Assembly: GCA_041672465.1 (NCBI GenBank)
Contig: JBAYZO010000005.1
Location: 4,686-68,685, forward strand
Origin: Eubacteriales bacterium
GTDB lineage: Bacteria > Bacillota > Clostridia > Oscillospirales > CAG-382
DNA: 64,000 nucleotides
Direction of reading: 5' to 3'
Translations under genes and position numbers: made by a program
The notes under the pieces: generated by a model
Seen by the model: the letters and a program-made list of their open reading frames with translations, nothing else
Databases searched by the model: none
What the model was told of the DNA's origin: nothing
In this document: positions 1 through 64,000 of the stretch, piece by piece
Layout of the letters: the number at the start of each line of letters is the position of its first letter
Numbering within the stretch: the first letter of the stretch is position 1

Positions 1-16
1 TCACGGGAACGGCAGA

Positions 17-1640
<1,624 letters not shown>

Positions 1641-1673
1641 AACTCTTATCAAAGAAATATACCCGAATAAAAA

Positions 1674-1707
1674 CCGGCGCGTTTTTTACGCGCCGGATTT
1701 GTTTTGT
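1674..1707. terminator. Bidirectional intrinsic terminator between eno and ahcY
   Basis: 8-bp GC stem ccggcgcg/cgcgccgg with a 7-nt loop and T-runs on both strands. Confidence 0.7.
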
Positions 1708-1709
1708 GT

Positions 1710-2951
1710 TTAATTCTGCCAGCTGTTTAAATAATCGGCCTGCCCGGGGGTCAGGGAATCAATGCTTATCCCCCAAAAGCCAAGCTGCTTTTTCGCTACC
1801 GATATATCAATTTCCTCCGGCACTTCCAAAACGCCTTTTAGGGAACCGCCGTTTTTGACAAGATACGCCGCCGACAGCGCCTGAAGGGCAAAGGACATGT
1901 CCATAATCTCGGCGGGGTGTCCGTCGCCGCAGGCGAGGTTGACAAGCCTGCCCTCGCCAAGGAGGTACACGGTCCTGCCGTCGTCAAACTCATAGCCCGT
2001 TATGTTTTCCCGGGCGGTAAACGTTCTCTTAGCCATGGCGGCAAGCGATTTCACGTCCACCTCAACGTCAAAGTGCCCCGCGTTGCAAAGGATCGCCTTG
2101 TCTTTGATGTGTCGGAACGCCTCTTTTGAAATAACGTCGCGGCATCCAGTGACGGTGATAAAAAAGTCCCCGCGGCTCGCCGCCTTTGTCATTTCCATAA
2201 CCTCAAAGCCGTCCATGACCGCTTCTATCGCTTTTATGGGGTCGATCTCGGTGACAATAACCCTCGCACCGAGCCCTTTCGCCCTCATCGCCACGCCCTT
2301 GCCGCACCAGCCGTAACCGGCGACAACCACGGTTTTCCCGGCGACGATAAGGTTTGTCGTGCGGGTAATTCCGTCCCAGACCGACTGCCCCGTGCCGTAG
2401 CGGTTGTCAAACAGATATTTGCACTTGGCGTTGTTGACCAGCACCATGGGGAACTTCAGCTCCCCCGCCCTGTCCATCGCCTTCAGCCGGATAATCCCCG
2501 TGGTGGTTTCCTCGCAGCCGCCAATGACGTCCCCGAGCTTTTCCGGGTAGCCCATGTGGATAAGATTAACAAGGTCGCCGCCGTCGTCGATAATAATGTT
2601 CGGGCCGGCCTTTATAACGGAAGAGGTATGCCTTTCGTATTCCCCACGGGTCGCGCCGTGCCAAGCGAAGATGTTAAGCCCCTCGCGCGCAAGCGCCGCC
2701 GCTATGTCGTCCTGAGTGGAGAGCGGGTTGCTCCCCGTGACAAACATTTCGGCGCCGCCGCTCGCCAGAGTAAGACAAAGAAAAGCCGTCTTTGCCTCAA
2801 GGTGAACCGAAAGCGCGACTTTCTTGCCGCGGAAGGGTTTTTCTTTAATGAAATCCTCCCGAACGGCTGAAAGCAGGGGCATATGCCTTTTTACCCAGTC
2901 GATTTTTATTTTGCCTTTTTCCCATAGTTGGGCGTTTCGTATCTCGCTCAT
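1710..2951 (-). CDS. ahcY: Adenosylhomocysteinase (S-adenosyl-L-homocysteine hydrolase)
   Basis: KIDWVKRHMPLL, HLEAKTA and NAD-binding VAGYGWCGKG motifs with full-length similarity. The start is uncertain: ATG 2951 is preferred (GGAAGG upstream); alternatives are 2996 and 3008. Confidence 0.9.
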   Translation of the reverse strand: MSEIRNAQLWEKGKIKIDWVKRHMPLLSAVREDFIKEKPFRGKKVALSVHLEAKTAFLCLTLASGGAEMFVTGSNPLSTQDDIAAALAREGLNIFAWHGATRGEYERHTSSVIKAGPNIIIDDGGDLVNLIHMGYPEKLGDVIGGCEETTTGIIRLKAMDRAGELKFPMVLVNNAKCKYLFDNRYGTGQSVWDGITRTTNLIVAGKTVVVAGYGWCGKGVAMRAKGLGARVIVTEIDPIKAIEAVMDGFEVMEMTKAASRGDFFITVTGCRDVISKEAFRHIKDKAILCNAGHFDVEVDVKSLAAMAKRTFTARENITGYEFDDGRTVYLLGEGRLVNLACGDGHPAEIMDMSFALQALSAAYLVKNGGSLKGVLEVPEEIDISVAKKQLGFWGISIDSLTPGQADYLNSWQN

Positions 2952-3039
2952 TAAACATTGCCAGCCTTCCGGGTTTATTTTCGTCTGTGTTAACATTTGT
3001 TGTTTCACGCGCTTAGTATACAGTTAAACGCCCGAAAAG

Positions 3040-3558
3040 TCAACCAAACGTTTTGTTTAATTTGCGAATCTGAACCGAAAGCGGATAAATTAAGAGCCCG
3101 AAAGCGACGTTCCCCGCCGCGTGGATAAGGTCAAAATAAAATCCCGCCCCTATCCACAAAAGCGTGGTTTTTAAGTCATAGCCGAAAAAGAACGCCTGCG
3201 CGGGGGCGTAGAGCGCGCCGAAAGACAAGCCGAAAGCTCCGCAGACGACGGGGTAAACAATCATCGCCCACTTTTTGCCGAGTCCTTTCGGGATAAGCAT
3301 CGTCACCCCCCACAGAATTGCCCAAAGATATAAATAAGGCACCCACCATATGGCAAACCCATATGTCACGCCGGTCAAAAAGACATAAACATATATCGGC
3401 ACAAGAGCTTGAAACCGATAAACAACCGTCAAAAGCATGACAAACATACCAAGCATATGAATGTTTGGCAGCCACTGCGTCAGCAGGTACGACACATACA
3501 TGACTGCGCCGAACATCGCGAAGACGCAATATCTCGCCAGCTTTTTTTTATAAGTCAT
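3040..3558 (-). CDS. ECF-transporter S-component-like membrane protein (CbrT-like, putative cobalamin/corrinoid-specific)
   Basis: 172 aa and about 6 TM helices. Its ATGA start overlaps the stop of the DUF4430 gene. It lies downstream of a cobalamin riboswitch. Confidence 0.5.
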   Translation of the reverse strand: MTYKKKLARYCVFAMFGAVMYVSYLLTQWLPNIHMLGMFVMLLTVVYRFQALVPIYVYVFLTGVTYGFAIWWVPYLYLWAILWGVTMLIPKGLGKKWAMIVYPVVCGAFGLSFGALYAPAQAFFFGYDLKTTLLWIGAGFYFDLIHAAGNVAFGLLIYPLSVQIRKLNKTFG

Positions 3559-3962
3559 TTTGAGTATACAATCTTTATCACGTCGCCGTCCCGGATGACA
3601 AGGGTGTCCACCCCCTCCATGCACATCGCGTCGTTTTGGTAAAACGACCACCACGCGCCGTCAGTAGCGTAATCCGCCGTTATTCCGTCCACGGCTTTGA
3701 CAAAGTAGCCGTTTTTTGTCTCCTCGCCGGTAATCAGGTTGTTTTCAACAAGCGCGCCCTTTAGGATCGCGTGTTTTGTACTAATATTGTAATCCTTAGA
3801 TATGCCGTCCTCATAAACCACGGTAACGGTGATTTTTATGGGGTCGTCGTAAAACTCAAGCTTTTTTTCCGAACATGAGACAAACAGCCCCGAAACAAGA
3901 AACAGCGAGGCAAGGATAAGTAAAAATAATCTTTTTTTCATTTTGTAAAAACATCCTTTCAA
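3555..3962 (-). CDS. DUF4430-domain lipoprotein (transcobalamin-like putative corrinoid binder)
   Basis: Signal peptide with lipobox LFVSC. C-terminal GAWWSFYQND...IRDGDVIKIVYS resembles DUF4430. First gene after the cobalamin riboswitch. Confidence 0.6.
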   Translation of the reverse strand: MKGCFYKMKKRLFLLILASLFLVSGLFVSCSEKKLEFYDDPIKITVTVVYEDGISKDYNISTKHAILKGALVENNLITGEETKNGYFVKAVDGITADYATDGAWWSFYQNDAMCMEGVDTLVIRDGDVIKIVYSK

Positions 3963-3999
3963 AAATTAAATAATTAAAATTGCAAGTCTTTTCTTAAGA

Positions 4000-4347
4000 C
4001 ACAAAAACAGAAGCGCTTCCCGATAGGGAAGCGCGCGATAACAAATGCCGTAAAAAAATAGGCACCGAACGCCGCGCGCCCCCCGTTGCCCGGGGACGGC
4101 TGACATAGCGGCGCGGTAAGCATTCCGACTTAACCGTTTTTATAAAATACCCGCTGAAAAGTTTGATTTTCAGCTTTATTTTATATAACGCGGCTTACGG
4201 TAATGGCTGTTGCGGCGGATTTTCACCGCCATTTCCTTACCCCCGAAAGACTGCCTTAAGCAAAAGTGCCTGACAGCCGCCCGGTTCCGGGTTTTACCCC
4301 GGCGCGCAGCCCAAATTGTAAATACCATGGATCCTTTGGTATACCAT
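4000..4347 (-). promoter_or_regulatory. Cobalamin (B12) riboswitch with terminator expression platform
   Basis: The minus strand reads ...AGGGAAatggcGGTGAAAATCCgccGCAACAGCC..CCGTAAGCC..., then a B12-box-like AAGTCGGAATGCTTACCGCGCC. It ends in the hairpin gcgcttccc/gggaagcgc (4013-4034) followed by TTCTGTTTTTGTG. The boundaries are approximate. Confidence 0.6.
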
Positions 4348-4376
4348 ATAGTAGCACTTAAGCGGGGTTTTGTCAA
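4348..4376 (-). promoter_or_regulatory. Sigma-A-type promoter driving the riboswitch operon
   Basis: TTGACA, 17 nt, TACTAT on the minus strand. Confidence 0.5.
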
Positions 4377-4438
4377 CCGCCTTTTACCGCTTTTTTTGCG
4401 CTTTTGGCAGTTAAAAGACGATGTTTTTGCCCTTTATA

Positions 4439-4467
4439 TTGTATTTAATAAAAAAACATGCTACAAT
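4439..4467 (+). promoter_or_regulatory. Sigma-A-type promoter for the histidine kinase gene
   Basis: TTGTAT, 17 nt, TACAAT with a TGc extended -10. Confidence 0.45.
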
Positions 4468-4548
4468 CTCATCGCGAGGCTGTTTTAGCCCCGTTCTGAA
4501 GTTCAAGCAAGCTTTAGTTATTTTTCTTTCTTAAGGAAGTTACGCGAT

Positions 4549-5796
4549 ATGATAAAAAAGCTTAAAATTAAGTTTACCATAATTATAATGGCGCTGTTCA
4601 CCACCCTTTTGGCGGGGATACTGGCTTTTTTCTATTTTCAGACCAAATCAAACCTCTATAACGACAGCCTCGCCGCGATGAAAGATTATATGTCAAAACC
4701 CCCGTATCTTGTCTTCGGCAATCCGTTTGAGCGTTTTTTCGGTGAGGAAAACAATTTAAATAAAAACGCCGCCGACGCGTTCGCGGTCGAGTATTTTTCC
4801 TACTCAAAAATTATCGTCCCCTACGGCTTTGGGGATTCAATCACAGACGAACAAAAAGATTATATTTTTTCAATAGTGAGAACCACCCTTGACGCGAAAA
4901 GTAATACCGGGGTTATCGGCGGCTTTGGGCTGAGGTATTTAAAACAGCCCTTTAACGGAGGGGTTAAAATTGTTTTTCTTGACAAGTCCTATGAGGACAG
5001 CGTGCTGGACAGCCTTGGGGTGACAATACTAATAATCGGCGCGGGTGGGTTTATTTTATTTTTACTCGCGTCGCTTGTCATAACGAAAATCGCCGTCCGC
5101 CCCGCTGAGCGGTCATGGAAACAGCAAAAACAACTGGTGGCGGACATTTCCCACGAGCTTAAAACCCCGCTGACTATAATAAGCGCCAACGCCGATATAA
5201 TCGCCTCCCGCCCGAACGCCGCTTCGGAGGAAACAGCAAAGTGGCTTTCTTATATAAAAAGCGAGACCGAACGCATGGGGTCGCTTATCTCAAGCCTGCT
5301 TTACCTTGAAAAGTCGCGCAAAGAGTCGGGCGCGGATGAAAAAACTTATCTAAACCTAAGCGAGCTTGCCGTGGGCGCCTGCCTGCCTTTTGAGAGCGTG
5401 TGCTTTGAAAAAGGGCTTACCCTTTCGGTGAGCGTAAAACCCGATATCTTCCTCACCGCCGACGCCGGGCTAATAACCCGCCTTATCGGGATTCTGCTTG
5501 ACAACGCGGTGAAATATTCGGTACCCGGGGGAAAAGTCAGCTTCGCGCTGCAAAAAACCCCCGATAAAATAATAATGGCGGTTAATAATAAAGGGGAGGT
5601 AATACCCCCCGAGCGTATCCGGCATTTATTTGAGCGGTTTTACCGCGGCGACGAGTCACGCTCCCGCGAGGAGGGCGGCTTTGGGCTCGGGCTTGCCATC
5701 GCGAAAGAAATCGCCGAGTCCCACTCCGGGAAAATCGCCGTAAAAAGCGACAAATCCGAGGGCACCACGTTTATATGTTCCTTTAAGCCGTCATAA
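4549..5796 (+). CDS. Sensor histidine kinase (two TM helices, HisKA and HATPase_c domains)
   Basis: H-box ADISHELKTPLT, N-box LLDNAVKYS, and G-boxes FERFYRGD and GGFGLGLAIAKEI. No response regulator is adjacent. Confidence 0.85.
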   Translation: MIKKLKIKFTIIIMALFTTLLAGILAFFYFQTKSNLYNDSLAAMKDYMSKPPYLVFGNPFERFFGEENNLNKNAADAFAVEYFSYSKIIVPYGFGDSITDEQKDYIFSIVRTTLDAKSNTGVIGGFGLRYLKQPFNGGVKIVFLDKSYEDSVLDSLGVTILIIGAGGFILFLLASLVITKIAVRPAERSWKQQKQLVADISHELKTPLTIISANADIIASRPNAASEETAKWLSYIKSETERMGSLISSLLYLEKSRKESGADEKTYLNLSELAVGACLPFESVCFEKGLTLSVSVKPDIFLTADAGLITRLIGILLDNAVKYSVPGGKVSFALQKTPDKIIMAVNNKGEVIPPERIRHLFERFYRGDESRSREEGGFGLGLAIAKEIAESHSGKIAVKSDKSEGTTFICSFKPS

Positions 5797-6561
5797 CTCC
5801 CCGCGGATTTTCTCAAGCGCGGTTTTTTCAAGCCTTGAAACCTGCGCCTGTGAAATGCCTATTTCCGACGACACCTCGGTTTGGGTTTTTCCGCTGTAAA
5901 ACCTAAGCTTTAATATTTTCTTTTCCCGATCGGTGAGTTTTTTTATTGCCTCCGCCACCGCTATGGTCGTTATCCAGTTTTCGTCCGTGTTGTTCTTGTC
6001 GCTTATCTGGTCCATTACGTAAAGGCTGTCGCCGTTTTCTGAATAAATCGGCTCGTAGAGCGAAATCGGCTCCATTATCGCGTCAAGCGCCGAAGTGACT
6101 TCCTTTTGCGTCAGCCCGAGGGACGACGATATTTCCCCCGGCGTGGGCTCGCGGGAGAGTGACTTTGAAAGCCTGTCCTTTGCCTGAAGCGCCTTGTACG
6201 CCGTGTCTCTTATCGACCTTGAAACCCTGATATGGTTGTCGTCGCGGAGATACCTCCGCAGCTCTCCGATTATCATGGGGACGGCGTAGGTGGAAAACTT
6301 TACTTCCTGCGCCAAATCAAAGTTATCCACCGCTTTTATAAGCCCAATGCACCCCACCTGAAACAAGTCGTCGGGGCAGGCTCCCCTTTGGGTAAAAGAT
6401 TGCAGCACGCTCAGCACCAGCTTGAGGTTTGAGTTAATAAGCTTTTCCCGCGCCTTTTTGTCGCCGTCCCTTGTTCTTTTTAAAAGCTCTCTTTTTTCTT
6501 CTTCGGATATCGTTACTAACTTTGAGGTGTTCACCCCGCAGATTTCCACTTTGTTATACAT
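5791..6561 (-). CDS. sigG: Sporulation sigma factor SigG
   Basis: MYNKVEICGVNTSKL..., DLFQVGCIGLIKAVDNFD, KFSTYAVPMIIGELRRYLRD and GISQAQVSRLEK closely match my recollection of B. subtilis SigG. The start is uncertain (6561, or 6567/6576/6588) and the RBS is poor. Confidence 0.85.
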   Translation of the reverse strand: MYNKVEICGVNTSKLVTISEEEKRELLKRTRDGDKKAREKLINSNLKLVLSVLQSFTQRGACPDDLFQVGCIGLIKAVDNFDLAQEVKFSTYAVPMIIGELRRYLRDDNHIRVSRSIRDTAYKALQAKDRLSKSLSREPTPGEISSSLGLTQKEVTSALDAIMEPISLYEPIYSENGDSLYVMDQISDKNNTDENWITTIAVAEAIKKLTDREKKILKLRFYSGKTQTEVSSEIGISQAQVSRLEKTALEKIRGEL

Positions 6562-6656
6562 AATCAAAATAACCATGCCTTTCGTCACTGCCGACTAAAG
6601 TGTTTGACGGCGAAATTCCATTTTGGCATTAGCCGTAAAGAAAAGCCTTTACTTAA

Positions 6657-6686
6657 AGTTTTCCCAATGTAGGCGGGGTAAATACC
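6657..6686 (-). promoter_or_regulatory. Possible forespore (sigma-F/G-type) promoter upstream of sigG
   Basis: The minus strand reads GTATT, 15 nt, GGGAAAACTT, which resembles the sigma-F consensus (GYATA, N15, GGnnAnAHTR). Pattern match only. Confidence 0.3.
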
Positions 6687-6763
6687 TGTTTTGGATCGGT
6701 TTTAAAAAAGATACATTTTTATTATATTTATTATACAGTTAAACAAAAAAAGGCGGTTTTGTC

Positions 6764-6997
6764 ATGCGCTACTCGGTTGAAAAAACAGAAGAAGATATCG
6801 TCACCCTTTACGGCGACGACGACAGCGTTTTGCATATCAAAGCGCAAGTTCTGGGCTTTGAGGTTTTCCCCGGGGATATTTTAATTCTGTATGAAGAAAA
6901 CGGAGAAAACAGATTTGTAAAGGACAAAGAGGAGAGCGAAAAGAGAAAGAAAACCAATATAAAGCGCCTAAACGACCTTTTTAAAAGAAAGACCTAA
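6764..6997 (+). CDS. Small DUF3006-like protein
   Basis: 77 aa. An N-terminal beta-rich segment is followed by a K/E-rich tail (EESEKRKKTNIKRLNDLFKRK), which is typical of DUF3006. Confidence 0.45.
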   Translation: MRYSVEKTEEDIVTLYGDDDSVLHIKAQVLGFEVFPGDILILYEENGENRFVKDKEESEKRKKTNIKRLNDLFKRKT

Positions 6998-7023
6998 ACT
7001 TTAAATTAAAATTTGTTTTATTT

Positions 7024-7644
7024 TTAACTTCTGATTTTGATCCTCGCCTCAATATCTTTTTTATTTTTGGATATCCCGCCGCTTATAAGGGTTATAAAAT
7101 ATGTCTCCGACATTATGTCAACGCGGTCGCGCCACATTCCGTCAAGCGCGGAAAGCAGGAAAAAAACCTCGTTTTTAAAGCTTTCCCTGTCTTTTGTCTC
7201 GACGGTTATTTTTATTTGCGATATAGAGCATCTCGCCTCGCCGATAAAACCCGAAACATCGTAGACCGTGACCAAAACCTCCTCGGGGAAAACCCCGCAG
7301 GACTTCAGCGCGGCTATCACCCTCCCCCGCGAAAGGTGGGTTGAAACGGCGACGAGGTCGTTTTTATAGCAATCGGTGAAGGTGTTGTCGGACGGGTTAT
7401 ACACAAAAACCCCCTCGTTTCCCCCCTCGTCGATAAGCTTTGCTTTGTAAAGGGACGCCCTGCGGTCAAAAACAACCCCCGTTATTTTCATTTTCCCGCC
7501 ATACTCTAAACTGTTCAGCCTTTTTGCCGATTTTAAGGTTAAAATAGCGTCAAAAGGGTTGCCGGTCACGCAGAAAACAATGGCGAGAACGCAAGACATC
7601 AGCGCTAAAGCATAGGTTAGTTTTATTGTTTTTAATGTTTTCAC
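7024..7644 (-). CDS. Hypothetical membrane-anchored protein
   Basis: 206-aa ORF with an N-terminal TM helix. No motif recognised. Confidence 0.4.
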   Translation of the reverse strand: MKTLKTIKLTYALALMSCVLAIVFCVTGNPFDAILTLKSAKRLNSLEYGGKMKITGVVFDRRASLYKAKLIDEGGNEGVFVYNPSDNTFTDCYKNDLVAVSTHLSRGRVIAALKSCGVFPEEVLVTVYDVSGFIGEARCSISQIKITVETKDRESFKNEVFFLLSALDGMWRDRVDIMSETYFITLISGGISKNKKDIEARIKIRS

Positions 7645-7710
7645 TTTACCACCCGCGCTTATATTATTTCAAAACTTCGCGGCATATAATCATAAACGGG
7701 GTGAATTGGC

Positions 7711-8316
7711 TTGAGGAAAAAAAAGCTAAAGGTTTTTTTAGCGGTTTTTTTGGTCTGCGCGCTTGCTTGCGCCATTGCGATGGCTATAAACTTTGAATCC
7801 GCGGCTGACAAATACGCCGGATACGAAATAAAAAATACCCTTATTCAGGGTATTAATAATATTTATTACAGCCAAACCCGCCTTAATTACGAAAACCTCA
7901 AAGGCGCGGTCGAAATCAGCCGAAACAGCGGGGGAAAAATAACCTCAATTTCGGTCGACAGCGTTTTTTTAAATCTGTTTGCCTCCGAAACCGTAACGAG
8001 GGTGATTTTGTTTTTGGAAAGCTCGTCTTCATCGTTCGGGCTGCCGCTGGGGAATATCACCTCGATCAAGCTGCTTTCCGGGTTGGGCCCGAAAATAAGG
8101 CTGAAAGTAGTGCTTCAAGGCAACGTGGCGGGGGGGATAACGAGCAGTTTTCACGAGGCGGGGATAAACCAAACGCTTCACCGGCTGACTTTTGAGATAA
8201 AAGCCCTTGTCAGCGCCATGACCCCGTTCGGCTCGCGCGAGAGCGAAATAAACGTTTCTTTTATTATAAGCGAAACGGTGATAGTGGGGGATATCCCAAA
8301 CGTGTATTTTAAATAA
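7711..8316 (+). CDS. yunB: Sporulation protein YunB-like
   Basis: TTG start, N-terminal TM helix, then GLGPKIRLKVVLQGNV...HEAGINQTLHRL...IISETVIVGDIPNVYF, which resembles the YunB family. Confidence 0.55.
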   Translation: MRKKKLKVFLAVFLVCALACAIAMAINFESAADKYAGYEIKNTLIQGINNIYYSQTRLNYENLKGAVEISRNSGGKITSISVDSVFLNLFASETVTRVILFLESSSSSFGLPLGNITSIKLLSGLGPKIRLKVVLQGNVAGGITSSFHEAGINQTLHRLTFEIKALVSAMTPFGSRESEINVSFIISETVIVGDIPNVYFK

Positions 8317-8325
8317 GCAGGCATA

Positions 8326-9102
8326 TTATCCCGGCGTTTCGGCTTTTAAAAGTTTTTCAGATATCGCGTAGATGAGAATCGACGAGGCGGAAAACGCGGA
8401 AAGCGAAAACTCCCCCCGCAAGCAGTCGATTTTAACCAGCGAATCGGCGTTTTCAATAAGCGATTTTTTAATTCCCCGTCTTTCTCCGCCTATGACAAGA
8501 CAAAGCGGGGGCGATGGGTTAAAATGTCTAAGGCTTTGCGCGCGCCCGCCGCTTGAAGTGCAGACAAGCGAAACTCCCTTTGCCTTTAAGCCCTCCGCAA
8601 ACATTTCGCCGGAATTATAAAGAGCGATATTTAAAAACTCAAACGCCCCCGCCGAGGAGCGAACCATAACGCTCTCCCCGTTTGAAAAATCCCTTTCGGG
8701 CATAATCACCCCGTCACAGCCAAAGGCGTGGGCTGTTCTAAGCAAATACCCAAGGTTATACGGGTCCTCAACGCCGTCAACGGCGAGATAAAAGCCCTTT
8801 TTACCCCCCTGCTCAAGCAATTCGTCTATGGTGATAAACTTCTTTTCCCCCACTGTCGCGGCTACCCCGCCGGGGGTTTTTGTAAGCGAGAAAAAATCCT
8901 CGGCGGAAAGGTAAATCAATTCAATTTTATTTTCATTCGCGAAGCGAGTTAAAAACTCATACTGCTTTTTTTCGGCATAATGATATGAGGAAGAACAAAT
9001 TCTGTTCTTCCTTTCGATATCAAAAAATATTTGTTTGACTTCCCGGCTCTTTGCCTTTATAACAGACGAAACCGAGATATACCCGCTAATCAGAAGATCC
9101 AT
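8326..9102 (-). CDS. TrmH/SpoU-family RNA 2'-O-methyltransferase (RlmB-like)
   Basis: SpoU methylase pattern: DGVEDPYNLGYLLRTAHAFG and LVIGGERRGI. Confidence 0.7.
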   Translation of the reverse strand: MDLLISGYISVSSVIKAKSREVKQIFFDIERKNRICSSSYHYAEKKQYEFLTRFANENKIELIYLSAEDFFSLTKTPGGVAATVGEKKFITIDELLEQGGKKGFYLAVDGVEDPYNLGYLLRTAHAFGCDGVIMPERDFSNGESVMVRSSAGAFEFLNIALYNSGEMFAEGLKAKGVSLVCTSSGGRAQSLRHFNPSPPLCLVIGGERRGIKKSLIENADSLVKIDCLRGEFSLSAFSASSILIYAISEKLLKAETPG

Positions 9103-9122
9103 AAAAAACCCCTGCCGCGCCG

Positions 9123-10373
9123 TTATTTTTCAATCCCCGCCAGAACGTTCAGCGACTCGTTTATTGTTCGGGCGGCGGTGGTGTTATAGTTTATGACTAT
9201 AATATCTTCATATTGCCCCGACGATAACAGATCAAGTATGCTCTCGGTACAGAGCGTCGAGTTAATATAAGTGATTTTTTTGTAGTGGGGCACCAGCAGG
9301 GTGACAAACGGCGCGCCCGAGCTGTCGCCGATGACAAGGGCGTTCTTCCCCGTGGCGGCGCTTGTAGTCACTTCGATTTTCGCGGCCTCGTCGCTTAAAA
9401 AGCAGTAGTATCCATATGATGGAACGTCAAAAAACACAACGCCGTCCTTTTTATGCACCCCGCCCGGTTTATGGACGCTTGTCGTCGATTTATACACCTC
9501 GTCAACGTCATAGTAATAAACAATATCGGGGTTGTCAAACAGCATCTCCGCGCCGGTAGCGGTGAAAAACTTGCCGTAAAACACGTAGTCTATTGTCATC
9601 GGGGTGTAGAAGCTTTCCGAAACGGCTGTCAGCCCCGCCGCCTTGCAGTACTCCGCGTATGCGGCGTACGCTCCCAAATGGGTGTAGTTCGGGTCGGTGT
9701 TAAAATAAATATATTCCCCGTTCTCGTTCTTTTCTTTAAAAACGTCGTACACATCTATATTTTTTACGCCGCCGTCCGTTTTCCCGAACACTCCGTTCAT
9801 AAACGACCGCTGATTCGCGACATAAAACTCTTTTCTTATATCAAGGGGAAAATTAATAAATTCGCACCTTGTGGGTATGAGGATATGATAAAAATTCGAG
9901 CTGCCGCTCACCGAATAAAGCGTGTCGACGGCGTTCGCGTATTTGTCAAGCGTGCCCGACGAGTAGGTGAACTGCTCAAGGCCGATCCCGTAGTAAAGAT
10001 ATGTGTAGCCTAAGTTGTTTATAACCCAGCCGTGTTCGGTGATTTCCTCGCTTGACGGCTCGGAAGGCTCCTCGCTTACGGTGTCGGAAGAAACCCCCGG
10101 TTCAGCCGAAGAGGGTTGGTCTTCCGAGACAGGCTGTGACAAAGGGCGGGAACTGTCTTCGGTCTCGGACGAGCTTTGGCCGCCCGAGACGTCCCCGGAA
10201 TGGGTGGGCTGTGAGCTGCTGTTGTCACCGTTCGGCAAGCCCTTGCCCCTTAGCGCAAAGGCGTAGAGAGACGCTAAGACGGCAAGCACGATAAAAAGCG
10301 AAACCGCCGCGAAAACGTTTCGTGACTTATTGTCGCTTTTATTTACGCCGAAAAGGTTGTTATTGCTTTCCAT
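9123..10373 (-). CDS. DHHW-family-like (AlgX/AlgJ SGNH-like) membrane-anchored protein with a degenerate motif
   Basis: N-terminal TM helix, an S/E/P-rich linker, then YFNTDPNYTHLGAYAAY where family members carry ...TDHHWT..GAY. Confidence 0.45.
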   Translation of the reverse strand: MESNNNLFGVNKSDNKSRNVFAAVSLFIVLAVLASLYAFALRGKGLPNGDNSSSQPTHSGDVSGGQSSSETEDSSRPLSQPVSEDQPSSAEPGVSSDTVSEEPSEPSSEEITEHGWVINNLGYTYLYYGIGLEQFTYSSGTLDKYANAVDTLYSVSGSSNFYHILIPTRCEFINFPLDIRKEFYVANQRSFMNGVFGKTDGGVKNIDVYDVFKEKNENGEYIYFNTDPNYTHLGAYAAYAEYCKAAGLTAVSESFYTPMTIDYVFYGKFFTATGAEMLFDNPDIVYYYDVDEVYKSTTSVHKPGGVHKKDGVVFFDVPSYGYYCFLSDEAAKIEVTTSAATGKNALVIGDSSGAPFVTLLVPHYKKITYINSTLCTESILDLLSSGQYEDIIVINYNTTAARTINESLNVLAGIEK

Positions 10374-10430
10374 TTGACTGATATGCCCTCCTTTTTAGAG
10401 CGGCTAAACTGTTGAAAAGCCGTTTTTGTT

Positions 10431-12497
10431 TTAAACCCCGTCCCCGGTGCCGCTGCCGTCTGTGGTGTCGCTGTGATTTCCGCCGAAATTTTTTTCAGGG
10501 TTTTCGCTATTATTTTCGTCATCGGTATTATGGTTTTCGCCCCGCGCCGGGTTTTGATTTGCCGTGTTGCCGTTTTCCCTTTTTTTGTTTTGGTTTTCGG
10601 CTTGGCTCTTTTTGCGCTTTGCCTCTTTTATCGCCTCAAGCTTTTCAAAAGTCGGGTTTTCCCCGAACACCTCAAGGAACTGCTCGCGGTCCATAACCTC
10701 GTTCTTGACAAGGTAATCGGCTATAAAGTGGAGTTTTTCCATGTTATTCGTGAGTATCTCCTCGGCAATCCCATAGCCTTTGCTTATAATTGCGTGCATC
10801 TCGTCGTCAATTTTGGCGGCGATTTTTTCCGAATAATTTCGGGAGGAGCTGAAATCCTTGCCCAAAAACACCTCGTCATGGCCGGTTCCGAACACAATGG
10901 GGCCGAGCGTTTCGCTCATGCCGTACTGAGTAACCATTTTGCGGGCGATTTCCGTGGCTTTTTGAATATCGTTTGAGGCGCCGCCGGAAATATCGTTGAG
11001 GATAAGCTTTTCCGCCACCCTTCCGCCGAGGAGGACGGCGATTTTCTCAATCATCTCCTGCTTATAAACCGAGTATTTGTCTTCCTGCGGCAGCGATATC
11101 GTATAGCCGAGCGCCATTCCGCTGGGGATTATGGAAACCTGATGGATCTCGTCCTGAGTCGGGAGCAAATGCCCCACAATCGCGTGGCCGCCCTCGTGGT
11201 AAGCGGTCGCCCGCTTTGCCTCTTCTTTGATAACCCGCGAGCGCTTTTGAGGCCCAACCAGCACCTTAATGCTTGCTTCCTCAATGTCTTCCATGCCGAT
11301 GAGGTCCTTGCTCTTCCGCGCCGCCAGCAGCGCCGCCTCGTTCATAAGGTTGGCAAGGTCCGCCCCGGTAAAGCCGCTGGTTGACTTCGCCACCGTTTCA
11401 AGGTCAACGCTGTTTTCAAGCGGTTTGTTTCGAGAGTGAACTTTCAGTATTTCCACCCTGCCCTTGATGTCGGGATAATGCACGGCTATCTGGCGGTCGA
11501 ACCTCCCGGGTCTGAGCAGCGCGGGGTCAAGGATGTCGGGCCTGTTGGTGGCGGCGACTACGATAACGCCGTCGTTAACCCCAAAGCCGTCCATTTCCAC
11601 AAGGAGCTGGTTTAGGGTTTGCTCTCTCTCGTCGTGCCCGCCGCCCCAGCCGGCGCCGCGGTATCTTCCCACCGCGTCGATTTCATCTATAAAAATAATT
11701 GACGGGGCTGTTTTCTTGGCGGTTTCAAATAAGTCCCTGACGCGGGAGGCGCCCACGCCGACATACATTTCAACAAAGTCAGAGCCCGAAATTGAATAAA
11801 ACGGCACCCCCGCCTCTCCGGCGACGGCTTTAGCGAGGAGCGTCTTCCCCGTGCCGGGCGCGCCCACAAGCAGCACCCCGCGGGGGATTTTGGCGCCCAG
11901 CGTTGAAAACTTGCCCGGGTCTTTTAAAAAGTCAACGACTTCTTTAAGTTCTTCTTTTTCCTCATCGGCGCCCGCCACGTCGGAAAACAGCACTTTATGC
12001 TTTTCTTCCGAACCGAGCTTTGTCCGCGCCTTGGAAAATGAGTTCATCCTGCCTCCAAGCCCGCCGCCTATTGTGCCGGAAGACTTTGACTTGCCCGACG
12101 ACTTTGTGATAAACACCCACCAGATTATAACCATTATGACTATAACGATTAAATAAGGCAAAAAAGACACCCACCAAGGCAGGCTGGTAATGGGTTCGTA
12201 GTCATAGGATTTAATAATATCGGGGTGCTGCGACTCGATAAGCTCGTGGAGATCCTCATAAAAAACATCAAAGCTTTTAAGGGCATATTCGGCCTTGGTG
12301 CCGTCTTTCAGCGTCATAATGAGGTTGTTGTCCTGATCAATAACAAACGAGGTGACCTGTTCGTTATTAAAATAGTTGACAACATCGCTGTATTTGAGTT
12401 TTTTGGAAATATTCTGGTTTGCGAACATAGACGCCATAAACACTATGACAAGTATAAATATGACGTAAATAACTACCATTCTGCGGTTGGATTTCAT
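10431..12497 (-). CDS. ftsH: ATP-dependent zinc metalloprotease FtsH
   Basis: Walker A GAPGTGKT, second region of homology, and zinc site HEGGHA. The C-terminal tail is N/E/G-rich and low in complexity. Confidence 0.95.
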
Positions 12498-12500
12498 TTT

Positions 12501-13919
12501 TTAGCCGTCCTTTTCGGATTTTTCAACGTCGAACTTAAATTTAAAATAAAAAGCAAAAACGCTTTGCCGTTCAGCGCGTTTTGTCTGTTCCGGAGAGCCT
12601 GCCGCAAACTTATCCGCCACTCCGATAAACGGCACGCAAACAATGTCCTCACTTCGGCAAATAACGGGTATTAAATCTCTTATTTCGGCGGGGATTTTTT
12701 TGTTGATGAATTCTTTTTTCAGCGATTTCGTGATACCGCCGATTTTTATTTTATCCCCCGCTTTTCTTGCTCTCGCGTAAACTGTTCCACTAATATTAGC
12801 AGAGCGCAGGGTTATTGTTGTTGAAAATTTGTTAAAATGCTTGAAATTTTTAGAGGGGTTAAAACACACCGAAACCCTGCCGCCCGCAAAGCTGTTTTCG
12901 CCTTTTTCAAGAAGCTTTTCCTCGATTGCCCCCGCTTTGTTTTTAACTGCCTTTTCAGCCTCTTCTACTTTTTGGGTTTCAAAGCGGACGATTCCGTTCC
13001 TTACATTGGCGGCAACCCCGCCCGCAAGGGTAAAAACAGCCGGCTTTGAAGTGTTTTTTAAAGCCGCGAGCGCGATTTTCCGCGAAGTTTTATAGTCAAT
13101 ATAGCCCGGGCAGGATTTCTTTATCTGCCAAATTAGTTTTGTAATGTTTTCAGGCGCGTTTTTACCGGCACAAATGGTTTTGCCCGTCAAATTATTATTT
13201 TGCGCCAAGCTGTCCCGCAGCTCCTTGAAAAAGCTTGTTTCCCTTTCTACGGTATCCAAAAAAGAGGGGTTGATTTCTTTAAGCGCTGGGATAACATAGC
13301 GGCGGATTTTGTTCCGGGAATATTCGGTGGCAGCGTTTGTGGAATCGGTGACATATGTCACGCCGTATTCTTTGGCGTAAGAGGCAATTTCCTCCCTCGA
13401 CGCCCTCAGCAGGGGTCTTATAATATCCCCCCGTTTATAGGGGATGCCGCAAACCCCGTCGAGATAGCCGCCCCGCGTGAGGTTAAAAATCAGCGTTTCG
13501 GCGTTGTCGTCGGCGTTATGGGCGGTGGCGACGGCGTCGAGCGAGTGAAGTTTTTGCAGGGCTTCAAACGCAAAGTAGCGGGCGTTTCTGGCGGCGGACT
13601 CAAGCGAAAGCCCGCCGCTTTCGGCAAGACACGGCACGTTTACTCTCTCAATAAACGCCTCGACGCCGCAAATACCGCATTTCAGCTTTACAAAATCCTC
13701 GTCGCGGTCGGACTCTTCTCCGCGTATCATATGGTTTATATGGAGGGCAAAAAGGCTAAAGCCGTATCTCTTCCTTAACGAGAGCAAAACATCAAACAGC
13801 ACCGCCGAGTCAATCCCGCCGGAAAACGCCAAACCCAGCCGCTTTACGCCGGTCAGCAGGGAATGCTCCTCAATGGTTTTAATGACTTTTAACCTAAGGC
13901 TGTTTTTAGCTTTACTCAT
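12501..13919 (-). CDS. tilS: tRNA(Ile)-lysidine synthase
   Basis: PP-loop SGGIDS. Sits directly upstream of ftsH, as in other Firmicutes. Confidence 0.85.
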   Translation of the reverse strand: MSKAKNSLRLKVIKTIEEHSLLTGVKRLGLAFSGGIDSAVLFDVLLSLRKRYGFSLFALHINHMIRGEESDRDEDFVKLKCGICGVEAFIERVNVPCLAESGGLSLESAARNARYFAFEALQKLHSLDAVATAHNADDNAETLIFNLTRGGYLDGVCGIPYKRGDIIRPLLRASREEIASYAKEYGVTYVTDSTNAATEYSRNKIRRYVIPALKEINPSFLDTVERETSFFKELRDSLAQNNNLTGKTICAGKNAPENITKLIWQIKKSCPGYIDYKTSRKIALAALKNTSKPAVFTLAGGVAANVRNGIVRFETQKVEEAEKAVKNKAGAIEEKLLEKGENSFAGGRVSVCFNPSKNFKHFNKFSTTITLRSANISGTVYARARKAGDKIKIGGITKSLKKEFINKKIPAEIRDLIPVICRSEDIVCVPFIGVADKFAAGSPEQTKRAERQSVFAFYFKFKFDVEKSEKDG

Positions 13920-15255
13920 TGAACCTGTCTTCTAATTGCACATATTTATAATATTGCTTGTGCCACGCGAACATCACGGTGCCTGTTCTGCCGTGCCTGT
14001 TTTTGCCTATAATACATTCGATAATTCCCTGTTCGTCGGGGCTTTCGCCGCCTCCCTCGCTGTCGCTGTCCTTGCGGTAAAGCATCATGACAATGTCGGC
14101 GTCCTGCTCGATAGCCCCCGAATCGCGGAGATCTGACGGCACCGGCCGTTTTTCTTTTACGCCTTTGGGCGGGCGGGAGAGCTGGGAGCAAAGCAAAACG
14201 GGAATCTTCATTTCCCTTGACAACAGCTTAAGCGACCTTGTGAGGTCGGCAATTTCAAGCACTCGGTTGTCGCGGTGGCTCTCGCCCCTCATAAGCTGGA
14301 GATAGTCAATGATTATCATCCCGAGATTTTTAATTCTTCTCACCTTTGAGCGGATTTCCATAACCGACACGTTTGCCGTGTCGTCAAGGTATATCTGCGT
14401 GGAGGACAGAGCGGACGACGCCCGCGCCACTTCCCCCCACTCGTCGCTCGTAAAGGCGGCGCGCATGATGGTGTAGCTGTCAATAAGCGCCTCGGAGGCG
14501 ATAAAGCGGTTTACAATCTCCCGCTTTGACATTTCAATTGAAAAAACGGCAACCGCTTTTTTTGGGTTGGATTTCGCCACATTCGCGGCTATGTTAAGCG
14601 CGAAAGTGGTTTTCCCCACCCCCGGGCGCCCGCCTATTAAGACAAGGCCCCCCTCGTCAAGACCCACGAAAATCCGGTCAAGCTCTTTAAAGCCCATGAC
14701 GGTTTCTTGCCCCTCGCCCGCTTTCGCCGCCAAGAACTGGAGGTGGTCAAAGTTTTCCCTTAAAGTTTCGCTGATATGAGTCAGCCCCGTGCGGAACCTC
14801 TTGTCGGAAATTTCATAAACGCGCTGCTCGGCGTAGTCCACGATTTCGCTGACCTCGCCTTTTTCGGCGAAAGCCATTTCTCTTATATCCGACGAGGCGG
14901 CGATAAGTTCGCGGAGCGTGGCCTTTTCCCTTATTATGCGCGAATATTCCTCAATATTTGTGTTCTCGACGGCAATATCGCAAATTGTCTTGATATATTT
15001 GGCGACGTCAAAATCCGCTCTTCCCTCTTTTGCCTTGACTTCTTCTATGAGCGTGACAAAATCAATTGACCTGCTCTTTAAAAAAAGGCTTTGGATGGCG
15101 GAAAATATCGCCGCGTGGATATCTATGTAAAAGTGTTCTGATTTTAGCTGTTCGCACTTTTCAAGTCCCGCTTGGTCAATTATGATCGCTCCCAAGATCG
15201 CCTGCTCGGCTTGGAGCGAATGGGGCATTTGTCTTATACTTTCGAGTTCCGGCAT
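13912..15255 (-). CDS. dnaB: Replicative DNA helicase DnaB
   Basis: MPHSLQAEQAILGAII, Walker A GGRPGVGKT and IIDYLQLM. Its end overlaps the tilS start by 8 nt. Confidence 0.95.
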   Translation of the reverse strand: MPELESIRQMPHSLQAEQAILGAIIIDQAGLEKCEQLKSEHFYIDIHAAIFSAIQSLFLKSRSIDFVTLIEEVKAKEGRADFDVAKYIKTICDIAVENTNIEEYSRIIREKATLRELIAASSDIREMAFAEKGEVSEIVDYAEQRVYEISDKRFRTGLTHISETLRENFDHLQFLAAKAGEGQETVMGFKELDRIFVGLDEGGLVLIGGRPGVGKTTFALNIAANVAKSNPKKAVAVFSIEMSKREIVNRFIASEALIDSYTIMRAAFTSDEWGEVARASSALSSTQIYLDDTANVSVMEIRSKVRRIKNLGMIIIDYLQLMRGESHRDNRVLEIADLTRSLKLLSREMKIPVLLCSQLSRPPKGVKEKRPVPSDLRDSGAIEQDADIVMMLYRKDSDSEGGGESPDEQGIIECIIGKNRHGRTGTVMFAWHKQYYKYVQLEDRFNE

Positions 15256-15266
15256 TAAAAACCCAC

Positions 15267-15710
15267 CTAACTTTCAACCACAAGCTTTATTTTAGCTTGA
15301 ATTTCGGGGTAAAGCTTTACGGTAATGGAATATTCGCCGGCGGTTTTAATGGTTTCGGCAATGGCTATCTTTTTTTTGTCTATGTCAAGCCCAAGAGAAT
15401 CTTTAATTTTTTCCGAAACATCCTTGCCGGTAACGGCGGAATAAAGCCTGCCGTCGGCTCCCCCCGTGGTTTTATAGACCAAAACTACCCCCTCAAGCGT
15501 TTCTTTAAGTACAAGGGCGGCCTGTTTTTCTTTTGATTTTCTAAACCCCTCGGCCTCTTTTTGGGTTTTTATATCGTTAATAAGCTGCGCGCTCGCCTCT
15601 CTGGCAAGATTCCTCGGGAAGAGAAAGTTGGCGGCGTAGCCGTCCGCGACATTTACCACGTCGCCCTTTTTGCCCTTGCCCTTTACGTCCTCAAGCAGTA
15701 TAACCTTCAT
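15267..15710 (-). CDS. rplI: 50S ribosomal protein L9
   Basis: [32 protein letters not shown]. Confidence 0.95.
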
Positions 15711-15736
15711 GGCGCCCTCCCTATATGTTATATATT

Positions 15737-17728
15737 TTACTCTTCTTTCCCGGAATAACCTATAATCGCCTCTCTCAGCATTATAAGCGCCTGTTTCATT
15801 GACACGCCCGTGAGTTTTGCGCCGGCCGAGTCAAAATGGCCGCCGCCCTTTAATTTTTCAAGTATGAGCGATACGTTTACGCTTCCGTCGCTGCGGGCGG
15901 AAATATGTATTTCGTCATCTACGAGAGAAAGGGTGAAAGAGGCTTTTATCCCCTCGATTTGCAGCATTCTTTCGGCCGCCTGCGCCGCGATAACGCGGTT
16001 TTCGGAGGCGTTGTCAAGCTCGTATTGGGTAATGGCGTAAGTTCGCCTGAAAATCACTATGTTTCGCTCAAACTCCGCGAGCTTTTTAAATTCGCCAAGC
16101 CCGTACTTGAACACCGACTGCGCCTTGCCCGTGTTCGCGCCCTCGCCCCGCAGATAAACCGCCGCCGAAAACGTGCGTATCCCCACGTTGCGGCTGAAGT
16201 TTTGGGTGTCAAGCAAAATCCCCGCCAAGAGGAGTTCCGCCTCCTCTTTGTAAAGGGTGTTGGGGGGGAGGACAAGCTCCAATATCTCGCTCACCAGCTC
16301 GCTCGCCGACGACGCGGTGGGCTCGATATAAGAAATGGCGTGCTTTTTGCCGAACTCCTGTAGCTGTCTGTGGTGGTCGACAATCACAATGTGCTCGGCC
16401 TTGGCGTAAATTTCGGGAGATTCAAAAATCTTCTCGTTATTGACGTCGGCGATAATCACAAGCGTATTAGGGGTGAGAAGTTCCTGCCCGTAAATTTTGT
16501 CAACAAACACGTTTTCATAGTCCTTGATACCCGAGAGCATGGCGGAAGTGGTTTTAAACGAGAAATTTGTAAAATCGGTTATGATTTTAACGTCTTTGCC
16601 GAAGTGGAGCGCCAGCCGCGCCATTCCCACCGCCGAGGCGAGAGCGTCGAAATCCGGGTTGATATGCCCCATTATCAGCACGTTTTGCGATTTGTTTATA
16701 AGATCGACAAGCTGGGTAGCCACCATTCGCGATTTAATTTTTGTCCGCTTTTGAACCGCCTTTGTCTTCCCGCCGAAGAAGTCGCTGTCTGTTCTCGTCT
16801 TGATAACCGCCTGCGCGCCCCCCCGCTGGAGAGCGAGCTGAAGCGAGTTTTTAGCCGCCTCTTCTTTTTCGGTAAGGCTGCCGTCAATCCGCGCCACGCC
16901 CAGCGAGATTGTGAGCGGGAGCGTTTCGTCGTCGCCGGAGAGCATATACACTTTGTCAAGAATGTCAAACTTCGCGTCTATCTGGTCTTCGAGATACCGC
17001 TCCTCAAAGAAAATAATATATTTGTCCCGCTCGTACTCTTTAATTATTCCCCTCATTCCCCCGACCCAATCGGTCAGAATATCGGCTATCTTAGCCGAAA
17101 ACTGGCGGTAGCGGTCTTGGATCCCCTGCGAGATTTCAGAAATATTGTCGACCACCGCGTACCCCACAAGCACGTTGGAATTTATATGCTCGTCGAGAAG
17201 ATTTTGGAGTTCGGTGATATCATACCACAAAAACAAATAAAAATCCTGCTTTGAAGTTTGTATGACATGCGGGTAAACGTCGTAGGCCTTGTGCTCGAGC
17301 GTAACGCGAAAGCATTTGCCGCCGGACTTTTTAAGTTCCAGCGCCTTTTCCACCGTAAACCCGCCGTCGCCGACATATTTTGCCTGTTCGCCGATTTTGA
17401 ACTTGCTTTCGGGGTAAACTTCCTCAAGCGCCTCGTTAAACCACGCGATATGGCCGTTTTGCCCGCAGAGCAAAATCGGCAGCTCAAGCGACGCCAAAAG
17501 GTCAAAGGTGTGAGAGGCGAGAGACTTCCCCGCCAAATGTTTTTTCGCGTCCTCCGAGCCGAAGTAAGTATAGGTAAAGGCATAGACGATATAGCAAAAA
17601 ACCACCGCGAGCGAAAACACCCCCGCCCTTGCGCTGAACACAAAAGCGATAGCGCAGAGCGCGGCCATAAAAGCGGCGCTTATAACAAAGGTGAAGAGGT
17701 TTTGCCTAAGCAGATTTTTAGATTTCAT
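15737..17728 (-). CDS. gdpP: GdpP/YybT-type cyclic-di-AMP phosphodiesterase (2 TM, PAS-like, degenerate GGDEF, DHH/DHHA1)
   Basis: DHH motif IVDHHR and DHHA1 motif GGGH. Conserved yybT-rplI-dnaB gene order. Confidence 0.85.
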
Positions 17729-17773
17729 AGTCCCCCCTAAAGGGTTTTATTTAAGTTTTACCGCACATTTCAT

Positions 17774-19966
17774 TCAACCCTCAAAATTGCTCCCCGCGGA
17801 GGGCAGGCTTGATTTTCTGTACCGGCTTTCTTTTTGAAGAGGCGAGTTTTGCTTGTCGTATTTTACGGCTGTCAAAACCTTTTGCCCCGCTTTAAGCGAC
17901 ATAGCCGCGACGCCCTGCGAAGTCCGCGTCTGTTTTAGCGAGACGGCTTTTTCTCTTAGCAAAAGCGCTCTTCCCGCGTCGGAGATAAGCAAAAACTCGT
18001 CGCCGGGGGAAACAAAAAAAGCGTTTATAAGCGGCGACCCGTCCCAGAAAGCGGCTTTTAACTTTTTTCGGTTGGTTTTTGTCTCATAAACCAAAACCGG
18101 CAGCTTTACGGCTCTTCCGTTTTCAAAAAACAAGATAAATTCCCCGCCGAAATCGTTTGTGCAGAACGCCGCGATAACTCTTTCGCCCGGCTCGAAAGCA
18201 AGCTTGGCGGGTATAAAGTCGCCCAGCGCGCTGGCTTTTGTGTCGTCAAAATCGTAAAGCTTTGATTTATAAATCTGGGCGGAGCTTGTGAAAAACAGCG
18301 CTTCGGCGCGGTTTGTGGTTTCCTGTGAGAAAAACAGCTCGTCGTTTTCTTTAAACTTCTGGGTGTCGCTCCCCCGAAGAGAGGCGGCGGTGCATTTTTT
18401 AAAATACCCCTCTTTGGATAAAAACACGGTTACCGGGTAATCCTCGGGCTCGTCCTCCGCGTCCGTCTCGCCGCTGTCATACTCATAAAGGACGGCGGTT
18501 TTGCGCGGGGAAGCGTGTTTCGCCTTAATTTCGTCGAGTTGCTTAATAATATATTTTCTGATTTTCGCCTCGCTCATTATAAGCGAATACAGCTCGGCGA
18601 TATCTTTTTCAAGCGCTTTAATCTCTTTGGTTTTTTCAATAATATAGTCTTTGTTAAGGTTTCTGAGTTTTATATTGGCGATAAACTCCGCCTGCGCCTC
18701 GTCGATCGAAAACGCCGCCATAAGGTCGGGGACCACCCTGCCGTCGTTTTCCGCCCGCCTTATAACCGCAATCGCCTTGTCAATGTCAAGGAGTATTTTC
18801 TCAAGCCCCAACAGAAGGTGGAGCTTTTCTTTTTTGCTCCCCCAGTCATGGGTGAAGACCCTTCTGAGCGACTCAACGCGGAACGCCGACCATTCCTCTA
18901 TAATTTCGGGTATGCCGAGAGTTTTGGGCGACCCGCCGACAAGCACGTTGAAGTTACAGGAAAAAGTGTCCTCCAGCGGAGTTGACTTCATAAGCCTCGC
19001 CATAATTTTTTCCGGGGAGGCGGATTTCTTAAGGTCAATGGCAAGCCTTAGCCCGTTTATGTCTATTTCATCCCTGACATCGGTTATATCCCTGACCTTG
19101 CCGTCTTTGGCGAGCTTTACAATGGCGTCTTTTATTTTTTCCACCGTTGTGGTATAGGGAATTTCGGTAACTTCCACCCTTGAGGCTTGCTTGTCGATGC
19201 GGTATTTTGCGCGGAGCTTAAGCGTTCCCTTGCCGGTTTTATATATTTCAAGCATTTTTTGCCTGTCGTAAAGCAGCTTCGCCCCGGTAGAAAAATCAGG
19301 CGAGATAAGAATTTCAAGCATCTCGTCATCTGTGAGCCTGCCGTTTTTAAGGTAAAGGGAAGTCAAATCGCAAACTTCCGCTAAGTTAAACGAACAAATA
19401 TTGCTGGCAAGCCCCACCGCGATTCCCGAGTTGGGCGAAACAAGTATATTCGGGAACGCCGTGGGAAGCAGCACCGGCTCGGTCTGGGTGTGGTCGTAGT
19501 TGTCTATAAAGTCAACGGCGTCCTTTTCAATTCCGCCGAATATATATTCGCAAATTTTATTCAGCCTGACTTCCGTATAGCGCGAGGCGGCGAAAGCCAT
19601 ATCGGAATACTGCTTGCCGAAAATTCCTTTTGACGTGATAAACGGGTGCAAAAGCGACTCCTTGCCCGTGGTCAGCCTTACAAGGGTTTCATATATCGCC
19701 ATGTCGCCATGGGGGTTGAGCCGCATGGTCGCCCCCACCACGTTTGCCGATTTTGTGTTCTGCCCCCCCATAAGCCCCATTTTATACATCGTGTAGAGCA
19801 GTTTCCGGTGCGAGGGCTTAAGCCCGTCTATTTCGGGTATTGCCCGCGCCACGATGCACGACATTGCGTAGGGCATATAGTTGGTTTCCAAAACGTCGGA
19901 AATTTCACTGATTTCTATTTCCGCTTCTTTTTGCGGCTTTATATTCAATTTTCTTTTATGCGCCAT
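17774..19966 (-). CDS. parC: Type IIA DNA topoisomerase subunit A (ParC/GyrA-like)
   Basis: YMPYAMSCIVARAIPEIDGLKPSHRKLLY, PHGD, and active-site AASRYTE. Assigning it to ParC rather than a second GyrA is an inference. An alternative GTG start lies at 19975. Confidence 0.75.
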   Translation of the reverse strand: MAHKRKLNIKPQKEAEIEISEISDVLETNYMPYAMSCIVARAIPEIDGLKPSHRKLLYTMYKMGLMGGQNTKSANVVGATMRLNPHGDMAIYETLVRLTTGKESLLHPFITSKGIFGKQYSDMAFAASRYTEVRLNKICEYIFGGIEKDAVDFIDNYDHTQTEPVLLPTAFPNILVSPNSGIAVGLASNICSFNLAEVCDLTSLYLKNGRLTDDEMLEILISPDFSTGAKLLYDRQKMLEIYKTGKGTLKLRAKYRIDKQASRVEVTEIPYTTTVEKIKDAIVKLAKDGKVRDITDVRDEIDINGLRLAIDLKKSASPEKIMARLMKSTPLEDTFSCNFNVLVGGSPKTLGIPEIIEEWSAFRVESLRRVFTHDWGSKKEKLHLLLGLEKILLDIDKAIAVIRRAENDGRVVPDLMAAFSIDEAQAEFIANIKLRNLNKDYIIEKTKEIKALEKDIAELYSLIMSEAKIRKYIIKQLDEIKAKHASPRKTAVLYEYDSGETDAEDEPEDYPVTVFLSKEGYFKKCTAASLRGSDTQKFKENDELFFSQETTNRAEALFFTSSAQIYKSKLYDFDDTKASALGDFIPAKLAFEPGERVIAAFCTNDFGGEFILFFENGRAVKLPVLVYETKTNRKKLKAAFWDGSPLINAFFVSPGDEFLLISDAGRALLLREKAVSLKQTRTSQGVAAMSLKAGQKVLTAVKYDKQNSPLQKESRYRKSSLPSAGSNFEG

Positions 19967-20005
19967 AAAAGTCACTTTCTGTTAAAATTATTGGGGCGGC
20001 GGGGT

Positions 20006-21985
20006 TTAAATATCGGCCAGCGGCAGATATCTCGCGCCGTGTTTTGTGATAAATTCCTTTCTCTGCGCCACGTTTTCACCGAGAAGGGTGTCAAACATAA
20101 GGCGCGAGGCGCGCTCGTCCTCAAGCGTCACGCGGGTGAGCCGCCTTGTGGCGGGCGACATTGTGGTTTTGCTCATCATTGCCGGGTCGTTTTCGCCAAG
20201 CCCCTTTGAGCGCAGCAATGTGTATTTTTCGCCCTTAAGGCGGTTTATCACGCTTGCTTTTTCTTTTTCGTCATAGGCGAAATAGCTCTCGTTCTTTGTT
20301 CTGATCTCATAAAGCGGGGTTTGCGCGATATAAACAAGCCCCTCGCGGATAAGCGACGGAAGCAGCCTGAAAAGCATGGTGAGGATAAGCGCCCGTATGT
20401 GGTAGCCGTCCTCGTCGGCGTCGGTGCAGATGATGATTTTGCTCCAGCGAAGCGCCGGGCGGTTGTAGGTCTTTGTTACCCTGCCGGCTTTCCCCCCCAT
20501 TTCAATTCCGCAGCCGATAACCTTAATGAGGTCGGTTATAATATCATTGGCGAGAATTTTGTCATATGTCGCCTTTAGGCAGTTAAAAGTCTTTCCCCGC
20601 ACGGGGATAATAGCCTGAAATTCGGCGCTTCTCGCCAGTTTGCAGCTTGACAGCGCGGAATCGCCCTCGACAATATAAAGCTCGCACTTGTTTTTGTCTT
20701 TGAGCCGGCAGTTGACAAACTTGTCCACCGTATTGTTAAGGTCAAGCGATGAGGTGAGCTGCTTTTTAACGTTTTTTCTAATGCTTTCGCTCTCCTCGCG
20801 GGAACGCTTGTTGACCAGCACCTGCGAAGTTATCCTTTCGGCCGACTGAGGGTTTTCCAAAAAGTAAACCTCAAGCGAATGCTTTAAAAATTCCGTCATC
20901 GCCTCGGCTATAAAGGGGTTGTTGACCGCTTTTTTTGTCTGATTTGCGTATGACGCTTGGGTTGAGAAGGTGTTTGACACAAAAACCAAGCAGTCCTCAA
21001 TGTCCGAAAAAGTAATTTTGGTCTCTTTTGCCTTGTATTTTCCGTTTGACCTTAGATATCTGTCGATAACCCCGGTAAACGACGATTTGAGCGATTTTTC
21101 CGGCGAGCCGCCGTGTTCCAAAAACGAGGCGTTGTGATAATACTCAATCATCGGCGTCTCGTTTGAAAAGCAAAAAGCAAAGTTTATCTTAAGCTTGTAG
21201 TCTTCTTTGTCCGCCCTGTCGCGTCCCTCCCGCTCGGCGGAGTAAAAAACCGGCTCCGTCAGGTAGTTTTCCCCCACTGTCTCGCGTATATAGTCCGAAA
21301 TGCCGTTTGGGTAAAGGTATTCGGACGAGTCAAAACCGCCGTCCTCGCGCTCGAACAAAAGTTTCAGCACAAGCCCTTCGTTGACCACCGCTTGTTTTTT
21401 CAGCGTGGTATGGAAATACTCTTTTGATATGTCAACGTCCGTAAAAACCTCAAGGTCGGGTTTCCAAGCCACGACAGTGCCGGTTTTATTTTTAGGGCAG
21501 GGTTCGCTTAGAAGTTCTGTGACCGCTTTCCCTTTGCGGAAAGAAATTGAGTACTTTACCCCTTTTGAATAGGCGGTGACATCCATATATTCGGACGCGT
21601 ACTGGGTGGCGCAGGCGCCGAGCCCGTTAAGCCCGAGCGAAAACTCATATGCCCCGCCCGAAGTGTTGTGGTATTTGCCGCCGGCGTAGAGTTCGCAGTA
21701 GACGAGTTCCCAGTTGTAGCGCCCCTCTTTTTCGTTCCAGTCAAGGGGAACCCCCCGGCCGAAATCCTCCACCAAAAGCGATTTATCTCTTTTAACCGTT
21801 ACGTTTATCTGTTTCCCGAAGCCCTCTCTGTATTCGTCTATTGAGTTTGACAAAATTTCAAAAAAAGAGTGCTCGCAACCCTCAATTCCGTCCGAGCCGA
21901 AAATAACCGCGGGACGTTTTCTGACGCGGTCTTCGCCTTTTAAAGAGGATATGCTCTGTTCGTTGTATTCCTGTTTCTTTGCCAC
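20006..21985 (-). CDS. parE: Type IIA DNA topoisomerase subunit B (ParE/GyrB-like)
   Basis: GHKL ATPase N-terminus, TOPRIM YIVEGDSA, and PVRGK. Confidence 0.75.
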   Translation of the reverse strand: MAKKQEYNEQSISSLKGEDRVRKRPAVIFGSDGIEGCEHSFFEILSNSIDEYREGFGKQINVTVKRDKSLLVEDFGRGVPLDWNEKEGRYNWELVYCELYAGGKYHNTSGGAYEFSLGLNGLGACATQYASEYMDVTAYSKGVKYSISFRKGKAVTELLSEPCPKNKTGTVVAWKPDLEVFTDVDISKEYFHTTLKKQAVVNEGLVLKLLFEREDGGFDSSEYLYPNGISDYIRETVGENYLTEPVFYSAEREGRDRADKEDYKLKINFAFCFSNETPMIEYYHNASFLEHGGSPEKSLKSSFTGVIDRYLRSNGKYKAKETKITFSDIEDCLVFVSNTFSTQASYANQTKKAVNNPFIAEAMTEFLKHSLEVYFLENPQSAERITSQVLVNKRSREESESIRKNVKKQLTSSLDLNNTVDKFVNCRLKDKNKCELYIVEGDSALSSCKLARSAEFQAIIPVRGKTFNCLKATYDKILANDIITDLIKVIGCGIEMGGKAGRVTKTYNRPALRWSKIIICTDADEDGYHIRALILTMLFRLLPSLIREGLVYIAQTPLYEIRTKNESYFAYDEKEKASVINRLKGEKYTLLRSKGLGENDPAMMSKTTMSPATRRLTRVTLEDERASRLMFDTLLGENVAQRKEFITKHGARYLPLADI

Positions 21986-22023
21986 TCTTTCCTCCGTAAT
22001 TTCTTTTGATTTGCCGATTTGCT

Positions 22024-23022
22024 TTATTTGTAAAACCCAACTTTTTTAAACACCTTATCGACAGTTCTGACGGCGATTTCCGAGGCGGCCTCCCTCCCCC
22101 GCTTTAACACCCCGTCGAGATAAGCCTTGTCATTCATAAGTTTCAGGGCCTTTTCGCGAATTGGGCGGAGGGTCTCAATCACCGCTTCCCCCACGCTCAG
22201 CTTAAACTCGCCGTACCCCTTGCCGGAAAATTCCGATTCAATTTCGTCAAAGCTCTTCCCCGCGCAGGACGAATAAATTGTCATAAGGTTTGAAATGCCT
22301 TTTTTGTTTTGGGCGTCGTAATACACGCCCGAGCCGCTGTCGGTGACCGCTTTTTTAAATTTAGAAGCAATAATGTCGGGCGAGTCAAGGAGCTGAACGC
22401 TCCCCGCGCTGTCCTCCGATTTGCTCATCTTGTTAAGGGGGTTGGCAAGGCTCATTATCCTTGCCCCCACTTTTGGGATAAAAGGTTCGGGGATGGTGAA
22501 AACCTCGCCGTAAAGCGAATTAAAGCGGGAAGCTATATCCCGGCAGATTTCCACATGCTGTTTTTGGTCGCCGCCGACGGGAACGAGATCGGCGTTATAT
22601 ATAAGGATATCTGCCGCCATAAGCACCGGGTAAGTGTAAAGCCCGGCGTTGAGGTTTTCTTCTTTCTTGGCGGCTTTGTCTTTAAACTGGGTCATTCTGC
22701 TGAGCTCACCCATCATGGTATAGCAGTTCAGCACCCAGCAGAGCTGCGCGTGGGAAGGCACCTGACTTTGAAGAAACAAAATGTTTTTTTCCGGGTCAAG
22801 CCCGCAGGCGATATATAAAGCGAGCTGTTCGGTTGTGCGTCGTCTGAGACACGCCGGGTCGTGCCTTATGGTTATCGAGTGAAGGTCGGCGAGCATATAA
22901 AGGCAGTCGTATTCCCCGCTGAGCTCCACCCAGTTTTTAACCGCCCCGATATACGAGCCGAGCGTCAGCTCCCCCGTGGGCTTTATCCCCGAAAGGATAC
23001 GGGGTTTTGAGTTTTTTGACAT
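22024..23022 (-). CDS. trpS: Tryptophan--tRNA ligase
   Basis: KPTGELTLGSYIG (HIGH region), KMSKS and GGDQKQH. Confidence 0.95.
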   Translation of the reverse strand: MSKNSKPRILSGIKPTGELTLGSYIGAVKNWVELSGEYDCLYMLADLHSITIRHDPACLRRRTTEQLALYIACGLDPEKNILFLQSQVPSHAQLCWVLNCYTMMGELSRMTQFKDKAAKKEENLNAGLYTYPVLMAADILIYNADLVPVGGDQKQHVEICRDIASRFNSLYGEVFTIPEPFIPKVGARIMSLANPLNKMSKSEDSAGSVQLLDSPDIIASKFKKAVTDSGSGVYYDAQNKKGISNLMTIYSSCAGKSFDEIESEFSGKGYGEFKLSVGEAVIETLRPIREKALKLMNDKAYLDGVLKRGREAASEIAVRTVDKVFKKVGFYK

Positions 23023-23181
23023 AACACCACCAAAAATAATAATTAAAAAGTTATAAATAAGCGACTTAAATAAACACAGGCTTTGTCTTTATACAAAATG
23101 TTGTGTTTTTAAGTATATATACGCTTATAGTTATTGTAACATACATTTTCCTGTTTTTCAATAAAAATTTCGGTAAAAGGA

Positions 23182-23210
23182 TTTACAATTTATTTTTTAT
23201 GGATTATAAT
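23182..23210 (+). promoter_or_regulatory. Sigma-A-type promoter for pduL
   Basis: TTTACA, 17 nt, TATAAT. Confidence 0.5.
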
Positions 23211-23253
23211 GATATGTCATAAAAAAGCACTAAACTAAGAAAGGAATATAAAC

Positions 23254-23826
23254 ATGTCAAAAATCCTCGTGGAGACCTCCGCGCGGCACGTTCACGTCAC
23301 TCGCGAAACTCTTGATTTACTGTTTGGCAAAGGCTACGCTTTATGTGAGAAAAAAAGGCTTTTGCAGCCCGGTCAATTCGCGTCAGAAGAAAAGGTTGAT
23401 GTAGTGGGTCCGAAAGGAACCATAAAAGGAGTAACTATCATAGGCCCGGAAAGAACAGCAAACCAAGTTGAGGTCTCGCTCACGGACGCCAGAGTTTTGG
23501 GCGTCACCCCCCCGGTGCGGGAATCCGGCGACACAAAGGGGTCTTCCCCGATAAAGCTTGTCGGCCCGTACGGCGAGGCGGACCTTCCCGAAGGCTGTAT
23601 CGCGGCGAAGAGGCATATTCACCTAAGCCCCGCCGACGCCGAAAAATTTGGTCTTAAATGCGGGCAGATTGTCTCGGTAAAGATTTCCGAAACCCCGCGC
23701 CCCCTTATCTTTTGCGACGTGGTGGTGAGAATGGACGAAAACTTCGCCCCCGCGATGCATATAGACACCGACGAGTCAAACGCCGCCTACGCGCACGGCA
23801 AAGTATATGGTGAGATAATCGTCTGA
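23254..23826 (+). CDS. pduL: Phosphate propanoyltransferase PduL-type phosphotransacylase
   Basis: Two PduL repeats: ETSARHVHV... and AAKRHIHLSP..., with HIDTDESNA. Confidence 0.8.
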   Translation: MSKILVETSARHVHVTRETLDLLFGKGYALCEKKRLLQPGQFASEEKVDVVGPKGTIKGVTIIGPERTANQVEVSLTDARVLGVTPPVRESGDTKGSSPIKLVGPYGEADLPEGCIAAKRHIHLSPADAEKFGLKCGQIVSVKISETPRPLIFCDVVVRMDENFAPAMHIDTDESNAAYAHGKVYGEIIV

Positions 23827-24056
23827 TTAACCTCCCGCTTTGCGGGGTTCGCGGGCATAAAAACTGTTTTGGTAAACAAAAACAATATTTACTGTATGCA
23901 AACACATATATTAATATATAATTATAACTCAAACGGCGTGCGCTGACCCGCGCGCTTAGTTTTGTTTTTATTTTTGTTTTTTCGGTAAACCAAAACTTTT
24001 CCCGGTTTTTATTATTTTAAACTAAAACATTAAAACATAATCGAAAGGAGCAAACT

Positions 24057-24752
24057 ATGTCCGATTTTTCAAAGGAAGTCGAACAAATGTGTTGTGTACG
24101 ACAAGGCCCGAACCACGGCCCCTCGCCGCTGCCGGAGGAGGGAAAATGGGTTAAGGCAAGGCAGATTTCCGATATTTCCGCCTATACAAACGGGGTGGGG
24201 CGCTGCGCGCCTCAGCAGGGCGCCTGCAAGCTTTCCCTCAACGTAAAAAACGGGATAATAGAAGAAGCGCTTGTCGAAACCATCGGCTGTTCGGGCATGA
24301 CCCACTCGGCGGCAATGGCGGCCGAAATTCTCCCGGGGAAGACAATTCTTGAGGCGCTCAACACCGATTTGGTGTGCGACGCCATTAACACCGCGATGAG
24401 GGAAACGTTTCTTCAAATCGCCTACGGGCGCTCTCAGTCGGCGTTTTCGGAGGGCGGCCTTGTCATCGGCACCGGAATTGAAGACCTCGGAAAAGGCCAG
24501 CGCTCAATGGTCGGCACCATGTACGGCACAAAGGCAAAGGGGGTAAGGTACCTTGAGATGACCGAGGGTTTCTGCACCAAAATGGCGCTTAACGAAGACG
24601 GTCAGGTTATAGGCTACGAATATGTGTCGCTCGGGAAGATGACGGACCTTATTAAAAAAGGCGTTGAGCCAAACGAAGCCTACGAAAAGTCCAAAGGCAC
24701 TTACGGCTGCTTTTCCGACGGCGTAAAATTCATAGACCCGAGAACGGAATAA
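24057..24752 (+). CDS. NifU N-terminal (IscU)-like Fe-S scaffold-like protein with a C-terminal extension
   Basis: Cys-containing segments GRCAPQQGACKL and TIGCSGMTHSAAMAAEILPGKTILEAL resemble IscU/NifU-N. Confidence 0.6.
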   Translation: MSDFSKEVEQMCCVRQGPNHGPSPLPEEGKWVKARQISDISAYTNGVGRCAPQQGACKLSLNVKNGIIEEALVETIGCSGMTHSAAMAAEILPGKTILEALNTDLVCDAINTAMRETFLQIAYGRSQSAFSEGGLVIGTGIEDLGKGQRSMVGTMYGTKAKGVRYLEMTEGFCTKMALNEDGQVIGYEYVSLGKMTDLIKKGVEPNEAYEKSKGTYGCFSDGVKFIDPRTE

Positions 24753-24772
24753 CAGGAAAGGACAGTCATAAC

Positions 24773-25771
24773 ATGGCAAAATTTGAAGGATACGAAAGAC
24801 GCGAGTCAAAAATATTGGGTACTCTCAAAGAATACGGCATTATGTCAATCGATGAGTGCAAACAAATTACCCAAAGCATAGGCGTGGACATCGATTCCAT
24901 CGTCCGCTCAACCCAGCCGATTTGTTTTGAGAACGCCGTTTGGGCGTACACGGCGGGCGCCGCTATCGCAATAAAATCCGGCGACAAAAAAGCCGCCGCC
25001 ATCGCCGCCTCGATCGGCTTGGGACTTCAGGCGTTCTGCATACCCGGCTCGGTAGCCGAAAACCGCAAGGTCGGCTTAGGGCACGGAAACCTCGGGAAAA
25101 TGCTTTTGTCGGACGAAACCGAATGCTTTTGCTTTCTCGCGGGGCACGAATCGTTCGCGGCGGCCGAGGGGGCGATAAAAATAGCGCTCAACGCCAACAA
25201 AGTCAGAAAAACCCCGCTGCGGGTGATTTTAAACGGGCTCGGCAAGGACGCGGCGTTTATCATAGCAAGGATAAACGGCTTTACATATGTCAAAACAGAG
25301 TTTGACAACAACGCCGAAACCATTGAAGTGGTGTCGAGAACTTCGTTTTCAAAAGGCGAGAGAGCGGCCATAAACTGCTACGGCGCGGACAACGTGCCGG
25401 AGGGAGTGGCTATTATGAAGCTTGAAAAGGTAAGCGTATCTATAACCGGCAACTCCACAAACCCCACAAGGTTCCAGCACCCCGTCGCGGGGGTCTACAA
25501 GAAATGGTGCGTGGAAAACGGCGTCAACTTTTTCTCGGTGGCGTCGGGCGGCGGGACAGGCCGAACGCTCCACCCCGACAACATGGCGGCGGGCCCGGCG
25601 TCGTACGGAATGACGGACACAATGGGAAGAATGCACTCGGACGCTCAGTTCGCGGGCTCGTCTTCGGTTCCCGCCCATGTGGAAATGATGGGGCTTATCG
25701 GAATGGGGAACAACCCCATGGTCGGGGCGACCGTCGCGGTCGCCGTGGCGCTTGAAGTAGCTTTGAGATAG
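24773..25771 (+). CDS. GGGtGRT-family protein (function unknown)
   Basis: Literal motif SGGGTGRTLHP and a length of 332 aa, as recalled for this family. The Gly/Ala-rich C-terminus is also typical. Confidence 0.7.
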   Translation: MAKFEGYERRESKILGTLKEYGIMSIDECKQITQSIGVDIDSIVRSTQPICFENAVWAYTAGAAIAIKSGDKKAAAIAASIGLGLQAFCIPGSVAENRKVGLGHGNLGKMLLSDETECFCFLAGHESFAAAEGAIKIALNANKVRKTPLRVILNGLGKDAAFIIARINGFTYVKTEFDNNAETIEVVSRTSFSKGERAAINCYGADNVPEGVAIMKLEKVSVSITGNSTNPTRFQHPVAGVYKKWCVENGVNFFSVASGGGTGRTLHPDNMAAGPASYGMTDTMGRMHSDAQFAGSSSVPAHVEMMGLIGMGNNPMVGATVAVAVALEVALR

Positions 25772-25783
25772 TAAACGTTTAAA

Positions 25784-25816
25784 CCGGGGTCATTTTAAAA
25801 ACTGACCCCGGTTTTT
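25784..25816 (+). terminator. Intrinsic terminator after the GGGtGRT gene
   Basis: ccggggtca/tgaccccgg stem followed by TTTTT. Confidence 0.75.
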
Positions 25817-25836
25817 AGAACGCGGGAGGGTTTGTT

Positions 25837-26676
25837 ATGGCGGCGGCAATTAAAAGAAAGGCCGGGCTTTCGATAGGCGGAGATTTATCGCGGGAAAACC
25901 TCAAAAAACTGAAAAGCGCCGGGTTCGGGGCGGTCGAGGTTAAGTTTATCGATGAGGACAGGGATAAAATAAACTGGAAATCGCTTTCCTCAGGTGCGAG
26001 AGAGGCGGGGATTCTTCTCTGGTCGTTTCACCTTCCCTTTTTGCCCTTTTCAAGGCTTGACATTTCGTCGCTTGACGGGGATATCAGAAAAAACACGCTT
26101 TGCTTTCTCGGCGAGCTTATAAAGCGCGCGGGGGACGCGGGGATAAAAAACATGGTCATTCACCCCAGCGGAGAGCCTATCCCTGACAACGACCGGGGTG
26201 AAAAACTTAAGTTCGCCAAAGAGACGTTGTTCACCCTTGCCGGGGAAGCAAGCGGGGCGGGAGGAGTGTTGTGCGTTGAAAACCTGCCCAGAACCTGCCT
26301 TGGGAAAAACATAGAGGAAATTTTAGACCTTGTCTCCGTAACCGACAAGCTCAGGGTTTGCTTTGACACAAATCATTTGCTTGGGGAGGGTAATACAATC
26401 CAAAGTTTTCTGCCGCGAGTTTCGGATAAACTTCAAACGATTCATGTCTCCGACTATGACTTTATTAACGAGCGCCACTGGCTGCCGGGCGAGGGAAAAA
26501 TCGACTGGGCGGGCTTTATGGATATGCTTGACGAGGTTCGCTATTCCAACCCGTTTATCTATGAAGTGGGGTATGAGAGCCTAACAAGAAACAGACCCCG
26601 CCCCCTTGAGAACGCCGACTTTATAAAAAACTTCGCCGAGCTTTGCCAAAGGGTAAAACCGAGTGTAATCGAATAG
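25837..26676 (+). CDS. Sugar phosphate isomerase/epimerase (xylose-isomerase-like TIM barrel) family protein
   Basis: HLPF, VIHPSG, VENL and DTNH pattern of AP-endonuclease-2/TIM-barrel proteins. Confidence 0.65.
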   Translation: MAAAIKRKAGLSIGGDLSRENLKKLKSAGFGAVEVKFIDEDRDKINWKSLSSGAREAGILLWSFHLPFLPFSRLDISSLDGDIRKNTLCFLGELIKRAGDAGIKNMVIHPSGEPIPDNDRGEKLKFAKETLFTLAGEASGAGGVLCVENLPRTCLGKNIEEILDLVSVTDKLRVCFDTNHLLGEGNTIQSFLPRVSDKLQTIHVSDYDFINERHWLPGEGKIDWAGFMDMLDEVRYSNPFIYEVGYESLTRNRPRPLENADFIKNFAELCQRVKPSVIE

Positions 26677-26702
26677 CCTTTATAACCAACCCTTGTTAAA
26701 AA

Positions 26703-26728
26703 CCGCCCCTTTTGGGGCGGCTTTTTTT
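26703..26728. terminator. Bidirectional intrinsic terminator
   Basis: ccgcccc tttt ggggcgg with T-runs on both strands, between convergent genes. Confidence 0.75.
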
Positions 26729-26738
26729 GAGCCTCATT

Positions 26739-29700
26739 TTAAAAGCTGTATAAAGCGGGGGTTACAATAGATTGGTCAAGCGTGCCATCGGTGGACGCCC
26801 AGTCGGGGCCGGCGCCGTCAATATAATGCACCTTTACCCCAATGGCGGTTTGGTCGCCGTGCTCCGGCGGGGTTCTTCCCAAGTTTGACCAAGGCATGGC
26901 GACAATAAACACCCCGTCTTTTTCGGTAAACGTAAAGTTTTTAATAAGCACGGCGGGGGACGCCGAGCCGCCGGCTGTCCAGCCTTTTTCGGTGCGGTGG
27001 ATATAATAGCGAAGTCCGTGGTCGTTGTCAAGCACGGAGGGCGCCGTCTTCCCCGTGGTCACCATCCAAATTTGAAGAAGGTCGTCTTTTCCCTCCCACC
27101 ACACTCCTTTGCCGTAGTTCGCGGTGGCGTCGTTTGTCCTGACGCAGACATAAAAGTTTTCGCTGTCATACGAATACGCGAAGAATAAGTCCGCGGCGGC
27201 GTTGTTTTTCTTAAAAGGCTGCCAGTTAAGCGCGTCAAGGTTTTCAGCCGATGGCGTTATGACGGTCAGCACCCCTTCGTTATAAACTTTGTCATATTTT
27301 TCGGGTTTTGTGACCTCGACAAGCCCCGATAAGTCAACCTTTTTGCCGTCGTCGGTTTGAACTTCCGGCCCGTCCGCCTTGCTCCCCGCCCCGTCAAGGG
27401 CGCGGAAAGAAGCGTAATACTTAACATAGTCCCGCATTATAAGGCGCTTGTAATAGTTTTGGACATTGTTAAAAGCGGCATAGGGGAAGGTTGTGAAGTA
27501 ATGCGGGATATCAAACACAATTATGCTCCCCGAAAGATAGGCTTCTATCCCAAGGGATTTGACAATCTCGTCATACCGCTTTGTGGTGTAAATCTGCTCA
27601 AAAATCTCCATATCGTGCCAGAACTCCGCGCCCGCTCTCCGGACTGCTTTCGCCCATTCGGAAACAAAAGACTCATATGAGTCAAACACGCCGTCTTCAA
27701 CATAAAGCGTGCCGAGCCTGCCGAGACAGTCCTGCGCGGCGACGATATCCGCCACCGGTCTTCCCCCCTCTTTGTCGGGCGCGATAAGCCGGTACAGGTT
27801 GTCAGCCCCCACGTCCGGCCTGCCGCTCTGCCAAATGGCGGGGGCGATCATAACTTTTGCTTCCGGGGAAATTTCGCGGATAAGGTCGGACTGGTTTTTA
27901 TAGACATATCTTCCCGCGTCGACCCCTCCCGTGAGGTTAAGCCAATAGTCGCACTCCTCGTCGGAGAGATAATAGCCCTCAAACGATTCATGGGTGTGAT
28001 ACATATCATAAATATCCCGAATAAGCAAAAACGAGTCGGCGACAATGTCTTTATAAGACTCCATGTTTGCTATCGGCGAGGAAAAATCGCTGTCGTGAAT
28101 AGTCCCGAGATACACCTTCATTCCAAGCTTATCGGCCGCCGAAAGTATAGACTCATAAAGGTCTTCTACGCCGTATGGCGAATATTTGTACCCCGCGCCG
28201 GTGATTCTCCTCCCGTTGACGGAAGTGGTTTGGGAAGAATAATTAGCGCTGTACTGCATTACGACATATTCCATTCCCAAGTCTTTCATTCCCTTAAGCT
28301 GGAGATACCACGAATAGTCGCTGTTGTTTGCGGAGGCGTTACTCCCCGCGCCGCTTGTCTGAAGCTGGAAAAACCCGCCCCTGACAAGGGGGAGCTGGGG
28401 CTGGGCGGCGTATACCGAAACTTCGGCAAACTTAGGCGCTTTTTGGGCGTTATAAGTAATTTTGACTTTTTGCGCTTTGGTTTCCTCAAAATATAAATAA
28501 ATATATGTGTTTTTACCGGCTTTGACTTTGTAGGTTGTAAAAGCGGTTTCCGCCCCGTCTAAAAACAACTTTATTTCCCCGTCTTCCGACCCCTCGACCG
28601 CTATCATCGCGCCGCATATGTCGTCATAGCTCTTGCTCAGCGATAAAGTTATTTCGTTTTCGCCCGAAACCCCCGATACGCTGACAGCAGCTTTAAGGTC
28701 GGTAAAGGCGGCAGACTCTTTGCCGTTAAGTTCCGCTTTTACAAAAGCGGCGGCATTGGTGTTGGAAAGCTGATTTTTGCGGTTTATAAAGCCGTAATCG
28801 GGTTCCGGCACGGGACTTTCCGAGCCGTAAATATAAACCTCATCAAGTAAAACAAGGGTTTGAGTGTAGGTAAAAATCTTAATATACCTCGCCCTTACGG
28901 TAAACGGGCGGGTGACGATATATTTTGACGAGGAATTTCCCCGCGCGCCGCTTTGCGAAGCGAGAAAAGACTGGCCGAGGTCTTCCCAGACAACGCCGTC
29001 CTCGGAATACCGCGCGTTTATCCTGTCCGGGAAGTTGCCCGACGAGTTTTGCGGGGTATAAATACCAAAGATAACCTCGGAAACGTTCTTTTCTTCTCCT
29101 AAGTCAAGAGTTATTACGCTCCCGGTTTTCCCCGTAAGGTCGTCTTTCGCCGAAGAGGTAAACCCCAAAACCGCCTGATCTCCCGATAAAATACAAGTGT
29201 CGCCGTCGGTCAGCTTGTTCCCGGTCTCGGGGTATTTGTCGCTTATCTTGCCGTCGATTGTATATTCCGCCGATAAAGAAAGCAGTTTTCTTTTATGCTC
29301 GCTTGAACCGAAGATTTTTATCTCGCTTACGCTTATTGTCTGTGTCGGGGTTATCGGGAGCACAAACATAACCGATTTCGCCGTTATCTCAAGGGTATCT
29401 TTAAGCAGGCCGCCCTCGTAAACGCCGAACTCCCCGGCGTAAAACGAGAAGTTATACCCGTCAGTGGAATAGAAAACCTCCGCTTTCTCTCCCGAATAGT
29501 CTTTTAGCGCCAGCTCAAAGTCCGTGATGTTTGATATGAATCCCAAATCGACGGTAATTGCCGCCGTGTCGTTTTTCAGGGTAATGGCCCGGCTTTGGCC
29601 GCTCCAGTCGGTGACTTGCAGGGTGTACCCGGATCCCTTGTCAAGACTTGTCGAAAGGCTCGCGTAGGTTTTTTCGCGGCCGTCGGTAAGTATGGTGAGC

Positions 29701-29972
29701 GAGTCGTCGCCGACGACTTTTATCCCGCAGTCATAAAAATAAGGGCATTTATAAGCTAAATTATTTTCGTCAGGCTCGGTTATTTCTTCCGAAACCTCCC
29801 CCGGTTGGCTTTCTCCGCCGGCGCTTGGGCCGATGCTTTCGCCGCCGGCGCTTGCGCCGATGCTTTCTACGCCGACGCTTTCCGGTTTTTCATCTGTTTT
29901 TCCGCATGACACCATCGCCACCCCCCCGAATAATAATAAAAGTATAAGACAAACTGAAAGTAATTTTTTCAT
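26739..29972 (-). CDS. Large secreted lipoprotein: discoidin-like domains, a DUF4434 (glycoside-hydrolase-like TIM barrel) domain, and a C-terminal carbohydrate-binding-like domain
   Basis: Lipobox VAMVSCG. The central segment YSWYLQLKGMKDLGMEYVVMQYS...LGMKVYLG resembles DUF4434. The domain calls are tentative. Confidence 0.5.
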   Translation of the reverse strand: MKKLLSVCLILLLLFGGVAMVSCGKTDEKPESVGVESIGASAGGESIGPSAGGESQPGEVSEEITEPDENNLAYKCPYFYDCGIKVVGDDSLTILTDGREKTYASLSTSLDKGSGYTLQVTDWSGQSRAITLKNDTAAITVDLGFISNITDFELALKDYSGEKAEVFYSTDGYNFSFYAGEFGVYEGGLLKDTLEITAKSVMFVLPITPTQTISVSEIKIFGSSEHKRKLLSLSAEYTIDGKISDKYPETGNKLTDGDTCILSGDQAVLGFTSSAKDDLTGKTGSVITLDLGEEKNVSEVIFGIYTPQNSSGNFPDRINARYSEDGVVWEDLGQSFLASQSGARGNSSSKYIVTRPFTVRARYIKIFTYTQTLVLLDEVYIYGSESPVPEPDYGFINRKNQLSNTNAAAFVKAELNGKESAAFTDLKAAVSVSGVSGENEITLSLSKSYDDICGAMIAVEGSEDGEIKLFLDGAETAFTTYKVKAGKNTYIYLYFEETKAQKVKITYNAQKAPKFAEVSVYAAQPQLPLVRGGFFQLQTSGAGSNASANNSDYSWYLQLKGMKDLGMEYVVMQYSANYSSQTTSVNGRRITGAGYKYSPYGVEDLYESILSAADKLGMKVYLGTIHDSDFSSPIANMESYKDIVADSFLLIRDIYDMYHTHESFEGYYLSDEECDYWLNLTGGVDAGRYVYKNQSDLIREISPEAKVMIAPAIWQSGRPDVGADNLYRLIAPDKEGGRPVADIVAAQDCLGRLGTLYVEDGVFDSYESFVSEWAKAVRRAGAEFWHDMEIFEQIYTTKRYDEIVKSLGIEAYLSGSIIVFDIPHYFTTFPYAAFNNVQNYYKRLIMRDYVKYYASFRALDGAGSKADGPEVQTDDGKKVDLSGLVEVTKPEKYDKVYNEGVLTVITPSAENLDALNWQPFKKNNAAADLFFAYSYDSENFYVCVRTNDATANYGKGVWWEGKDDLLQIWMVTTGKTAPSVLDNDHGLRYYIHRTEKGWTAGGSASPAVLIKNFTFTEKDGVFIVAMPWSNLGRTPPEHGDQTAIGVKVHYIDGAGPDWASTDGTLDQSIVTPALYSF
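29809..29885. repeat. 27-bp in-frame tandem repeat (about 2.7 copies) in the lipoprotein N-terminal linker
   Basis: ctttc(t/g)ccgccggcgcttg(g/c)gccgatg repeated. It encodes ESIGASAGG/ESIGPSAGG. Confidence 0.8.
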
Positions 29973-30070
29973 GAATATTTCTCCTTTTGGCTTTTGCGCG
30001 GAACGCGCTTTGTAAAACGACTAAGTAAAAAGTCAAGCTAAACATGAATCTGTTAAAACGCTGTGTAATA

Positions 30071-30099
30071 ATTATATCATCGCGCGGGGGCTAAGTCAA
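30071..30099 (-). promoter_or_regulatory. Sigma-A-type promoter for the large lipoprotein gene
   Basis: Minus strand: TTGACT, 17 nt, TATAAT. Confidence 0.5.
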
Positions 30100-30214
30100 T
30101 TATGAATTGATTTATTGATGCTTTTTGGGGTAAGCAAGTTAATTCAAAAAGTAAATGCAACAGTATATCAATACAAGAAGCGAATGAAGTGGCAAGTATC
30201 GAATGAAACGACGG

Positions 30215-30404
30215 GAAACGAATGAAGTCGTGGCTTCGCCACTAATGAAGTTTCGCTTTCAGCGAAATGAAGCGTTTGCTCCGCAAACATGAAGCGAAGC
30301 GCGCTCCTGCCCCTCATGTGCCGTCGAGGCACGCTTCATTTCTTCATTAGCGAAGCGGCTTCATGCGCCGATAGGCGCGCTTCATTGAAAAAAGCGCCAA
30401 AAGG
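30215..30404. repeat. 190-bp ATGAAGC/GCTTCAT module, copy 1
   Basis: Identical to 30494-30683 except for one base (30312 C versus 30591 T). Confidence 0.95.
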
Positions 30405-30493
30405 AAGTTTATTTTGTCAAGCAAAAACAAAAAAGATATGTAAGCAGTTTTATAGAAATGACGCCAATCATTTACTCTCCCGCAATTTCAAAA

Positions 30494-30683
30494 GAAACGA
30501 ATGAAGTCGTGGCTTCGCCACTAATGAAGTTTCGCTTTCAGCGAAATGAAGCGTTTGCTCCGCAAACATGAAGCGAAGCGCGCTCCTGCCTCTCATGTGC
30601 CGTCGAGGCACGCTTCATTTCTTCATTAGCGAAGCGGCTTCATGCGCCGATAGGCGCGCTTCATTGAAAAAAGCGCCAAAAGG
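30494..30683. repeat. 190-bp ATGAAGC/GCTTCAT module, copy 2 (ends 11 bp from the 3' end of tRNA-Val)
   Basis: Direct repeat of 30215-30404 at an offset of 279 bp. Confidence 0.95.
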
Positions 30684-30694
30684 CAGCTTTGTTC

Positions 30695-30770
30695 TGGTGG
30701 GGACTACAGGGCTTGAACCTGTGACCCCCTGCTTGTAAGGCAGGTGCTCTCCCGGCTGAGCTAAACCCCC
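30695..30770 (-). tRNA. tRNA-Val (anticodon UAC) with encoded CCA
   Basis: Cloverleaf folded by hand. Acceptor GGGGGTT/AGTCCCC (2 G-U pairs). D arm GCTC-AGCCGGGA-GAGC. Anticodon arm CCTGC-CTTACAA-GCAGG. T arm ACAGG-TTCAAGC-CCTGT, then ACCA. Confidence 0.9.
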
Positions 30771-30782
30771 GAAAACACGCGT

Positions 30783-30811
30783 ATTATACCACGCCTATTA
30801 ACCCTTGTCAA
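30783..30811 (-). promoter_or_regulatory. Consensus sigma-A promoter for tRNA-Val
   Basis: Minus strand: TTGACA, 17 nt, TGg-TATAAT. The -10 box ends 12 nt upstream of the tRNA 5' end. Confidence 0.65.
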
Positions 30812-30885
30812 CCCCGCAAAAAGGCTTTTTTTACGCTCCCCGCCGCCGCCCGAATAAAGCTTTGGACGGGAAAAAGTTGCCCGTT

Positions 30886-31908
30886 TTAGGTAAACTTAAA
30901 AGTTTTCAGCGTGTTTTCAAATTCAGGGGAATATTCTTCATACTCGCTGTCGTCAGAGGTGAAAAGGATTGAAAAAACATACCCCTCTTTTATACAAATA
31001 ACCTGAATATACCGGTAGGTTTCGCCCGACATTTCAATGGTGTATTCTTTTCGGGACGCGACCACCCCGCCGACGACAGGCTCTTTGTCTTTGAACTCTT
31101 TGGTAAGAGTGTACCCCGGGTAAGCGGAGACAAGCTCTTTTTCATATTCTTCCCAATAGTCGTACACCCCGTAGGAAGCTTTTGCCGAGGGGAGAGAAAA
31201 CGCTTGCACGGAAATTGTGGCAAGGCCGTTCTCAGGTTTGACGGCTATCATTCCGTCGCCGCTTACCTCCGCCCAACCCCGCGAATAGTCAAAATAATAG
31301 TCTTTGTTAAGGCTTGCCGCCCTCCCCCCCGACTGTTTGCTCTCACCCGTGTCGGGGACTATCGGAATAAACTCAAAGGTTTCTATTACTTTTTCAAAAC
31401 AATCGATATAATTTTTAAACCCCTCCGCGCCGCTTGTGAGGAGAATGTTGTAAACAATGTTGTCTTTTATACAAAAAACCTGCGCGTATTTGTACTCCTC
31501 GCCCCCCACCGACGCAGTGTACTCCACCCTTACGGCGCTCACGCCTCCGAGCGTGGGGATGTCTTCGCCGCTATACTCTTTTTTCAGCGAATAGCCCTCA
31601 AAAGTGGTTTTCAAAGACGACTGATACGCCTCCCAATAAGCGTCGGCGTCCGCCGCCTCCGTGAACTCGGAAGTGGCGGTTATCATCGCGTTTGACACGC
31701 CCTTGACGTCCGGCGAGGGCTTGATTGCCAAGGCGTGGTACGCCTTGTTTTCCACCCAGTCGTCGTTATAATAAAACGAAAAACCAAAGGCGTCGCTTTT
31801 GATTTGTTTGTCGCTCCCCGCCCCGTTCCCCGAACAGGAAAAAGCGGAAAATACCATAACAGCCCCAAGCGCCGCTGATAAAAAATGTTTTAGTTTTAAG
31901 TTTTTCAT
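30886..31908 (-). CDS. Lipoprotein with two internally duplicated PsbP/DcrB-like domains (hypothetical)
   Basis: Lipobox AFSCS. The two halves align: EYKYAQVFCIKDNIVYNILLTS...TFEF versus TYRYIQVICIKEGYVFSILFTS...TFKF. Confidence 0.45.
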   Translation of the reverse strand: MKNLKLKHFLSAALGAVMVFSAFSCSGNGAGSDKQIKSDAFGFSFYYNDDWVENKAYHALAIKPSPDVKGVSNAMITATSEFTEAADADAYWEAYQSSLKTTFEGYSLKKEYSGEDIPTLGGVSAVRVEYTASVGGEEYKYAQVFCIKDNIVYNILLTSGAEGFKNYIDCFEKVIETFEFIPIVPDTGESKQSGGRAASLNKDYYFDYSRGWAEVSGDGMIAVKPENGLATISVQAFSLPSAKASYGVYDYWEEYEKELVSAYPGYTLTKEFKDKEPVVGGVVASRKEYTIEMSGETYRYIQVICIKEGYVFSILFTSDDSEYEEYSPEFENTLKTFKFT

Positions 31909-31964
31909 TTGATATTACCTCTTTTACTGTTTACAACTGTGCTTGCCCCGGTATGTTAACCCGG

Positions 31965-32999
31965 TTAAAAACATCTCTCTTTTCTGTTTTTCCTGCATTC
32001 CTCGGTTTTTCCGCAGCGGTAGCATATCTCGTTTTCAAGCGGCAAACCCGCGAAAAACGCGTCTATATTCTCAAACGTCGTCTTTGCTATGTTGTCAAGC
32101 GCCTCTTTGGTCAAAAACGCCTGATGGGAAGTTATAAGCACATTAGGCATCGACAAAAGCCTCGCGAGGATATCGTCCTGCATGATATGCCCCGATTTAT
32201 CCTCAAAGAAAATGTCGGACTCCTCCTCATACACGTCAAGGCAGGCGGCGCCGATCTTTTTTTCTTTAATCCCCTCGAGGAGCGCTTCGGCGTCAATGAG
32301 CTGCCCGCGCGAGGTGTTGACGATTATAACCCCTTTTTTCATGGTTTTTATGGTTTGCCTGTTTATCATATGATAATTTTCACTTGTCAGCGGGCAGTGA
32401 AGGGATATAATATCGCTTTTTTCAAACAGCTCGCCGAGATTTACATATTCCGCCTCTATCCCCTGCGCCGGGAATGGGTCAAACGCAAGCACTTTCATGC
32501 CGAAACCCCGGCAAATATCCACAAACACCCTGCCGATCTTGCCCGTCCCGACCACTCCGACCGTTTTGCCGAACAGGTCAAAACCGGTAAGCCCGTTAAG
32601 GCTGAAATTAAAGTCTTTTGTCCTGTTATACGCCTTGTGTATCCGTCTCACCGAAGTTAAAAGCAGCGCCATGGTGTGTTCGGCGACCGCGTAAGGCGAA
32701 TAAGCGGGGACGCGGACTACATGAATTTTCTCAAACGCCGCCCTTACGTCAACATTATTAAATCCGGCGCAGCGGAGGGCGATTAGCTTTACCCCGTACC
32801 CGTACAGCAAATCAACCGTTTCGGCGTCAATGCTGTCGTTAACGAACGCCACCACAACGTCGCTTCCGGCGGCGAGCCCGGCGGTGTCTTTGGTGAGCCG
32901 GGTGTCAAAATATTTAATGATATGCTTTACGCTGTTTATATGCTTTTCAAACGACTCGCGGTCGTAAGGTTTTGTGTCAAACATGGCTATATTTATCAT
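31965..32999 (-). CDS. ldhA: D-isomer-specific 2-hydroxyacid dehydrogenase (D-lactate dehydrogenase-like)
   Basis: MINIAMFDTKPYDRESF, NAD site GVVGTGKIGR, and the catalytic R/E/H pattern (TSRG...; ITSHQAF). It has an extra Cys-rich C-terminal tail. Confidence 0.75.
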   Translation of the reverse strand: MINIAMFDTKPYDRESFEKHINSVKHIIKYFDTRLTKDTAGLAAGSDVVVAFVNDSIDAETVDLLYGYGVKLIALRCAGFNNVDVRAAFEKIHVVRVPAYSPYAVAEHTMALLLTSVRRIHKAYNRTKDFNFSLNGLTGFDLFGKTVGVVGTGKIGRVFVDICRGFGMKVLAFDPFPAQGIEAEYVNLGELFEKSDIISLHCPLTSENYHMINRQTIKTMKKGVIIVNTSRGQLIDAEALLEGIKEKKIGAACLDVYEEESDIFFEDKSGHIMQDDILARLLSMPNVLITSHQAFLTKEALDNIAKTTFENIDAFFAGLPLENEICYRCGKTEECRKNRKERCF

Positions 33000-33070
33000 T
33001 TTATTACACTTCCTTTCTGTTGATACGAAAATTCTTTGATGATTCTGCTTATAAACTACATAAATTTCGA

Positions 33071-33245
33071 GAACCGCAACCTTTTTGATGGTTTCGCTTT
33101 GCAGTTGCTTATTTCGGGAACCGCAACCTTTTTGATGGTCTCGCTTTGCAGCTGCTTATTCCGAGAACCGCAACCTTTTTGATGGTTTCGCTTTGCAACT
33201 GCTTATTCCGGGAACCGCAACCTTTTTTATGGTTTCGGCTTGCCG
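33071..33245. repeat. 47-bp tandem repeat, about 3.7 copies
   Basis: The unit gaaccgcaacctttttgatggtttcgctttgcagttgcttatttcgg starts at 33071, 33118, 33165 and 33212. Confidence 0.9.
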
Positions 33246-33306
33246 AAATTGCGGTTGTTTAAACCGCAAAATAAAAAAGTTGCCATTGAAAGACTTGTCT
33301 TTCAAT
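33233..33306. repeat. Three-hairpin intergenic element, copy A (H1 33233-33248, H2 33249-33269, H3 palindrome 33285-33306)
   Basis: H1 is tttcgg-cttg-ccgaaa. H2 is ttgcggtt-gttta-aaccgcaa. H3 is attgaaagacttgtctttcaat. It matches the reverse complement of 47854-47965. Confidence 0.85.
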
Positions 33307-33340
33307 ATGTTGTTTAAACCGCAAAATCAAAAAGTTGCCC

Positions 33341-33362
33341 ATTGAAAGATTTATCTTTCAAT
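33341..33362. repeat. 22-bp palindrome H3, second copy
   Basis: attgaaagatttatctttcaat with 10-bp perfect arms. It is part of a ~56-bp duplication of 33256-33311. Confidence 0.9.
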
Positions 33363-33372
33363 GATGTTGCCG

Positions 33373-33394
33373 ATTGAAAGATTTATCTTTCAAT
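33373..33394. repeat. 22-bp palindrome H3, third copy
   Basis: attgaaagatttatctttcaat. Confidence 0.9.
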
Positions 33395-33565
33395 CATATT
33401 ATATATGTTAAAATATCAAAAATCAATATAAAATAGTTAACGCACTCAAAAGCCTTTCCTTTAATTGCGCGAAAAGCCAAAAGAATCCTAACTAACCGTT
33501 GCGTAAATCATACCGATATGTTAATATAACTGCTGATAAGCGTAATGTTTTAAGGAGACAGGGAT

Positions 33566-35224
33566 ATGGAAAATTTTGAAGTTAAAATGCTTTCTTCTCT
33601 CTCGAAAGTTTTCCCCGAGGAAATTTACGACAAGCGTGAGATTTCCGCCGGGACTTCGTTTTGCGGGGAGATATATTCGTTTCAGCTCGCCTATCGGCCG
33701 GGCGGCATTGGGAGAGCGCGGGTCAAAGTCAAAGTGGAGTCAGCGCTTCGCGAACATATCCTTTTGTTTGAGGTCGAAAACGCGCCGTCTCTCCTCCCCG
33801 CTTACCCCGAGAGCCGCGACGGCGATTACCTTAAAACTTCCCCCGGGCTTTACCCCGATATACTAAATCCGCTGCCGGAATCCCCGGCGCTCACCGCGGT
33901 AAACAACGTCTGGAAAAGCCTTTGGGTTATGGTAAACGTCCCTGAAGGTCACCGCGGCGGTGAAATACCCATAACCATAACATTTGAGGACTGCGGGGGA
34001 AATAAATCCGTTTTCTGGACGGGAACCTTTACCCTTGGAGTGATTGGCGCCCCGCTCCCCGAAAACGAGCTTTTTTGCACCGAATGGTTCCACTGCGACT
34101 GCCTTGCCGACTACTACGGCGCGAAAGTGTTCTCGGGAGATCACTGGCGGATTATTGACAATTACCTTAAAAACTATGTCATGTTCGGGATGAACACGCT
34201 CCTCACCCCCGTCTTCACCCCGCCGCTTGACACCGCGGTAGGCGGCAGCCGAACGACGGTTCAGCTTGTTAAAGTTACCCAAAACGGGGGGGATTATTCG
34301 TTTGACTTCACCCTCCTTAAAAAGTTTATTGAAACGGCTAAGCGCCGCGGGATAAAAGCGTTTGAGGTTTCCCATTTGTTTTCCCAATGGGGGGCGGCTT
34401 TCGCGCCGAAAGTCATGGCGTTTGACGAACAAGGCGGGGAAAAACAGCTCTTCGGCTGGGGGACGCCCGCTCTTTCTTTTGAATATAAAGAATTTTTAGG
34501 AGCCTTTCTACCAAAACTAAAACGCTTTTTAAGCGATATCGGCGTTTTTGAGCAGAGCTTTTTCCATATTTCCGACGAGCCGAATAATAAATCTATCGAA
34601 AGCTACTCATCGGCGAAAAAAGTCGTAAGCTCCGCTTTGGGGGGCGGAAAAATTATCGACGCGGTTTCGGAATACCCTTTTTATGAAAAAGGACTTGTCG
34701 ACAATATCGTGGCGGCAAACGACAGAATAGACGAATTTATTGAAAAGGGCGCGAAGAATCTGTGGACATACTACTGCTGCGGGCAGACAAGGCTTGTCAG
34801 CAACCGCTTTATGGCAATGCCGTCGTACCGCAACCGAATTTTGGGCGTTCAGATGTTTCGTCACGACGTCAAGGGTTTTCTCCACTGGGGATATAATTTC
34901 TGGAACAGCATGCTGTCTCTTTTCCCGATAGATCCCTACCGCGTCACCGACGCGGACGGCGCTTTCCCCTCCGGCGACGCGTTTTTGGTTTACCCGGGGA
35001 AAGACAAAACCGCCGTACCCTCGATAAGGCAGGTAGTTTTTAACGAGGCGCTTCAGGATTACAGAGCGTTGTCCCTCTACCGCGCCCTGTACGGCGGGGA
35101 GGCGGCCGAGCGGAAAGTCGATACGCTCTTCGGTAACCTTTCTTTTAAAGAATACCCAAAAACCCCGGAGAATTTGATTTTGGGGAGAGAGAGCCTAAAC
35201 CGCGATATCGCTTCCCGTTTATAA
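33566..35224 (+). CDS. DUF4091-domain protein (GH123-like putative glycoside hydrolase)
   Basis: SLSKVFPEE..., TEWFHCDCLADYY, QLVKV, SHLFSQWGAAFAPK, FHISDEP and GFLHWGYNFW match the DUF4091 pattern as recalled. Confidence 0.6.
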   Translation: MENFEVKMLSSLSKVFPEEIYDKREISAGTSFCGEIYSFQLAYRPGGIGRARVKVKVESALREHILLFEVENAPSLLPAYPESRDGDYLKTSPGLYPDILNPLPESPALTAVNNVWKSLWVMVNVPEGHRGGEIPITITFEDCGGNKSVFWTGTFTLGVIGAPLPENELFCTEWFHCDCLADYYGAKVFSGDHWRIIDNYLKNYVMFGMNTLLTPVFTPPLDTAVGGSRTTVQLVKVTQNGGDYSFDFTLLKKFIETAKRRGIKAFEVSHLFSQWGAAFAPKVMAFDEQGGEKQLFGWGTPALSFEYKEFLGAFLPKLKRFLSDIGVFEQSFFHISDEPNNKSIESYSSAKKVVSSALGGGKIIDAVSEYPFYEKGLVDNIVAANDRIDEFIEKGAKNLWTYYCCGQTRLVSNRFMAMPSYRNRILGVQMFRHDVKGFLHWGYNFWNSMLSLFPIDPYRVTDADGAFPSGDAFLVYPGKDKTAVPSIRQVVFNEALQDYRALSLYRALYGGEAAERKVDTLFGNLSFKEYPKTPENLILGRESLNRDIASRL

Positions 35225-35276
35225 ATTGTTACAAAAAGTGTCCAAATCAAAACGCTTTTATTTGATCTTTTTTGTG

Positions 35277-35305
35277 TTGAATTGTTTTTATTCCTATGTT
35301 ATAAT
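35277..35305 (+). promoter_or_regulatory. Sigma-A-type promoter for the DUF1538 operon
   Basis: TTGAAT, 17 nt, TGt-TATAAT. Confidence 0.5.
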
Positions 35306-35384
35306 CATTACGTTAATTAAAAAGCTTTTGATAAACGCTTAATGTTTCGGCAAATAATTATAATATATAAATAACGCTTTATAT

Positions 35385-36983
35385 ATGAACGGAGGAACCC
35401 AAATAAAAAAAGACGCGCTTTATAAAAACCGCACGGCACTGACGGCAAAGATAAAAGAAGGGTTTCTCTCAGTTATTCCGATAGTTATTATCGTGATGGT
35501 GTTTTCCCTAACCGTTGTGCCGTTGTCGTCCGATCTTATACTTTCGTTTTTAATCGGGGCAGGGCTTGTTATTTTAGGAATGGGGCTTTTTTCGCTTGGA
35601 GCGGAAGTCGCCATGACCCCCATAGGAAACCGGATAGGCACTTTTCTAACCAAATCAAAAAGCATAATACTAATTCTCGTGGTGTCGTTCGGGTTGGGGT
35701 TCGCCGTTACTTTAGCCGAGCCCGACCTTCAGGTGCTGGCCGCCACCACTCCGCATATAGACTTTACCGTGCTGCTCTTGACGGTTGGCGCGGGGGTGGG
35801 AATTTTTCTTGTAATAAGCATGCTGAGGATAATTACCGGTATCAGGCTCCGCTGGGTGTTATTAGTCTTTTACGCCGTTATTTTTATCCTCGCCGCGTTT
35901 ACCGAAAAAAACTTCCTCGGCGTGGGTTTTGACTCGGGCGGGGTCACCACGGGGCCTATGACGGTACCTTTTATCCTCGCGCTGGGGGTGGGCGTTTCCA
36001 CTATCCGAAGCGACAGCAGGGCGGAATCCGACAGTTTCGGACTTATCGCCCTATGCTCGATCGGCCCGATAATCGCCGTTCTTTTACTCGGTATGTTTTA
36101 TAAAAACGGCGCCGTCGCCGGCGGCGACGCGCTGAAATCTTGGGAACACACGGTTGCGATAGGAAGCTCGTATATTAAAGCCATTCCCACATATATCGCC
36201 GAAACCTCGCTCGCGCTTTCGCCTATCGCGGTGATTTTTGTGCTGTTCCAGCTCTTCGCGCTAAAACTCCCGAAACGCTCGTTTTTAAAAATAACCCTTG
36301 GGGTTTTATACACTTTTGTGGGTCTGGTTTTGTTTTTAACCGGAGTTCATGTCGGGTTTGCCTCGCTCGGCGAGGTGCTGGGAAAAAGCGTCGCGGAGGG
36401 AGGAAAAGTTTTACTTTTTATTTTAGCTCTTCTGTTAGGCTGGTTTATCGTGGCGGCCGAACCCGCCGTGGTGGTTTTGGAAAAGCAAATAGAAGACGTC
36501 AGCAGCGGCGCGATACCCGGAAAAGCCGTCAAGCTCAGCCTTTCGGTGGCGATAGCGGCTGCCATGGGGTTGTCGGTGCTGAGGGTTTTGCTCGGCATTT
36601 CAATTTTATGGTTTTTGGTTCCCGGCTACACAATCGCGCTTATTTTAGCTTTTTTCGTTCCCGACGTTTATACCGCCATTGCCTTTGACTCGGGCGGGGT
36701 GGCGTCCGGCCCCATGACCGCCACTTTTATGCTTAGATTTATAATAGGCGTAACCCAAGCGGCGGGCGGCAATATTCTGCAAGACGCTTTCGGCATGGTA
36801 GCAATGGTGGCTATGACCCCGCTTATCTCGGTTCAGGTGATGGGGTTGATTTACGGCAGAGTTAAAAAGAAAGCTAAAGTCCCCGCGATTAAAGAACCCG
36901 AACTTGATCAAAATGTTATCGAACTTTGGATCGAAAATAAAAGTGACATTGACAGAAACAGTGATGATGAAAGGGACGGCTAA
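35385..36983 (+). CDS. Polytopic membrane protein with two DUF1538 domains (putative transporter)
   Basis: Duplicated FDSGGVTTGPMTVPF and FDSGGVASGPMTATF signatures, and more than 10 TM helices. Confidence 0.7.
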   Translation: MNGGTQIKKDALYKNRTALTAKIKEGFLSVIPIVIIVMVFSLTVVPLSSDLILSFLIGAGLVILGMGLFSLGAEVAMTPIGNRIGTFLTKSKSIILILVVSFGLGFAVTLAEPDLQVLAATTPHIDFTVLLLTVGAGVGIFLVISMLRIITGIRLRWVLLVFYAVIFILAAFTEKNFLGVGFDSGGVTTGPMTVPFILALGVGVSTIRSDSRAESDSFGLIALCSIGPIIAVLLLGMFYKNGAVAGGDALKSWEHTVAIGSSYIKAIPTYIAETSLALSPIAVIFVLFQLFALKLPKRSFLKITLGVLYTFVGLVLFLTGVHVGFASLGEVLGKSVAEGGKVLLFILALLLGWFIVAAEPAVVVLEKQIEDVSSGAIPGKAVKLSLSVAIAAAMGLSVLRVLLGISILWFLVPGYTIALILAFFVPDVYTAIAFDSGGVASGPMTATFMLRFIIGVTQAAGGNILQDAFGMVAMVAMTPLISVQVMGLIYGRVKKKAKVPAIKEPELDQNVIELWIENKSDIDRNSDDERDG

Positions 36984-36986
36984 GGC

Positions 36987-37640
36987 ATGAACTATATAAT
37001 ATCCATAACCAACCCTAACGCTCTGAACAGGCTTTTGGGGATATGCGATGAACTCGGTCTTTCTCCCCCTGTTATAATGTACGGTTGCGGCACCGCGGCA
37101 AAAAGCGTGCTTGACCTTTTGGGGATAGACTCAAAAGAGCGAAGAGTGGTGTTTACGGCGGCGGACGACGCCAAAACCCGGGAATTTCTGTACGAGCAAA
37201 GAAAAAGACTTTATTTAGACGCGCCGGGGAACGGCGTCGCGATGTCAATACCCATAAAAAGCGTTGGAGGTGAACTTGCGTTGTCATATTTAGGCGGGGA
37301 CGGTGAACTAAAGGGAGCGCCCGAGCTCAAGCCCGGGTACGAACTGATTTTATCCATTATTAACGAGGGTCATTCTGAAACGGTGCTTGACGCGGCAAGA
37401 TCGGCGGGAGCGAGGGGCGGCACAATCCTCCACGGCAGGGGGACGGGATCTAAAAGCGCGGAAAAGTTTTTTAAGGTCACTATCGCCCAAGAAAAAGAAG
37501 TTATTTTCATAGTCTCAAAGTCGGACCAAAAATCCGCGATAATGTCGGCCATTTTAAAGTCGGCCGGGCCTAACACCGACGCGGGCGCCATTGTGTTTTC
37601 CCTGCCGGTAAACGATATCGCGGGGTTTGGGCTTATTTAA
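36987..37640 (+). CDS. Tandem P-II-like signal-transduction protein
   Basis: Two ~100-aa halves. The second (YELILSIINEGHSETVLDAARSAGARGGTILHGRGTG...) resembles the P-II family. The start lies 4 nt after the DUF1538 stop. Confidence 0.6.
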   Translation: MNYIISITNPNALNRLLGICDELGLSPPVIMYGCGTAAKSVLDLLGIDSKERRVVFTAADDAKTREFLYEQRKRLYLDAPGNGVAMSIPIKSVGGELALSYLGGDGELKGAPELKPGYELILSIINEGHSETVLDAARSAGARGGTILHGRGTGSKSAEKFFKVTIAQEKEVIFIVSKSDQKSAIMSAILKSAGPNTDAGAIVFSLPVNDIAGFGLI

Positions 37641-37660
37641 CCGTCAAATAAAACATTTTT

Positions 37661-38083
37661 GTGGGAGTTATGGATAAAAAACCAAACGAATTTATTCGGT
37701 TTATTAAGTTCGGCTTGTTTTCGGCCTCGGCGGGGTTGGTTGAAACAGCCTTGTTTTATCTGTTGGGGCTGTTCCCCGGCATAAATTACTGGCTTTGTTA
37801 TATGCCGGCTCTTATTGTCTCGGTGATTTGGAACTTTACCCTCAACAGGCGGTTTACCTTTAACAGTTCGTCAAACGTACCCCGCGCGATGTTTAAAACT
37901 TTCGCTTTTTACGCCGTGTTTATTCCTGTCTCCACGGTTTTGGGCGAAAAACTTGCCGCGGCGTACAAAGCCTATCCCGCGGCGGACGATATTATCTTCT
38001 TTACCACCCTCATTATAAACTTTGTGTTGGAATTCCTTTATCAAAGGCTTTATGTGTTCAGAGGGCAAACGGATAACAGATAA
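37661..38083 (+). CDS. GtrA-family membrane protein
   Basis: 4 TM helices and the WNFTLNRRFTF motif. Confidence 0.65.
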   Translation: MGVMDKKPNEFIRFIKFGLFSASAGLVETALFYLLGLFPGINYWLCYMPALIVSVIWNFTLNRRFTFNSSSNVPRAMFKTFAFYAVFIPVSTVLGEKLAAAYKAYPAADDIIFFTTLIINFVLEFLYQRLYVFRGQTDNR

Positions 38084-38117
38084 AGATAAAAGATAAGAGA
38101 TAAGAGATAAGAGAAAT
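38079..38117. repeat. Homopurine (GATAAGA)n tract
   Basis: gataacagataaagataaaagataagagataagagataagagaaatgg. It shares AAGATAAGAGATAAGAGA with 50554-50597. Confidence 0.85.
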
Positions 38118-38159
38118 GGAAAAAGTCGGCAGATTTATTGTAACAAAGGAGGTGCGCAA

Positions 38160-39545
38160 ATGCCGCTGACGGGGGCTTTTGTATTCCCGCACCCGCCAAT
38201 TATTTTGCCGGAGGTGGGAAAGGGAGAACAGTTCCGTATTCAAAAAACCATTGACTCTTTCCGCAAGGCCGCGTCTGTCATCGCCGGGCTGAAACCCGAT
38301 ACCATCGTGGTCTCCACCCCTCACTCGGTTGCCTACCAAGATTATTTTCACATCTCCCCCGGGCACCGGGCAAAAGGCGATATGTCAAGGTTCGGCGCCC
38401 CGGGCGCGGAGGTATTCGCGAAATACGACGCCGAATTTGTATTTCGGCTTGAAGCCCTTGCCAAAGAACAAAACATCATGGCGGGAACTTTAGGGGAAAG
38501 ATCCCCCGAACTCGACCACGGCACGGTCATACCCCTTCTTTTTGTAAACGAAGTCTACACAAATTATAAGTTAATCCGTATCGGTCTTTCGGGGCTTTCC
38601 CCCGAAACCCACTATCGGCTCGGCAAGCTTGTGTCCGAAACCTCAGACCTTCTCGGGAGAAACACCGTTTTTATCGCAAGCGGAGATTTATCCCATAAAC
38701 TGACGCGGGACGGTCCTTACGGCTGGGCAAAAGAGGGCGGGGAGTTTGACAGTATCGTCACCGCCGCTTTGTCAAGCGGGGATTTCTTAACCCTGCTTGG
38801 CATACCCGAGGAATTTGCCGAAAAGGCCGCGGAATGCGGGTTAAAGTCATTTTTAATAATGGCGGGATCGCTTGACGGCAAAAAAGTTAAATCAAATCTT
38901 TTGTCTTACGAGGGGCCGTTCGGGGTGGGTTACGCGGTGGCGGTGATTTTACCCGATGGCGACTATGAGGGAAAACCAATTCTTGAAGAGTACGAGGAAA
39001 AAACAAAAGCCCAAACGCGAAAAACCCGTGAGAACGAAAGCGAGCCCGTAAGGCTGGCGCGGCATTTTGTGGAAAGCTATATAAAGACAAAAACCCTCCC
39101 GTCGTTTCCGGGGAATCTTTCGGGTTCGCTTACAAAACAAAAAGCGGGGGTGTTTGTCACCCTTAAGATAAACGGAAAGCTCCGCGGATGCATGGGAACC
39201 ATAGAACCCGCCGAAAAAAGCGTCGCGGAGGAAATAAAGCAAAACGCCGTCACGGCGTGTTCCCGCGACCCGCGCTTTGACAGGGTGCGGGAAGACGAGC
39301 TTGGGCGCATCACCTACAGCGTTGACATTCTCTCCCCGCCGGAGGCTATAGACTCCCCCGAGCTCCTTGACGTCAAGCATTACGGAGTTATCGTTTCATC
39401 GGGCGAAAGGCGGGGGCTTCTCCTCCCTGATCTTACGGGCGTGGACACGGTGGAAGAGCAAATAAGCATCGCCCGCCAAAAAGCCGGTATACGGGAAAAC
39501 GAGAAAATAAACCTTGAGCGATTTAAGGTGGTGAGGCACACTTGA
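38160..39545 (+). CDS. AmmeMemoRadiSam system protein A: AMMECR1 domain fused to an N-terminal LigB/Memo-superfamily (class III extradiol dioxygenase-like) domain
   Basis: The N-terminus FVFPHPPIILPEVG...VVSTPHS is LigB-like. The C-terminus AGVFVTLKINGKLRGCMGTIEP...RDPRF...GLLLPD is AMMECR1. Confidence 0.75.
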   Translation: MPLTGAFVFPHPPIILPEVGKGEQFRIQKTIDSFRKAASVIAGLKPDTIVVSTPHSVAYQDYFHISPGHRAKGDMSRFGAPGAEVFAKYDAEFVFRLEALAKEQNIMAGTLGERSPELDHGTVIPLLFVNEVYTNYKLIRIGLSGLSPETHYRLGKLVSETSDLLGRNTVFIASGDLSHKLTRDGPYGWAKEGGEFDSIVTAALSSGDFLTLLGIPEEFAEKAAECGLKSFLIMAGSLDGKKVKSNLLSYEGPFGVGYAVAVILPDGDYEGKPILEEYEEKTKAQTRKTRENESEPVRLARHFVESYIKTKTLPSFPGNLSGSLTKQKAGVFVTLKINGKLRGCMGTIEPAEKSVAEEIKQNAVTACSRDPRFDRVREDELGRITYSVDILSPPEAIDSPELLDVKHYGVIVSSGERRGLLLPDLTGVDTVEEQISIARQKAGIRENEKINLERFKVVRHT

Positions 39546-40362
39546 AGATAAGCTGTGAAATCTGCCCCCACCGCTGTATGCTTGACGATGGCCAAACGGG
39601 TCTTTGCGGCGCGAGGAAGAACGACGGCGGCAGGGTCGTCTGCGATTCTTACGGCAAACTGACCTCTCTTGCCTTGACCCTATTGAAAAAAAGCCCTTCG
39701 CGCGCTTTATGCCGGGGACAAAAATCCTTTCCGCCGGGAGCTACGGCTGCAACATGCGCTGCCCTTTTTGCCAAAATCACTCCATTTCCCTTTCATTTGA
39801 TGAAAAAACTCTTTACTTCCCCCCGGAAAAGCTGGTTAAGTTTGCCGAAAGCCTTATCCCTCAGGGGAACATCGGGCTGGCGTTTACCTATAACGAACCG
39901 CTGATAAGCTATGAATATGTGTACGACACCTCGTCGCTCGCGAAGAGGCAAGGGCAAAAAACCGCGCTGGTGACAAACGGCTTTATAAACGAGGAACCGT
40001 TAAGGCGACTTCTGCCGTATATAGACGCTATGAATATTGACTTAAAAGGCTTTTCGGCGGAGTTTTACAAAAAACTTCAGGGCGGGCTTGAGGAAGTAAA
40101 AAACACCATCGCCATAGCGGCCAGCAGTTGCCATGTCGAGGTAACAACCCTTATTATTCCCGGCGAGAATGACTCAGAAGACGAAATGAAAAGCCTTGCC
40201 GGCTGGGTTGCTTCGGTTAGAGAGGATATCCCGCTCCATGTCTCCCGCTTTTTCCCCTCCCATTTATATTCGGACAAGCTCCCGACGCCGGTTTCAAAAA
40301 TATATAAGCTTGCCGAGACGGCGCGGGAATTTTTAAAATATGTCTACACCGGCAACTGCTGA
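39542..40362 (+). pseudogene. AmmeMemoRadiSam system radical SAM enzyme, interrupted by a 1-nt frame change near 39674-39676
   Basis: The N-terminus MKISCEICPHRCMLDDGQTGLCGARKNDGGRVVCDSYGKLTSLAL is in the frame of TTG 39542. The continuation DPIEKKPFARFMPGTKILSAGSYGCNMRCPFCQN... is in the frame of the 39604 ORF. Confidence 0.7.
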
Positions 40363-40385
40363 GTTTGAAAAAGAAAGGTCATTAA

Positions 40386-41483
40386 ATGACAAAAAAAACC
40401 TCCGTAACGCTTATTATTATCTTAATTTTAATAATTTCCGCAATTTGCTGCGGGGCGCTTGTCTCCTGCTCCGGCAATGACGAAAACTATACCATCGCCC
40501 TTATAACGGGCGCGTCGGGGGTGACAAACCGCTCGGCCGCGCAGGGAACTTACGCGGGGATTGTAAGCTATTGTTCGGGCAAAAACATAACCTACAAATA
40601 TTTTGTGCCGGAAGAAGACACCGAAACGTCTTATTCGGAAGCGGCCGAAAAAGCGCTTGAGGACGGGGCAAAGCTTATTGTGTTCGCCGGCTATAATTTA
40701 TCCGCCGCCGCTAAGGCCGCCGCCGAAAACAACAAAGACCGTGACTTTTTGCTTGTGGACTGCTACGGCGATTACGAAGACATAAACTGCTTTTCGGTGT
40801 CTTTCCGCGAGGAGCAGGCGGGTTTTCTCGCCGGGTACGCGGCGGTGACGGAGGGGCACACAAAGTTGGGGTTTGTTTCAAGCGGGGAAAACGAGATAAC
40901 AAAAAAATATCTCTACGGTTTTATCGCCGGCGCGGAATACGCCGCCGTGCTGTACAGCGTCCCGCAGGGCGAAATCAAGTGCTGGTATACCGAAAACAGC
41001 GAGGACGACAGGATTAAAAGGCTGGTCATGGACTGGTACGGGGAAGGCGTTCAGAGCATTATGATTTGCGGCGAGGGAATCGCGAAGCCCGTTATTTCGG
41101 CGGCGAACATTATGAAGGGCAGAACGATAGGCTGCGATATGGATCAAGCCGGTAACAGCGAGCGTTACCTCACCTCGGCGGTTAAAAATTATGAGAGCGT
41201 CGTGATGACTTTGCTTGAATCTTATTTCAGGCTGAACAAATGGGACGACACAAAGGAGGGGAAGAATGTTGTCTTCGGCATCGAAACCGACAGCGTAGGG
41301 CTCCCGACCGGCGCGGGAAGTTTCAGATTTTCCGCTTGGTCGACAGACTCATACGAAACCGTCTACGCAAGGCTAAAGTCGGGGAAGATCCCAAGCCCCT
41401 CCCCCGACTCCCCGCCGATTACCGCGGTTTTTCAAGTGGTAGTCATAACGGACGTCCCGGTAAACGGAGAACAGTCGGAATAA
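40386..41483 (+). CDS. BMP-family (Med/PnrA-like) substrate-binding lipoprotein
   Basis: Lipobox LVSCS. LIVFAGYNL, FLLVD, FREEQAGFLAGYAA and LGFVSSG fit the BMP pattern. No ABC permease or ATPase gene is adjacent. Confidence 0.55.
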   Translation: MTKKTSVTLIIILILIISAICCGALVSCSGNDENYTIALITGASGVTNRSAAQGTYAGIVSYCSGKNITYKYFVPEEDTETSYSEAAEKALEDGAKLIVFAGYNLSAAAKAAAENNKDRDFLLVDCYGDYEDINCFSVSFREEQAGFLAGYAAVTEGHTKLGFVSSGENEITKKYLYGFIAGAEYAAVLYSVPQGEIKCWYTENSEDDRIKRLVMDWYGEGVQSIMICGEGIAKPVISAANIMKGRTIGCDMDQAGNSERYLTSAVKNYESVVMTLLESYFRLNKWDDTKEGKNVVFGIETDSVGLPTGAGSFRFSAWSTDSYETVYARLKSGKIPSPSPDSPPITAVFQVVVITDVPVNGEQSE

Positions 41484-41511
41484 AAAGTATAAATATCCCT
41501 TAAAACATACG

Positions 41512-41539
41512 CAAGCCGGGTGAATTCTCACCCGGCTTG
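41512..41539. terminator. 12-bp-stem hairpin between convergent genes (weak U-tract)
   Basis: caagccgggtga attc tcacccggcttg. Confidence 0.45.
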
Positions 41540-41570
41540 TGATATTAAGTTTATAAAGTTATGAGTTGTT

Positions 41571-42830
41571 TTAGAAGTTTGTCACCGCTCCGATAAACAT
41601 CGGGAGCCCCGTCGCGTTATCGACAATGGCATAGACAAACGGGCGGTCAAGGATAACTTCATATTCAAACATCGGCGCGCACTCGTCTTTCATTGTCCCC
41701 CAAGTAATTGCCGCCGCTTTTGTGCCGCTGCGGTCTACTTGAATAAATACTTTTTGGTCGACGTCGGAACAATAAATGTTCCCGCGTTCGGAATACCCGA
41801 GCTTTGAAAAATCGGCGGCGGACGCAAACATATCAATCATTCCCATTGATTTAAGCGTGTCGTTGAGATTCATTTTTAAGCTGTAAGTGAATTCTGGCAT
41901 TTTTACCGAGACGGATGAGCTGATTCTGCTTTCCCAAATCTCAAGCCACTCCCCGCCGCTAAGGGAATCGATATAGTCGTACACATCCACACCCTCGTCG
42001 GGGAGAAGCCCGATCATGCTGTACCTGCCGCCGGCATAATTTTTCGCGAACCCCCGCGCGGAGCCGGATGAAATATATACCTGCTCGCCGGAAGAAAGCA
42101 TCTTAACGGTTTTTACCCCGCCGCCGTAATTTGTGAAGACCCCGTCGTTAACGTTTTCTTTCTCATATTTTACTTCCCATTTCGCGTCAAACACCAGCGC
42201 GTTGACAAGATACATAACGTCGTCGTCGCTGATCTCGTCAATCATTTTGTCAATCAACCCGTCGGTGTAGCGCTTGCACCAAGCATTAATATCGTCAAGC
42301 GTAGTGGAGTCAAATTTCGCCGAGTAAATCTGCGCGTTATACCAGTCGGCGTTGGTTTGCAAAAAATCCTCGTTGACATGCAGTCTGTTTTCCTCGTTGC
42401 GGAACCAAATCGAGTCCGCGATACTAAACTTGCAATCGTCGGCGTGGTAAAGTGATGAGGTAAAGGCGTACAGGCATTCGTTCAGCGTTTCGATATCCAT
42501 TCCGAACGCCTCTTCCATTTGGGTTTTGGTGTTGCCGTCGGCGCCGTTGGCTATCATGGCAAGGCAAATAATTGCGGAAAGCGGCGACACAAGGTCGTTT
42601 TTACCGTCCTTTGTCACAAGCCCCTTGAACAGCTTCAGCGAGAAATCCGCCATCGAGGCTTTAAAATCGTCGGTGACTTCCCCTTGCGAAGTAGCTTTTC
42701 GGCTGTATCCGCTCGACAGTTCCAGCGCGCTGACATTAAGCCCGCAGGAGACGCAAGGCAAAACCATTACCCCCACCAGAATCAGGCAAACAGCAGCTCT
42801 CAGCGCGTGTTTTCTTCTTATAAAAACCAT
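41571..42830 (-). CDS. Serpin-family protein (secreted or lipoprotein)
   Basis: The C-terminus ILDRPFVYAIVDNATGLPMFIGAVTNF is the serpin signature. The hinge GTKAAAIT precedes a reactive-centre loop. N-terminal signal with VSCG. Confidence 0.8.
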   Translation of the reverse strand: MVFIRRKHALRAAVCLILVGVMVLPCVSCGLNVSALELSSGYSRKATSQGEVTDDFKASMADFSLKLFKGLVTKDGKNDLVSPLSAIICLAMIANGADGNTKTQMEEAFGMDIETLNECLYAFTSSLYHADDCKFSIADSIWFRNEENRLHVNEDFLQTNADWYNAQIYSAKFDSTTLDDINAWCKRYTDGLIDKMIDEISDDDVMYLVNALVFDAKWEVKYEKENVNDGVFTNYGGGVKTVKMLSSGEQVYISSGSARGFAKNYAGGRYSMIGLLPDEGVDVYDYIDSLSGGEWLEIWESRISSSVSVKMPEFTYSLKMNLNDTLKSMGMIDMFASAADFSKLGYSERGNIYCSDVDQKVFIQVDRSGTKAAAITWGTMKDECAPMFEYEVILDRPFVYAIVDNATGLPMFIGAVTNF

Positions 42831-42894
42831 ATTAAGCCATCCTTTCAGTTTTATATGTTTATTTATTTATCCGTTTATTTCTTTTATTGCCGTT

Positions 42895-43581
42895 TTAAGG
42901 CGAGAAAATAATTTTATATCCGTTTATAACGTAGGAAAGGGTTATCTTCCCCAGCTCAAGCGCGCCGGAGCGGAGATGCTCGGCGAATAAAAACGTTTTT
43001 TCGTCGTCGGGGTAAAACAAAAAGCTTATGGTGACGCTCCCCGACGCGTCGGCTTTTTTTGGCGTGAGCGTGACGGACAGGCTGTCCGCCTCTCTCCCCG
43101 AATGGGAGGAAAAGATATATCCGGGAAAGGTAAAGACTGTTTCGGTTCCCGCGGTAAAGTCGCCGGGGTCAATGACAATTCTCAGCGTTCCGCCGCCGAG
43201 CGCCCCGCTCATAAGGCCGTAACTAAGCTCAAGCACGGGCTGTTCCGCGGGGAGGTATTCGCTTTGCTCCACCCTTAGCCTATGGGCGAGGATTCCCGCC
43301 CAAGCGGGGTTAGAGAGGCTGTCCTCCGTTTCCGGGCCGGAGATATCAATGCCTTTTTCTTCCTTGAACGATTCTTCTTTATTCTTCACGTCGTCCACGG
43401 GGCGGAAAAAAATTGAAGTGCTTAAAAAAACTACAAAACACAGCCCCGCCGCGACCCCGCCGTAAATTGCCCGGCGGAGTTTTACTCTTCGCCCGAAATG
43501 GTTTTTAACGCTTTCCTCGCCCGCGCCGCAAATCAAGTCGTCTCCGATTTGCCCGACGCTGTTCCAAAGCAGTTGATTCAT
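42895..43581 (-). CDS. Putative membrane-anchored anti-sigma factor
   Basis: ATGA overlap with the upstream sigma gene, and a single TM helix after a ~40-aa cytoplasmic segment. No conserved motif recognised. Confidence 0.4.
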   Translation of the reverse strand: MNQLLWNSVGQIGDDLICGAGEESVKNHFGRRVKLRRAIYGGVAAGLCFVVFLSTSIFFRPVDDVKNKEESFKEEKGIDISGPETEDSLSNPAWAGILAHRLRVEQSEYLPAEQPVLELSYGLMSGALGGGTLRIVIDPGDFTAGTETVFTFPGYIFSSHSGREADSLSVTLTPKKADASGSVTISFLFYPDDEKTFLFAEHLRSGALELGKITLSYVINGYKIIFSP

Positions 43582-44129
43582 ACTGTAAACCCCTCCTTTT
43601 CGAGGTGTTCCCTAAGCTTTTTGCGGGTTCTCATAAGCCGCATGGCGATACCGTTTTTGCTCATTCCCGTGAGCGTTGCCAAATAAGCCAGCGAGTCGGC
43701 GTAGAAATATCTCCGCACAAATAAATATTGGGTATCCCTGCTCTCCCCCCGCAAAAAGTTATCAATCGCGCCGCCGAGCCCGTTTTCGTTTAAGAGAGCG
43801 CTTTCCCTGTCGGGGATAATCTCCTCAAGCTCGCCGTCAAGCGACAAAGTGTTAGCACTGCGCTTTTGGGCGGTGTTTTTATGGAACAGGTTATATGAAA
43901 TATTCCGCACAATCCGGCAGAGATACGCGAAGTAATTAACCGGTCTTGTCGGCGGGATAGCGTTCCAAGCCGCGAGATAGGTGTCGTTTACGCATTCTTC
44001 GGAATCGGGGCGGCTCTCTGTTATGCTGTAAGAAATGCCGCAAAGCTTTTTGCCGTATTTTTTATCGGTTTCTCTAATCGCGGCCTCGTCGCGCCCAAAG
44101 AACAAATCAAGTATCGCGCTGTCTTCCAT
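43578..44129 (-). CDS. ECF-type (sigma-70 family, regions 2 and 4) RNA polymerase sigma factor
   Basis: 183 aa. Region 2-like ECVNDTYLAAWNAIP...YLCRIVRN and a C-terminal HTH LATLTGMSKNGIAMRLMRTRKKL. Confidence 0.75.
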   Translation of the reverse strand: MEDSAILDLFFGRDEAAIRETDKKYGKKLCGISYSITESRPDSEECVNDTYLAAWNAIPPTRPVNYFAYLCRIVRNISYNLFHKNTAQKRSANTLSLDGELEEIIPDRESALLNENGLGGAIDNFLRGESRDTQYLFVRRYFYADSLAYLATLTGMSKNGIAMRLMRTRKKLREHLEKEGFTV

Positions 44130-44341
44130 TTGTCCCCCTTTGTTTTACCGGCCGGGCAAACCGTCCTTTATAAAGGTTACAAAGCCCCTCACTATATAAG
44201 TACGGTTTCAGCCGCCGATATAACGCATAAGCTGAAATATTATCGGATTATTTATTATATCATTCATTTACAAAGAATTCCATTGTTTTCTAAAATGAGT
44301 TTTATAAACCCGATTTGCGTATAATATTCCCTTTTCACCCC

Positions 44342-44383
44342 CCAACAACAAAACTTCCGCCCCCGCGGAAGTTTTGTTGTTGG
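44342..44383 (-). terminator. Perfect 19-bp-stem hairpin downstream of the 44408 gene
   Basis: ccaacaacaaaacttccgc cccc gcggaagttttgttgttgg. There is no clear U-tail. Confidence 0.5.
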
Positions 44384-44407
44384 AATGTTGACCCTCAGCC
44401 AAAGTTT

Positions 44408-45091
44408 TTACCCCCCCGAAGCCGTCGGCTCGGCTATGTTTTGGGATTTTTGCTGTTCTTTTAACTTTAGCCCAATAACGGTGTCCCTGCCGCTTGTAAG
44501 CGAAATCAGGCAGTCGCCTTTTTTGTATTCCACATCCACGCCGATAAAATACTGCTCGACCAGCTCCACGGGAAAGTAATATTCGGCTAACTTTTTTTCA
44601 TACATCACGGGATAAGTCAGCCTCGCGGGGTTGCCGTTTATATATAAAAACGACGAGTTTGTAAAGCAGTCAAGGGCTTCCCCGCTGTTCCGGAACATAA
44701 CCGTAAGCATTTCGCCGTCCCCGGCGTAGGACAAATCGCAAAGCTTGTCAAGGGTAGAGAGCGAGACATACAAGGCGCGGTATTTGTTCGCGCCCTCGGA
44801 GTTTTCGGCCGCTATCGTCTTCCCCGTGGGGCTGATAGCTTTTACCGAGTAAAGTTTCGCGGCTTTGGGGGTAGAATTAAACGAATAATAATAATAAGCC
44901 GCGACAAAAAGACTAATAATAACATAAAAGGTTAAGAATACAAGCATGACGGCAAGCAACGCCTGACGGCGGTGTTTTTTAAGCCGGCGGCTTTCCTTAA
45001 CCCTCGCGGGGGGTTTTTTGCCCGGCAAAGGGGGCGCTTTTTGGGGAAGCGCTTTTTTGGGAATAGTTTTCGGGGGATTATTTTTTTTCAC
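44408..45091 (-). CDS. Hypothetical membrane protein (basic/Pro-rich N-terminus, 1 TM helix, extracellular beta-rich domain)
   Basis: 227-aa ORF. The C-terminal domain is only vaguely like a copper-amine-oxidase-N stalk. Confidence 0.35.
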   Translation of the reverse strand: MKKNNPPKTIPKKALPQKAPPLPGKKPPARVKESRRLKKHRRQALLAVMLVFLTFYVIISLFVAAYYYYSFNSTPKAAKLYSVKAISPTGKTIAAENSEGANKYRALYVSLSTLDKLCDLSYAGDGEMLTVMFRNSGEALDCFTNSSFLYINGNPARLTYPVMYEKKLAEYYFPVELVEQYFIGVDVEYKKGDCLISLTSGRDTVIGLKLKEQQKSQNIAEPTASGG

Positions 45092-45257
45092 GCCTTTTCA
45101 CCCCTAACGCGATTATATTTTGGGTTTTACGCCTATAATTTACAATTGATTATAGCAAATAAACAAAGCTAAAGCAATGCGTTTTTCACCTTTTTTTATA
45201 AAAGTCATAATCTTAATAATGCCGGCGCAGTTACAAATCCCTGCCGTGGAGGGGAAA

Positions 45258-47420
45258 ATGACAAACAGATTTACCGAAGAGGCCAAAAAAGTGCTTAACG
45301 ACGCCGTGACGGCGGCGCGCGAATACGGACATACTTTTGTGGGCAGCGAACACCTTTTGCTGGCCATAACCATGACATCGCCGCGCTGTTTTGCCAACTC
45401 GCCCATAACATATGACAGAATAAAGCGCCAGCTCTATGAGCTCGCCGGCACGGGGGCGGATAACTATGTCGGCGGCGAGGACTTAACCCCGAAATGCAAA
45501 AAGATTCTTATCCAAGCCGGAAGGCACGCCAAAGACATGGGGAGCGAGGTGATAGCCATAGCGCATATCCTGATGGCAATTCTAACCGAGGAGTGCGTCG
45601 CCAAACGGATTATCGAGATGGAAGGCGTTTCCGTCTGTGAGATACTCATGTCGCTGGGGAGCGAAAACAAGGAAAACACGGAGGTTGAAATGGACCAAAA
45701 AAGACGGGATAAACAAAGGCCGACGCCTTTTCTTGATAAAAACGGCACAGATCTCACCGCCGTCGCGGAATCGGGAAAAATCGAAAGCATTATCGGCAGG
45801 GAAACTCAGGAAGAAAGAATTATCCGAATCCTCCTGCGAAAAAGCAAAAACAACCCCTGCATTATAGGCGACGCGGGGGTGGGGAAGACAGCCATCGCCG
45901 AGGCGGTGGCAAAGCGGATAGCCGAGGGCAAGGTCCCCGAGGCGCTCAGGGGAAAGCGCCTTATTTCCGTAGATATCCCCGGCGTTGTGGCGGGGACAAA
46001 ATACAGGGGGGAATTTGAGGAAAAGCTGAAAAATATCATCGGGGAGGCAAAAGGCGGCGATATTATTTTATTTGTCGACGAAATGCACACCATTGTGGGG
46101 GCGGGGAGCGCCGAGGGCTCGGTTGACGCCTCAAATATACTGAAACCCCCGCTCGCCAGAGGGGAGATAAGGCTTATCGGCGCGACGACTCCGGGCGAGT
46201 ATAAAAAGATAATTGAAAAAGACCCGGCTCTCGAACGGCGGTTCCAGCCGGTGAAAGTCGACGAGCCGAGCCAGCCGGAATGTATTAAAATGCTTTTAGC
46301 GACAAAAAAGTATTATGAAAAGCATCACGGCATTAAAATCTCAAACGACGCGGTCGAGGAGGCGGTTCGGATATCATCGCGCTTTATAAACGGCAGAAAG
46401 CTCCCCGACAAAGCGGTGGATTTAATCGACGAGGCCGCCGCGGGCGTTGTGATAAACGGCAGGGCGGCGCTGGGAAACAGCGACATTATAGGCATAGCGT
46501 CGGATATGACGGGGATCCCCGCCGCGGTGCTTGCCCGGTTCGGCGAGGGCGACGCGCAAAGGCTTAGGGATTGCCTTTACGACTCGCTTGTCGGGCAGGA
46601 CGCCGCCATTGAAAAAATTACCTCCTGTTACCGGCGGTATATTCTCCGCACAAACGCCGAAACCCGCCCCGCCAGCATGATATTCGCCGGCGAAAAGGGC
46701 TCGGGCAAAACTTTCGCCGCGTCTGTTTTCGCCAAAGCCGCCGGGTTTTCAAGCGTTATTCGGTTTGACATGAGCGAATTTATTGAAAGCCACACGGTTT
46801 CAAAGCTTATCGGCTCCCCGCCCGGCTATTTGGGCTACGGCGAGGAGGCGGCGCTCGCGGAAAAAGTCCGCCGCGCCCCCTATTCAATAATTATTTTTGA
46901 TTCCGCCGAAAAGGCTCACCCCGACGTGCAGTCAATCATCGCCAAAATACTTGAGGACGGCGAGCTCAGCGATTCTTCCGGTTCAAGCGTCAGCTTTGGC
47001 TGCGCGTTTGTAATCGTAATCGTATCCCCGCGCCCGGGGGGGAAAAGGGCGGGGTTTATTAATTACGGCGACGATTGGGTGAGGCCCCCCGACGTTTTTG
47101 AGGGAAAAGCGGATGAGATTATCGCTTTCGCCCCGCTGTCGCAGGGGAGCATTTACAAAATCGCCTCGCTCCGCTGCTTTTCAAGCGCCGCCTCTTATTT
47201 CAACGGCAGGCTTGAGTTTACTAAAGAATTTACCGAATTTTTAAAGGAAAAAACCAAAACCCTCCTCTCCGCCTCGGCGTCGGTTAAATACGCCGACAAG
47301 CTTATGAGCGAGGCTTTTTCGGATTTATCCAAGCCAAGCGAAACAGACGAGATTTTCGTAACGTCGGACGGCGACGAGGTTTTCTTTAAAATCCCCGAAA
47401 AAGCGCTTGACAAGCGGTGA
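45258..47420 (+). CDS. Divergent ClpC/ClpA-like AAA+ chaperone
   Basis: Clp-N repeats (FTEEAKKVL..GHTFVGSEHLLLAI), D1 Walker A GDAGVGKT and Walker B ILFVDEMH, and D2 GEKGSGKT. ATG 45258 follows a GGAGGGG RBS. Confidence 0.8.
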   Translation: MTNRFTEEAKKVLNDAVTAAREYGHTFVGSEHLLLAITMTSPRCFANSPITYDRIKRQLYELAGTGADNYVGGEDLTPKCKKILIQAGRHAKDMGSEVIAIAHILMAILTEECVAKRIIEMEGVSVCEILMSLGSENKENTEVEMDQKRRDKQRPTPFLDKNGTDLTAVAESGKIESIIGRETQEERIIRILLRKSKNNPCIIGDAGVGKTAIAEAVAKRIAEGKVPEALRGKRLISVDIPGVVAGTKYRGEFEEKLKNIIGEAKGGDIILFVDEMHTIVGAGSAEGSVDASNILKPPLARGEIRLIGATTPGEYKKIIEKDPALERRFQPVKVDEPSQPECIKMLLATKKYYEKHHGIKISNDAVEEAVRISSRFINGRKLPDKAVDLIDEAAAGVVINGRAALGNSDIIGIASDMTGIPAAVLARFGEGDAQRLRDCLYDSLVGQDAAIEKITSCYRRYILRTNAETRPASMIFAGEKGSGKTFAASVFAKAAGFSSVIRFDMSEFIESHTVSKLIGSPPGYLGYGEEAALAEKVRRAPYSIIIFDSAEKAHPDVQSIIAKILEDGELSDSSGSSVSFGCAFVIVIVSPRPGGKRAGFINYGDDWVRPPDVFEGKADEIIAFAPLSQGSIYKIASLRCFSSAASYFNGRLEFTKEFTEFLKEKTKTLLSASASVKYADKLMSEAFSDLSKPSETDEIFVTSDGDEVFFKIPEKALDKR

Positions 47421-47448
47421 AAATATATATATAATACCCCTGTAAAGC

Positions 47449-47481
47449 GTTTTGCTTTACAGGATTTTTTTATAAAAGACA
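47449..47481 (+). terminator. Intrinsic terminator after the clpC-like gene
   Basis: cctgtaaagc gtttt gctttacagg followed by ATTTTTTT. Confidence 0.8.
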
Positions 47482-47524
47482 AAAACTTTTATTGTATTGT
47501 ATCGTCGGGCGAGGAAGACAAAAA

Positions 47525-47854
47525 ATGGATGAAAAAGCCGCAAGGCGGGGCGAGATAGCGGGACTGTTTGACATTTATTCCCCGCTGCTTTCAGAAAGAC
47601 AGCAGCAGGCGACTGAAATGTATTATATTGACGACCTCTCGCTGTCTGAAATTTCAGAAAACCTTAGCATAACAAGGCAGGGGGCGCGGAGTTTAGTCGC
47701 CCGAGGGGTGGAACTGCTGATGTTTTTTGAAGACAGCCTTGGGTTTTCCCGCAAAGAAAACGAGGCGCGGAGCGCGGCGCAAAAAATAAAAGAATGCGGA
47801 GTCAGCGGAACGGCGCTCGCCGAAGCTGAAAAAATATTAAAATTGTTCGGTTAA
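47525..47854 (+). CDS. ylxM: YlxM/UPF0122 putative DNA-binding protein
   Basis: LFDIYSPLLSERQQQATEMYYIDDLSLSEISENLSITRQGAR, located upstream of ffh. Confidence 0.75.
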   Translation: MDEKAARRGEIAGLFDIYSPLLSERQQQATEMYYIDDLSLSEISENLSITRQGARSLVARGVELLMFFEDSLGFSRKENEARSAAQKIKECGVSGTALAEAEKILKLFG

Positions 47855-47965
47855 TTGAAAGACAAGTCTTTCAATGTTTATCTGCATAAAAAGGAATTTT
47901 AATAAGCAAATTTTTGATTTTGCGGTTTAAACAACCGCAATTTCGACAAGTCGAAACCATCAAAA
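47854..47965. repeat. Three-hairpin intergenic element, copy B, inverted relative to copy A (H3 47854-47875, H2 47920-47940, H1 47941-47956)
   Basis: The reverse complement aligns with 33196-33306. H3 is identical, H2 is identical, and H1 is tttcga-caag-tcgaaa. Confidence 0.85.
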
Positions 47966-48073
47966 ATATTGCGCTCCCTCAATTCGCAAGCAATTAAAAA
48001 TGAATTTTATAACCGATTAAAAGCAAACTAAATATTAAAATTTATATATCGTTTGAAAGGACTATTTATATAA

Positions 48074-49396
48074 ATGTTCCAAAGCCTTGTCGACAAAATG
48101 GCGGAGGCCTTAAAAAAGTTTAAAAACAAGGGCAAGCTCACCGAAAACGACGTCAAAGCGGGGATGAGAGAGATTAAATTAGCCCTGCTCGAGGCCGACG
48201 TCAACTTTAAGGTGGTCAAAGACTTTGTGGCGAAGGTCTCGCTTCGCGCGGTGGGGAAAGAAGTGCTGGAAAGCCTTCTCCCGGCTCAGCAAATCGTTAA
48301 AATAGTCAATGAGGAACTCATAACCCTTATGGGCTCTGACGCGGCAAAGCTTGAGTTTTCGCCAAAACCGCCCACGGTCATACTTCTCTGCGGGCTTCAG
48401 GGCTCGGGGAAAACAACTCACGCGGCAAAGCTTGGCGCGAGACTTAAAAAGTCGGGCAAAAGCCCCCTCCTTGTCGCCTGCGACATCTACCGCCCGGCGG
48501 CGATAAAACAGCTTCAGATAGTGGGGGGTCAGGCCGGCGTGCCGGTGTTTGAAAAGGGCGAATCCCCCCCGGCGCAAATCGCCGCGGAGGCGGTCAAACA
48601 CGCGGTTAAATACGGTAACGACACCGTTATCATAGACACCGCCGGGCGGCTCCACATTGACGAGGCGCTAATGGCGGAACTGAAAGCGATAAAAGAAAAA
48701 GTCAACCCGGCTGAAATCCTCCTTGTCGTGGACGCAATGACGGGGCAGGACGCGGTAAATGTGGCGCGGACGTTTAACGAAAAACTTGAACTGACCGGCG
48801 TTATTTTGTCAAAGCTTGACGGAGACGCCCGGGGCGGCGCCGCGCTGTCGGTGAGATATATCACCGGAAAACCCATTAAATTTATAGGAACGGGCGAAAA
48901 GCTCGACGCTCTCGAGCCGTTTTACCCCGAACGAATGGCGTCGCGGATTCTCGGCATGGGGGATGTGCTGTCGCTAATTGAAAAGGCGGAGCAGGCGTTT
49001 GACGAAAAACAGGCCGCCGAGCTTGAAAAAAAGTTCCGCGAACAGTCTTTTACCCTTGACGACTACCTTGCGCAGTTCAAGCAGCTTAAAAACATGGGGA
49101 ATATGGAATCCCTTTTGGGGATGATGCCGGGGATAAAACCCGCCCAGCTTAAAAACGCCAATATCGACGAAAAAACCCTCGGCCGAGTGGAGGCGATAAT
49201 ATTATCCATGACGATGAAAGAGCGGGTCAGGCCGGAGATTTTAAATTTCTCCCGCAAGAGGCGGATAGCCGCGGGGAGCGGCACCAGCGCCGAGGAAATT
49301 AACCGGCTTTTAAAGCAGTACGAGCAAACAAAAAAACTCATGAAACAGTTTATGGGGAGCGGCAAGAAGAAAAATAAGATGAGACTGCCGTTTTAA
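48074..49396 (+). CDS. ffh: Signal recognition particle protein Ffh
   Basis: GLQGSGKTT, DTAGR, and a Met-rich M domain. Confidence 0.95.
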   Translation: MFQSLVDKMAEALKKFKNKGKLTENDVKAGMREIKLALLEADVNFKVVKDFVAKVSLRAVGKEVLESLLPAQQIVKIVNEELITLMGSDAAKLEFSPKPPTVILLCGLQGSGKTTHAAKLGARLKKSGKSPLLVACDIYRPAAIKQLQIVGGQAGVPVFEKGESPPAQIAAEAVKHAVKYGNDTVIIDTAGRLHIDEALMAELKAIKEKVNPAEILLVVDAMTGQDAVNVARTFNEKLELTGVILSKLDGDARGGAALSVRYITGKPIKFIGTGEKLDALEPFYPERMASRILGMGDVLSLIEKAEQAFDEKQAAELEKKFREQSFTLDDYLAQFKQLKNMGNMESLLGMMPGIKPAQLKNANIDEKTLGRVEAIILSMTMKERVRPEILNFSRKRRIAAGSGTSAEEINRLLKQYEQTKKLMKQFMGSGKKKNKMRLPF

Positions 49397-49480
49397 ACCA
49401 AGTCCCGTTAAAAAACAGTTATCAATACGGTATTTATTAAAGTAAATATAAAATTTAAATTTTTCCGGAGGTCATTTATA

Positions 49481-49723
49481 ATGGCAGTTAAAATCAGGCT
49501 TAGAAGAATGGGCGCGAAAAAAGCCCCCTTTTACAGAATCGTCGTGGCGGACTCGCGCTACCCCCGCGACGGCAGGTTTATAGAGGAAATAGGGACATAC
49601 AACCCCATGGCAAACCCCACGGCGGTGACTATTGACGCCGAAAAGGCAAAGAAATGGCTCGCCAACGGCGCCCAGCCCACCGACACCGTGAGATATATCC
49701 TTAAAAACAACGGCGTCATATAA
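49481..49723 (+). CDS. rpsP: 30S ribosomal protein S16
   Basis: [26 protein letters not shown]. Confidence 0.95.
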
Positions 49724-49780
49724 GAGAGCCCGGCAAGGGCTTTGCCGGGGCAACCGATTAAAACGAAAGGAAGACCAAAA

Positions 49781-50008
49781 TTGAAACAACTTCTCACGGA
49801 TATAGTAAAGCCGCTGGTGGACAACCCGGACGAGGTTTCGGTCATCGAAAGGGTCAGCGGGGACATGTCGATACTTGAGCTGACAGTCGCCAAGGGCGAC
49901 ACGGGAAAAGTTATCGGGCGCGGGGGCAAGATCGCCAAATCGATCCGCCTTGTGATGCGCGCCGCGGCGGTTAAAGAAAACAAACGCGTCATTGTAGATA
50001 TCAATTAA
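49781..50008 (+). CDS. KH-domain RNA-binding protein (YlqC-like)
   Basis: LKQLLTDIVKPLVDNPDEVSV...GKVIGRGGKIAKSIR. TTG 49781 follows GAAAGGAAG. The ORF-track start at 49742 is less likely. Confidence 0.8.
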   Translation: MKQLLTDIVKPLVDNPDEVSVIERVSGDMSILELTVAKGDTGKVIGRGGKIAKSIRLVMRAAAVKENKRVIVDIN

Positions 50009-50010
50009 AT

Positions 50011-50032
50011 ATTGAAAGACAAGTCTTTCAAT
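50011..50032. repeat. 22-bp palindrome H3, solo copy
   Basis: attgaaagacaagtctttcaat, 2 nt after the KH gene stop and 8 nt before the rimM TTG. Confidence 0.9.
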
Positions 50033-50040
50033 GGCATATT

Positions 50041-50553
50041 TTGGAAAGAAACGGTTTTAAAGTGAAACATTTTATCGAGGCGGGGAGACTTAACTCCCCC
50101 CGCGGAATAAAAGGCGAGATAAGATTCACCTGCTATTGCGACTCGCCGGAATTTCTTCGCGGGGTTAAAACTTTATACCTTGACGAAAAGGGCGAGAAAA
50201 GCCTTGAGGTTGTATCCTACCGCCCGACTATTCCCACCCTTATTTTTAAAGGTTATGAGAGCAGGGAGAACGCTTACCTGCTGGCGGGGAGAACAGTTTA
50301 TTTTAACCGGAATGACGTCGCTCTGCCGGACAGAGCTTTTTACTTCTGCGACCTTATCGGCGAGGACGCATATGACGGGCAAACGGGGAAAAAAATCGGC
50401 GTGGTTAAGGATGTCGAGGAAATCTCCGGGAAGTTTTATTATATTATTACCGGCGAAAAATCCTACCGCGTCCCCGCTGTGGAAGACTTCGTGCCGTTCG
50501 CTTCCCCCGGCGAGGGGGTAAAGGTTAAGGGGATTGAAGAGCTTGAAATATAA
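50041..50553 (+). CDS. rimM: 16S rRNA processing protein RimM
   Basis: GRLNSPRGIKGEIRF plus a C-terminal PRC barrel. The start may be TTG 50041 or GTG 50062. Confidence 0.85.
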   Translation: MERNGFKVKHFIEAGRLNSPRGIKGEIRFTCYCDSPEFLRGVKTLYLDEKGEKSLEVVSYRPTIPTLIFKGYESRENAYLLAGRTVYFNRNDVALPDRAFYFCDLIGEDAYDGQTGKKIGVVKDVEEISGKFYYIITGEKSYRVPAVEDFVPFASPGEGVKVKGIEELEI

Positions 50554-50597
50554 GGAAAGATAAGAGATAAGAGAGAAGAGAGAAGAGAGAAAAGATA
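50554..50597. repeat. Homopurine (GATAAGA/GAGAAGA)n tract
   Basis: ggaaagataagagataagagagaagagagaagagagaaaagat. It shares a 17-mer with 38079-38117. Confidence 0.85.
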
Positions 50598-50607
50598 TGG
50601 ACAAAAA

Positions 50608-51285
50608 ATGAACTTTGAAATCCTGACTTTGTTCCCGGAAATGCTGACCGGATTTTTTTCGCAAAGCATTGTTGACAGGGCGGTAAAAAAAGGGCTAATA
50701 TCGGTTAACCTCACAAATATCCGGGACTTCACCAAAGACAAGCACAAAAAAGTTGACGACGCCCCTTACGGCGGCGGTTACGGAATGATTATGACCTGCC
50801 AACCCTCCGTGGACGCTATCAGGGCGGTTAAGGATGGCTTAAAGGGCAGCGTCATAACCGTATACCTCACCCCTCAGGGGAGCCTTTTTAACCACGCCAA
50901 GGCAAAGGAGCTTTCCGCGTTTGACAATATCATCCTCTTTTGCGGCCATTACGAGGGGATTGACGAGCGAATCATAACCCTTGAAATTGACGAAGAAATT
51001 TCAATCGGCGACTATGTGCTGACGGGCGGGGAACTCCCTGCGGCGGTGGTCACCGATTGCGTTTCGCGCCTGATAGACGGAGTGCTGCCGTCGCCCGACT
51101 GCCACGAGGACGAGAGTATCGCGAGCGGGTTGCTTGAATACCCCCAGTACACAAAACCGCGGGTGTTTGAGGGGCTTGAAGTGCCGGAAATTCTTTTTAG
51201 CGGCCACCACGCCAACATTGAAAGCTGGAGGAAAGAGCAATCGCTCCTCCGCACGCGTGAAAAACGCCCCGACCTTAAGGTGTAA
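50608..51285 (+). CDS. trmD: tRNA (guanine37-N1)-methyltransferase TrmD
   Basis: FEILTLFPEM, DDAPYGGGYGM, CGHYEGIDERI and GDYVLTGGE. Confidence 0.95.
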   Translation: MNFEILTLFPEMLTGFFSQSIVDRAVKKGLISVNLTNIRDFTKDKHKKVDDAPYGGGYGMIMTCQPSVDAIRAVKDGLKGSVITVYLTPQGSLFNHAKAKELSAFDNIILFCGHYEGIDERIITLEIDEEISIGDYVLTGGELPAAVVTDCVSRLIDGVLPSPDCHEDESIASGLLEYPQYTKPRVFEGLEVPEILFSGHHANIESWRKEQSLLRTREKRPDLKV

Positions 51286-51337
51286 AGGCAAACAAACGGC
51301 GGATTTATTGGTTTTATTACAAGACAGGAGGCAGACA

Positions 51338-53152
51338 GTGCAAAGAGCAAGACGCCAAGCGAAAAACAAAGGCTTTTTCGGCAGGCTTGTCCGTAACAGC
51401 GCCATAACTTCCCTTCTTAATTTTTACTCGGCAAAACTGCATATGTTTTACTCGGAGGGAACTTTCGCCTCGCTGTTCGCCCCCTCGCATAAATTAGACA
51501 AAGCAAAAGAAAACGGCTTTTTTGGCCGTATGGTCAAAAAACTGCGCTTGACGGACTTTTTTTCGCTTATCCGCCACAACTTCGCTAAGAATGTAGAGGA
51601 AAGCCGAATTGTAAAGGGCTACCGAAATATTCTTGACTTGACTTTTGCCTCGCCGGGGAAAACATTCGGGGTGTTTTTTCTGTCCGCGGGGCTTTACTCG
51701 CTCTTGGGCTATTTTATTCGGCTTTACGCCGTCGGGAACCTCCCCCGAACCCATGCCGATATCACCGCCATTATAATTCTGCTCTGCTTCGCGCTCGTGC
51801 TGTTGTTTTCCAAAAAAACCTTTGGCAGGATAATAGCCGAAAGCGGTATTTTATCGTTTATCCTGTTTGAAGTCTTCGGACTTTGGCGTTACGCGCTTGA
51901 AAAAGAGACAACCCCCAAAAACAATTTCGCCGCCGCGTTCTTCGCGGGGTTAGCGTTTGGGGCGGCAGGGTTTTTCACCTCGCCGACGGTCGCTCTGCGC
52001 TTTATTTTTATAGCCGTTTTGTTAGGCATAATCATCTACTCGCCCGAAAGCGGGTTTCTGTTCACCCTTGCCGCCATTCCCTTCGCGGGGGAGACGGCTT
52101 TGTTTTTTCTTTTGCTTTCTTCTTTAATTTCGTATATACTGAAACTGTTCAGGGGAAAAAGAAACCTAACCTTTAAGAGCGAAGACATACCGGCGCTCTT
52201 TTTCGCGTTTATTTTCGCGTTCGCTTACCCCGCGTCGCCGCCGGTGCAAGCGATTGTCGCCGTTTCGTCTTATTTTATGGCGGCAAACCTCCTGAGGAGC
52301 GAATACTTCCTTAAAAAAGCCGCTTTTTCGCTCTCGTTAGGGCTGATGATTAACATGATCGCCCAAGCGCTGTTTTTTATTTTTTCGATGACGGGGAAAG
52401 CTTTCCCCTCCGCGCCGGGGGTGGCGGCGGGGTTAGGGGTGTTCGGCGGATTTGATATTAAGAGCTATATCCACTACGGGGACTTAATGATTGTCGCGTC
52501 GCTCCCCTTTTCTTGTTATCTCTTTTCAGAGAAAAAAAGGGGCATACCCCTGCCGCTGAAGCTTGTTTTTATCCTCACCACGGTTTTTAACGCGTTTGTG
52601 TCGCTCTCCGGCGAAGTTTGGCTGTTTGCCGCCCTGACATTGTTTATTTTTCTTATTTACTCAACCGCAAAGGTTTTTAACGTGCTGTTTGGCTTTATAG
52701 TCGTCATGCCGGCCGCGCTCCAGATCAGAAGCTATATTTTGCTCTTTAACCATACATGGCAGGCGGGCGAAACTGTCTCTCAAACTCAAAGCCTCGCTCC
52801 CGCCTCTTCCCCGATTTTTAATATAAAAGCCTTTTTATTCGGAAGAGCGGGGGAGCTTTCGGGCAACCTTTACGACTCGCTTATGAAAAACCTCGGGCTG
52901 TTTGGGCTTGTAATGGGGCTGGCGGTTCTTGTGCTTTTAGTTTTACGCTCGTTCACCTCCTCGCTTTACGCCAAAAACCAGAACATCCGCAAGCTTTGCG
53001 CCGTTTTTGTCGCGGGAATTTTAGCTTTTTTTCTTTTGGGGTTTAATTTAAACACCCTTGAGTCGGGAAACCAAATAGTGCTGCTCTGGACCCTCTTTGG
53101 GTTGGTAAGCGCCACCGGTAACGCTGTAGGTCCACAAACACAATATCAATAA
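51338..53152 (+). CDS. Large polytopic membrane protein (possibly O-antigen-ligase/Wzy-like), function unknown
   Basis: GTG 51338 follows a GGAGGCAG RBS. About 14 predicted TM helices. The ORF-track start at 51134 overlaps trmD and is rejected. Confidence 0.45.
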   Translation: MQRARRQAKNKGFFGRLVRNSAITSLLNFYSAKLHMFYSEGTFASLFAPSHKLDKAKENGFFGRMVKKLRLTDFFSLIRHNFAKNVEESRIVKGYRNILDLTFASPGKTFGVFFLSAGLYSLLGYFIRLYAVGNLPRTHADITAIIILLCFALVLLFSKKTFGRIIAESGILSFILFEVFGLWRYALEKETTPKNNFAAAFFAGLAFGAAGFFTSPTVALRFIFIAVLLGIIIYSPESGFLFTLAAIPFAGETALFFLLLSSLISYILKLFRGKRNLTFKSEDIPALFFAFIFAFAYPASPPVQAIVAVSSYFMAANLLRSEYFLKKAAFSLSLGLMINMIAQALFFIFSMTGKAFPSAPGVAAGLGVFGGFDIKSYIHYGDLMIVASLPFSCYLFSEKKRGIPLPLKLVFILTTVFNAFVSLSGEVWLFAALTLFIFLIYSTAKVFNVLFGFIVVMPAALQIRSYILLFNHTWQAGETVSQTQSLAPASSPIFNIKAFLFGRAGELSGNLYDSLMKNLGLFGLVMGLAVLVLLVLRSFTSSLYAKNQNIRKLCAVFVAGILAFFLLGFNLNTLESGNQIVLLWTLFGLVSATGNAVGPQTQYQ

Positions 53153-53204
53153 ACCTAAATTGTCATATAGCTTAACAACCTTACGGAAAGGAAAAGACAT
53201 AAAA

Positions 53205-53645
53205 GTGCTTAAAAAGTTAAATCTCCTTGATATGGCAATACTGATTTTAATTTTAGCGGTTTGTTTCGGCGGGTTTATTTATCTTGTCAAAGCGGCGACG
53301 GCAGATATGAGCCTTGTCACGGTGGCAATATCGGTGGATGACAAAACCGCGGAGCTTTTCTCACCGGGCGAGGAGATTTATCTCACCTCGGGGGAAAACC
53401 TTGGCAAAATAACCGTCATAAAGACTTTAGGAGATCAAAAGGCGCTTGAAATCACCCGGAAGCGGGAAACGGGGAGCAAAAATATAAAAATCGGCCAAAC
53501 GGTGGAATTCCGATCTTCAAAAGCCCTCGCGTCAGGCGTGGTCTACTCCGTAAAACAACAAAAAGATAAAGAAAAAGAAACTGAAAACAATAACAACAAC
53601 AGCGAAAACAACAGCGCCGAAGCGTTCGGCGGGGAGGGGAAATGA
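53205..53645 (+). CDS. DUF4330-like single-pass membrane protein
   Basis: N-terminus KKLNLLDMAILILILAV is typical of DUF4330. The tail is acidic and Asn-rich. GTG 53205 is preferred over TTG 53160. Confidence 0.45.
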   Translation: MLKKLNLLDMAILILILAVCFGGFIYLVKAATADMSLVTVAISVDDKTAELFSPGEEIYLTSGENLGKITVIKTLGDQKALEITRKRETGSKNIKIGQTVEFRSSKALASGVVYSVKQQKDKEKETENNNNNSENNSAEAFGGEGK

Positions 53646-53649
53646 CAAT

Positions 53650-54123
53650 ATGAGCGCTAAAAAGTTCAATTTGTTTGATTTACTTATAATAATCGCACTC
53701 GCGGGGGTAATAATAGGCATGGCGTTCCGCGCGCAGATAAAAGACGCGCTGTTTTCCGGGGACAGGGTTCAGATAAAAGCTGTCCTTGAAGTAGAAAGTA
53801 TGTCAAACGACGCTGCCGCGCTTATAGACGAGGGCGTGAATCTGTATGTCTTTAAAAGCGGAAACCTTTTCGGAGAAGTGATATCCGCCGAATACACCCC
53901 GGTTTTTGAGACGGTATTTGTCGGCGACCGTGAAATCGAGGCGACAAGCGAATTTTATTCCTCGGCCGTTATTGTTATTTCCATAGACGGGTATACTAAG
54001 GACGGAACGTTTTATACTAAAAACAACGATATGCTGCTTGTAAAGTCGGTTTTCAGCCTTATTACCGACGAAACCTTTTTTACCTGCAAAATTAAAAGCC
54101 TTGAACCCATGAAAAACCCCTAA
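53650..54123 (+). CDS. DUF4330-like single-pass membrane protein (paralog)
   Basis: N-terminus KKFNLFDLLIIIALAGV. Its architecture parallels the preceding gene. Confidence 0.45.
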   Translation: MSAKKFNLFDLLIIIALAGVIIGMAFRAQIKDALFSGDRVQIKAVLEVESMSNDAAALIDEGVNLYVFKSGNLFGEVISAEYTPVFETVFVGDREIEATSEFYSSAVIVISIDGYTKDGTFYTKNNDMLLVKSVFSLITDETFFTCKIKSLEPMKNP

Positions 54124-54196
54124 AACCCGCAAAATGATTGATTATATTGCACAAAGTAATCAATTGTTTTTCGTAATTTTTATCAAATAAACGCTA

Positions 54197-54225
54197 TTGA
54201 TTTATTATCCCCGTTTTGTTATAAT
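54197..54225 (+). promoter_or_regulatory. Sigma-A-type promoter for the HPr-like gene
   Basis: TTGATT, 17 nt, TGt-TATAAT. Confidence 0.5.
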
Positions 54226-54289
54226 GATTTATAACACACTTGGCATACTTAACACACTTAGGGGATTTCGCTTGAAAAAGGAGTCTGAT

Positions 54290-54547
54290 ATGTTTACAAA
54301 AACAATTACCGTTCAAAACGCCGTGGGGCTGAGAGCCCGGCCGGCAACTTTCTTTATTCAGAAAGCAAACACTTACAAATCCTCTATTTGGATAGAAAAC
54401 AGCGACCGGCGCGCAAACGCCAAAAGTCTTTTGGGCGTGCTCTCGCTGGGAATTAAAAAAGGCGACACCGTCACCATTATCGCCGAGGGCGAAGACGAAG
54501 AATCCACCGTCGAAGGTCTTGTGGATCTCATTTTAAGCATTGAATGA
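54290..54547 (+). CDS. HPr-family protein lacking the His15 phosphorylation site (Crh-like)
   Basis: MFTKTITVQNAVGLRARPATFF...NAKSLLGVLSLG. Position 15 is Arg (codon AGA). The Ser46 region is conserved. Confidence 0.85.
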   Translation: MFTKTITVQNAVGLRARPATFFIQKANTYKSSIWIENSDRRANAKSLLGVLSLGIKKGDTVTIIAEGEDEESTVEGLVDLILSIE

Positions 54548-54567
54548 CCCTTTATTGTTATAACGCC

Positions 54568-54607
54568 GCCTTGGGCTCGCCGTTTGCTGTGAGTTCAGGG
54601 CTTTTTT
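54568..54607 (+). terminator. Intrinsic terminator after the HPr-like gene
   Basis: 11-bp stem gccttgggctc/gagttcagggc (3 G-U pairs, valid only for plus-strand RNA) followed by TTTTTT. Confidence 0.7.
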
Positions 54608-54665
54608 CAAAGAGTTTGATTTCGCGGTTTACAACCGCGGCCTTTATAAGAAGTAAAATTTAAAA

Positions 54666-56498
54666 ATGACAAAAGAAAGAGAAAAACTTTTAGAAAACGC
54701 GAAACTTCTCCCGCCCACCCCGGGGGTTTATATAATGCGCAACAAAGCGGGGGCTGTTATTTATGTCGGCAAATCCAAGGCGCTCCAGCACCGAGTTTCA
54801 AGCTATTTCGCCTCTTACTCAAAGCACGGGGTGAAGACCCAACACATGGTGGACGCGGCGTATTCATTTGAGGTTTACCACACAAAAACCGAACTTGAGG
54901 CGCTTTTGCTGGAAAACCAGTTTATCAAGCAATATATGCCGAAATATAACATTAAGCTGAAGGATTCCAGCGGCTACCCGTATATTGAGCTTACAAACGG
55001 CGAATACCCCGCGTTTAGCGTGGTGTACGACAGAAAAAGAAAAGCCCGGGACGCCAAATATTTCGGCCCGTTCAGCTCGGCCGGCGCGGCGCACTCAATC
55101 CTTTCCGCCGCCAGAAAAGCCTTTAAGCTCCCCTCCTGCAAAAAGGTTTTCCCGCGGGATATCGGCAGGGGGCGACCCTGCCTTAACTACCATATCAAGC
55201 AGTGCGCGGGGCTTTGCGTTAAAGATAAAGTTTCAAACGAGGAATATTTATCGCTCGTCGAGGACGCCTCCCACTTTTTAAAGGGCGACTACGCGTTCCT
55301 TATTAAAACTCTTGAACGAAAAATGGAAGCCTTTGCCGAAAACCTTGAGTTTGAGAGAGCGGCCAAAATAAGGGATACGATTGCCAACGTCAAAAAAATC
55401 AACGACCGCCAGCACATAGTGGCTTCCCCCGACTTTAACGCCGATGTCATAGGCATATTTTCCGATGAGTTGGGCTCTGCGGTAAATATCTTTTTTGTCC
55501 GTAACGGCGCTGTCGCCGACAGAGAGTGTTTGTTTTTCGGGAGCGATGAGCTTATCGACTCGGAATCCATCACTTCCCTGCTGTTTAGGTTTTACGCTCT
55601 CCGCGGCTGCTTTCCGCCGAAAAATATCTTAATCGGCTTTGACCTAACGCCGGACGACAAAGAACTAATTTCAACCAAGCTTTCGGAGGACAGGACAAGC
55701 GTAAGCCGCCCGAGGAGGGGGGAGAAAAAACGTCTCCTTGACCTCGCCGAGGAAAACGCCAAAGAGCTTTGTCTCCACAAAAGAGAGGCCGAAACAAAAG
55801 CCACGGCGTTTTTAGCGAACCTCGCCGGCTTTTTAGGCCTTGAGGTGCTCCCCGAACGCATCGAGGGCTACGACATCTCCAACCACGGCGACGAGCACAT
55901 AGTGTGCGGGATGGCGGTCTGGGAAAAAACCCGCTTTGTAAAAAACAAATACCGCTCTTTTACCATGAGGACGCTTGACTTCCGCGACGACTACGCCTCA
56001 ATGCGGGAGGCGGTCTCAAGGCGGATCACCCACACCGTCGGCGAATGGGAACACCCCGACCTTATCCTCCTTGACGGCGGGGTGGGTCATGTGAGGGTGA
56101 TAAAAGAGCTGCTTGACGAAAAAGGCATAAATATCCCTGTTTTCGGCATGATAAAAGACGAACACCACAAAACGCGAACCCTTACCGACGGTCAAAACGA
56201 AATAAGCCTGCTCAAGCGGCAGGATATGTTTAACTTTTTTTATAAATTCCAAGAGGAATGCCACGCCGCCGCCTTTAAACAAATGGACAGAAAGCGCAGG
56301 AAAAACCTGATTTCCTCCTCCCTTACCGAAATAGCCGGGGTCGGCGAAAAAACCGCCGAAAAACTGCTTAAGCATTTCAGCGGGCTTGCCGCCATAAAAG
56401 CCGCGAGCGAGGACGAGCTTACGGCGGTGGGCGGGCTAAGCCGCCAAACGGCGCAAAACATAGTACGCCATTTCGCCAAAAACCAAAACCCGCGCTAA
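54666..56498 (+). CDS. uvrC: Excinuclease ABC subunit C
   Basis: GIY-YIG domain (GVYIMRN...IYVGKS), UVR domain (FERAAKIRD), and a C-terminal (HhH)2. Confidence 0.95.
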   Translation: MTKEREKLLENAKLLPPTPGVYIMRNKAGAVIYVGKSKALQHRVSSYFASYSKHGVKTQHMVDAAYSFEVYHTKTELEALLLENQFIKQYMPKYNIKLKDSSGYPYIELTNGEYPAFSVVYDRKRKARDAKYFGPFSSAGAAHSILSAARKAFKLPSCKKVFPRDIGRGRPCLNYHIKQCAGLCVKDKVSNEEYLSLVEDASHFLKGDYAFLIKTLERKMEAFAENLEFERAAKIRDTIANVKKINDRQHIVASPDFNADVIGIFSDELGSAVNIFFVRNGAVADRECLFFGSDELIDSESITSLLFRFYALRGCFPPKNILIGFDLTPDDKELISTKLSEDRTSVSRPRRGEKKRLLDLAEENAKELCLHKREAETKATAFLANLAGFLGLEVLPERIEGYDISNHGDEHIVCGMAVWEKTRFVKNKYRSFTMRTLDFRDDYASMREAVSRRITHTVGEWEHPDLILLDGGVGHVRVIKELLDEKGINIPVFGMIKDEHHKTRTLTDGQNEISLLKRQDMFNFFYKFQEECHAAAFKQMDRKRRKNLISSSLTEIAGVGEKTAEKLLKHFSGLAAIKAASEDELTAVGGLSRQTAQNIVRHFAKNQNPR

Positions 56499-56570
56499 GG
56501 GGAAAATTAATAAAACCAAAGCGCCGCTTAAGTTTTTTAATTATCATCCATTAAAAACGAGGTTAACATA

Positions 56571-57110
56571 ATGCGAATAATTACCGGTTTCGCGCGGGGA
56601 ACAAAGCTTTTGACCCCCGAGGGCGAGGACACCCGCCCCACTTCCGAAAAGGTTAAAGAAGCGATTTTTTCTGCAATCCAGTTTGAGATCCCCGGAAGGT
56701 TAGTGCTTGATTTATTTGCCGGCTCGGGGCAAATGGCGCTTGAGGCGCTGTCCCGCGGGGCGGAAAAGGCGACGATTGTCGACAACGCCAAGCGGCCGAT
56801 AGAGCTGATTAAAGAAAACGCCAAAAAAACCCGGCTTATGGATAAATGCGTTATTGTAAATTCCGACTGGAAGGATTTTTTAAACCACGCGAAGCCGGGC
56901 TACAACCTTGTTTTCCTTGACCCGCCGTACAAAGCGGGGATTCTTGACGAGGCGCTCACAAAACTTGCGGAAAAAAATCTTCTCGGCGGCGACGCCATTG
57001 TAATTTGCGAGTCTGACATTGAATCTCTGCCGAAAAAAGAGTTTTCCGCGGAAAAATCGAGAAAAAACTACCGCTACGGCAGGACATATGTCACGGTGAT
57101 AAAGTTTTAA
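56571..57110 (+). CDS. rsmD: 16S rRNA (guanine966-N2)-methyltransferase RsmD
   Basis: MRIITGFARG..L..P....RPTSEKVKEAIF, DLFAGSG and DPPY. Confidence 0.85.
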   Translation: MRIITGFARGTKLLTPEGEDTRPTSEKVKEAIFSAIQFEIPGRLVLDLFAGSGQMALEALSRGAEKATIVDNAKRPIELIKENAKKTRLMDKCVIVNSDWKDFLNHAKPGYNLVFLDPPYKAGILDEALTKLAEKNLLGGDAIVICESDIESLPKKEFSAEKSRKNYRYGRTYVTVIKF

Positions 57111-57136
57111 TTTTAAACACAACGGGGGTGAAGTAT

Positions 57137-57619
57137 ATGACAGCCATTGTAACGGGTTCGTTTGACCCAATAACCATAGGTCATGAGGATATAATCAACC
57201 GCGCCTCAAAGCTTTTTGGTTTTGTAATCGTCGCCGTCGCCAATAATCCCGAAAAAACGGCGATGTTCTCGGCCGACGAGCGATTTGGGGCGGTTTCTGC
57301 CGCTTTTGAGGGGAGAGCCGACGTTAAAGTAATAAAATTTTCGGGGCTCGCGGCGAGCTTGGCGCGAAAAGAGGGCGGGGTAATTGTCCGCGGGGCGCGG
57401 GGAAGTTTTGACTTTGAATATGAGAAAACACTTTTTGAAATCAACCGCGAACTCTTTGGGGTTGACACCGTCGTACTCCCCTCAAAGACCGAGTACAGTT
57501 TTATATCCTCGGCGTTTGTGAGAGAGCTTATTTCCCACGGCCACCCATATGAAAAATATATCCCGGAAAGCGCCGCCGAGTATCTGAGCGAAGCCAAAAA
57601 CGGCAAAAGGCGAACTTAA
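57137..57619 (+). CDS. coaD: Pantetheine-phosphate adenylyltransferase
   Basis: TAIVTGSFDPITIGHEDII and ISSAFVRE. Confidence 0.9.
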   Translation: MTAIVTGSFDPITIGHEDIINRASKLFGFVIVAVANNPEKTAMFSADERFGAVSAAFEGRADVKVIKFSGLAASLARKEGGVIVRGARGSFDFEYEKTLFEINRELFGVDTVVLPSKTEYSFISSAFVRELISHGHPYEKYIPESAAEYLSEAKNGKRRT

Positions 57620-57620
57620 A

Positions 57621-58913
57621 ATGAAAAAACCTCTTATCATAACAAATACCTCCCACGCCGTAATACGGGAAAAGCTAAAAGGCCCGTTTGGCTTTAAGGG
57701 AAGGTACATAGACGAGCTGTGGCAGGTTTTGTCCCGCGTCTCCACCGAAAACCACACTTCGGTAACCCCCTCCACCCAAAGCGTGCTGTGGTCAGATTCG
57801 CGCGTGTTCGCGGAACACACCCCCGACGAATCAAACGGTCTTATGTATAAAGTCACCCAAAGAGCGCTTGGGGAAATAACCGGAAAGACGCTTACCCGCC
57901 CCGATTTTTTGATTGACGAGATACTCCCCGGCCTTTTGGAATACGCCGACTTTATTTGCGGCCGCAAGGTGAGCGAAACCTTTGTGCTCAACTCCCTTGT
58001 GGGGCTGGATATTTCGCTGTGGTCCCTCTTCGCCGAAGAAAACGGCGCGTGTTCCTTTGACGATATTATCCCCGACTCCGCGAAAAATGCGTTGTCGGCG
58101 AACAATCGCCGCCTCGCGCATATCCCGCTGATAAGCTATAACGTTGACGAAAAAGCGATAAAAAGCATACTTTCCTCCGGCAGCGGGCTGCTGAAAATAA
58201 AAATAGGCGCCACAGTCAATAACACATCGCGGGATACGGATATGAAAACCATGCTCGAATGGGATAAAAAGCGGGTTTTGGATATCCACCTGCTGTCGGA
58301 CGGACACGAGACAAGCCTTACAAAAAGCGGCAGGGTGTGCTATTACCTTGACGCGAACGGAAGATATGACACCAAAGAGCGGCTTTGGGAACTCCTTGAC
58401 TTTCTTGATAAAAAGGACATCCTTAAATATGTCGCGCTTATCGAAGAGCCTTTCCCCGAAGAAGACGGGAGCGACGTATCGGATTTCCCCGTTAACCTTG
58501 CCGCCGACGAATCCGCTCATTCGGTCGCCGACCTGCAAAACCGCTTGTCGCTCGGCTACCGCTGCGCCACGCTGAAACCTGTGGCGAAAACGCTGTCGAT
58601 GTCGTTTAAAATGGCGGAAGCGGTGAGTAAGGCCGGGGGCGAATGCCTTTGCGCCGACCTCACGGTAAACCCCTTCCTCGCCTGCTGGAACAAGCTCTTC
58701 GCCTGCCGCCTTAAGCCGTTGGAACTTATGAACGCGGGCTGCGTGGAGGTCAACGGCAACCAAAACTATAAAAATTGGGAAGAACAAATAGCGCTCTTGC
58801 CAAAAGGGCTTGATTACACCCGCGAGACAAACGGCTACTTTGATTGCGGCGGCGGGTTTTCACGGCATTCAAAGCTTCTTTTCGGCGAAAACGGCTATTT
58901 TAAATTTGTTTAA
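57621..58913 (+). CDS. Enolase-superfamily (mandelate racemase / muconate lactonizing enzyme-like) protein
   Basis: LLKIKIG (KxK), YLDANGRY, LIEEPFP and AADES fit the MR/MLE metal-ligand spacing. Confidence 0.55.
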   Translation: MKKPLIITNTSHAVIREKLKGPFGFKGRYIDELWQVLSRVSTENHTSVTPSTQSVLWSDSRVFAEHTPDESNGLMYKVTQRALGEITGKTLTRPDFLIDEILPGLLEYADFICGRKVSETFVLNSLVGLDISLWSLFAEENGACSFDDIIPDSAKNALSANNRRLAHIPLISYNVDEKAIKSILSSGSGLLKIKIGATVNNTSRDTDMKTMLEWDKKRVLDIHLLSDGHETSLTKSGRVCYYLDANGRYDTKERLWELLDFLDKKDILKYVALIEEPFPEEDGSDVSDFPVNLAADESAHSVADLQNRLSLGYRCATLKPVAKTLSMSFKMAEAVSKAGGECLCADLTVNPFLACWNKLFACRLKPLELMNAGCVEVNGNQNYKNWEEQIALLPKGLDYTRETNGYFDCGGGFSRHSKLLFGENGYFKFV

Positions 58914-59108
58914 CAAACTTTCGCGTATTTTGAGCCTTTTGTGTATAAAGACAAGTTTTACTTGATTTTTCCCTCCGTTTGAGTTATATTAATTATATAA
59001 AATATAAGCATATCCGCTTAAGCAAAAGCTTTAAAACAAAAATCCTCCCGGCGCGATGCCCGGAAGGCAAAAAATTTGCGTACTTATTAAAAGGAACGGT
59101 CATAAAAA

Positions 59109-60101
59109 GTGAAAACAGCATTTTTAATGGGGGAAAAAACCCTTGATACGGTTTTTAACCAAAAGGCACTGGATTATTTTTATTCGCTGGGGGAGGTTTC
59201 TTTTAACACCGGCAGTCTCCCCACCGCAAAAGAAAACATAATATCCGCAATCAAAAACGCCGACATCGCCATAACAAGCTGGGGCAACACTTCTCTCGGC
59301 GGCGATATACTCTCCGCCTGCCCGGCCCTTAGGCTTGTAGCCCACGCCGCGGGGAGCGTAAAACCCGTGGTCTCGGACGAGCTCTGGGAAAAAAATATCA
59401 AGGTGCTGTCAAGCGCCTGCCCGCTTGGCGAGGGGGTCGCCGAAACTGCGCTTGGCTTTACCATTTCCGCCTGCAAGAATTTTTATAACGTCAACAGCCA
59501 CATACACGCCGGGGAATGGAACAAAGGCCGCGAAGATATAAGAGAACTGTTTGACCTGAATATCGGCGTGATAGGCAGCGGCTGGGCGGGGCGCCACTAT
59601 ATAAGGCTTTTAAAGAATTTCCACGTCAACATTCTTTGCTATGACCCGTTTGTGAGCAAAGAGGATCTCTTGGCTCTCGGCGCGAAAAAAGCGGAACTAA
59701 CCGAATTACTTAAAAATAGCGACGTGGTCTCAATCCACGCCCCAAGCATCCCCGCCACCCGGCATATGATAAACCGCGAAACCCTCGCGCTTATGAAAAA
59801 ATCCGCCGTGCTTATAAACACCGCGCGGGGAACCATTATTGACGAGGCGGCGCTGTTCGAGCATATGGCCGCCGGAAATTTAAAATACGCCTGCCTTGAC
59901 GTGTTTGACCCCGAACCCCCAAGCGTAGAAAACCCCCTGTTCGGCCTTGAAAACGTAATCGCCACCCCTCACTTGGCGGGGCTTGCCCAAAACGGCCTTA
60001 AACGAATCGGCATGTTTGTGCGCGAGGAAACCGAAAAGTTTTTAAAAGGCCTGCCCATGAGGGGAGAAGTAACAAAAGAAATGCTGGCCAACATGGCTTA
60101 G
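59109..60101 (+). CDS. D-isomer-specific 2-hydroxyacid dehydrogenase family protein
   Basis: GVIGSGWAGR NAD site, INTARG and ATPHLAG. GTG start, with an alternative ATG at 59127. Confidence 0.75.
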   Translation: MKTAFLMGEKTLDTVFNQKALDYFYSLGEVSFNTGSLPTAKENIISAIKNADIAITSWGNTSLGGDILSACPALRLVAHAAGSVKPVVSDELWEKNIKVLSSACPLGEGVAETALGFTISACKNFYNVNSHIHAGEWNKGREDIRELFDLNIGVIGSGWAGRHYIRLLKNFHVNILCYDPFVSKEDLLALGAKKAELTELLKNSDVVSIHAPSIPATRHMINRETLALMKKSAVLINTARGTIIDEAALFEHMAAGNLKYACLDVFDPEPPSVENPLFGLENVIATPHLAGLAQNGLKRIGMFVREETEKFLKGLPMRGEVTKEMLANMA

Positions 60102-60127
60102 CCCCCTTAGAATAAGGTGATTGTTTT

Positions 60128-60799
60128 ATGAAAACCAAACTGCGAATATTGTCCGCCCTTGTTGTTTTTCTTGCCGTCGGGTGCGTTTTGCTGTCCGCCT
60201 TTTTAATAAAGGCCGTCAAAAACCCCGAAGAAAACGGCGGCAAAATAAAAGTCACTTCCCCTCTGCCGGCAGGGGACGGGAGCGAGGATATTCAGTTTAA
60301 GCTATCGCTTCTCCATTTGTATTACGAGAGCAAGGACGTCGTGTCCACCCTCCCGTTTACCACCATACAGGTGACTCAGGGCGCGCTTATAAAAGCCTTT
60401 ATGACCGGCCCTTCCGCGGCGGAAGACGCCGAGGCGTATTTAAACCGCTACGCCGACCGAACCCTAAACTCGGCTTTTGACACCATGGACGAGATAATAG
60501 CCAAATATCAAAGCCTTTTGACAAAATATAATATTTCAAGCTCGTCTTCCTATACCGCTAAGTTTAACAAGCTGAACAGCATGTTCGCGTCGCTGAAAAA
60601 TTCCTCAAAAGAGCTTATCTCGCGGGCGAGAACGCTTATTAAAATGTCAAAATCCGCCGATTATGACAGCTATTACACAAATTATATCGAACAGCTATCC
60701 GACCTGACGGGGAAAATCGAGGCAAACTGCAGCGTTATTATGGCCGAGTATGACTCGCTGCTGTCCTCAATCAGCAGGGATTACAATATAATAAGCTAA
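60128..60799 (+). CDS. Hypothetical secreted protein or lipoprotein, helical
   Basis: Signal peptide with LAVGC. No motif recognised. Confidence 0.35.
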   Translation: MKTKLRILSALVVFLAVGCVLLSAFLIKAVKNPEENGGKIKVTSPLPAGDGSEDIQFKLSLLHLYYESKDVVSTLPFTTIQVTQGALIKAFMTGPSAAEDAEAYLNRYADRTLNSAFDTMDEIIAKYQSLLTKYNISSSSSYTAKFNKLNSMFASLKNSSKELISRARTLIKMSKSADYDSYYTNYIEQLSDLTGKIEANCSVIMAEYDSLLSSISRDYNIIS

Positions 60800-60815
60800 A
60801 AAAACCTGCTATGTA

Positions 60816-61481
60816 CTATACTTTTCCCCCGATATGTTCCTTTGGGTTTCCGGCTGTTTTCACCCTTGGCAGGTTCCACCTATAACGCGCCGCGAGAATA
60901 CGCAGCGCAAAAATAATAACTCCGCCGACCGCCATTGAAGCGCTTCCCCCAAATGTGTCCCACAAGAGGGCGCACGCCAACGACCCTCCCAGCGCGGCGC
61001 TGGCGTAGATATGCTTTATCATTATCACCGGCACGCTCCCCGATATTATATCCCTCAGCGCGCCTCCGCCCACGGCAGCTATCGTGCCGATAAGCGCCGC
61101 CATAAAAGCGTTGCTTTTGTACTGACCCTCAAGCGCCATGCGAACGCCTATCACCGCGAAGAGCCCCAGCCCCAGCGAATCGGTTAAAAGCATAACCCTG
61201 TCATATATCAAGCCGGCCATTAAGGTCGGCTTTTTTGCCGCTATAACAAAACAAATAAGCGAGCCCGCGATCGCCGCCGCGGCGTAAAGCGGGTTTTTCA
61301 GCGCCAGCGGCGGGGAGTTGCCGAGCAGCAAGTCCCGCGTTATTCCCCCGCCTATCGCCGTGGTCAGCCCCAGTGTCGCGATTCCGAAGATATCCATGTT
61401 TTTTTTAATTCCCAAAGCCGCGCCCGACACGGCGAAAGACAGCACCCCCAAAATTTCAAGACAAAACATAGCGGTGAACAT
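60816..61481 (-). CDS. TRIC/UPF0126-family cation channel-like membrane protein
   Basis: Duplicated GGG..RD signatures: AIGGGITRDLLLG and AVGGGALRDIISG. Confidence 0.75.
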   Translation of the reverse strand: MFTAMFCLEILGVLSFAVSGAALGIKKNMDIFGIATLGLTTAIGGGITRDLLLGNSPPLALKNPLYAAAAIAGSLICFVIAAKKPTLMAGLIYDRVMLLTDSLGLGLFAVIGVRMALEGQYKSNAFMAALIGTIAAVGGGALRDIISGSVPVIMIKHIYASAALGGSLACALLWDTFGGSASMAVGGVIIFALRILAARYRWNLPRVKTAGNPKEHIGGKV

Positions 61482-61821
61482 ATTTGCCGAAAGTCCCCTT
61501 TGCTGTTTTAATTATAATTTTACCCTCACTACTTAGATTGTAGAAAAAACCAATGGTTCCGTCAATATCTAAGTTATATATATTATTTGGTTTTTACTCC
61601 CCTTTACTGGTAGAATAAGCTAAAATTCGGCAAAACCGCCCCTTTTAAACCCTTTACATTTTGGTTTTTTCGTTATATCCTTAATATGGTAAATATATAA
61701 AGCCGTGTTATAAAAGCAAATACCGATAAATCATGTTTGACGCCGGTCGTTTCGACGCGTGAAAATCCCCGAAAAGTTACGCCAAAACGTTTCTTTTCGG
61801 GGAGCTTTTTATTTTTTTTGT

Positions 61822-62859
61822 TTATTTATCCCTGCCGAGATAAACCCTTTTTCTCTCTTTGCCGGACTCATATATGGCGCAAATCATTTCCTGAGTTTTA
61901 AAGGCCTCCTCAATGGGGATAAACGGTTTTTCGCCGGTCTTAAGGCAGTGATAAAAATTATCTATCTGCTTGATATGGTTGACCCCCCAGTAGGACTTGA
62001 CGTTGCCGTAATCAAAGTTTTCGGCCGGGTTGCGCTCGGCGATAACGGTTCTGCCGTCCTTGAACTTAACCGTCGAGGTGTCGGCAAACATCTGCACAAG
62101 CGCTTTTTCGCAGTCGATCTCAATTTCCACCGGAGCGTCATAGGAATAATAGTTAATGGCGTGGAACGCGGTGAGAAGCCCCGACTTGTACTTAATAACC
62201 CCTTCGGCGGAATCCTCGACGTCAATAATGGCGTGGCCGCGATTGGCTATGCTTGCGTCCACATAGTCAATTTCCTCGTTAATAATATACCTGAGCATAT
62301 CAAGGGTGTGGATAGCTTGATCTATTATCACGCCGCCGCCCTCTTTTTCCCAAGTGCCTTTCCAGTCGCTGCTTGAATAATAACTGTCCGACCTGTTCCA
62401 AGTGACGGCGCATTTGGCGGCTTTTATCCTGCCCAGCTCGCCCGCGTCATATAGATCCTTTACCAAAACAGTGCCTGCGTTGTAATGGTTCTGAAAAATA
62501 CATTCCAAAACTCTTCCCGTTCGCTTCGCGGTTTCCATCATGGCTTTAGCCTCGCCGAGAGTTATGGACATCGGCTTTTCGGTAAGCACGTTAACGCCGT
62601 GTTCCATGGCGTAAATCGCCACCGGAGCGTGGAGATAATGGGGGAGACAAAGGTGAACCACGTCAAGGTTTTCTTTTTCAATCATTTCCTTGTAGTCGAA
62701 ATAGTACTTGCACCCGAATTCTTCCGCTTTCCGCTTCGCCCTGTCTTCCTTAACGTCGCAAACGGCGACAAGCAAAGCGTCCTCGCTTTTTGCGACGCTT
62801 ACCGCGTGCATGGGGAAAATGTTGCCGCACCCGATTATCGCGGATCTGAACTTTTTCAT
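61822..62859 (-). CDS. Gfo/Idh/MocA-family oxidoreductase
   Basis: MKKFRSAIIGCGNI Rossmann N-terminus and an EKP motif (LTEKPM). ATG 62859 follows a GGAGGG RBS. Confidence 0.8.
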   Translation of the reverse strand: MKKFRSAIIGCGNIFPMHAVSVAKSEDALLVAVCDVKEDRAKRKAEEFGCKYYFDYKEMIEKENLDVVHLCLPHYLHAPVAIYAMEHGVNVLTEKPMSITLGEAKAMMETAKRTGRVLECIFQNHYNAGTVLVKDLYDAGELGRIKAAKCAVTWNRSDSYYSSSDWKGTWEKEGGGVIIDQAIHTLDMLRYIINEEIDYVDASIANRGHAIIDVEDSAEGVIKYKSGLLTAFHAINYYSYDAPVEIEIDCEKALVQMFADTSTVKFKDGRTVIAERNPAENFDYGNVKSYWGVNHIKQIDNFYHCLKTGEKPFIPIEEAFKTQEMICAIYESGKERKRVYLGRDK

Positions 62860-63022
62860 TTGTTTTGCCCTCCTGTTAGCTGTTACTGCCTGCCCAAAGC
62901 GCGGGACTTTTGATTCTTGGTACATAGTATCACTTTTTCTAAAAAATACAAGCCTTTTTACTAAAATTAATTTTATTTATTACCCGAACAGGAAAAAGTT
63001 GTCGGAAAAACGCAAAAAGCTC

Positions 63023-63051
63023 TTGACATATCCCCGCCCGCGGAATAGAAT
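63023..63051 (+). promoter_or_regulatory. Sigma-A-type promoter for the THF riboswitch and S-component
   Basis: TTGACA, 17 nt, TAGAAT. Confidence 0.55.
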
Positions 63052-63057
63052 AAAGGC

Positions 63058-63203
63058 GCAGAGTAAAAAAATTTGCGTATGGCGTATGGTTTTATTCAAA
63101 CTGTATTGTAGTGCTCCGCGAACGGGGAGTTGACGCGGGGACGAAGTGAAGCTTACCACAAAAAAATGGTTGCTTCCGCGGTAAATTTTTTGCATCCCGC
63201 TGT
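63058..63203 (+). promoter_or_regulatory. THF (folT-motif)-like riboswitch with an enlarged internal region
   Basis: The 5' side GCAGAGTA-AAAAAAATTT-GCGT and the 3' side CCGCGGT-AAATTTTTT-GCATCCCGCTG parallel the recalled THF aptamer (GGAGAGUAG-AUGAUUC-GCGU ... GCGCGGU-GAAUCAU-UGCAUCCGCUCC). An internal GGGGACGAAG is also present. Confidence 0.55.
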
Positions 63204-63286
63204 AAAAGGCGTGTTGTTTGTCAACACGTCTTATAACGGATATTTGCTCTCTGCACCATCGTAAAAAAACGAAAGGTGTATTTTTT

Positions 63287-64000
63287 ATGGCAAAATTCAC
63301 AAAGCTTTTCAAAAACAAGAAGACGCTCCGAGGTATAGGCGGCTGGGCTGTCTTCTTGGGGCTGGCTTACGCGGTTTCAATTGTATTTCTTATGGAAGGC
63401 AGTTCCCTTTACCTCCCGCTCGCCGTCAGCTTGGGCGTGGCGGCGCTCGGCATTTTGCTGATTGTGGCGACATATAAAGCAATCCCCGGGGAAATGCCTA
63501 AGGCGGATATTAAATCCGCCACCAAAAAGCTGACAATAACAGCGGTTCTGTTGGGGCTTACCGCCATAACAAAGTTTTTTTCGTTGAATATAGTAATTTT
63601 TGGCGGCAGCGGAATGAGAGTGGGGCTCGGGGGCGTTTTTACCACTTTCCCCGCAATCCTCTTCGGCCCCATTTACGGGGGAATGGCGTCCGCCGCGTCG
63701 GATATTTTAGGGTGTATTATCTCCCCCATAGGCGCCTACAACCCGCTTTTTACCCTCACGGCGTTTTTAGGCGGGCTTATCAAGGGGCTTGTCTGGTTAG
63801 CGCTTAAAAAGTCGTCACCCCGCCGCCTGCGATTGAGCGTTGCCGCCGCTTTTGGGGTGGTGGCTATCTTAGGCGGCGTGTTTTACGCCTCGCTCGCCGC
63901 CGACGGCGTGAGCTCTTCTGTCATCGCAAGGTATGACAGCGTTAAGTCAAAGGCGTATGTTCAGGAAACTGACGTCAGCTTTTTTACCGGGCTTATAACA
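63287..64000 (+). CDS. ECF transporter S-component-like membrane protein (FolT-like), 3'-truncated by the window edge
   Basis: Hand-translated open frame from ATG 63287 to the window end (absent from the ORF track). Multi-TM, with GGVFTTFPAILFGPIYGGMASAASDILG typical of S components. Confidence 0.55.
   Translation, partial: MAKFTKLFKNKKTLRGIGGWAVFLGLAYAVSIVFLMEGSSLYLPLAVSLGVAALGILLIVATYKAIPGEMPKADIKSATKKLTITAVLLGLTAITKFFSLNIVIFGGSGMRVGLGGVFTTFPAILFGPIYGGMASAASDILGCIISPIGAYNPLFTLTAFLGGLIKGLVWLALKKSSPRRLRLSVAAAFGVVAILGGVFYASLAADGVSSSVIARYDSVKSKAYVQETDVSFFTGLIT

What the first reader, a model, noticed from the sequence alone, without database searches (positions are those of the whole stretch)
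30175..30694. Duplicated 190-bp module of ATGAAGC/GCTTCAT 7-mers and unique mini-hairpins, abutting the 3' end of tRNA-Val
What the sequence shows:
- Segments 30215-30404 and 30494-30683 are direct repeats with 189/190 identity, offset by 279 bp and separated by a unique 89-bp spacer.
- Copy 2 ends 11 bp from the CCA end of tRNA-Val.
- Each module is internally symmetric. The left half has four (A)ATGAAG(Y) words in direct orientation at 22-23 bp spacing (30222, 30245, 30267, 30289). The right half has four (R)CTTCAT(T) words in the opposite orientation (30334, 30343, 30359, 30380).
- Between the words sit short GC hairpins, each with a different sequence: gtggc-ttc-gccac, ttcgc-tttca-gcgaa, gtttgc-tcc-gcaaac, gtgcc-gtcga-ggcac and gcgcc-gata-ggcgc.
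- Three further cgaatgaa words at 19-20 bp spacing precede copy 1 (30181, 30200, 30219).

Possible readings (inference):
- Pairing left words with right words would give a long rod of 7-8 bp helices with hairpins branching from both strands. Two of these helices close with T-G pairs that are tolerated only in plus-strand RNA.
- Alternatively, the ~2-helical-turn word spacing looks like an iteron or centromere-like protein-binding array.

I do not recognise this as any described repeat, ncRNA or att site, and no mobile-element genes flank it.
Basis: partly seen in the sequence, partly recalled or inferred. Interest (0 to 1): 0.7.

Follow-up and report, generated by a model that had tools for sequence, protein, structure and literature searches.

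The report
Orphan binding-word array behind tRNA-Val
The duplicated 190-bp module is a gene-less copy of an apparently undescribed DNA element (short conserved words separated by variable GC hairpins) that sits just behind tRNA genes in gut Clostridia and normally precedes a small four-helix-bundle gene of unknown function, the same protein family found inside 23S rRNA intervening sequences.

Summary
There are two modules (30215-30404 and 30494-30683, 189/190 identical), each with an ATGAAG arm and a CTTCAT arm separated by unique GC hairpins, lying downstream of tRNA-Val on the minus strand.

It is neither a one-off duplication nor any Rfam RNA. The same strain-level locus in other metagenomes carries 1, 2 or at least 3 modules. 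Pattern scans found over 120 related modules in gut, rumen and digester Clostridia. About a third of them abut the terminator of a tRNA, always in the same polarity, and one relative from the genome scan abuts a tmRNA.

The main result is that relatives are followed by a PF05635/TIGR02436 four-helix-bundle gene (23S-rRNA-IVS protein, Avd-like). All four homologues picked by protein similarity alone showed tRNA (one a 3' fragment), terminator, module, gene. The word tracks the protein clade:
- Clostridial clade A uses TAATGAAG.
- Clostridial clade B uses GTATGTAATC.
- Bacteroidota genes are flanked by inverted AATTCAY heptamer arrays.

Hairpin stems are essentially pure Watson-Crick with no wobble bias. 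I read the window element as two orphan word arrays of an IVS-like cassette, with the words as protein recognition sites, probably for the four-helix-bundle pentamer. The family assignment is strong. The binder, the DNA-versus-RNA level and the mode of spread are inferred.

The parts
30783..30811 (-). Sigma-70-type promoter of tRNA-Val (TTGACA-17-TATAAT)
   Evidence: 12/12 match with an upstream TG.
30695..30770 (-). tRNA-Val (anticodon TAC)
   Evidence: ARAGORN; Rfam RF00005, 67 bits.
30667..30694 (.). Intrinsic terminator between the tRNA and module copy 2 (AAAAAAGCGCC-AAAA-GGCAGC-TTTGTTC on +). Other strains have the perfect bidirectional form GAAAAAAGCGCCTTTTGGCGCTTTTTTC.
   Evidence: Sequence; alignment A1. 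The same A-tract/stem/T-tract follows the module in all tRNA-linked relatives.
30494..30666 (.). Module copy 2 (tRNA-proximal). ATGAAG arm 30498-30574, centre 30575-30612, CTTCAT arm 30613-30666. The words are separated by unique GC hairpins and a GCGAAGC mini-hairpin.
   Evidence: Collinear with the 4HB-linked modules of L184 (A2).
30411..30493 (.). Unique spacer B between the two modules; no match in any other locus family.
   Evidence: Present in L003 and L004, absent from L001.
30388..30410 (.). Decayed copy of the terminator attached to module copy 1 (AAAAAAGCGCCAAAAGGAAGTTT on +). One arm of the stem is lost.
30215..30387 (.). Module copy 1 (distal). ATGAAG arm 30219-30295, centre 30296-30333, CTTCAT arm 30334-30387.
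30175..30214 (.). Two further CGAATGAA(G/A) words (30181, 30200) at 19-bp spacing without hairpins, continuous with the first word of copy 1 (30219). Probably a decayed arm; also present in the single-module strain L001.
   Evidence: family D3.
30071..30099 (-). Promoter of the downstream DUF4434/F5_F8 lipoprotein gene (26739-29972, minus), about 80 bp beyond the last word. This is context, not part of the element.
   Evidence: 11/12 match; Pfam.

Best explanation
Each 190-bp module is a gene-less ('solo') copy of the cis-acting word array that accompanies PF05635/TIGR02436 four-helix-bundle genes (4HB; 23S-rRNA-IVS protein, Avd-like).

**The complete unit in Clostridia**
- Order: stable-RNA gene (tRNA or tmRNA), then a bidirectional intrinsic terminator, then an array of about 4 words in one orientation, a short centre, about 4 words in the opposite orientation, usually a promoter, and then the 4HB gene.
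- The words (TAATGAAG / CTTCATTA here) are sequence-specific recognition sites. They are spaced about 21-23 bp apart by GC hairpins whose sequence is free but whose complementarity and GNA/GNRA loops are kept.

**What I infer**
- The words are bound by the cognate homopentameric 4HB protein supplied in trans.
- Binding most likely occurs on DNA, as an operator-like or terminal-inverted-repeat-like array.
- The unit behaves as an IVS-like selfish cassette that lodges just behind terminators of highly transcribed RNA genes.
- In this genome the tRNA-Val site holds two orphan arrays. They arose by repeated addition at the tRNA-proximal end and/or by loss of the gene between arrays, and their number varies between strains.

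**Shown versus inferred**
- Shown: family membership, tRNA linkage, 4HB linkage, word/clade covariation, hairpin conservation without wobble pairs, and copy-number polymorphism.
- Inferred: the identity of the binder, the DNA-versus-RNA level, and the mode of spread.
For: **1. Polymorphism.** The identical locus carries 1 module (L001), 2 (window; L003 at least 2) or at least 3 (L004). The extra unit and a new unique spacer lie next to the tRNA.

**3. tRNA linkage.** Of 88 non-redundant loci with enough flank, 20 have a full tRNA (Arg, Gln, Ser, Leu, Tyr, Pro, Asn) and 8 a tRNA 3' fragment just beyond the terminator. Polarity is always the same. L095 has a tmRNA instead.

**4. 4HB linkage.**
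- A PF05635/TIGR02436 gene lies next to the module in 13 motif-scan loci and in L018, L095 and L097. It is on the tRNA strand, directly after the module in 11 of the 13.
- Reverse test: four homologues chosen only by protein similarity and contig length all show tRNA (Lys, Val, Ser, or a 3' fragment), terminator, module, 4HB gene.

**5. Word/protein covariation.**
- 15 of 15 clade-A genes have 4-14 NTGAAG-type words and no GATTACA words upstream.
- 4 of 4 clade-B genes have 4-6 TGTAATC/GATTACA words and no ATGAAG words.
- Both clades sit side by side in one genome, L252.
- A Bacteroidota clade is flanked by inverted arrays of AATTCAY heptamers whose number differs between strains. L101 uses GGAGTTC/GAACTCC.

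**6. Homology of the window module.** It is collinear with the tandem modules that precede a 4HB gene in L184, with compensatory hairpin changes (A2).

**7. Hairpins.**
- 54% of inter-word intervals hold a perfect hairpin of at least 5 bp, against 1.9% after shuffling, with 33 distinct stems.
- There are 838 Watson-Crick pairs against 5 G-T and 5 A-C.
- Loops are GAA/GCAA/GCA on the CTTCAT-reading strand of each arm.

**8. Position.** In most 4HB loci a sigma-70-like promoter lies in the 50-120 nt between the last word and the ATG (my reading of the printed sequences). This is a typical operator position.

**9. Precedents.**
- IVSs are parasitic stem-loop elements, some carrying the S23p ORF, and S23p is a toroidal homopentamer (PMC4990558).
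- The Avd-containing DGR needs a DNA hairpin with a sequence-free GC stem and a strand-specific GRNA loop (PMC3240598).
Against: - No 4HB gene lies in the 64-kb window (tblastn), and I could not check the rest of the genome. Action in trans is therefore assumed.
- Word/clade covariation could partly reflect co-inheritance of gene and array rather than direct binding.
- In L095, L250, L253 and L247 the last word is only 16-23 nt from the start codon. There the array must be transcribed, which fits an RNA-level role.
- No binding, transcription or mobility data exist.
- No transposase, integrase or target-site duplication was seen, so 'cassette that lodges behind terminators' rests only on distribution and polymorphism.
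- The mirror-symmetric loop preference is not explained by a plain duplex-DNA operator.
Confidence: 0.6

Rival explanations
1. The module acts as RNA. Read-through from the tRNA promoter transcribes it, the ATGAAG and CTTCAT words pair into an extended branched stem, and RNase III cuts that stem, as in 23S rRNA intervening sequences. Alternatively it is a structured leader that controls 4HB translation. On this view the words are conserved mainly to keep the arms complementary.
For: - Both strands fold far better than shuffles, z about -4.5.
- IVSs with the same ORF family are bordered by complementary sequences cut by RNase III (PMC4990558).
- In Bacteroidota the arrays flank the ORF like an IVS stem.
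- In L095, L250, L253 and L247 the array reaches to 16-23 nt from the ATG, so it must be in the mRNA.
Against: - Hairpins show no wobble tolerance or strand bias: 5 G-T and 5 A-C against 838 Watson-Crick pairs.
- Bacteroidota arms have 2 G-T, 5 A-C and 17 other mismatches.
- Words are invariant within a clade instead of covarying freely.
- L018 and L097 carry the array in inverted orientation and upstream of a separate promoter.
- A strong terminator precedes the array.
- No Rfam match.
Confidence: 0.22
2. It is a host-beneficial insulator. A stack of extra hairpins, possibly with a roadblock protein, sits behind a very strongly transcribed tRNA gene and protects the downstream DUF4434 gene from read-through in both directions.
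For: - It always lies between a terminator and the next gene.
- GC hairpins followed by CTTCATTT score as weak terminators.
- The promoter of the next gene lies about 80 bp further on.
Against: - It does not explain the clade-specific words, the linkage to PF05635 genes, the Bacteroidota version inside operons, or why closely related strains differ from 1 to at least 3 copies.
- Most hairpins lack a U-tract.
Confidence: 0.08
3. It is an att site remnant. The words are arm-type binding sites of a tyrosine integrase/excisionase of an element that integrates at the 3' end of tRNA genes, and the tandem copies are scars of successive integrations.
For: - The position is at tRNA 3' ends.
- New units are added next to the tRNA.
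- Some loci have only a tRNA 3' fragment.
- Three hits lie in IMG/VR contigs.
Against: - No integrase lies beside the module in the window: the five nearest genes have unrelated Pfam domains.
- None appeared among the genes called in the four clade-A 4HB loci, and none was noted in the relatives inspected.
- At least 11 different tRNA species plus a tmRNA are used.
- Unit junctions share only AGAA with the tRNA end.
- The same words occur in arrays far from any tRNA.
- Structure-conserving hairpins are not a feature of arm sites.
- The tRNA fragments are better explained as attR sites of unrelated prophages that displaced the tRNA flank.
Confidence: 0.04
4. It is an uninteresting strain-specific tandem duplication, an assembly artefact, or a classical MITE/REP.
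For: - Two near-identical copies.
- Contigs often break at such loci (many 4HB contigs are under 2 kb).
Against: - Independent assemblies from ENA, JGI and Logan reproduce the locus with 1, 2 and at least 3 copies and with different spacers.
- The family is conserved across several families of Clostridia with structure-preserving changes.
- No target-site duplication, no transposase, and no REP-like conserved hairpin sequence.
Confidence: 0.03

Closest known systems
Intervening sequences (IVS) of 23S/16S rRNA genes, with or without the S23p ORF (Coxiella, Leptospira, Salmonella; PMC4990558, PMC11270868)
   Same: - Same associated protein family (PF05635, a homopentameric four-helix bundle).
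- Both are bordered by or built from inverted complementary sequences.
- Both are tied to stable-RNA transcription units.
- Both are sporadic and strain-variable, and gene-less versions exist.
- Both are regarded as parasitic, with function unknown.
   Different: - The element lies outside the mature RNA, behind the terminator of tRNA/tmRNA genes; in Bacteroidota it lies between genes of an operon.
- In Clostridia both arms lie upstream of the ORF instead of flanking it.
- The arms are arrays of a clade-specific 7-10-nt word separated by variable GC hairpins.
- RNase III excision is untested, and the pairing statistics do not look RNA-like.
DGR target-site hairpin/cruciform acting with Avd and RT (PMC3240598)
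   Same: - A PF05635-like protein (Avd) belongs to the system.
- A GC-rich stem of free sequence with a conserved, strand-specific GRNA/GNA loop acts at the DNA level.
   Different: - No RT, TR/VR or IMH is present.
- There are many hairpins per element, interleaved with conserved words.
- The DGR uses a single hairpin downstream of VR.
Iteron and operator arrays, or TRAP-type multi-site binding by ring-shaped oligomers
   Same: - Repeated short words at about two helical turns (Clostridia) or as 7-nt tandem units (Bacteroidota).
- The number of words per arm (about 4-5) is similar to the subunit number of the pentamer.
- The position is next to the promoter or RBS of the gene for the presumed binder.
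   Different: - No replication or partition genes.
- Inverted two-arm layout.
- Spacers are conserved hairpins.
- Binding has not been shown.
MITEs and mosaic intergenic repeats (BOX, BIME/REP, NIME)
   Same: - Multi-copy, intergenic, modular, palindromic and variable in number.
- Gene-less derivatives coexist with gene-bearing units.
   Different: - No transposase or RAYT, and no target-site duplication.
- Hairpin sequences are not conserved between copies at different loci; only the words are.
- Strong preference for the 3' flank of tRNA terminators.

Membership tests
rRNA intervening sequence (IVS) | Inserted in a helix of a 16S/23S rRNA gene and transcribed within the precursor | tested here: not met
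   The element lies downstream of tRNA-Val and its terminator, and there is no rRNA in the window.
rRNA intervening sequence (IVS) | [quoted passage not shown] | tested here: met
   The arms are inverted (I4-I7). Folds have z about -4.5. Bacteroidota relatives have 30-76-nt inverted arms around the ORF.
rRNA intervening sequence (IVS) | Excised from the transcript by RNase III | not testable with these tools
   Needs RNA mapping or an in vitro RNase III assay.
rRNA intervening sequence (IVS) | May carry an S23p / PF05635 ORF | tested here: not met
   There is no PF05635 homologue in the window. Relatives of the module do carry one.
PF05635-associated word array (family defined here) | Two inverted arms of at least 3 copies of one short word, with GC hairpins between words (Clostridial form) | tested here: met
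PF05635-associated word array (family defined here) | Sequence homology to arrays that directly precede a PF05635 gene | tested here: met
   Alignment A2 with L184. Shared core motif with 13 4HB-linked loci.
PF05635-associated word array (family defined here) | Starts right after an intrinsic terminator, often that of a tRNA | tested here: met
PF05635-associated word array (family defined here) | Words bound by the cognate 4HB protein | not testable with these tools
   Only covariation of word and protein clade is available.
MITE | Terminal inverted repeats plus a target-site duplication, with a related transposase-bearing parent | tested here: not met
   Inverted arms are present. No duplication was seen at the unit junctions, and none of the relatives inspected showed a transposase gene.
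REP/BIME | Conserved hairpin sequence with a GTAG-type head, and a RAYT gene in the genome | tested here: not met
   Hairpin sequences differ at every position, with 33 distinct stems. The RAYT was not searched for genome-wide.
Known structured RNAs (Rfam 15, including ROOL, GOLLD, raiA, 6S) | Covariance-model match at the gathering score | tested here: not met
   Only tRNA and a THF riboswitch were found in the window. At E up to 10, only chance-level microRNA-type hits appeared. There was nothing on 13 related loci.
Plasmid iterons or centromere | Direct repeats next to rep or par genes on a replicon | tested here: not met
   The context is chromosomal sugar-metabolism genes, and the five nearest genes include no rep or par gene.
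Integrase att site with arm-type sites | Adjacent integrase, and a core identical to the tRNA 3' end repeated at the junctions | tested here: not met
   The five nearest genes include no integrase. The junctions share only AGAA.
DGR target hairpin | GC stem with GRNA loop downstream of a VR, with a TR and an RT nearby | tested here: inconclusive
   The hairpin features are met. TR/VR and RT were not searched for systematically, and none is evident next to the module.

The most novel reading that the evidence does not exclude
PF05635 four-helix-bundle proteins may be sequence-programmed nucleic-acid binders. Each clade would recognise its own 7-10-nt word, one word per subunit of the pentameric ring. 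Gene plus inverted word arrays would then form a new, transposase-less kind of selfish cassette that colonises terminator-proximal flanks of tRNA/tmRNA genes, operon spacers and rRNA helices. On this reading the rRNA IVSs are one special case of the cassette, and the window holds two orphan arrays still served in trans.
Probability: 0.35. Interest if true: 0.9.

Novelty: new variant of a known kind. Interest (0 to 1): 0.75.

Why it matters
PF05635 / 'four helix bundle protein' is a very large family: 8,382 clusters at 50% identity match at E up to 0.001. Its members have been known since the 1990s from rRNA intervening sequences and, as Avd, from diversity-generating retroelements. The free-standing members still have no known function or ligand (PMC4990558, PMC11270868, PMC3936711).

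The arrays found here give that family a concrete candidate ligand: a clade-specific word, with clear predictions of cross-specificity. They connect rRNA IVSs, tRNA-flank cassettes and operon-embedded cassettes in one picture. They may also help explain why assemblies of gut Clostridia often break at these loci.

For annotation, they define a recognisable non-coding element that recurs in gut, rumen and digester metagenomes and that no Rfam model covers.

Tried and rejected
- **Rfam.** The whole window at gathering score, and 29900-30900 at E up to 10, gave nothing but tRNA and chance microRNA-like hits. Thirteen related loci gave nothing on the arrays.
- **First viral scan.** A strict three-word pattern gave 0 hits.
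- **Spacers A and B and the distal flank.** No match anywhere else, so their origin is unresolved. The idea that spacer B is a remnant of a 4HB promoter rests only on a shared TTGACAAAAT and was dropped.
- **Antisense sRNA ending at the shared terminator.** No consistent promoter exists on that strand, and in 4HB loci that side is occupied by the gene.
- **RNA strand test by wobble pairs.** No bias in Clostridial hairpins or in Bacteroidota arms.
- **Integrase/att reading.** Rejected: the genes nearest the module include no integrase, many different tRNAs are used, and there is no repeated core.
- **4HB genes near the AATGAAG heptamer arrays of Bacteroidota.** None was found, apart from L101, whose 4HB gene carries a different word.
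- **Literature.** Five searches found no description of these arrays.
Full report
**1. What is in the window**

The intergenic region 29973-30885 lies between a 340-aa DcrB-like gene (30886-31908, minus) and a 1077-aa DUF4434/F5_F8 lipoprotein gene (26739-29972, minus). On the minus strand the order is:
- a perfect sigma-70 promoter (30811-30783);
- tRNA-Val(TAC) at 30695-30770;
- a terminator;
- module copy 2, then an 83-bp unique spacer, then a decayed terminator copy, then module copy 1;
- two more hairpin-less words;
- about 80 bp further on, the promoter of the lipoprotein gene (30099-30071).

The two modules are 189/190 identical over 30215-30404 and 30494-30683. Each has four ATGAAG words and then four CTTCAT words on the plus strand, with a different GC hairpin in nearly every interval. 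Seventeen of the 30 ATGAAG/CTTCAT hexamers of the 64-kb window lie in these 520 bp.

**2. Not a private duplication**

Looking up the exact 340-aa neighbour protein returned five independent assemblies of the same locus. Aligned (A1), they are identical outside the element but differ inside it:
- L001 carries one module.
- The window carries two, and L003 at least two.
- L004 carries at least three.

In L004 the additional unit (terminator, module and a new unique 39-52-bp spacer) sits directly after the CCA end of the tRNA. New units are therefore found at the tRNA-proximal end. Neither spacer matches anything else I fetched.

**3. A large family**

It still revealed true relatives in Oscillospiraceae, Acutalibacteraceae and unclassified Clostridia MAGs. 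Those relatives share the core CTTCATTAGCGAAGCGNCTTCAT.

Read with the core on the top strand, the consensus unit is:
- (TAATGAAG + GC hairpin) x 2-5;
- CTAATGAAGCGAAGTCGCCC, about 10 variable nt, then AATTAGC-hairpin-GCGTCTTCATTTCTTCATTAGCGAAGCGTCTTCATT(CCTTCATT)AG-hairpin-CGACTTCATTG;
- A-tract, variable stem, T-tract;
- the 3' end of a tRNA on the other strand.

Of 88 non-redundant loci with enough flank, 20 have a complete tRNA (Arg, Gln, Ser, Leu, Tyr, Pro, Asn) and 8 a tRNA 3' fragment at that position, always in that polarity. One relative from the genome scan follows a tmRNA (L095). The fragments are best read as attR sites of unrelated integrated elements that displaced the old tRNA flank. 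That also explains the three IMG/VR hits.

No Rfam family matches the window element or 13 related loci.

**4. Anatomy under selection**

The words are nearly invariant across modules whose hairpins share no sequence.
- The intervals between words contain a perfect hairpin of at least 5 bp in 54% of cases, against 1.9% after shuffling, with 33 different stems.
- Shorter intervals hold GCGAAGC-type mini-hairpins.
- In 163 hairpins I counted 838 Watson-Crick pairs, 5 G-T and 5 A-C. Wobble pairs are neither tolerated nor biased to one strand.
- Loops are TTC/TCC/TTT in the ATGAAG arm and GAA/GCAA/GCA/GATA in the CTTCAT arm. Read on the CTTCAT strand of each arm they are GNA/GNRA, so the preference is mirror-symmetric.
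- Alignment of the window module with the modules of L184 shows collinearity with compensatory changes: GTGGC-GAA-GCCAC versus CCGGC-GAA-GCCGG, and CGC-TGAAA-GCG versus CGGC-GAAA-GCCG (A2).

**5. The link to a protein family**

In L018, L095 and L097 the far side of the module is a small gene that Pfam and NCBIfam assign to PF05635 (23S_rRNA_IVP) and TIGR02436 ('four helix bundle protein'), E 6e-27 and 1e-30. Its closest solved structure is 2RLD.

tblastn found such a gene in 13 of the motif-scan loci, always on the tRNA strand. In 11 of them it starts 35-640 bp beyond the core motif, that is, right after one or several modules.

As a reverse test I searched for homologues of the protein and looked up four of them, chosen only for their long contigs. 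All four (L248, L250, L252, L253) show promoter, tRNA (Lys, Val, Ser, or a 3' fragment), bidirectional terminator, word/hairpin module, 4HB gene.

**6. The word follows the protein clade**

L252 carries a second, 41%-identical paralogue. It is preceded by a module of the same architecture but built from TATGTAATC / GATTACATA.

Homologues of that paralogue, looked up in three more places, all have GATTACA-type arrays. One of them, seen in several assemblies (L259-L262), lies behind tRNA-His.

In the tabulation:
- 15 of 15 non-redundant clade-A genes have 4-14 NTGAAG-type words and no GATTACA words in the 350 bp upstream.
- 4 of 4 clade-B genes show the reverse.

A third clade from Bacteroidota sits inside operons (araD-4HB-araA, MFS-4HB-SSF). 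It is flanked by inverted arrays of tandem heptamers: (AATTCAT/AATTCAC/AATTGAC)n upstream and their complements downstream. The arms are 30-76 nt long and 76-91% complementary, and the number of units differs between strains. L101 shows the same layout with GGAGTTC/GAACTCC.

Two different word types coexist in one genome, and the only clade-specific protein in the unit is the 4HB protein. The simplest reading is therefore that the 4HB protein recognises the word. Co-inheritance alone would not keep the words invariant while the hairpins turn over.

**7. DNA or RNA?**

In favour of DNA:
- There is no wobble signal in Clostridial hairpins or in Bacteroidota arms, which have 2 G-T, 5 A-C and 17 other mismatches.
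- The element has dyad symmetry.
- L018 and L097 carry the array in the opposite orientation.
- In most 4HB loci a good sigma-70-like promoter (for example TTTACA-17-TATAAT in L248, TTGACG-17-TATGAT in L197, TGCTATACT in L258 and L259) lies between the last word and the ATG, by my reading of the sequences printed. The array therefore occupies an operator-like position.
- The 21-23-bp word spacing equals three heptamer units of the Bacteroidota form, which puts the words on one face of the helix.

In favour of RNA:
- In L095, L250, L253 and L247 the last word is 16-23 nt from the ATG.
- The known IVSs are RNA stems cut by RNase III (PMC4990558).

A published precedent exists for a DNA hairpin with a free GC stem and a strand-specific GRNA loop working with a PF05635-like protein: the DGR target site (PMC3240598). 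I favour DNA-level recognition but cannot exclude an RNA role. The mirror-symmetric loop bias remains unexplained.

**8. How the copies arise**

- L182 shows tRNA, terminator, module, 4HB gene plus one ORF, then a second, older copy beginning with CCA-like sequence and terminator and ending in a truncated module fused to a 4HB fragment.
- L184 shows 3.5 tandem modules with a constant linker in front of the gene.

The two-module state in the window, with a unique spacer and a decayed terminator copy, fits repeated addition at the tRNA end followed by loss of the gene-bearing interior. Unequal recombination between modules would change the copy number further. I saw no recombinase gene in the loci inspected and no target-site duplication at the junctions, so the mechanism of spread is unknown.

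**9. Comparison with known elements and novelty**

The closest known entities are the rRNA intervening sequences. They are parasitic stem-loop insertions, some with the S23p ORF, of unknown function (PMC4990558, PMC11270868). PF05635 genes have also been noted scattered in cas loci (PMC3936711).

What appears new:
- the word-array architecture;
- the clade-specific words;
- the residence behind tRNA/tmRNA terminators and inside operons;
- the existence of orphan arrays such as this one.

Five literature searches found no description of it.

I class it as a new variant of a known kind. There is a substantial chance (about 0.35) that it represents a distinct protein-word system of which the IVSs are a special case.

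**10. Verdict**

- The RNA-rod idea is not supported as the primary constraint. The protein-binding-array idea is supported in modified form.
- Family assignment has high confidence, about 0.85.
- The proposed mechanism has moderate confidence: 0.6 for the overall statement and about 0.5 for 4HB as the binder.

Noticed in passing
window 63057-63204 (+): THF (tetrahydrofolate) riboswitch aptamer, Rfam RF01831, 47 bits against a gathering score of 36.
   Followed up: no
window 29808-29888: Three 27-bp tandem repeats (GCTTTCNCCGCCGGCGCTTG.GCCGAT) inside the 5' end of the DUF4434 lipoprotein gene. They encode a repeated (S/P)AGGESIG linker just after the lipoprotein signal peptide.
   Followed up: no
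L017, L060, L063, L109, L118, L121 (Bacteroidota genome loci): Gene-less inverted arrays of pure (G)AATGAA(G) heptamers. One lies directly behind tRNA-Thr (L121). They use the same core word as Clostridial clade A, but no PF05635 gene lies within 8 kb. They may be orphan arrays of a Bacteroidota clade.
   Followed up: partly
L129, L132, L219, L221, L224, L229, L231, L252: The module and terminator are followed only by the last 30-45 nt of a tRNA. This looks like attR junctions of integrated elements that supplied a new tRNA 3' end elsewhere.
   Followed up: partly
L252 1-3500: Two PF05635 paralogues of different clades lie back to back, each with its own word array, next to a NACHT-domain gene and HTH genes.
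   Followed up: partly
L258 2396-2464 and 3054-3132: Two Gut-1 RNA motifs (RF01706, 62 and 74 bits) lie just downstream of a clade-B 4HB cassette.
   Followed up: no
P0235, P0450 and many hits: Most contigs carrying these 4HB genes are under 2 kb (for example 79 of 91 index blocks for P0235). This suggests that the arrays or genes are repeated within genomes and break short-read assemblies.
   Followed up: no
L028 4425-5200 and L085 2880-3330 (Clostridia MAG RGIG6112): Long runs of other word-plus-hairpin units (ATTTCAC / ATTTCAT words with GC hairpins), plus a repeated 'ccacctcatccgtcttcgcgg...' block, lie next to the CTTCAT words. Composite or nested arrays are possible.
   Followed up: no
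L182, second unit: The first hairpin of the module is expanded to about 70 nt (tcgccccgccctcgggg...ggccggcggggc), as if something had inserted into or grown out of a hairpin.
   Followed up: no

Follow-up and report, generated by a model that had tools for sequence, protein, structure and literature searches.

The 566-bp gap between two divergent genes, the D-2-hydroxyacid dehydrogenase gene ldhA (31965-32999, minus strand) and a GH123-family gene (33566-35224, plus strand), is filled with repeats. The question raised by this locus is whether these repeats are a control device of ldhA or one instance of something more widely distributed. The window, as used here, is the whole 64-kb stretch of DNA that was analysed from this genome; 8-kb pieces of other genomes were used alongside it. 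An earlier note on this DNA had described the gap as a field of tandem repeats, hairpins, and palindromes, and had suggested a regulatory role. Its plus-strand neighbouring gene is present as described, although the name DUF4091 that it was given is replaced here by PF13320 (GH123_cat).

The repeat field upstream of ldhA

Tandem Repeats Finder identified three tandem arrays in the gap. The 47-bp unit had been counted at 3.7 copies and is found at that number, and the duplication of about 56 bp that was thought to have produced the second palindrome corresponds to an array with a period of 55 bp. Hairpins H1 (33233-33248) and H2 (33249-33269) are as they had been drawn. A pattern search for the 22-bp palindrome, ATTGAAAGAyttrTCTTTCAAT, returned exact matches at the three reported positions, 33285, 33341, and 33373, and 100 shuffles contained none. 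The same sequence of the 566-bp region is present in three independent metagenome contigs, therefore it is not an assembly artefact. The features of the locus are listed below from the ldhA promoter towards the gene, with the palindrome as P0, the closing stem of the junction as P1, H2 as P2, and H1 as P3.

33398..33426, minus strand: host ldhA promoter, TTGATT-17 nt-TATAAT (promoter scan, 10/12 matches; same arrangement in element-free orthologues)
33373..33394, minus strand: P0 hairpin copy 3, the outermost, with a TAAA loop in the ldhA sense (exact match; 32-bp array)
33334-33394: 32-bp unit, 1.9 copies (Tandem Repeats Finder)
33341..33362, minus strand: P0 hairpin copy 2, TAAA loop (exact match; tandem array)
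33309..33340, minus strand: duplicated but truncated 5′ half of the three-way junction, with P1 5′ strand and H2 5′ arm (55-bp array; sequence)
33254-33369: 55-bp unit, 2.1 copies (Tandem Repeats Finder)
33285..33306, minus strand: P0 hairpin copy 1, CAAG loop, with the complete three-way junction directly after it (exact match; covariance model)
33217..33283, minus strand: three-way junction, with P1 pairing 33271-33283 and 33217-33230, P2 (H2) at 33249-33269, and P3 (H1) at 33233-33248 (segment folds; family covariation; compensatory H2 change in L070)
33064..33237, minus strand: 47-bp tandem array, 3.7 copies, a variable-number repeat inside the element (Tandem Repeats Finder, 92 % matches, score 292; array differs in L070)
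33000..33063, minus strand: rest of the leader, with the host Shine-Dalgarno block AGAAAGGAA at 33011-33019 and the ldhA ATG at 32999 (sequence)

Each 47-bp unit contains the 3′ strands of P3 and P1 together with the element tail, and the 55-bp duplication contains P0 plus the 5′ half of the junction. The outermost hairpin, P0 copy 3, starts 4 nt past the -10 box of the ldhA promoter; the ldhA transcript should therefore begin at or inside that hairpin.

Modules of the element and its other copies in the window

The pieces of the ldhA field are modules of one element, made up of P0, an optional three-way junction, and a 3′ tail or Shine-Dalgarno block. P0, the palindrome, is a 5′ hairpin of 9-10 bp, TGAAAG(A)-TAAA-(T)CTTTCA. 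In the ldhA sense, the closing stem P1 (GCAACTTTTTTAT / ATAAAAAAGGTTGC) encloses H2 and H1, and folds of the resulting three-way junction leave hardly any junction bases unpaired. Two further copies are present in the window.

47854..48036, plus strand: second copy, upstream of ffh (exact P0 match, H2 match, covariance model; empty site in L079)
50011..50061, plus strand: third copy, in a short form, upstream of rimM (exact P0 match; sequence)

In the ffh copy, P0 (47854-47875) and the ylxM stop codon overlap, and a linker, the junction (47906-47972), and the tail come next. This copy includes an exact match to H2 (47920-47940), while its H1 has a compensatory change from G-C to A-T. The 73 nt at 47906-47978 and those at 33211-33283 are 88 % complementary, and their order towards the gene that follows is the same, so the reported conservation of module order and orientation at ffh stands. 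In the rimM copy, P0 (50011-50032) lies 2 nt past the stop codon of a KH-protein gene, and the block GGAAAGAAACGGTTTTAAA, by hand count 15/19 identical to the Shine-Dalgarno block of the family, abuts the rimM GTG at 50062. This fifth palindrome of the window, at 50011, and the P1 closing stem are absent from the earlier note. A covariance-model search of the 64-kb window returned no copies other than those at ldhA, ffh, and rimM.

Occurrence in other genomes

A palindrome census was made by scanning one genome per species, with the 22-mer as the search bait, and found the 22-mer in 66 stretches of DNA; because of this choice of bait, its conservation across genomes is partly ascertainment. 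Among metagenome-assembled genomes of Clostridia, JAQWDK01 had 17 palindrome stretches, JAEWWT01 had 8, and DCGL01, URCP01, and CAZDWM01 had 5 each. The element is multi-copy in at least eight other Clostridia genomes of this kind, upstream of unrelated housekeeping genes. Palindrome matches in Psychromonas and Patescibacteria were set aside, being in rRNA-operon spacers with unrelated flanks. Viral contigs gave one bona fide copy (L084) and three chance palindromes, therefore the element has no phage association. A metagenome scan with the CAAG-loop variant returned three unrelated coding-sequence matches, and the window organism's own sites were not among them.

In the genomes with a multi-copy palindrome the layout is constant: often AAG, then P0 and C, the optional junction, AGAAAGGAnTGGTCAT, usually 4 nt, and the start codon. 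In most of the genomes the 3′ tail ends in this way, AGAAAGGAnTGGTCAT being an extended Shine-Dalgarno block. The sequence of the optional junction varies from genome to genome. In the sense strand the P0 loop is TAAA in most copies and TTTA in only five.

At the gathering score, Rfam 15 detected only tRNA and a THF riboswitch across the whole window, and a permissive scan of 32900-33650 gave nothing near any gathering score. On 15 canonical loci the only Rfam 15 matches were lysine riboswitches, located elsewhere than the element. A literature search for the 22-mer and its sub-strings returned no paper with the sequence. The family appears not to have been described before.

Structure and covariation

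A covariance model built from a 12-sequence seed and a manual structure retrieved 43 long-form copies, and matched the ldhA locus at 33219-33309 with 54.7 bits. In the alignment of the 43 copies, which is fitted to the model and so favours the structure, 93.5 % of cells are paired compared with 34-53 % when the partners are slid, and compensatory changes occur in 29 of the 35 base pairs. MAFFT and RNAalifold on 30 copies recovered P0 only, because the stems were misplaced by sequence alignment. In sub-families with other first hairpins (GTGAAAA-TAAA-TTTTCAC, CTGAAAA..., GCTTGAAAA...) the pairing is kept, therefore P0 covaries too. The description of the field as a modular, structured element, and not as low complexity, is supported.

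The level at which this structure might act was considered from the types of mismatch. In P1-P3 there are 30 G-U cells and 32 A-C cells; G-U is no commoner than A-C, so that these counts, beside the strong covariation, give no signal of a sense-strand RNA. DNA folds of the two strands are equally good, at -20.7 and -21.1 kcal/mol. Since complementarity is kept on both strands, DNA-level structure or very recent copies fit better than would sense-strand selection on an RNA. The leaders fold much better than shuffles at ldhA (z = -6.9) and at ffh (z = -3.4).

UNCG tetraloops were considered as an RNA signature and dropped, as most of these loops are triloops. Likewise, P0 was rejected as an intrinsic terminator, having two to three G-C pairs depending on the copy and no proper T run after them. 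A terminator scan gave four matches at the ldhA locus, which are P0 copies 2 and 3, H1 (these with weak tails), and one inside the ldhA gene, and no matches at ffh.

Placement relative to genes

Orientation was set by the covariance model, independently of genes, and could be assessed for 42 copies. In 39 of these a same-strand ORF starts no more than 90 nt downstream; the order of modules relative to the downstream gene, kept at all three loci of the window, is therefore also that of 39/42 model-oriented copies elsewhere. Terminator-like hairpins instead of genes follow two of the 42, and a divergent start lies on the P0 side in only four. The earlier note had considered a distribution that is random with respect to genes and strands, as for a selfish element of the REP type; the placement observed is strongly non-random.

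The other end is fitted to genes as well. At about two-thirds of the palindrome loci read in sense, a same-strand upstream ORF ends within approximately 50 nt of P0; 16 of these ORFs end inside the palindrome, at its TGA or its loop TAA, and 8 more end no more than 8 nt upstream of it. Of 58 copies, 27 have a Shine-Dalgarno core in the 20 nt ahead of P0, compared with 8 % of background windows. When the element was removed in silico from 23 of these 27 copies, in which the right end was located, the distance from Shine-Dalgarno to start was mostly 4-9 nt. The copies fill transcribed gaps. They reach from the upstream stop codon or promoter -10 region as far as the next gene start, and nearly all are read in the sense direction.

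The downstream genes are functionally unrelated. They encode, for example, ribosomal protein L9, LeuD, ATP synthase c, an ABC ATPase, RapZ, GlgA, and Maf, and further a CCA-adding-type nucleotidyltransferase (PolyA_pol family), AdoHcyase, DAP dehydrogenase, LdhA, Ffh, and RimM.

Gain, loss, and variation between strains

Orthologues of ldhA at 75-78 % identity (L071, L072/L073, L074) keep the promoter, TTGATT-spacer-TATAAT or TATACT, and have no element. Their leader is short, and in L072 and L074 its Shine-Dalgarno block (AACAGAAGGGA / ACGGAAAGGA) is homologous to the AGAAAGGAA of the window. In a strain with a 99 % identical LdhA (L070) the element is present in another form. A comparison of repeat number between strains had been proposed with the first description of the locus; L070 has two copies of P0 compared with three in the window, and a tandem array of about five units (47/49-bp, 4.7-5.3 copies) with two alternating spacer types, compared with 3.7 units in the window. 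A hypervariable copy number, which the earlier note would have counted against a regulatory role if it came with no expression effect, is thus what is seen, since both array and palindrome number differ. H2 in L070 also has a compensatory change, from GCGGTT/AACCGC to GCAGTT/AACTGC. These comparisons show that the element at ldhA lies immediately downstream of a conserved promoter and that local amplification followed, to three copies of P0 and 3.7 copies of the 3′ half of the junction.

At ffh, a strain with a 99 % identical Ffh (L079) has an empty site, with 37 nt between ylxM and ffh. The window has approximately 182 extra nt, exactly between the ylxM stop codon and the host leader. The rimM site of L079 has P0 followed by the start of the three-way junction, compared with the short form in the window. 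In relatives at 80-83 % identity (L080-L082) the ylxM-ffh gap is 11-17 nt and the gap between the KH-protein gene and rimM is 2-4 nt. These empty sites have no room for the GGAAAGAAACGGTTTTAAA block, which therefore belongs to the element at rimM; the Shine-Dalgarno sequences at ldhA and ffh are the host's own. Upstream of rplI, the element is present in L066 and there is none in this window. For other strains at ffh and rimM, a lookup of the KH-protein gene returned the same strain only, and the ylxM ORF as called had no matching record.

Interpretation of the repeat field

The same family precedes unrelated genes and comes and goes between strains, therefore the ldhA field is not an ldhA-specific control site. 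It is judged, with a little better than even confidence, to be one copy of a hitherto undescribed family of Clostridia repeats that are small, modular, interspersed, and non-autonomous, similar to BOX, ERIC, and MITE elements. The proposal that it is a regulatory device or operator of ldhA is not upheld: the downstream genes are unrelated, the element is absent from orthologues that keep the promoter, and both its presence and its repeat number vary at 99 % identity. A riboswitch or gene-specific leader was likewise rejected, on the diversity of the downstream genes and the lack of the element in orthologues of ldhA, ffh, rimM, and rplI.

The main rival of a mosaic repeat is an RNA leader or intercistronic cassette selected by the host, in which P0 and the junction would serve as a 5′ stabiliser or processing insulator; the 5′-terminal hairpin would block decay that depends on the 5′ end, and the 3′ block, as a ribosome-binding site of its own, would uncouple the downstream gene. 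The sense orientation of 39/42 copies is in keeping with such a cassette, as are the position of P0 4 nt after the ldhA -10 box, where the transcript would begin at the hairpin, and the way in which P0 abuts or overlaps upstream stop codons. The structure covaries, the leader folds are better than those of shuffles at both ldhA and ffh, the sense-strand loop is TAAA in most copies, and 5′ stabilising elements are well documented in Bacilli (PMC3997798). However, selection of an RNA on its sense strand would not give near-equal G-U and A-C counts, strains whose proteins are 99 % identical differ in whether they have the element, close relatives lack it, its module copy number is hypervariable, and two copies are followed by terminator-like hairpins instead of genes. 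The mismatch counts and the strain turnover argue against the cassette being essential, and this reading is held as a tentative one, well short of an even chance.

It is very unlikely that the palindromes control ldhA, either as operators bound by a dimeric regulator or as a transcription block, with the other repeats as accessories. A 22-bp palindrome with arms of 9-10 bp does look like the site of a dimeric regulator, three of them lie just downstream of the ldhA promoter, and the half-site TGAAAG resembles the half-site of the CcpA cre box, with a spacing that is off by 4 bp. Most copies, however, lie within operons between a stop and a start with no promoter nearby, ahead of genes that form no functional group; ldhA orthologues keep the promoter without the palindrome, and variant hairpins change the arm sequence while keeping the pairing. 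Equally improbable is a mini-gene that is translated, or a MIRU-type unit for translational coupling, in which the TTG of P0 would start a short ORF after a Shine-Dalgarno-like sequence. Such a unit would account for the enrichment of Shine-Dalgarno cores ahead of P0 (27/58), which where measured lie mostly 3-8 nt before it; the first P0 codon is TTG, GTG, or CTG in most variants, and ATT GAA AGA TAA is a three-codon ORF. The upstream Shine-Dalgarno is, however, equally well explained as the original ribosome-binding site of the host gene, and the three copies in the window have none. The TTG-frame ORF through the element is not conserved: its end lies between 3 and more than 500 codons downstream, only about 11 of 61 copies have it fused to the gene that follows, and there is no conserved peptide beyond MKDKSFN. 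A small-protein hypothesis was rejected for this lack of ORF conservation.

For the interspersed mosaic repeat, a mechanism can be outlined. Copies may have been spread or exchanged at the DNA level through the hairpin and junction in single-stranded DNA, with the enzyme probably supplied in trans, and selection would then keep only those copies that are harmless to the flanking genes. P0 would provide stop codons, with TGA in its 5′ arm and TAA in its loop, and the 3′ block a ribosome-binding site. On the best-supported reading, the element is able to persist in leaders and between cistrons because it closes upstream frames at its 5′ end and gives back a ribosome-binding site at its 3′ end. 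The tandem arrays presumably change through slippage or unequal recombination. At ldhA, the mRNA would gain a highly structured leader of approximately 390 nt starting at the hairpin, which could alter its stability or translation as a putative effect, yet would not be a dedicated control of ldhA.

For selfish repeats, it is unusual to lie almost always in sense and to fit exactly from stop to start codon; these features could instead reflect a host function at the RNA level. A possible, though rather doubtful, alternative is a mobile family adapted to or targeted at translation starts, which inserts between the stop or Shine-Dalgarno and the start, carries stops at its 5′ end and a Shine-Dalgarno at its 3′ end, and has its hairpin and junction, with their perfect Watson-Crick pairing, as the single-stranded DNA substrate of a mobilising enzyme. 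If so, such a design would let elements colonise operons of essential genes without polar damage. In the data covered there was no transposase, terminal inverted repeat, or target-site duplication as a mark of a mobile element; at ffh, the single clean pair of filled (window) and empty (L079) sites, the junctions have no direct repeat. The 3-bp direct repeats (CAG) flanking P1 were tried as a target duplication and discarded, because they are present in some JAQWDK copies only and are inconsistent across copies.

Consequences for annotation

The elements would make up a widespread, unannotated repeat family for uncultured Clostridia from the gut, digesters, and other environments. They could be mistaken for riboswitches, operators, or small genes, and they inflate the apparently intergenic space in operons with essential genes, among them ffh, rimM, and rplI. 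For a repeat that lives in operons, to fit tightly from stop to start codon and to bring its own ribosome-binding site would be an unusual solution; if placement is targeted and not filtered by selection, it would point to a new mechanism of insertion. The variable arrays could serve as strain markers, and the leader may shift ldhA expression between strains, as a putative effect.

Comparison with known repeat families

In BOX elements of Streptococcus pneumoniae and S. suis (boxA-boxB(n)-boxC), the inner module, about 45 bp long, varies in tandem copy number, a property exploited in strain typing, and the end modules pair into a stable stem-loop; the elements are often co-transcribed and have no transposase of their own (PMC3049150). 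The element described here is likewise a small, modular, interspersed, intergenic repeat, and its internal module also varies in number, with 3.7 copies of 47 bp and three P0 in the window and 4.7-5.3 copies of 47/49 bp and two P0 in L070. It differs in that its modules, judged by eye only, look unrelated to those of BOX, in its host range of uncultured Clostridia, in having a separate 5′ hairpin followed by a three-way junction, and in that nearly all copies are in sense directly before a start codon, many with a Shine-Dalgarno block.

ERIC/IRU elements of enterobacteria and Correia elements of Neisseria are of the MITE type, are co-transcribed, and have orientation-dependent effects on mRNA (PMC3049150). 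A MITE of Porphyromonas gingivalis contains a minisatellite, a tandem array inside the element (PMC4596501), and MITEs of this kind are also among the closer systems. The present family is similar to MITEs in being non-autonomous, structured, and AT-rich, in its presence/absence polymorphism at orthologous sites (ldhA, ffh, rimM, rplI), and in its internal tandem array. Unlike them, it has no terminal inverted repeats, its ends being P0 and the tail or Shine-Dalgarno block and its only long inverted repeat, P1, being internal; there is no target-site duplication at the single filled/empty pair at ffh, and no matching insertion sequence is known.

With its short palindrome and short conserved 5′ head, AAG here, the element recalls the REPs and BIMEs. 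REPs have a GTAG 5′ head, and their systems include a RAYT transposase (Y1 HUH) whose gene is flanked by the repeats. Like REPs, the element is extragenic and transcribed, is often near stop codons, and has a structure that is equally good on both DNA strands. REPs are mostly 3′ of genes and in inverted pairs, whereas here the palindromes are 5′ of gene starts (39/42), single or in direct tandem, and joined to modules. MIRUs (mycobacterial interspersed repetitive units) occupy the gaps between the genes of operons as tandem repeats of 40-100 bp, vary between strains, and touch the flanking stop and start codons. The element shares with them its nature as a variable intercistronic repeat in contact with stop and start codons. 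MIRUs, however, carry in-frame small ORFs, whereas here frame and ORF length vary and hairpins dominate.

In Firmicutes, 5′ stem-loops and Shine-Dalgarno-like 'roadblocks' stabilise mRNAs against RNase J1 (PMC3997798). If the element has an RNA effect, a hairpin at the very 5′ end and Shine-Dalgarno-like sequences in a long leader would be analogous, although those stabilisers are leaders of single genes and this is a dispersed repeat family. Compared with BOX, MITE, REP, and MIRU, the present element is distinguished by its 5′ hairpin with a three-way junction, its built-in Shine-Dalgarno block, and its near-exclusive sense placement. In behaviour, BOX is the closest of the known systems.

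Element variants and distribution

The structured repeat found upstream of ldhA, ffh, and rimM, the canonical form of which is headed by the 22-nt palindrome P0, has sub-families in which the sequence of the 5′ hairpin is changed (GTGAAAA-TAAA-TTTTCAC and similar) and the junction also differs. These variants and the canonical form are found together in the same genomes. The copies with variant hairpins, in pieces of contigs compared with the window (L-numbers), are:

L050, 4853-4970
L020, 1767-1881
L064, 7170-7284
L037, 4527-4620
L045, 609-726

One complete copy of the long form, which contains the junction, is present at 7166-7300 of a predicted viral contig (L084; IMG/VR, IMGVR_UViG_3300027985_001713), with the modules in the order P0, junction, Shine-Dalgarno block, ATG. 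The identical 22-mer is also present in the rRNA-operon spacer regions of unrelated bacteria, Psychromonas (L015, L023, L027, L051, and L062) and Patescibacteria (L055), where the flanks are different; these look like independent occurrences.

A block resembling GAAAGGnATGGT(C/T)A precedes start codons without any palindrome, both in the window and in four other contig pieces:

Window 6540-6585, minus strand
Window 2955-2985, minus strand
L017, 3018
L019, 888
L037, 176
L029, 2369

This block may represent an extended version of the Shine-Dalgarno sequence that is common among these bacteria; the 16S rRNA 3′ tail, UCCUUUCU, is the pairing partner of AGAAAGGA.

Surroundings of ldhA

A promoter scan returned a promoter-like 10/12 match facing the divergent GH123 gene (window 33374-33402, plus strand), made up of TTGAAA from the outermost palindrome, copy 3, and TATTAT 17 nt downstream on the plus strand. 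This match may be fortuitous. Directly downstream of ldhA in one relative with an element-free orthologue (L072, 3545-4224) is a HepT/MNT-type toxin-antitoxin pair, the position of which is occupied by a different neighbour in the window.

Other features of the window

A THF riboswitch aptamer (63057-63204, plus strand) was identified by Rfam scan, scoring 47.2 bits where the gathering threshold is 36. A 196-nt direct duplication (30215-30410 and 30494-30689), with copies 98 % identical and spaced 279 nt, lies a short distance upstream of tRNA-Val(tac) (30695-30770, minus strand); one contig from the same strain, L001, appears to have a single copy of this segment.

Two purine-rich heptamer arrays, sharing a 26-nt stretch at 96 % identity, lie immediately ahead of start codons in the window:

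38072-38114, GATAAGA x6.3, directly preceding the ATG at 38117
50558-50595, AGAGAAG x5.4, in the gap separating the rimM stop from the trmD start

Intergenic heptamer direct repeats are reported from Beggiatoaceae (PMC4679880), and the position of the arrays here is similar to that of the repeats described there.

Follow-up and report, generated by a model that had tools for sequence, protein, structure and literature searches.

The spacer between ylxM and ffh in a Eubacteriales bacterium probably belongs to a lineage-specific family of modular intergenic repeats

In the 64,000-nucleotide stretch of Eubacteriales DNA analysed here (the window, to which all positions refer), ylxM and ffh are separated by a 219-nt spacer that runs from the TAA stop codon of ylxM (47852-47854) to the ATG of ffh (48074). 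This spacer is very probably a dispersed mosaic repeat that arrived by insertion and whose stems are under constraint. We further favour, with more reserve, the reading that it represents a family of modular, non-coding small repeats that is specific to the lineage, resembles BOX and BIME elements and would be co-transcribed within operons. The family has not been described before; in kind it is unremarkable among the intergenic repeats of bacteria, apart from some odd properties. A preliminary description of this DNA had placed the two genes 220 bp apart, with a palindrome whose first base is also the final base of the ylxM stop codon and two hairpins, H2 and H1, downstream of it; the separation and all of these positions were confirmed, the length being one nucleotide shorter. 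The spacer and its flanking genes comprise the following features:

47526-47854, + strand: ylxM (UPF0122; Pfam PF04297, E 1.9e-16)
47854-47875, + strand: palindrome P, ATTGAAAGACAAGTCTTTCAAT, with a 9-10 bp stem and a 4-nt loop; its first base is the final A of the ylxM TAA stop codon
47876-47905, + strand: about 29 additional nt that separate P from the core and are missing from the 33.2 kb copy, where the pairwise alignment has a gap; the letters resemble a decayed P plus linker
47906-47972, − strand: three-way-junction core (covariance-model match 47905-47974, − strand, 93.8 bits)
47906-47918 paired with 47959-47972: outer stem P1, 13 bp, enclosing H1 and H2
47920-47940: H2, TTGCGGTTTAAACAACCGCAA
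47941-47956: H1, TTTCGACAAGTCGAAA
47973-48020, − strand: putative decayed partial unit, in which the linker motif GAATTGAGGGAGCGCAA and traces of TTTTAATCGGTT can be read
48055-48061, + strand: Shine-Dalgarno (SD) sequence of ffh, GAAAGGA, 12 nt upstream of the ATG
48074-49396, + strand: ffh, signal recognition particle protein (Pfam SRP54_N, SRP54 and SRP_SPB, covering the N, GTPase and M domains)

The top database match of ffh bears the name signal recognition particle protein, and ylxM ends in EKILKLFG before its stop codon here and in EKLIN or EKLLN in the relatives L030-L032. The family consensus orientation at this core is the − strand, and on the consensus strand the basic unit consists of a short linker, then the three-way junction of 70 nt, whose outer stem P1 surrounds H1 and H2, and finally a terminal 22-bp hairpin, P. 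Judged by eye from the alignment of copies, 47973-48020 may be a decayed unit comparable to the 47-bp units found at 33 kb. The other copies in the window are:

33024-33237, + strand: tandem 47-bp partial units (Tandem Repeats Finder, 92% matches)
33215-33284, + strand: partner core (covariance-model match, 92.4 bits, and fold)
33217-33230 with 33271-33283, 33233-33248 and 33249-33269: P1, H1 and H2 of the partner core
33285-33306, 33341-33362 and 33373-33394, + strand: three copies of P
33309-33340: partial H2/P1 unit between the first two of these P copies
50011-50032, + strand: solo P, 2 nt past the khpA stop codon

The arms 33211-33283 and 47906-47978 form an inverted pair of 73 nt with 88% complementarity, and the two copies lie 14.6 kb apart in opposite orientation. 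The inverted copy reported earlier is therefore real, but the alignment then given for it (47854-47965 with 33196-33306) overlooked a 29-nt indel: the distance from P to H2 is 44 nt at 47.9 kb versus 15 nt at 33.2 kb. The P at 47854, the copy at 50011 and the reverse complement of 33284-33306 agree with one another at 23/23 nt. The 47-bp units, each made of the P1 5' strand, the H1 5' arm and a linker, occur in 3.7 clear copies from 33064, preceded by one decayed copy; tandem periods in the window are 47, 55 and 32 bp, and all units are direct repeats. Matches in the window to the H2 pattern (3 versus 0.05 expected), to P (5 versus 0.04) and to the flank motif (6 versus 0.38) reached counts that no shuffle attained. 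The three P copies at 33 kb lie near the GH123 promoter, and a predicted −35 hexamer falls on the left half of one of them. The solo P at 50011 is followed by a new SD, GGAAAGA, for rimM, whose start is most likely the GTG at 50063.

Comparison with orthologous junctions identified the spacer as an insertion. In three relatives (L030-L032) with the same gene order as here (clp-ylxM-ffh-rpsP-khpA-rimM-trmD) and with Ffh 80-83% identical, only 17, 11 and 12 nt separate ylxM from ffh, so the element at this junction is an insertion, as the preliminary description had proposed, with the filled and empty sites compared being those of species 17-23% diverged at the protein level. One of these three relatives is itself a metagenome-assembled genome (MAG) in which the family occurs elsewhere. 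The GAAAGGA of ffh shares no homology with the SD found at the empty sites. The solo P between khpA and rimM and the 33-kb array are likewise insertions; the khpA-rimM gap is 2-4 nt in relatives versus 54 nt here, no element was found upstream of the 2-hydroxyacid dehydrogenase gene (2-Hacid_dh) in the relatives L036 and L037, and the ahcY junction measures about 5 nt in L043 versus a full element in L008. No consistent target-site duplication was seen at the ylxM-ffh, khpA-rimM or ahcY junction, although a short one could be hidden because the empty-site species are 17-20% diverged. A target duplication of the SD itself was suggested by the flanks of L008 and L025 and was discarded, as the remaining loci do not fit it. 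Terminal inverted repeats are absent, the ends being a CCTTTC-type half site and a full P that are related as direct repeats, and no transposase or integrase was seen nearby in the fragments of source genomes covered. With no transposase, terminal inverted repeats or target duplication, we infer mobility from the filled and empty sites alone.

Exact H2 matches in 185,579 species genomes were limited to 4 loci, which all belong to a single MAG; metagenomes contributed 14 additional loci, and a covariance model found 24 cores in public contigs, 23 of them distinct. The host lineage, a member of the Eubacteriales (Clostridia), is uncultured and comes from metagenomes of landfill and groundwater. 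At Rfam gathering thresholds the window contained only a tRNA and a THF riboswitch, with no family for the element, and permissive Rfam scans of both loci gave sub-threshold matches only, the best being Spd-sr37 at 23 bits against a gathering score of 45 bits; we treat this match, the only streptococcal one, as chance. Plasmid and phage collections gave no match to the element, and viral contigs gave none to the core and six lone matches to P, none convincing by the covariance model, which look like chance. A hammerhead ribozyme was rejected (RAGATH-1, 16.8 bits against a gathering score of 56.3 bits) because its would-be core (CUGANGA ... GAAA ... UH; GAT/ATC etc.) covaries as P1 base pairs, and a CRISPR array was rejected as unique spacers are lacking and each period recurs in its entirety.

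Units and partial units also form tandem arrays, with direct repeats of about 110 bp in L017 and L020. Comparison of the window with strain L038, whose flanking protein is 99% identical, showed that the 47-bp units carry two linker types and that L038 has more of these units, another core variant and two rather than three copies of P. Three same-species contigs share an identical 566-bp spacer, array-length variation appearing only in L038. A 74-aa open reading frame inside the L038 array is a spurious gene call, a kind of error that the family generates. The unit number of the arrays differs among strains, and the arrays could therefore serve as strain markers.

The core of the element is a three-way junction and not a row of hairpins, because the outer stem P1 encloses H1 and H2, and P is a separable module; the three-hairpin element of the preliminary description thus had its hairpins right and lacked P1. 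Minimum-energy and centroid folds both yielded the junction (z −3.8 to −4.4), at which few nucleotides remain (GG and A). The compensatory change noted earlier in the H1 stem (tttcgG..Ccgaaa at 33.2 kb, tttcgA..Tcgaaa at 47.9 kb) is present in the sequence, and P1 also shows a compensated change between the two window copies (TTTTTGAT/ATCAAAAA versus TTTTTTAT/ATAAAAAA). Selection on structure had been proposed from that one H1 pair, which is weak by itself; across 23 distinct cores, covariation was found in all three core helices, H1, H2 and the outer stem. The flagged apical pair of H1 is C-G in 11 copies, G-C in 10, A-T in one and unpaired in one. In a plain MAFFT alignment, 94.2% of cells were paired (89.5 ± 0.7 when shuffled) and 7 pairs had changed on both sides, values reached in 0/500 shuffles, and in the model-fitted alignment 96.9% of cells held standard pairs, stem changes being mostly compensated, with double changes at 10 pairs and slid controls at or below 55%; these cell counts overstate the number of independent double changes, since compensated variants often circulate between copies as whole units. 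The inner pairs of P1 show 3-4 pair types each, and H2, whose invariance is partly an artefact of the exact-match scans, changes from CG to UA and from GC to AU in copies found without the H2 constraint.

The terminal hairpin varies in the same manner. P has compensated variants (GAAAGA/TCTTTC to GAAAAA/TTTTTC, and TTG../..CAA to CTG../..CAG), gives way in L006, L023 and L024 to palindromes of unrelated sequence that occupy its position, and is extended to about 44 bp in L027. That P varies and yet stays paired, even when replaced, speaks for a hairpin rather than a protein-binding site. P as the operator of a dimeric transcription factor, with the repeats as clusters of binding sites, would explain a perfect 22-bp palindrome and the three copies near the GH123 promoter, one with its left half on the predicted −35 hexamer, but we consider this very improbable, as the halves of P covary in several ways so that pairing and not a recognition sequence is kept, and as P sits on stop codons or within 2 nt of them inside operons.

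Relative to the neighbouring genes, the copies keep a fixed orientation. The 5' side of the consensus strand adjoins the start of an opposite-strand gene in 15/17 loci, and in nine loci a stop codon lies between −3 and +12 nt from the terminal hairpin, as is probably also the case in a tenth, where the contig is cut off. Read on the mRNA strand, the order is the upstream stop codon (0-2 nt before P, or a TAA in the P loop), P, the core, the SD GAAAGG and the start codon. The downstream genes are unrelated and encode, among others, AhcY, HprK, rubrerythrin, MazG, a SerA-like protein, a phage capsid protein and a PfkB kinase. It is therefore hard to credit a dedicated cis-regulatory leader, whether riboswitch or protein-binding 5' untranslated region, that controls ffh: a well-folded, covarying three-way junction upstream of a start codon is what such a leader would look like, but the genes behind the copies have unrelated functions, the units occur in tandem arrays and as partial units, and unit composition differs between strains; the junction nucleotides (GG and A) are too few for a ligand pocket, and there is no Rfam match. 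The leader reading is largely refuted by the empty sites, since the element is missing from the same junction in three relatives and from other orthologous junctions too, and we consider it very improbable.

The strands of the fold are not equivalent. Wobbles comprise 9 G.U versus 1 A.C, and 8 G.A mismatches fall at one pair position, an asymmetry that favours folding of the strand antisense to the genes and is awkward for a function in the sense mRNA. Of the two forms in which structure was earlier proposed to be selected, RNA or cruciform, the cruciform is disfavoured, because it would have both strands folding equally and the G.U-type wobbles lie nearly all on one strand. Transcription of the consensus strand, each unit being a small antisense RNA that pairs with the intercistronic region and the neighbouring SD, would accommodate the wobble and G.A asymmetry as well as a layout resembling a small RNA body followed by a terminal hairpin; the consensus strand is also the more stable one in 21/22 cores, an energy difference that is not independent evidence because the cores share much of their sequence. 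We nevertheless regard an antisense RNA as highly unlikely: there is no promoter-like site upstream of the cores on the consensus strand, the distance from the core to the neighbouring gene start is no more than about 14 nt in short copies, and P has no U tract behind it. No intrinsic terminator was called at 47854-47875 on either strand, P having three G-C pairs and then GTTTATCTGC. One P at 33 kb was flagged as terminator-like only because it is followed, after 5-6 nt, by the T run of P1. The strongest promoter-like candidates are situated beyond the arrays and read through them toward the gene, and within the arrays of L017 and L020 no promoter-like site recurred at the same place in each unit.

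A further regularity is the register between element and gene start. In seven unrelated loci, CCTTTC or CCCTTC is followed by 4 nt and then by GAACCGCAA, the start of the unit; this constant CCTTTC plus 4 nt hints at target specificity and is not required by an account in which selection alone sets orientation. GAAAGG was rejected as an element-specific motif, being a common SD of the genome found before 10/46 genes; ATGGTCAT adjoining GAAAGG is rare in general and recurrent beside the element. The SD module by L008 is 80% identical to that of L016 and about 55% identical to its own empty orthologous junction, and it therefore looks element-borne and not a host target. Orientation linked to replication was also rejected, as the GC skew of the window tracks gene direction and gives no replication signal, and the two window copies are opposite, which points to orientation being set by the adjacent gene and not by replication direction.

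These observations bear on whether the structure is conserved because the element moves as single-stranded DNA, its folded consensus strand being recognised by an HUH-type enzyme (IS200/IS605 TnpA, RAYT) or a recombinase, with orientation arising from a sequence-specific target, the SD complement CCTTTC, and RNA effects as side effects. The one-strand bias of wobbles and G.A mismatches would follow from such movement, as would the U.G intermediates in L025 and L006 where L024 has a compensated U-A, the lack of terminal inverted repeats and target duplications (as in IS200/IS605) and the fixed CCTTTC/CCCTTC junction in seven unrelated loci; moreover, REPs are similar to the subterminal hairpins of IS200/IS605 (PMC3333891). 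Elements of the IS200/IS605 type have strand-specific subterminal hairpins, insert 3' of a short fixed target and take an orientation linked to replication. We still consider movement of this kind unlikely, because no transposase gene was seen in the fragments of source genomes, the conserved GTAG or CGTC tag is absent (compare PMC3733652), the units are direct repeats and not inverted pairs, the opposite window copies follow the adjacent gene and not replication direction, unlike IS608-type elements (PMC6006769), and the L008 SD module seems to belong to the element rather than to a host target.

Among known repeats, BOX of Streptococcus pneumoniae (boxA-boxB(n)-boxC) is like the family in being small, non-coding, intergenic and without a transposase of its own, in having an internal unit of about 45-47 bp that is tandemly repeated in strain-variable number with terminal modules around it, and in its predicted stable RNA structure and frequent co-transcription with neighbours. 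BOX repeats supply the stop codon of 36 genes, are co-transcribed and vary in size by modules (PMC3049150). The family is set apart from BOX by lineage and by architecture, and Rfam gave no streptococcal match beyond the sub-threshold Spd-sr37: it has a three-way-junction core followed by a separate terminal hairpin, and it abuts gene starts in one orientation (15/17 loci), whereas BOX is enriched between convergent genes and has a general strand bias only. REP/BIME elements and REPINs, which are mobilised by RAYT Y1 transposases whose genes are flanked by the same REPs, are likewise short intergenic palindromes in mosaics whose stems are kept paired, but the family has direct tandem units instead of alternating or inverted pairs, and a three-way-junction module. 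REP/BIME elements have reported roles in mRNA stabilisation and attenuation and are thought to be active as folded single strands (PMC3333891, PMC2817692, PMC3116915), and a RAYT-associated REP is an imperfect palindrome of 20-40 nt with a GTAG or CGTC tag at one end (PMC3733652); no such tag is conserved in P, H1, H2 or the flanks, CTAC next to P being restricted to the L015/L017 array lineage. The co-transcribed MITE-like repeats ERIC/IRU and YPAL (enterobacteria) and Correia/NEMIS (Neisseria) insert in transcribed intergenic regions and fold as RNA, with orientation-dependent effects on neighbouring mRNAs and possible co-translation with the upstream gene (PMC2229807). These MITE-like repeats have terminal inverted repeats, TA termini, target duplications and one long end-to-end stem, none of which is found in the family. 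Integron attC sites occupy the gap from a stop codon to the following gene, and the strand that folds is the one antisense to the cassettes. Like the family, attC sites and the palindromes of IS200/IS605 elements have one informative strand and tolerate G.T wobbles and mismatches on that strand only; the family differs from both in having no GTTRRRY core sites, no nearby integrase or transposase, syntenic housekeeping genes and not cassettes at its flanks, and an orientation governed by the adjacent gene and not by replication.

In the modular-repeat reading that we prefer, the element would spread and reshuffle through recombination, slippage or a transposition step requiring one folded DNA strand, and the insertions that survive would be those giving the upstream gene a stop codon and the downstream gene an accessible SD. 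Operon junctions in this lineage are only a few nucleotides long, and we propose that for this reason only insertions supplying both would survive, which would fix the orientation. The promoter of ylxM would drive transcription of the ylxM-ffh element together with the rest of the operon, and an independent ffh SD would take the place of close translational coupling between ylxM and ffh. The hairpins would probably act as RNA punctuation, as 3' protection after ylxM, a structured 5' region before ffh or mild attenuation; any one specific effect at the RNA level is put forward tentatively and is more doubtful than the repeat assignment. Punctuation or attenuation effects have been reported for BIME, ERIC and Correia repeats.

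A more speculative extension, which we judge rather improbable, is a mobile unit that folds as a single strand and homes to translation-initiation regions through the SD complement (CCTTTC plus 4 nt). If this were true, the element would land between stop and start in one orientation with its own stop codon and SD, an intercistronic cassette colonising even essential coupled junctions such as ylxM-ffh and khpA-rimM, and its folded strand would be antisense to the genes, like integron attC sites without an integron.

The modular-repeat family, with covariation in every stem, is a well-supported addition to the few mosaic repeats known in bacteria (REP/BIME, BOX, ERIC, Correia), and to our knowledge no mosaic repeat of this kind was known from this uncultured clostridial lineage. 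It means that tight essential junctions (ylxM-ffh, khpA-rimM and upstream of ahcY) can be opened by a repeat of about 50-220 nt, which appears to be tolerated because a stop codon and an SD come with it. The strand asymmetry of the family and its constant spacing to the start codon could show by what route repeats of this type move.

The genes ylxM and ffh are separated by a spacer of 219 nt, in which, as the preliminary description had reported, a 22-bp palindrome (P) opens the gap and two hairpins, H2 and H1, follow. These and other features referred to in the text are as follows (handles such as L038 denote loci from public genomes and metagenomes; SD, Shine-Dalgarno sequence).

Ending at 47854, ylxM (UPF0122), with a TAA stop
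47854-47875, P, ATTGAAAGACAAGTCTTTCAAT, opening the spacer, its base 1 being the final base of the ylxM TAA stop
47920-47940, H2
47941-47956, H1
48055-48061, SD of ffh, GAAAGGA
48074, start of ffh
63057-63204, THF (tetrahydrofolate) riboswitch aptamer, 47.2 bits, over the Rfam gathering score
L038:2440-3000 (GCA_964401255.1), strain-level variant of the 33 kb array

P, H2 and H1 lie where they had first been placed, but the description of the hairpins lacked a 13-bp outer stem, P1, which surrounds H1 and H2 and thus makes the core a three-way junction, a shape obtained in both minimum-energy and centroid folds (z-scores -3.8 to -4.7). The inverted copy proposed at 33 kb was recovered by a repeat finder (47906-47978 against 33211-33283, 73 nt, 88%), although the alignment of the two copies is interrupted by a 29-nt indel between core and P. 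Within the window P occurs at 33285, 33341, 33373, 47854 and 50011, and the pattern counts stand far above shuffled expectation (H2, 3 vs 0.05; P, 5 vs 0.04; flank motif, 6 vs 0.38).

The proposal that the spacer was widened by insertion was assessed at the ylxM-ffh junctions of relatives, and empty ones were found at loci of Ffh homologues at 80-83% identity, which share the order clp-ylxM-ffh-rpsP-khpA-rimM-trmD, with gaps of only 17, 11 and 12 nt. A covariance-model search of these empty-site loci found no core, the empty sites hold no counterpart of the ffh SD, and one of them (L030) belongs to the same metagenome-assembled genome (MAG) that has the family at other loci; YlxM ends in ...EKILKLFG* in the window vs ...EKLIN* or ...EKLLN* in the relatives. 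A similar difference was seen at khpA-rimM (2-4 nt in relatives vs 54 nt in the window, the rimM start being taken as GTG 50063): the mechanical rimM ORF begins at TTG 50041 (window 50041-50063), and alignment to the relatives, over GTG AAA CGT TAT ATC GAA, indicates that the true start is probably GTG 50063, which is preceded by GGAAAGA. The junction upstream of ahcY holds an element copy in L008 vs ~5 nt in L043, and two relatives likewise lack the 33 kb array ahead of their orthologous 2-hydroxyacid dehydrogenase. Judged by these comparisons, the ylxM-ffh element is an insertion. In the closest relative, the empty spacer (L030:9984-10000, GAGAGGTCATGAGGTCATA) holds GAGGTCAT twice in tandem; at other loci GGTCAT recurs after the SD module of the element and ahead of the start codon, and its presence in L030 may mark a footprint or a target-like sequence. 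Purine-rich heptamer arrays, (GATAAGA)n and (GAGAAGA)n, occupy intergenic spacers at 38072-38114 and 50556-50595, the latter filling the rimM-trmD spacer (3 nt in the relative L031, 46 nt in L030), which is another lineage-specific operon-junction expansion.

When one genome per species was scanned for exact H2, only four loci (L005-L008) were returned, all in the MAG Eubacteriales bacterium STF1_220. Scanning metagenomes without constraining the H2 loop gave 15 stretches, one of them a chance match, and a covariance model trained on 18 copies recovered extra copies within tandem arrays, for a total of 24 cores, 23 of them distinct. Arrays of full ~110-bp units were present in L015/L017, L020/L028 and L022/L026. 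No Rfam family reached threshold, and viral contigs, plasmids and phages yielded 0 matches; the core copy in L007:2340-3313, which lacks P, precedes a phage capsid gene (PF25209) by 67 nt, and the family is therefore present in a prophage-like region too. Three same-species contigs share an identical 566-bp spacer at the 33 kb locus, yet the L038 strain, whose dehydrogenase is 99% identical, has a larger number of 47-bp units, their linkers alternating between two types, two P copies vs three in the window array, and a core with P1 GAT/ATC instead of TAT/ATA and H2 TTGCAGTT..AACTGCAA; a 74-aa gene called within its array (2641-2865) is almost certainly spurious. Just 3' of tRNA-Val(tac) (30695-30770, minus strand), the window also holds a 196-nt direct repeat (30215-30410 and 30494-30689, 98% identical, starts 279 nt apart) made up of short hairpins interspersed first with ATGAAG (~6 times) and further on with CTTCAT (4 times), without an Rfam match; its hairpin TTTCGCTTTCAGCGAAAT resembles the family's H1 variant TTTCGCTTTAGCGAAAT.

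The compensated G-C to A-T change noted in H1 is genuine, and the selection on structure read from it was assessed across the aligned copies. Eleven copies have C-G at that pair, 10 have G-C, one (the window copy) has A-T and one is unpaired. In an unfitted MAFFT alignment, standard pairs filled 94.2% of cells vs 89.5 ± 0.7 in shuffles and 7 pairs had changed on both sides, values reached in 0/500 shuffles; the model-fitted alignment gave 96.9% of cells paired and 10 such pairs, and pairing fell to at most 55% when partners were slid. Because the copies are related and variants travel between them as whole units, independent events are fewer than the cell counts suggest. The inner three pairs of P1 show 3-4 pair types each, and the invariance of H2 in exact-match copies is an ascertainment effect: CG to UA and GC to AU changes occur in model-found copies (L022:6277, L020:14101) and in strain L038. 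P varies by compensated substitutions, is embedded within a ~44 bp palindrome in L027:8800-8845, and is substituted by unrelated palindromes in L006:80-130, L023:1342-1366 and L024:3050-3070 (ATTTAATATTTTTAG..CTAAAAATATTAAAT, ATCCAAAAGATATATCTTTTGGAT and GACTTAAATTTATTTAAGTC), the property retained being a hairpin, not a recognition sequence. Both the observation and its interpretation in the preliminary description are sound.

The non-Watson-Crick cells are strongly one-sided: 9 G.U stand against 1 A.C, a single P1 position holds 8 G.A or A.G, and all of these favour the consensus strand, the family's reference strand, which is antisense to the flanking genes. L015 has additional G.T cases in P, as does L038 in P1, and at the position of a compensated U-A in L024 both L025 and L006 hold a U.G, which looks like a wobble intermediate on the consensus strand. 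Such a pattern would be predicted if propagation included a single-stranded DNA step, or if the consensus strand acted as an antisense RNA, for which, however, scans for promoter-like sites found no promoter; neither a cruciform nor a function in sense RNA would predict it.

Orientation follows the genes. The consensus-strand 5' side adjoins the start of an opposite-strand gene in 15/17 independent loci, giving the mRNA-strand order P, core, SD, start codon, and the downstream genes are unrelated (AhcY, HprK, rubrerythrin, MazG, a SerA-like dehydrogenase, a phage capsid protein, PfkB kinase, NAGPA and M48 peptidase). The window's two copies, 14.6 kb apart, are oppositely oriented, so orientation tracks the gene rather than the chromosome; no replication signal was seen in GC skew. 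For upstream genes that are co-directional, the stop codon is 0-2 nt ahead of the terminal hairpin (the 47.9 kb and 50.0 kb window copies, L005 and L029) or, at the remaining loci, inside the first dozen nt of the element: it is the TAA of the P loop in L008, L022 and L025, whose ORFs therefore end ...ATT GAA AGA TAA, is located in the left arm of the palindrome that replaces P in L024, and lies 12 nt into the element in L007, which is without P. CCTTTC or CCCTTC stands exactly 4 nt ahead of the unit start in seven loci, preceded by ATGACCAT in 6/7, and could be part of the element or target sequence.

Since a perfect TTGACA-17-TATAAT lies upstream of ylxM and the promoter-like site scan found no good promoter within the spacer, ffh is most likely transcribed through the element. 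In the region 47407-47463, this sigma-70-type site (12/12) overlaps the Clp ATPase gene at its end and is directly followed by a terminator-like hairpin with a T run (47439-47463), an arrangement in which the ylxM-ffh promoter is probably set atop the clp terminator. A weak promoter-like site within the element on the ffh strand, TCGACA-16-AATATT (9/12, 47943-47970, plus strand), exists only because of the window-specific H1 A-T pair and a bulged T in P1, other copies having TCGGCA, and the compensated change could also have made an internal ffh promoter. The promoter-like sites that score best at divergent loci are on the far side of the arrays and read through them toward the adjacent gene (window 33426 to 33398, 10/12; L020 13920-13948, 11/12).

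Most simply, the family can be explained as a BOX/BIME/ERIC-type mosaic repeat, dispersed and non-autonomous. Because this lineage has only 2-17 nt at its operon junctions, any insertion into them must replace both the stop codon and the SD. Just one orientation would leave GAAAGG free ahead of the start codon, the other being unsuitable because the SD-like sequence would be locked inside P, and selection for a free SD may account for the orientation bias. An SD carried by the element is favoured, as the gene-proximal module of L008 (AGAAAGGAATGGTAAT...) is closer to that of L016, adjoining an unrelated gene (80% identical), than to its own empty orthologous junction (~55%). By analogy, the hairpins might in the mRNA protect the 3' end of ylxM, provide a structured 5' region for ffh, or cause mild attenuation. 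BOX elements are likewise modular, vary in size from strain to strain, are co-transcribed and give the stop codon of 36 genes (PMC3049150), and folding as RNA is likewise described for ERIC, YPAL and Correia repeats, whose effect on neighbouring mRNAs depends on their orientation (PMC2229807). The family behaves like MITEs and REPs, yet fails their tested defining features, since no terminal inverted repeats, consistent target duplication or conserved GTAG or CGTC tag were seen in it. Collectively, the family is new but of a known element kind, and the parts deserving follow-up are its strand asymmetry and its fixed register to start codons.
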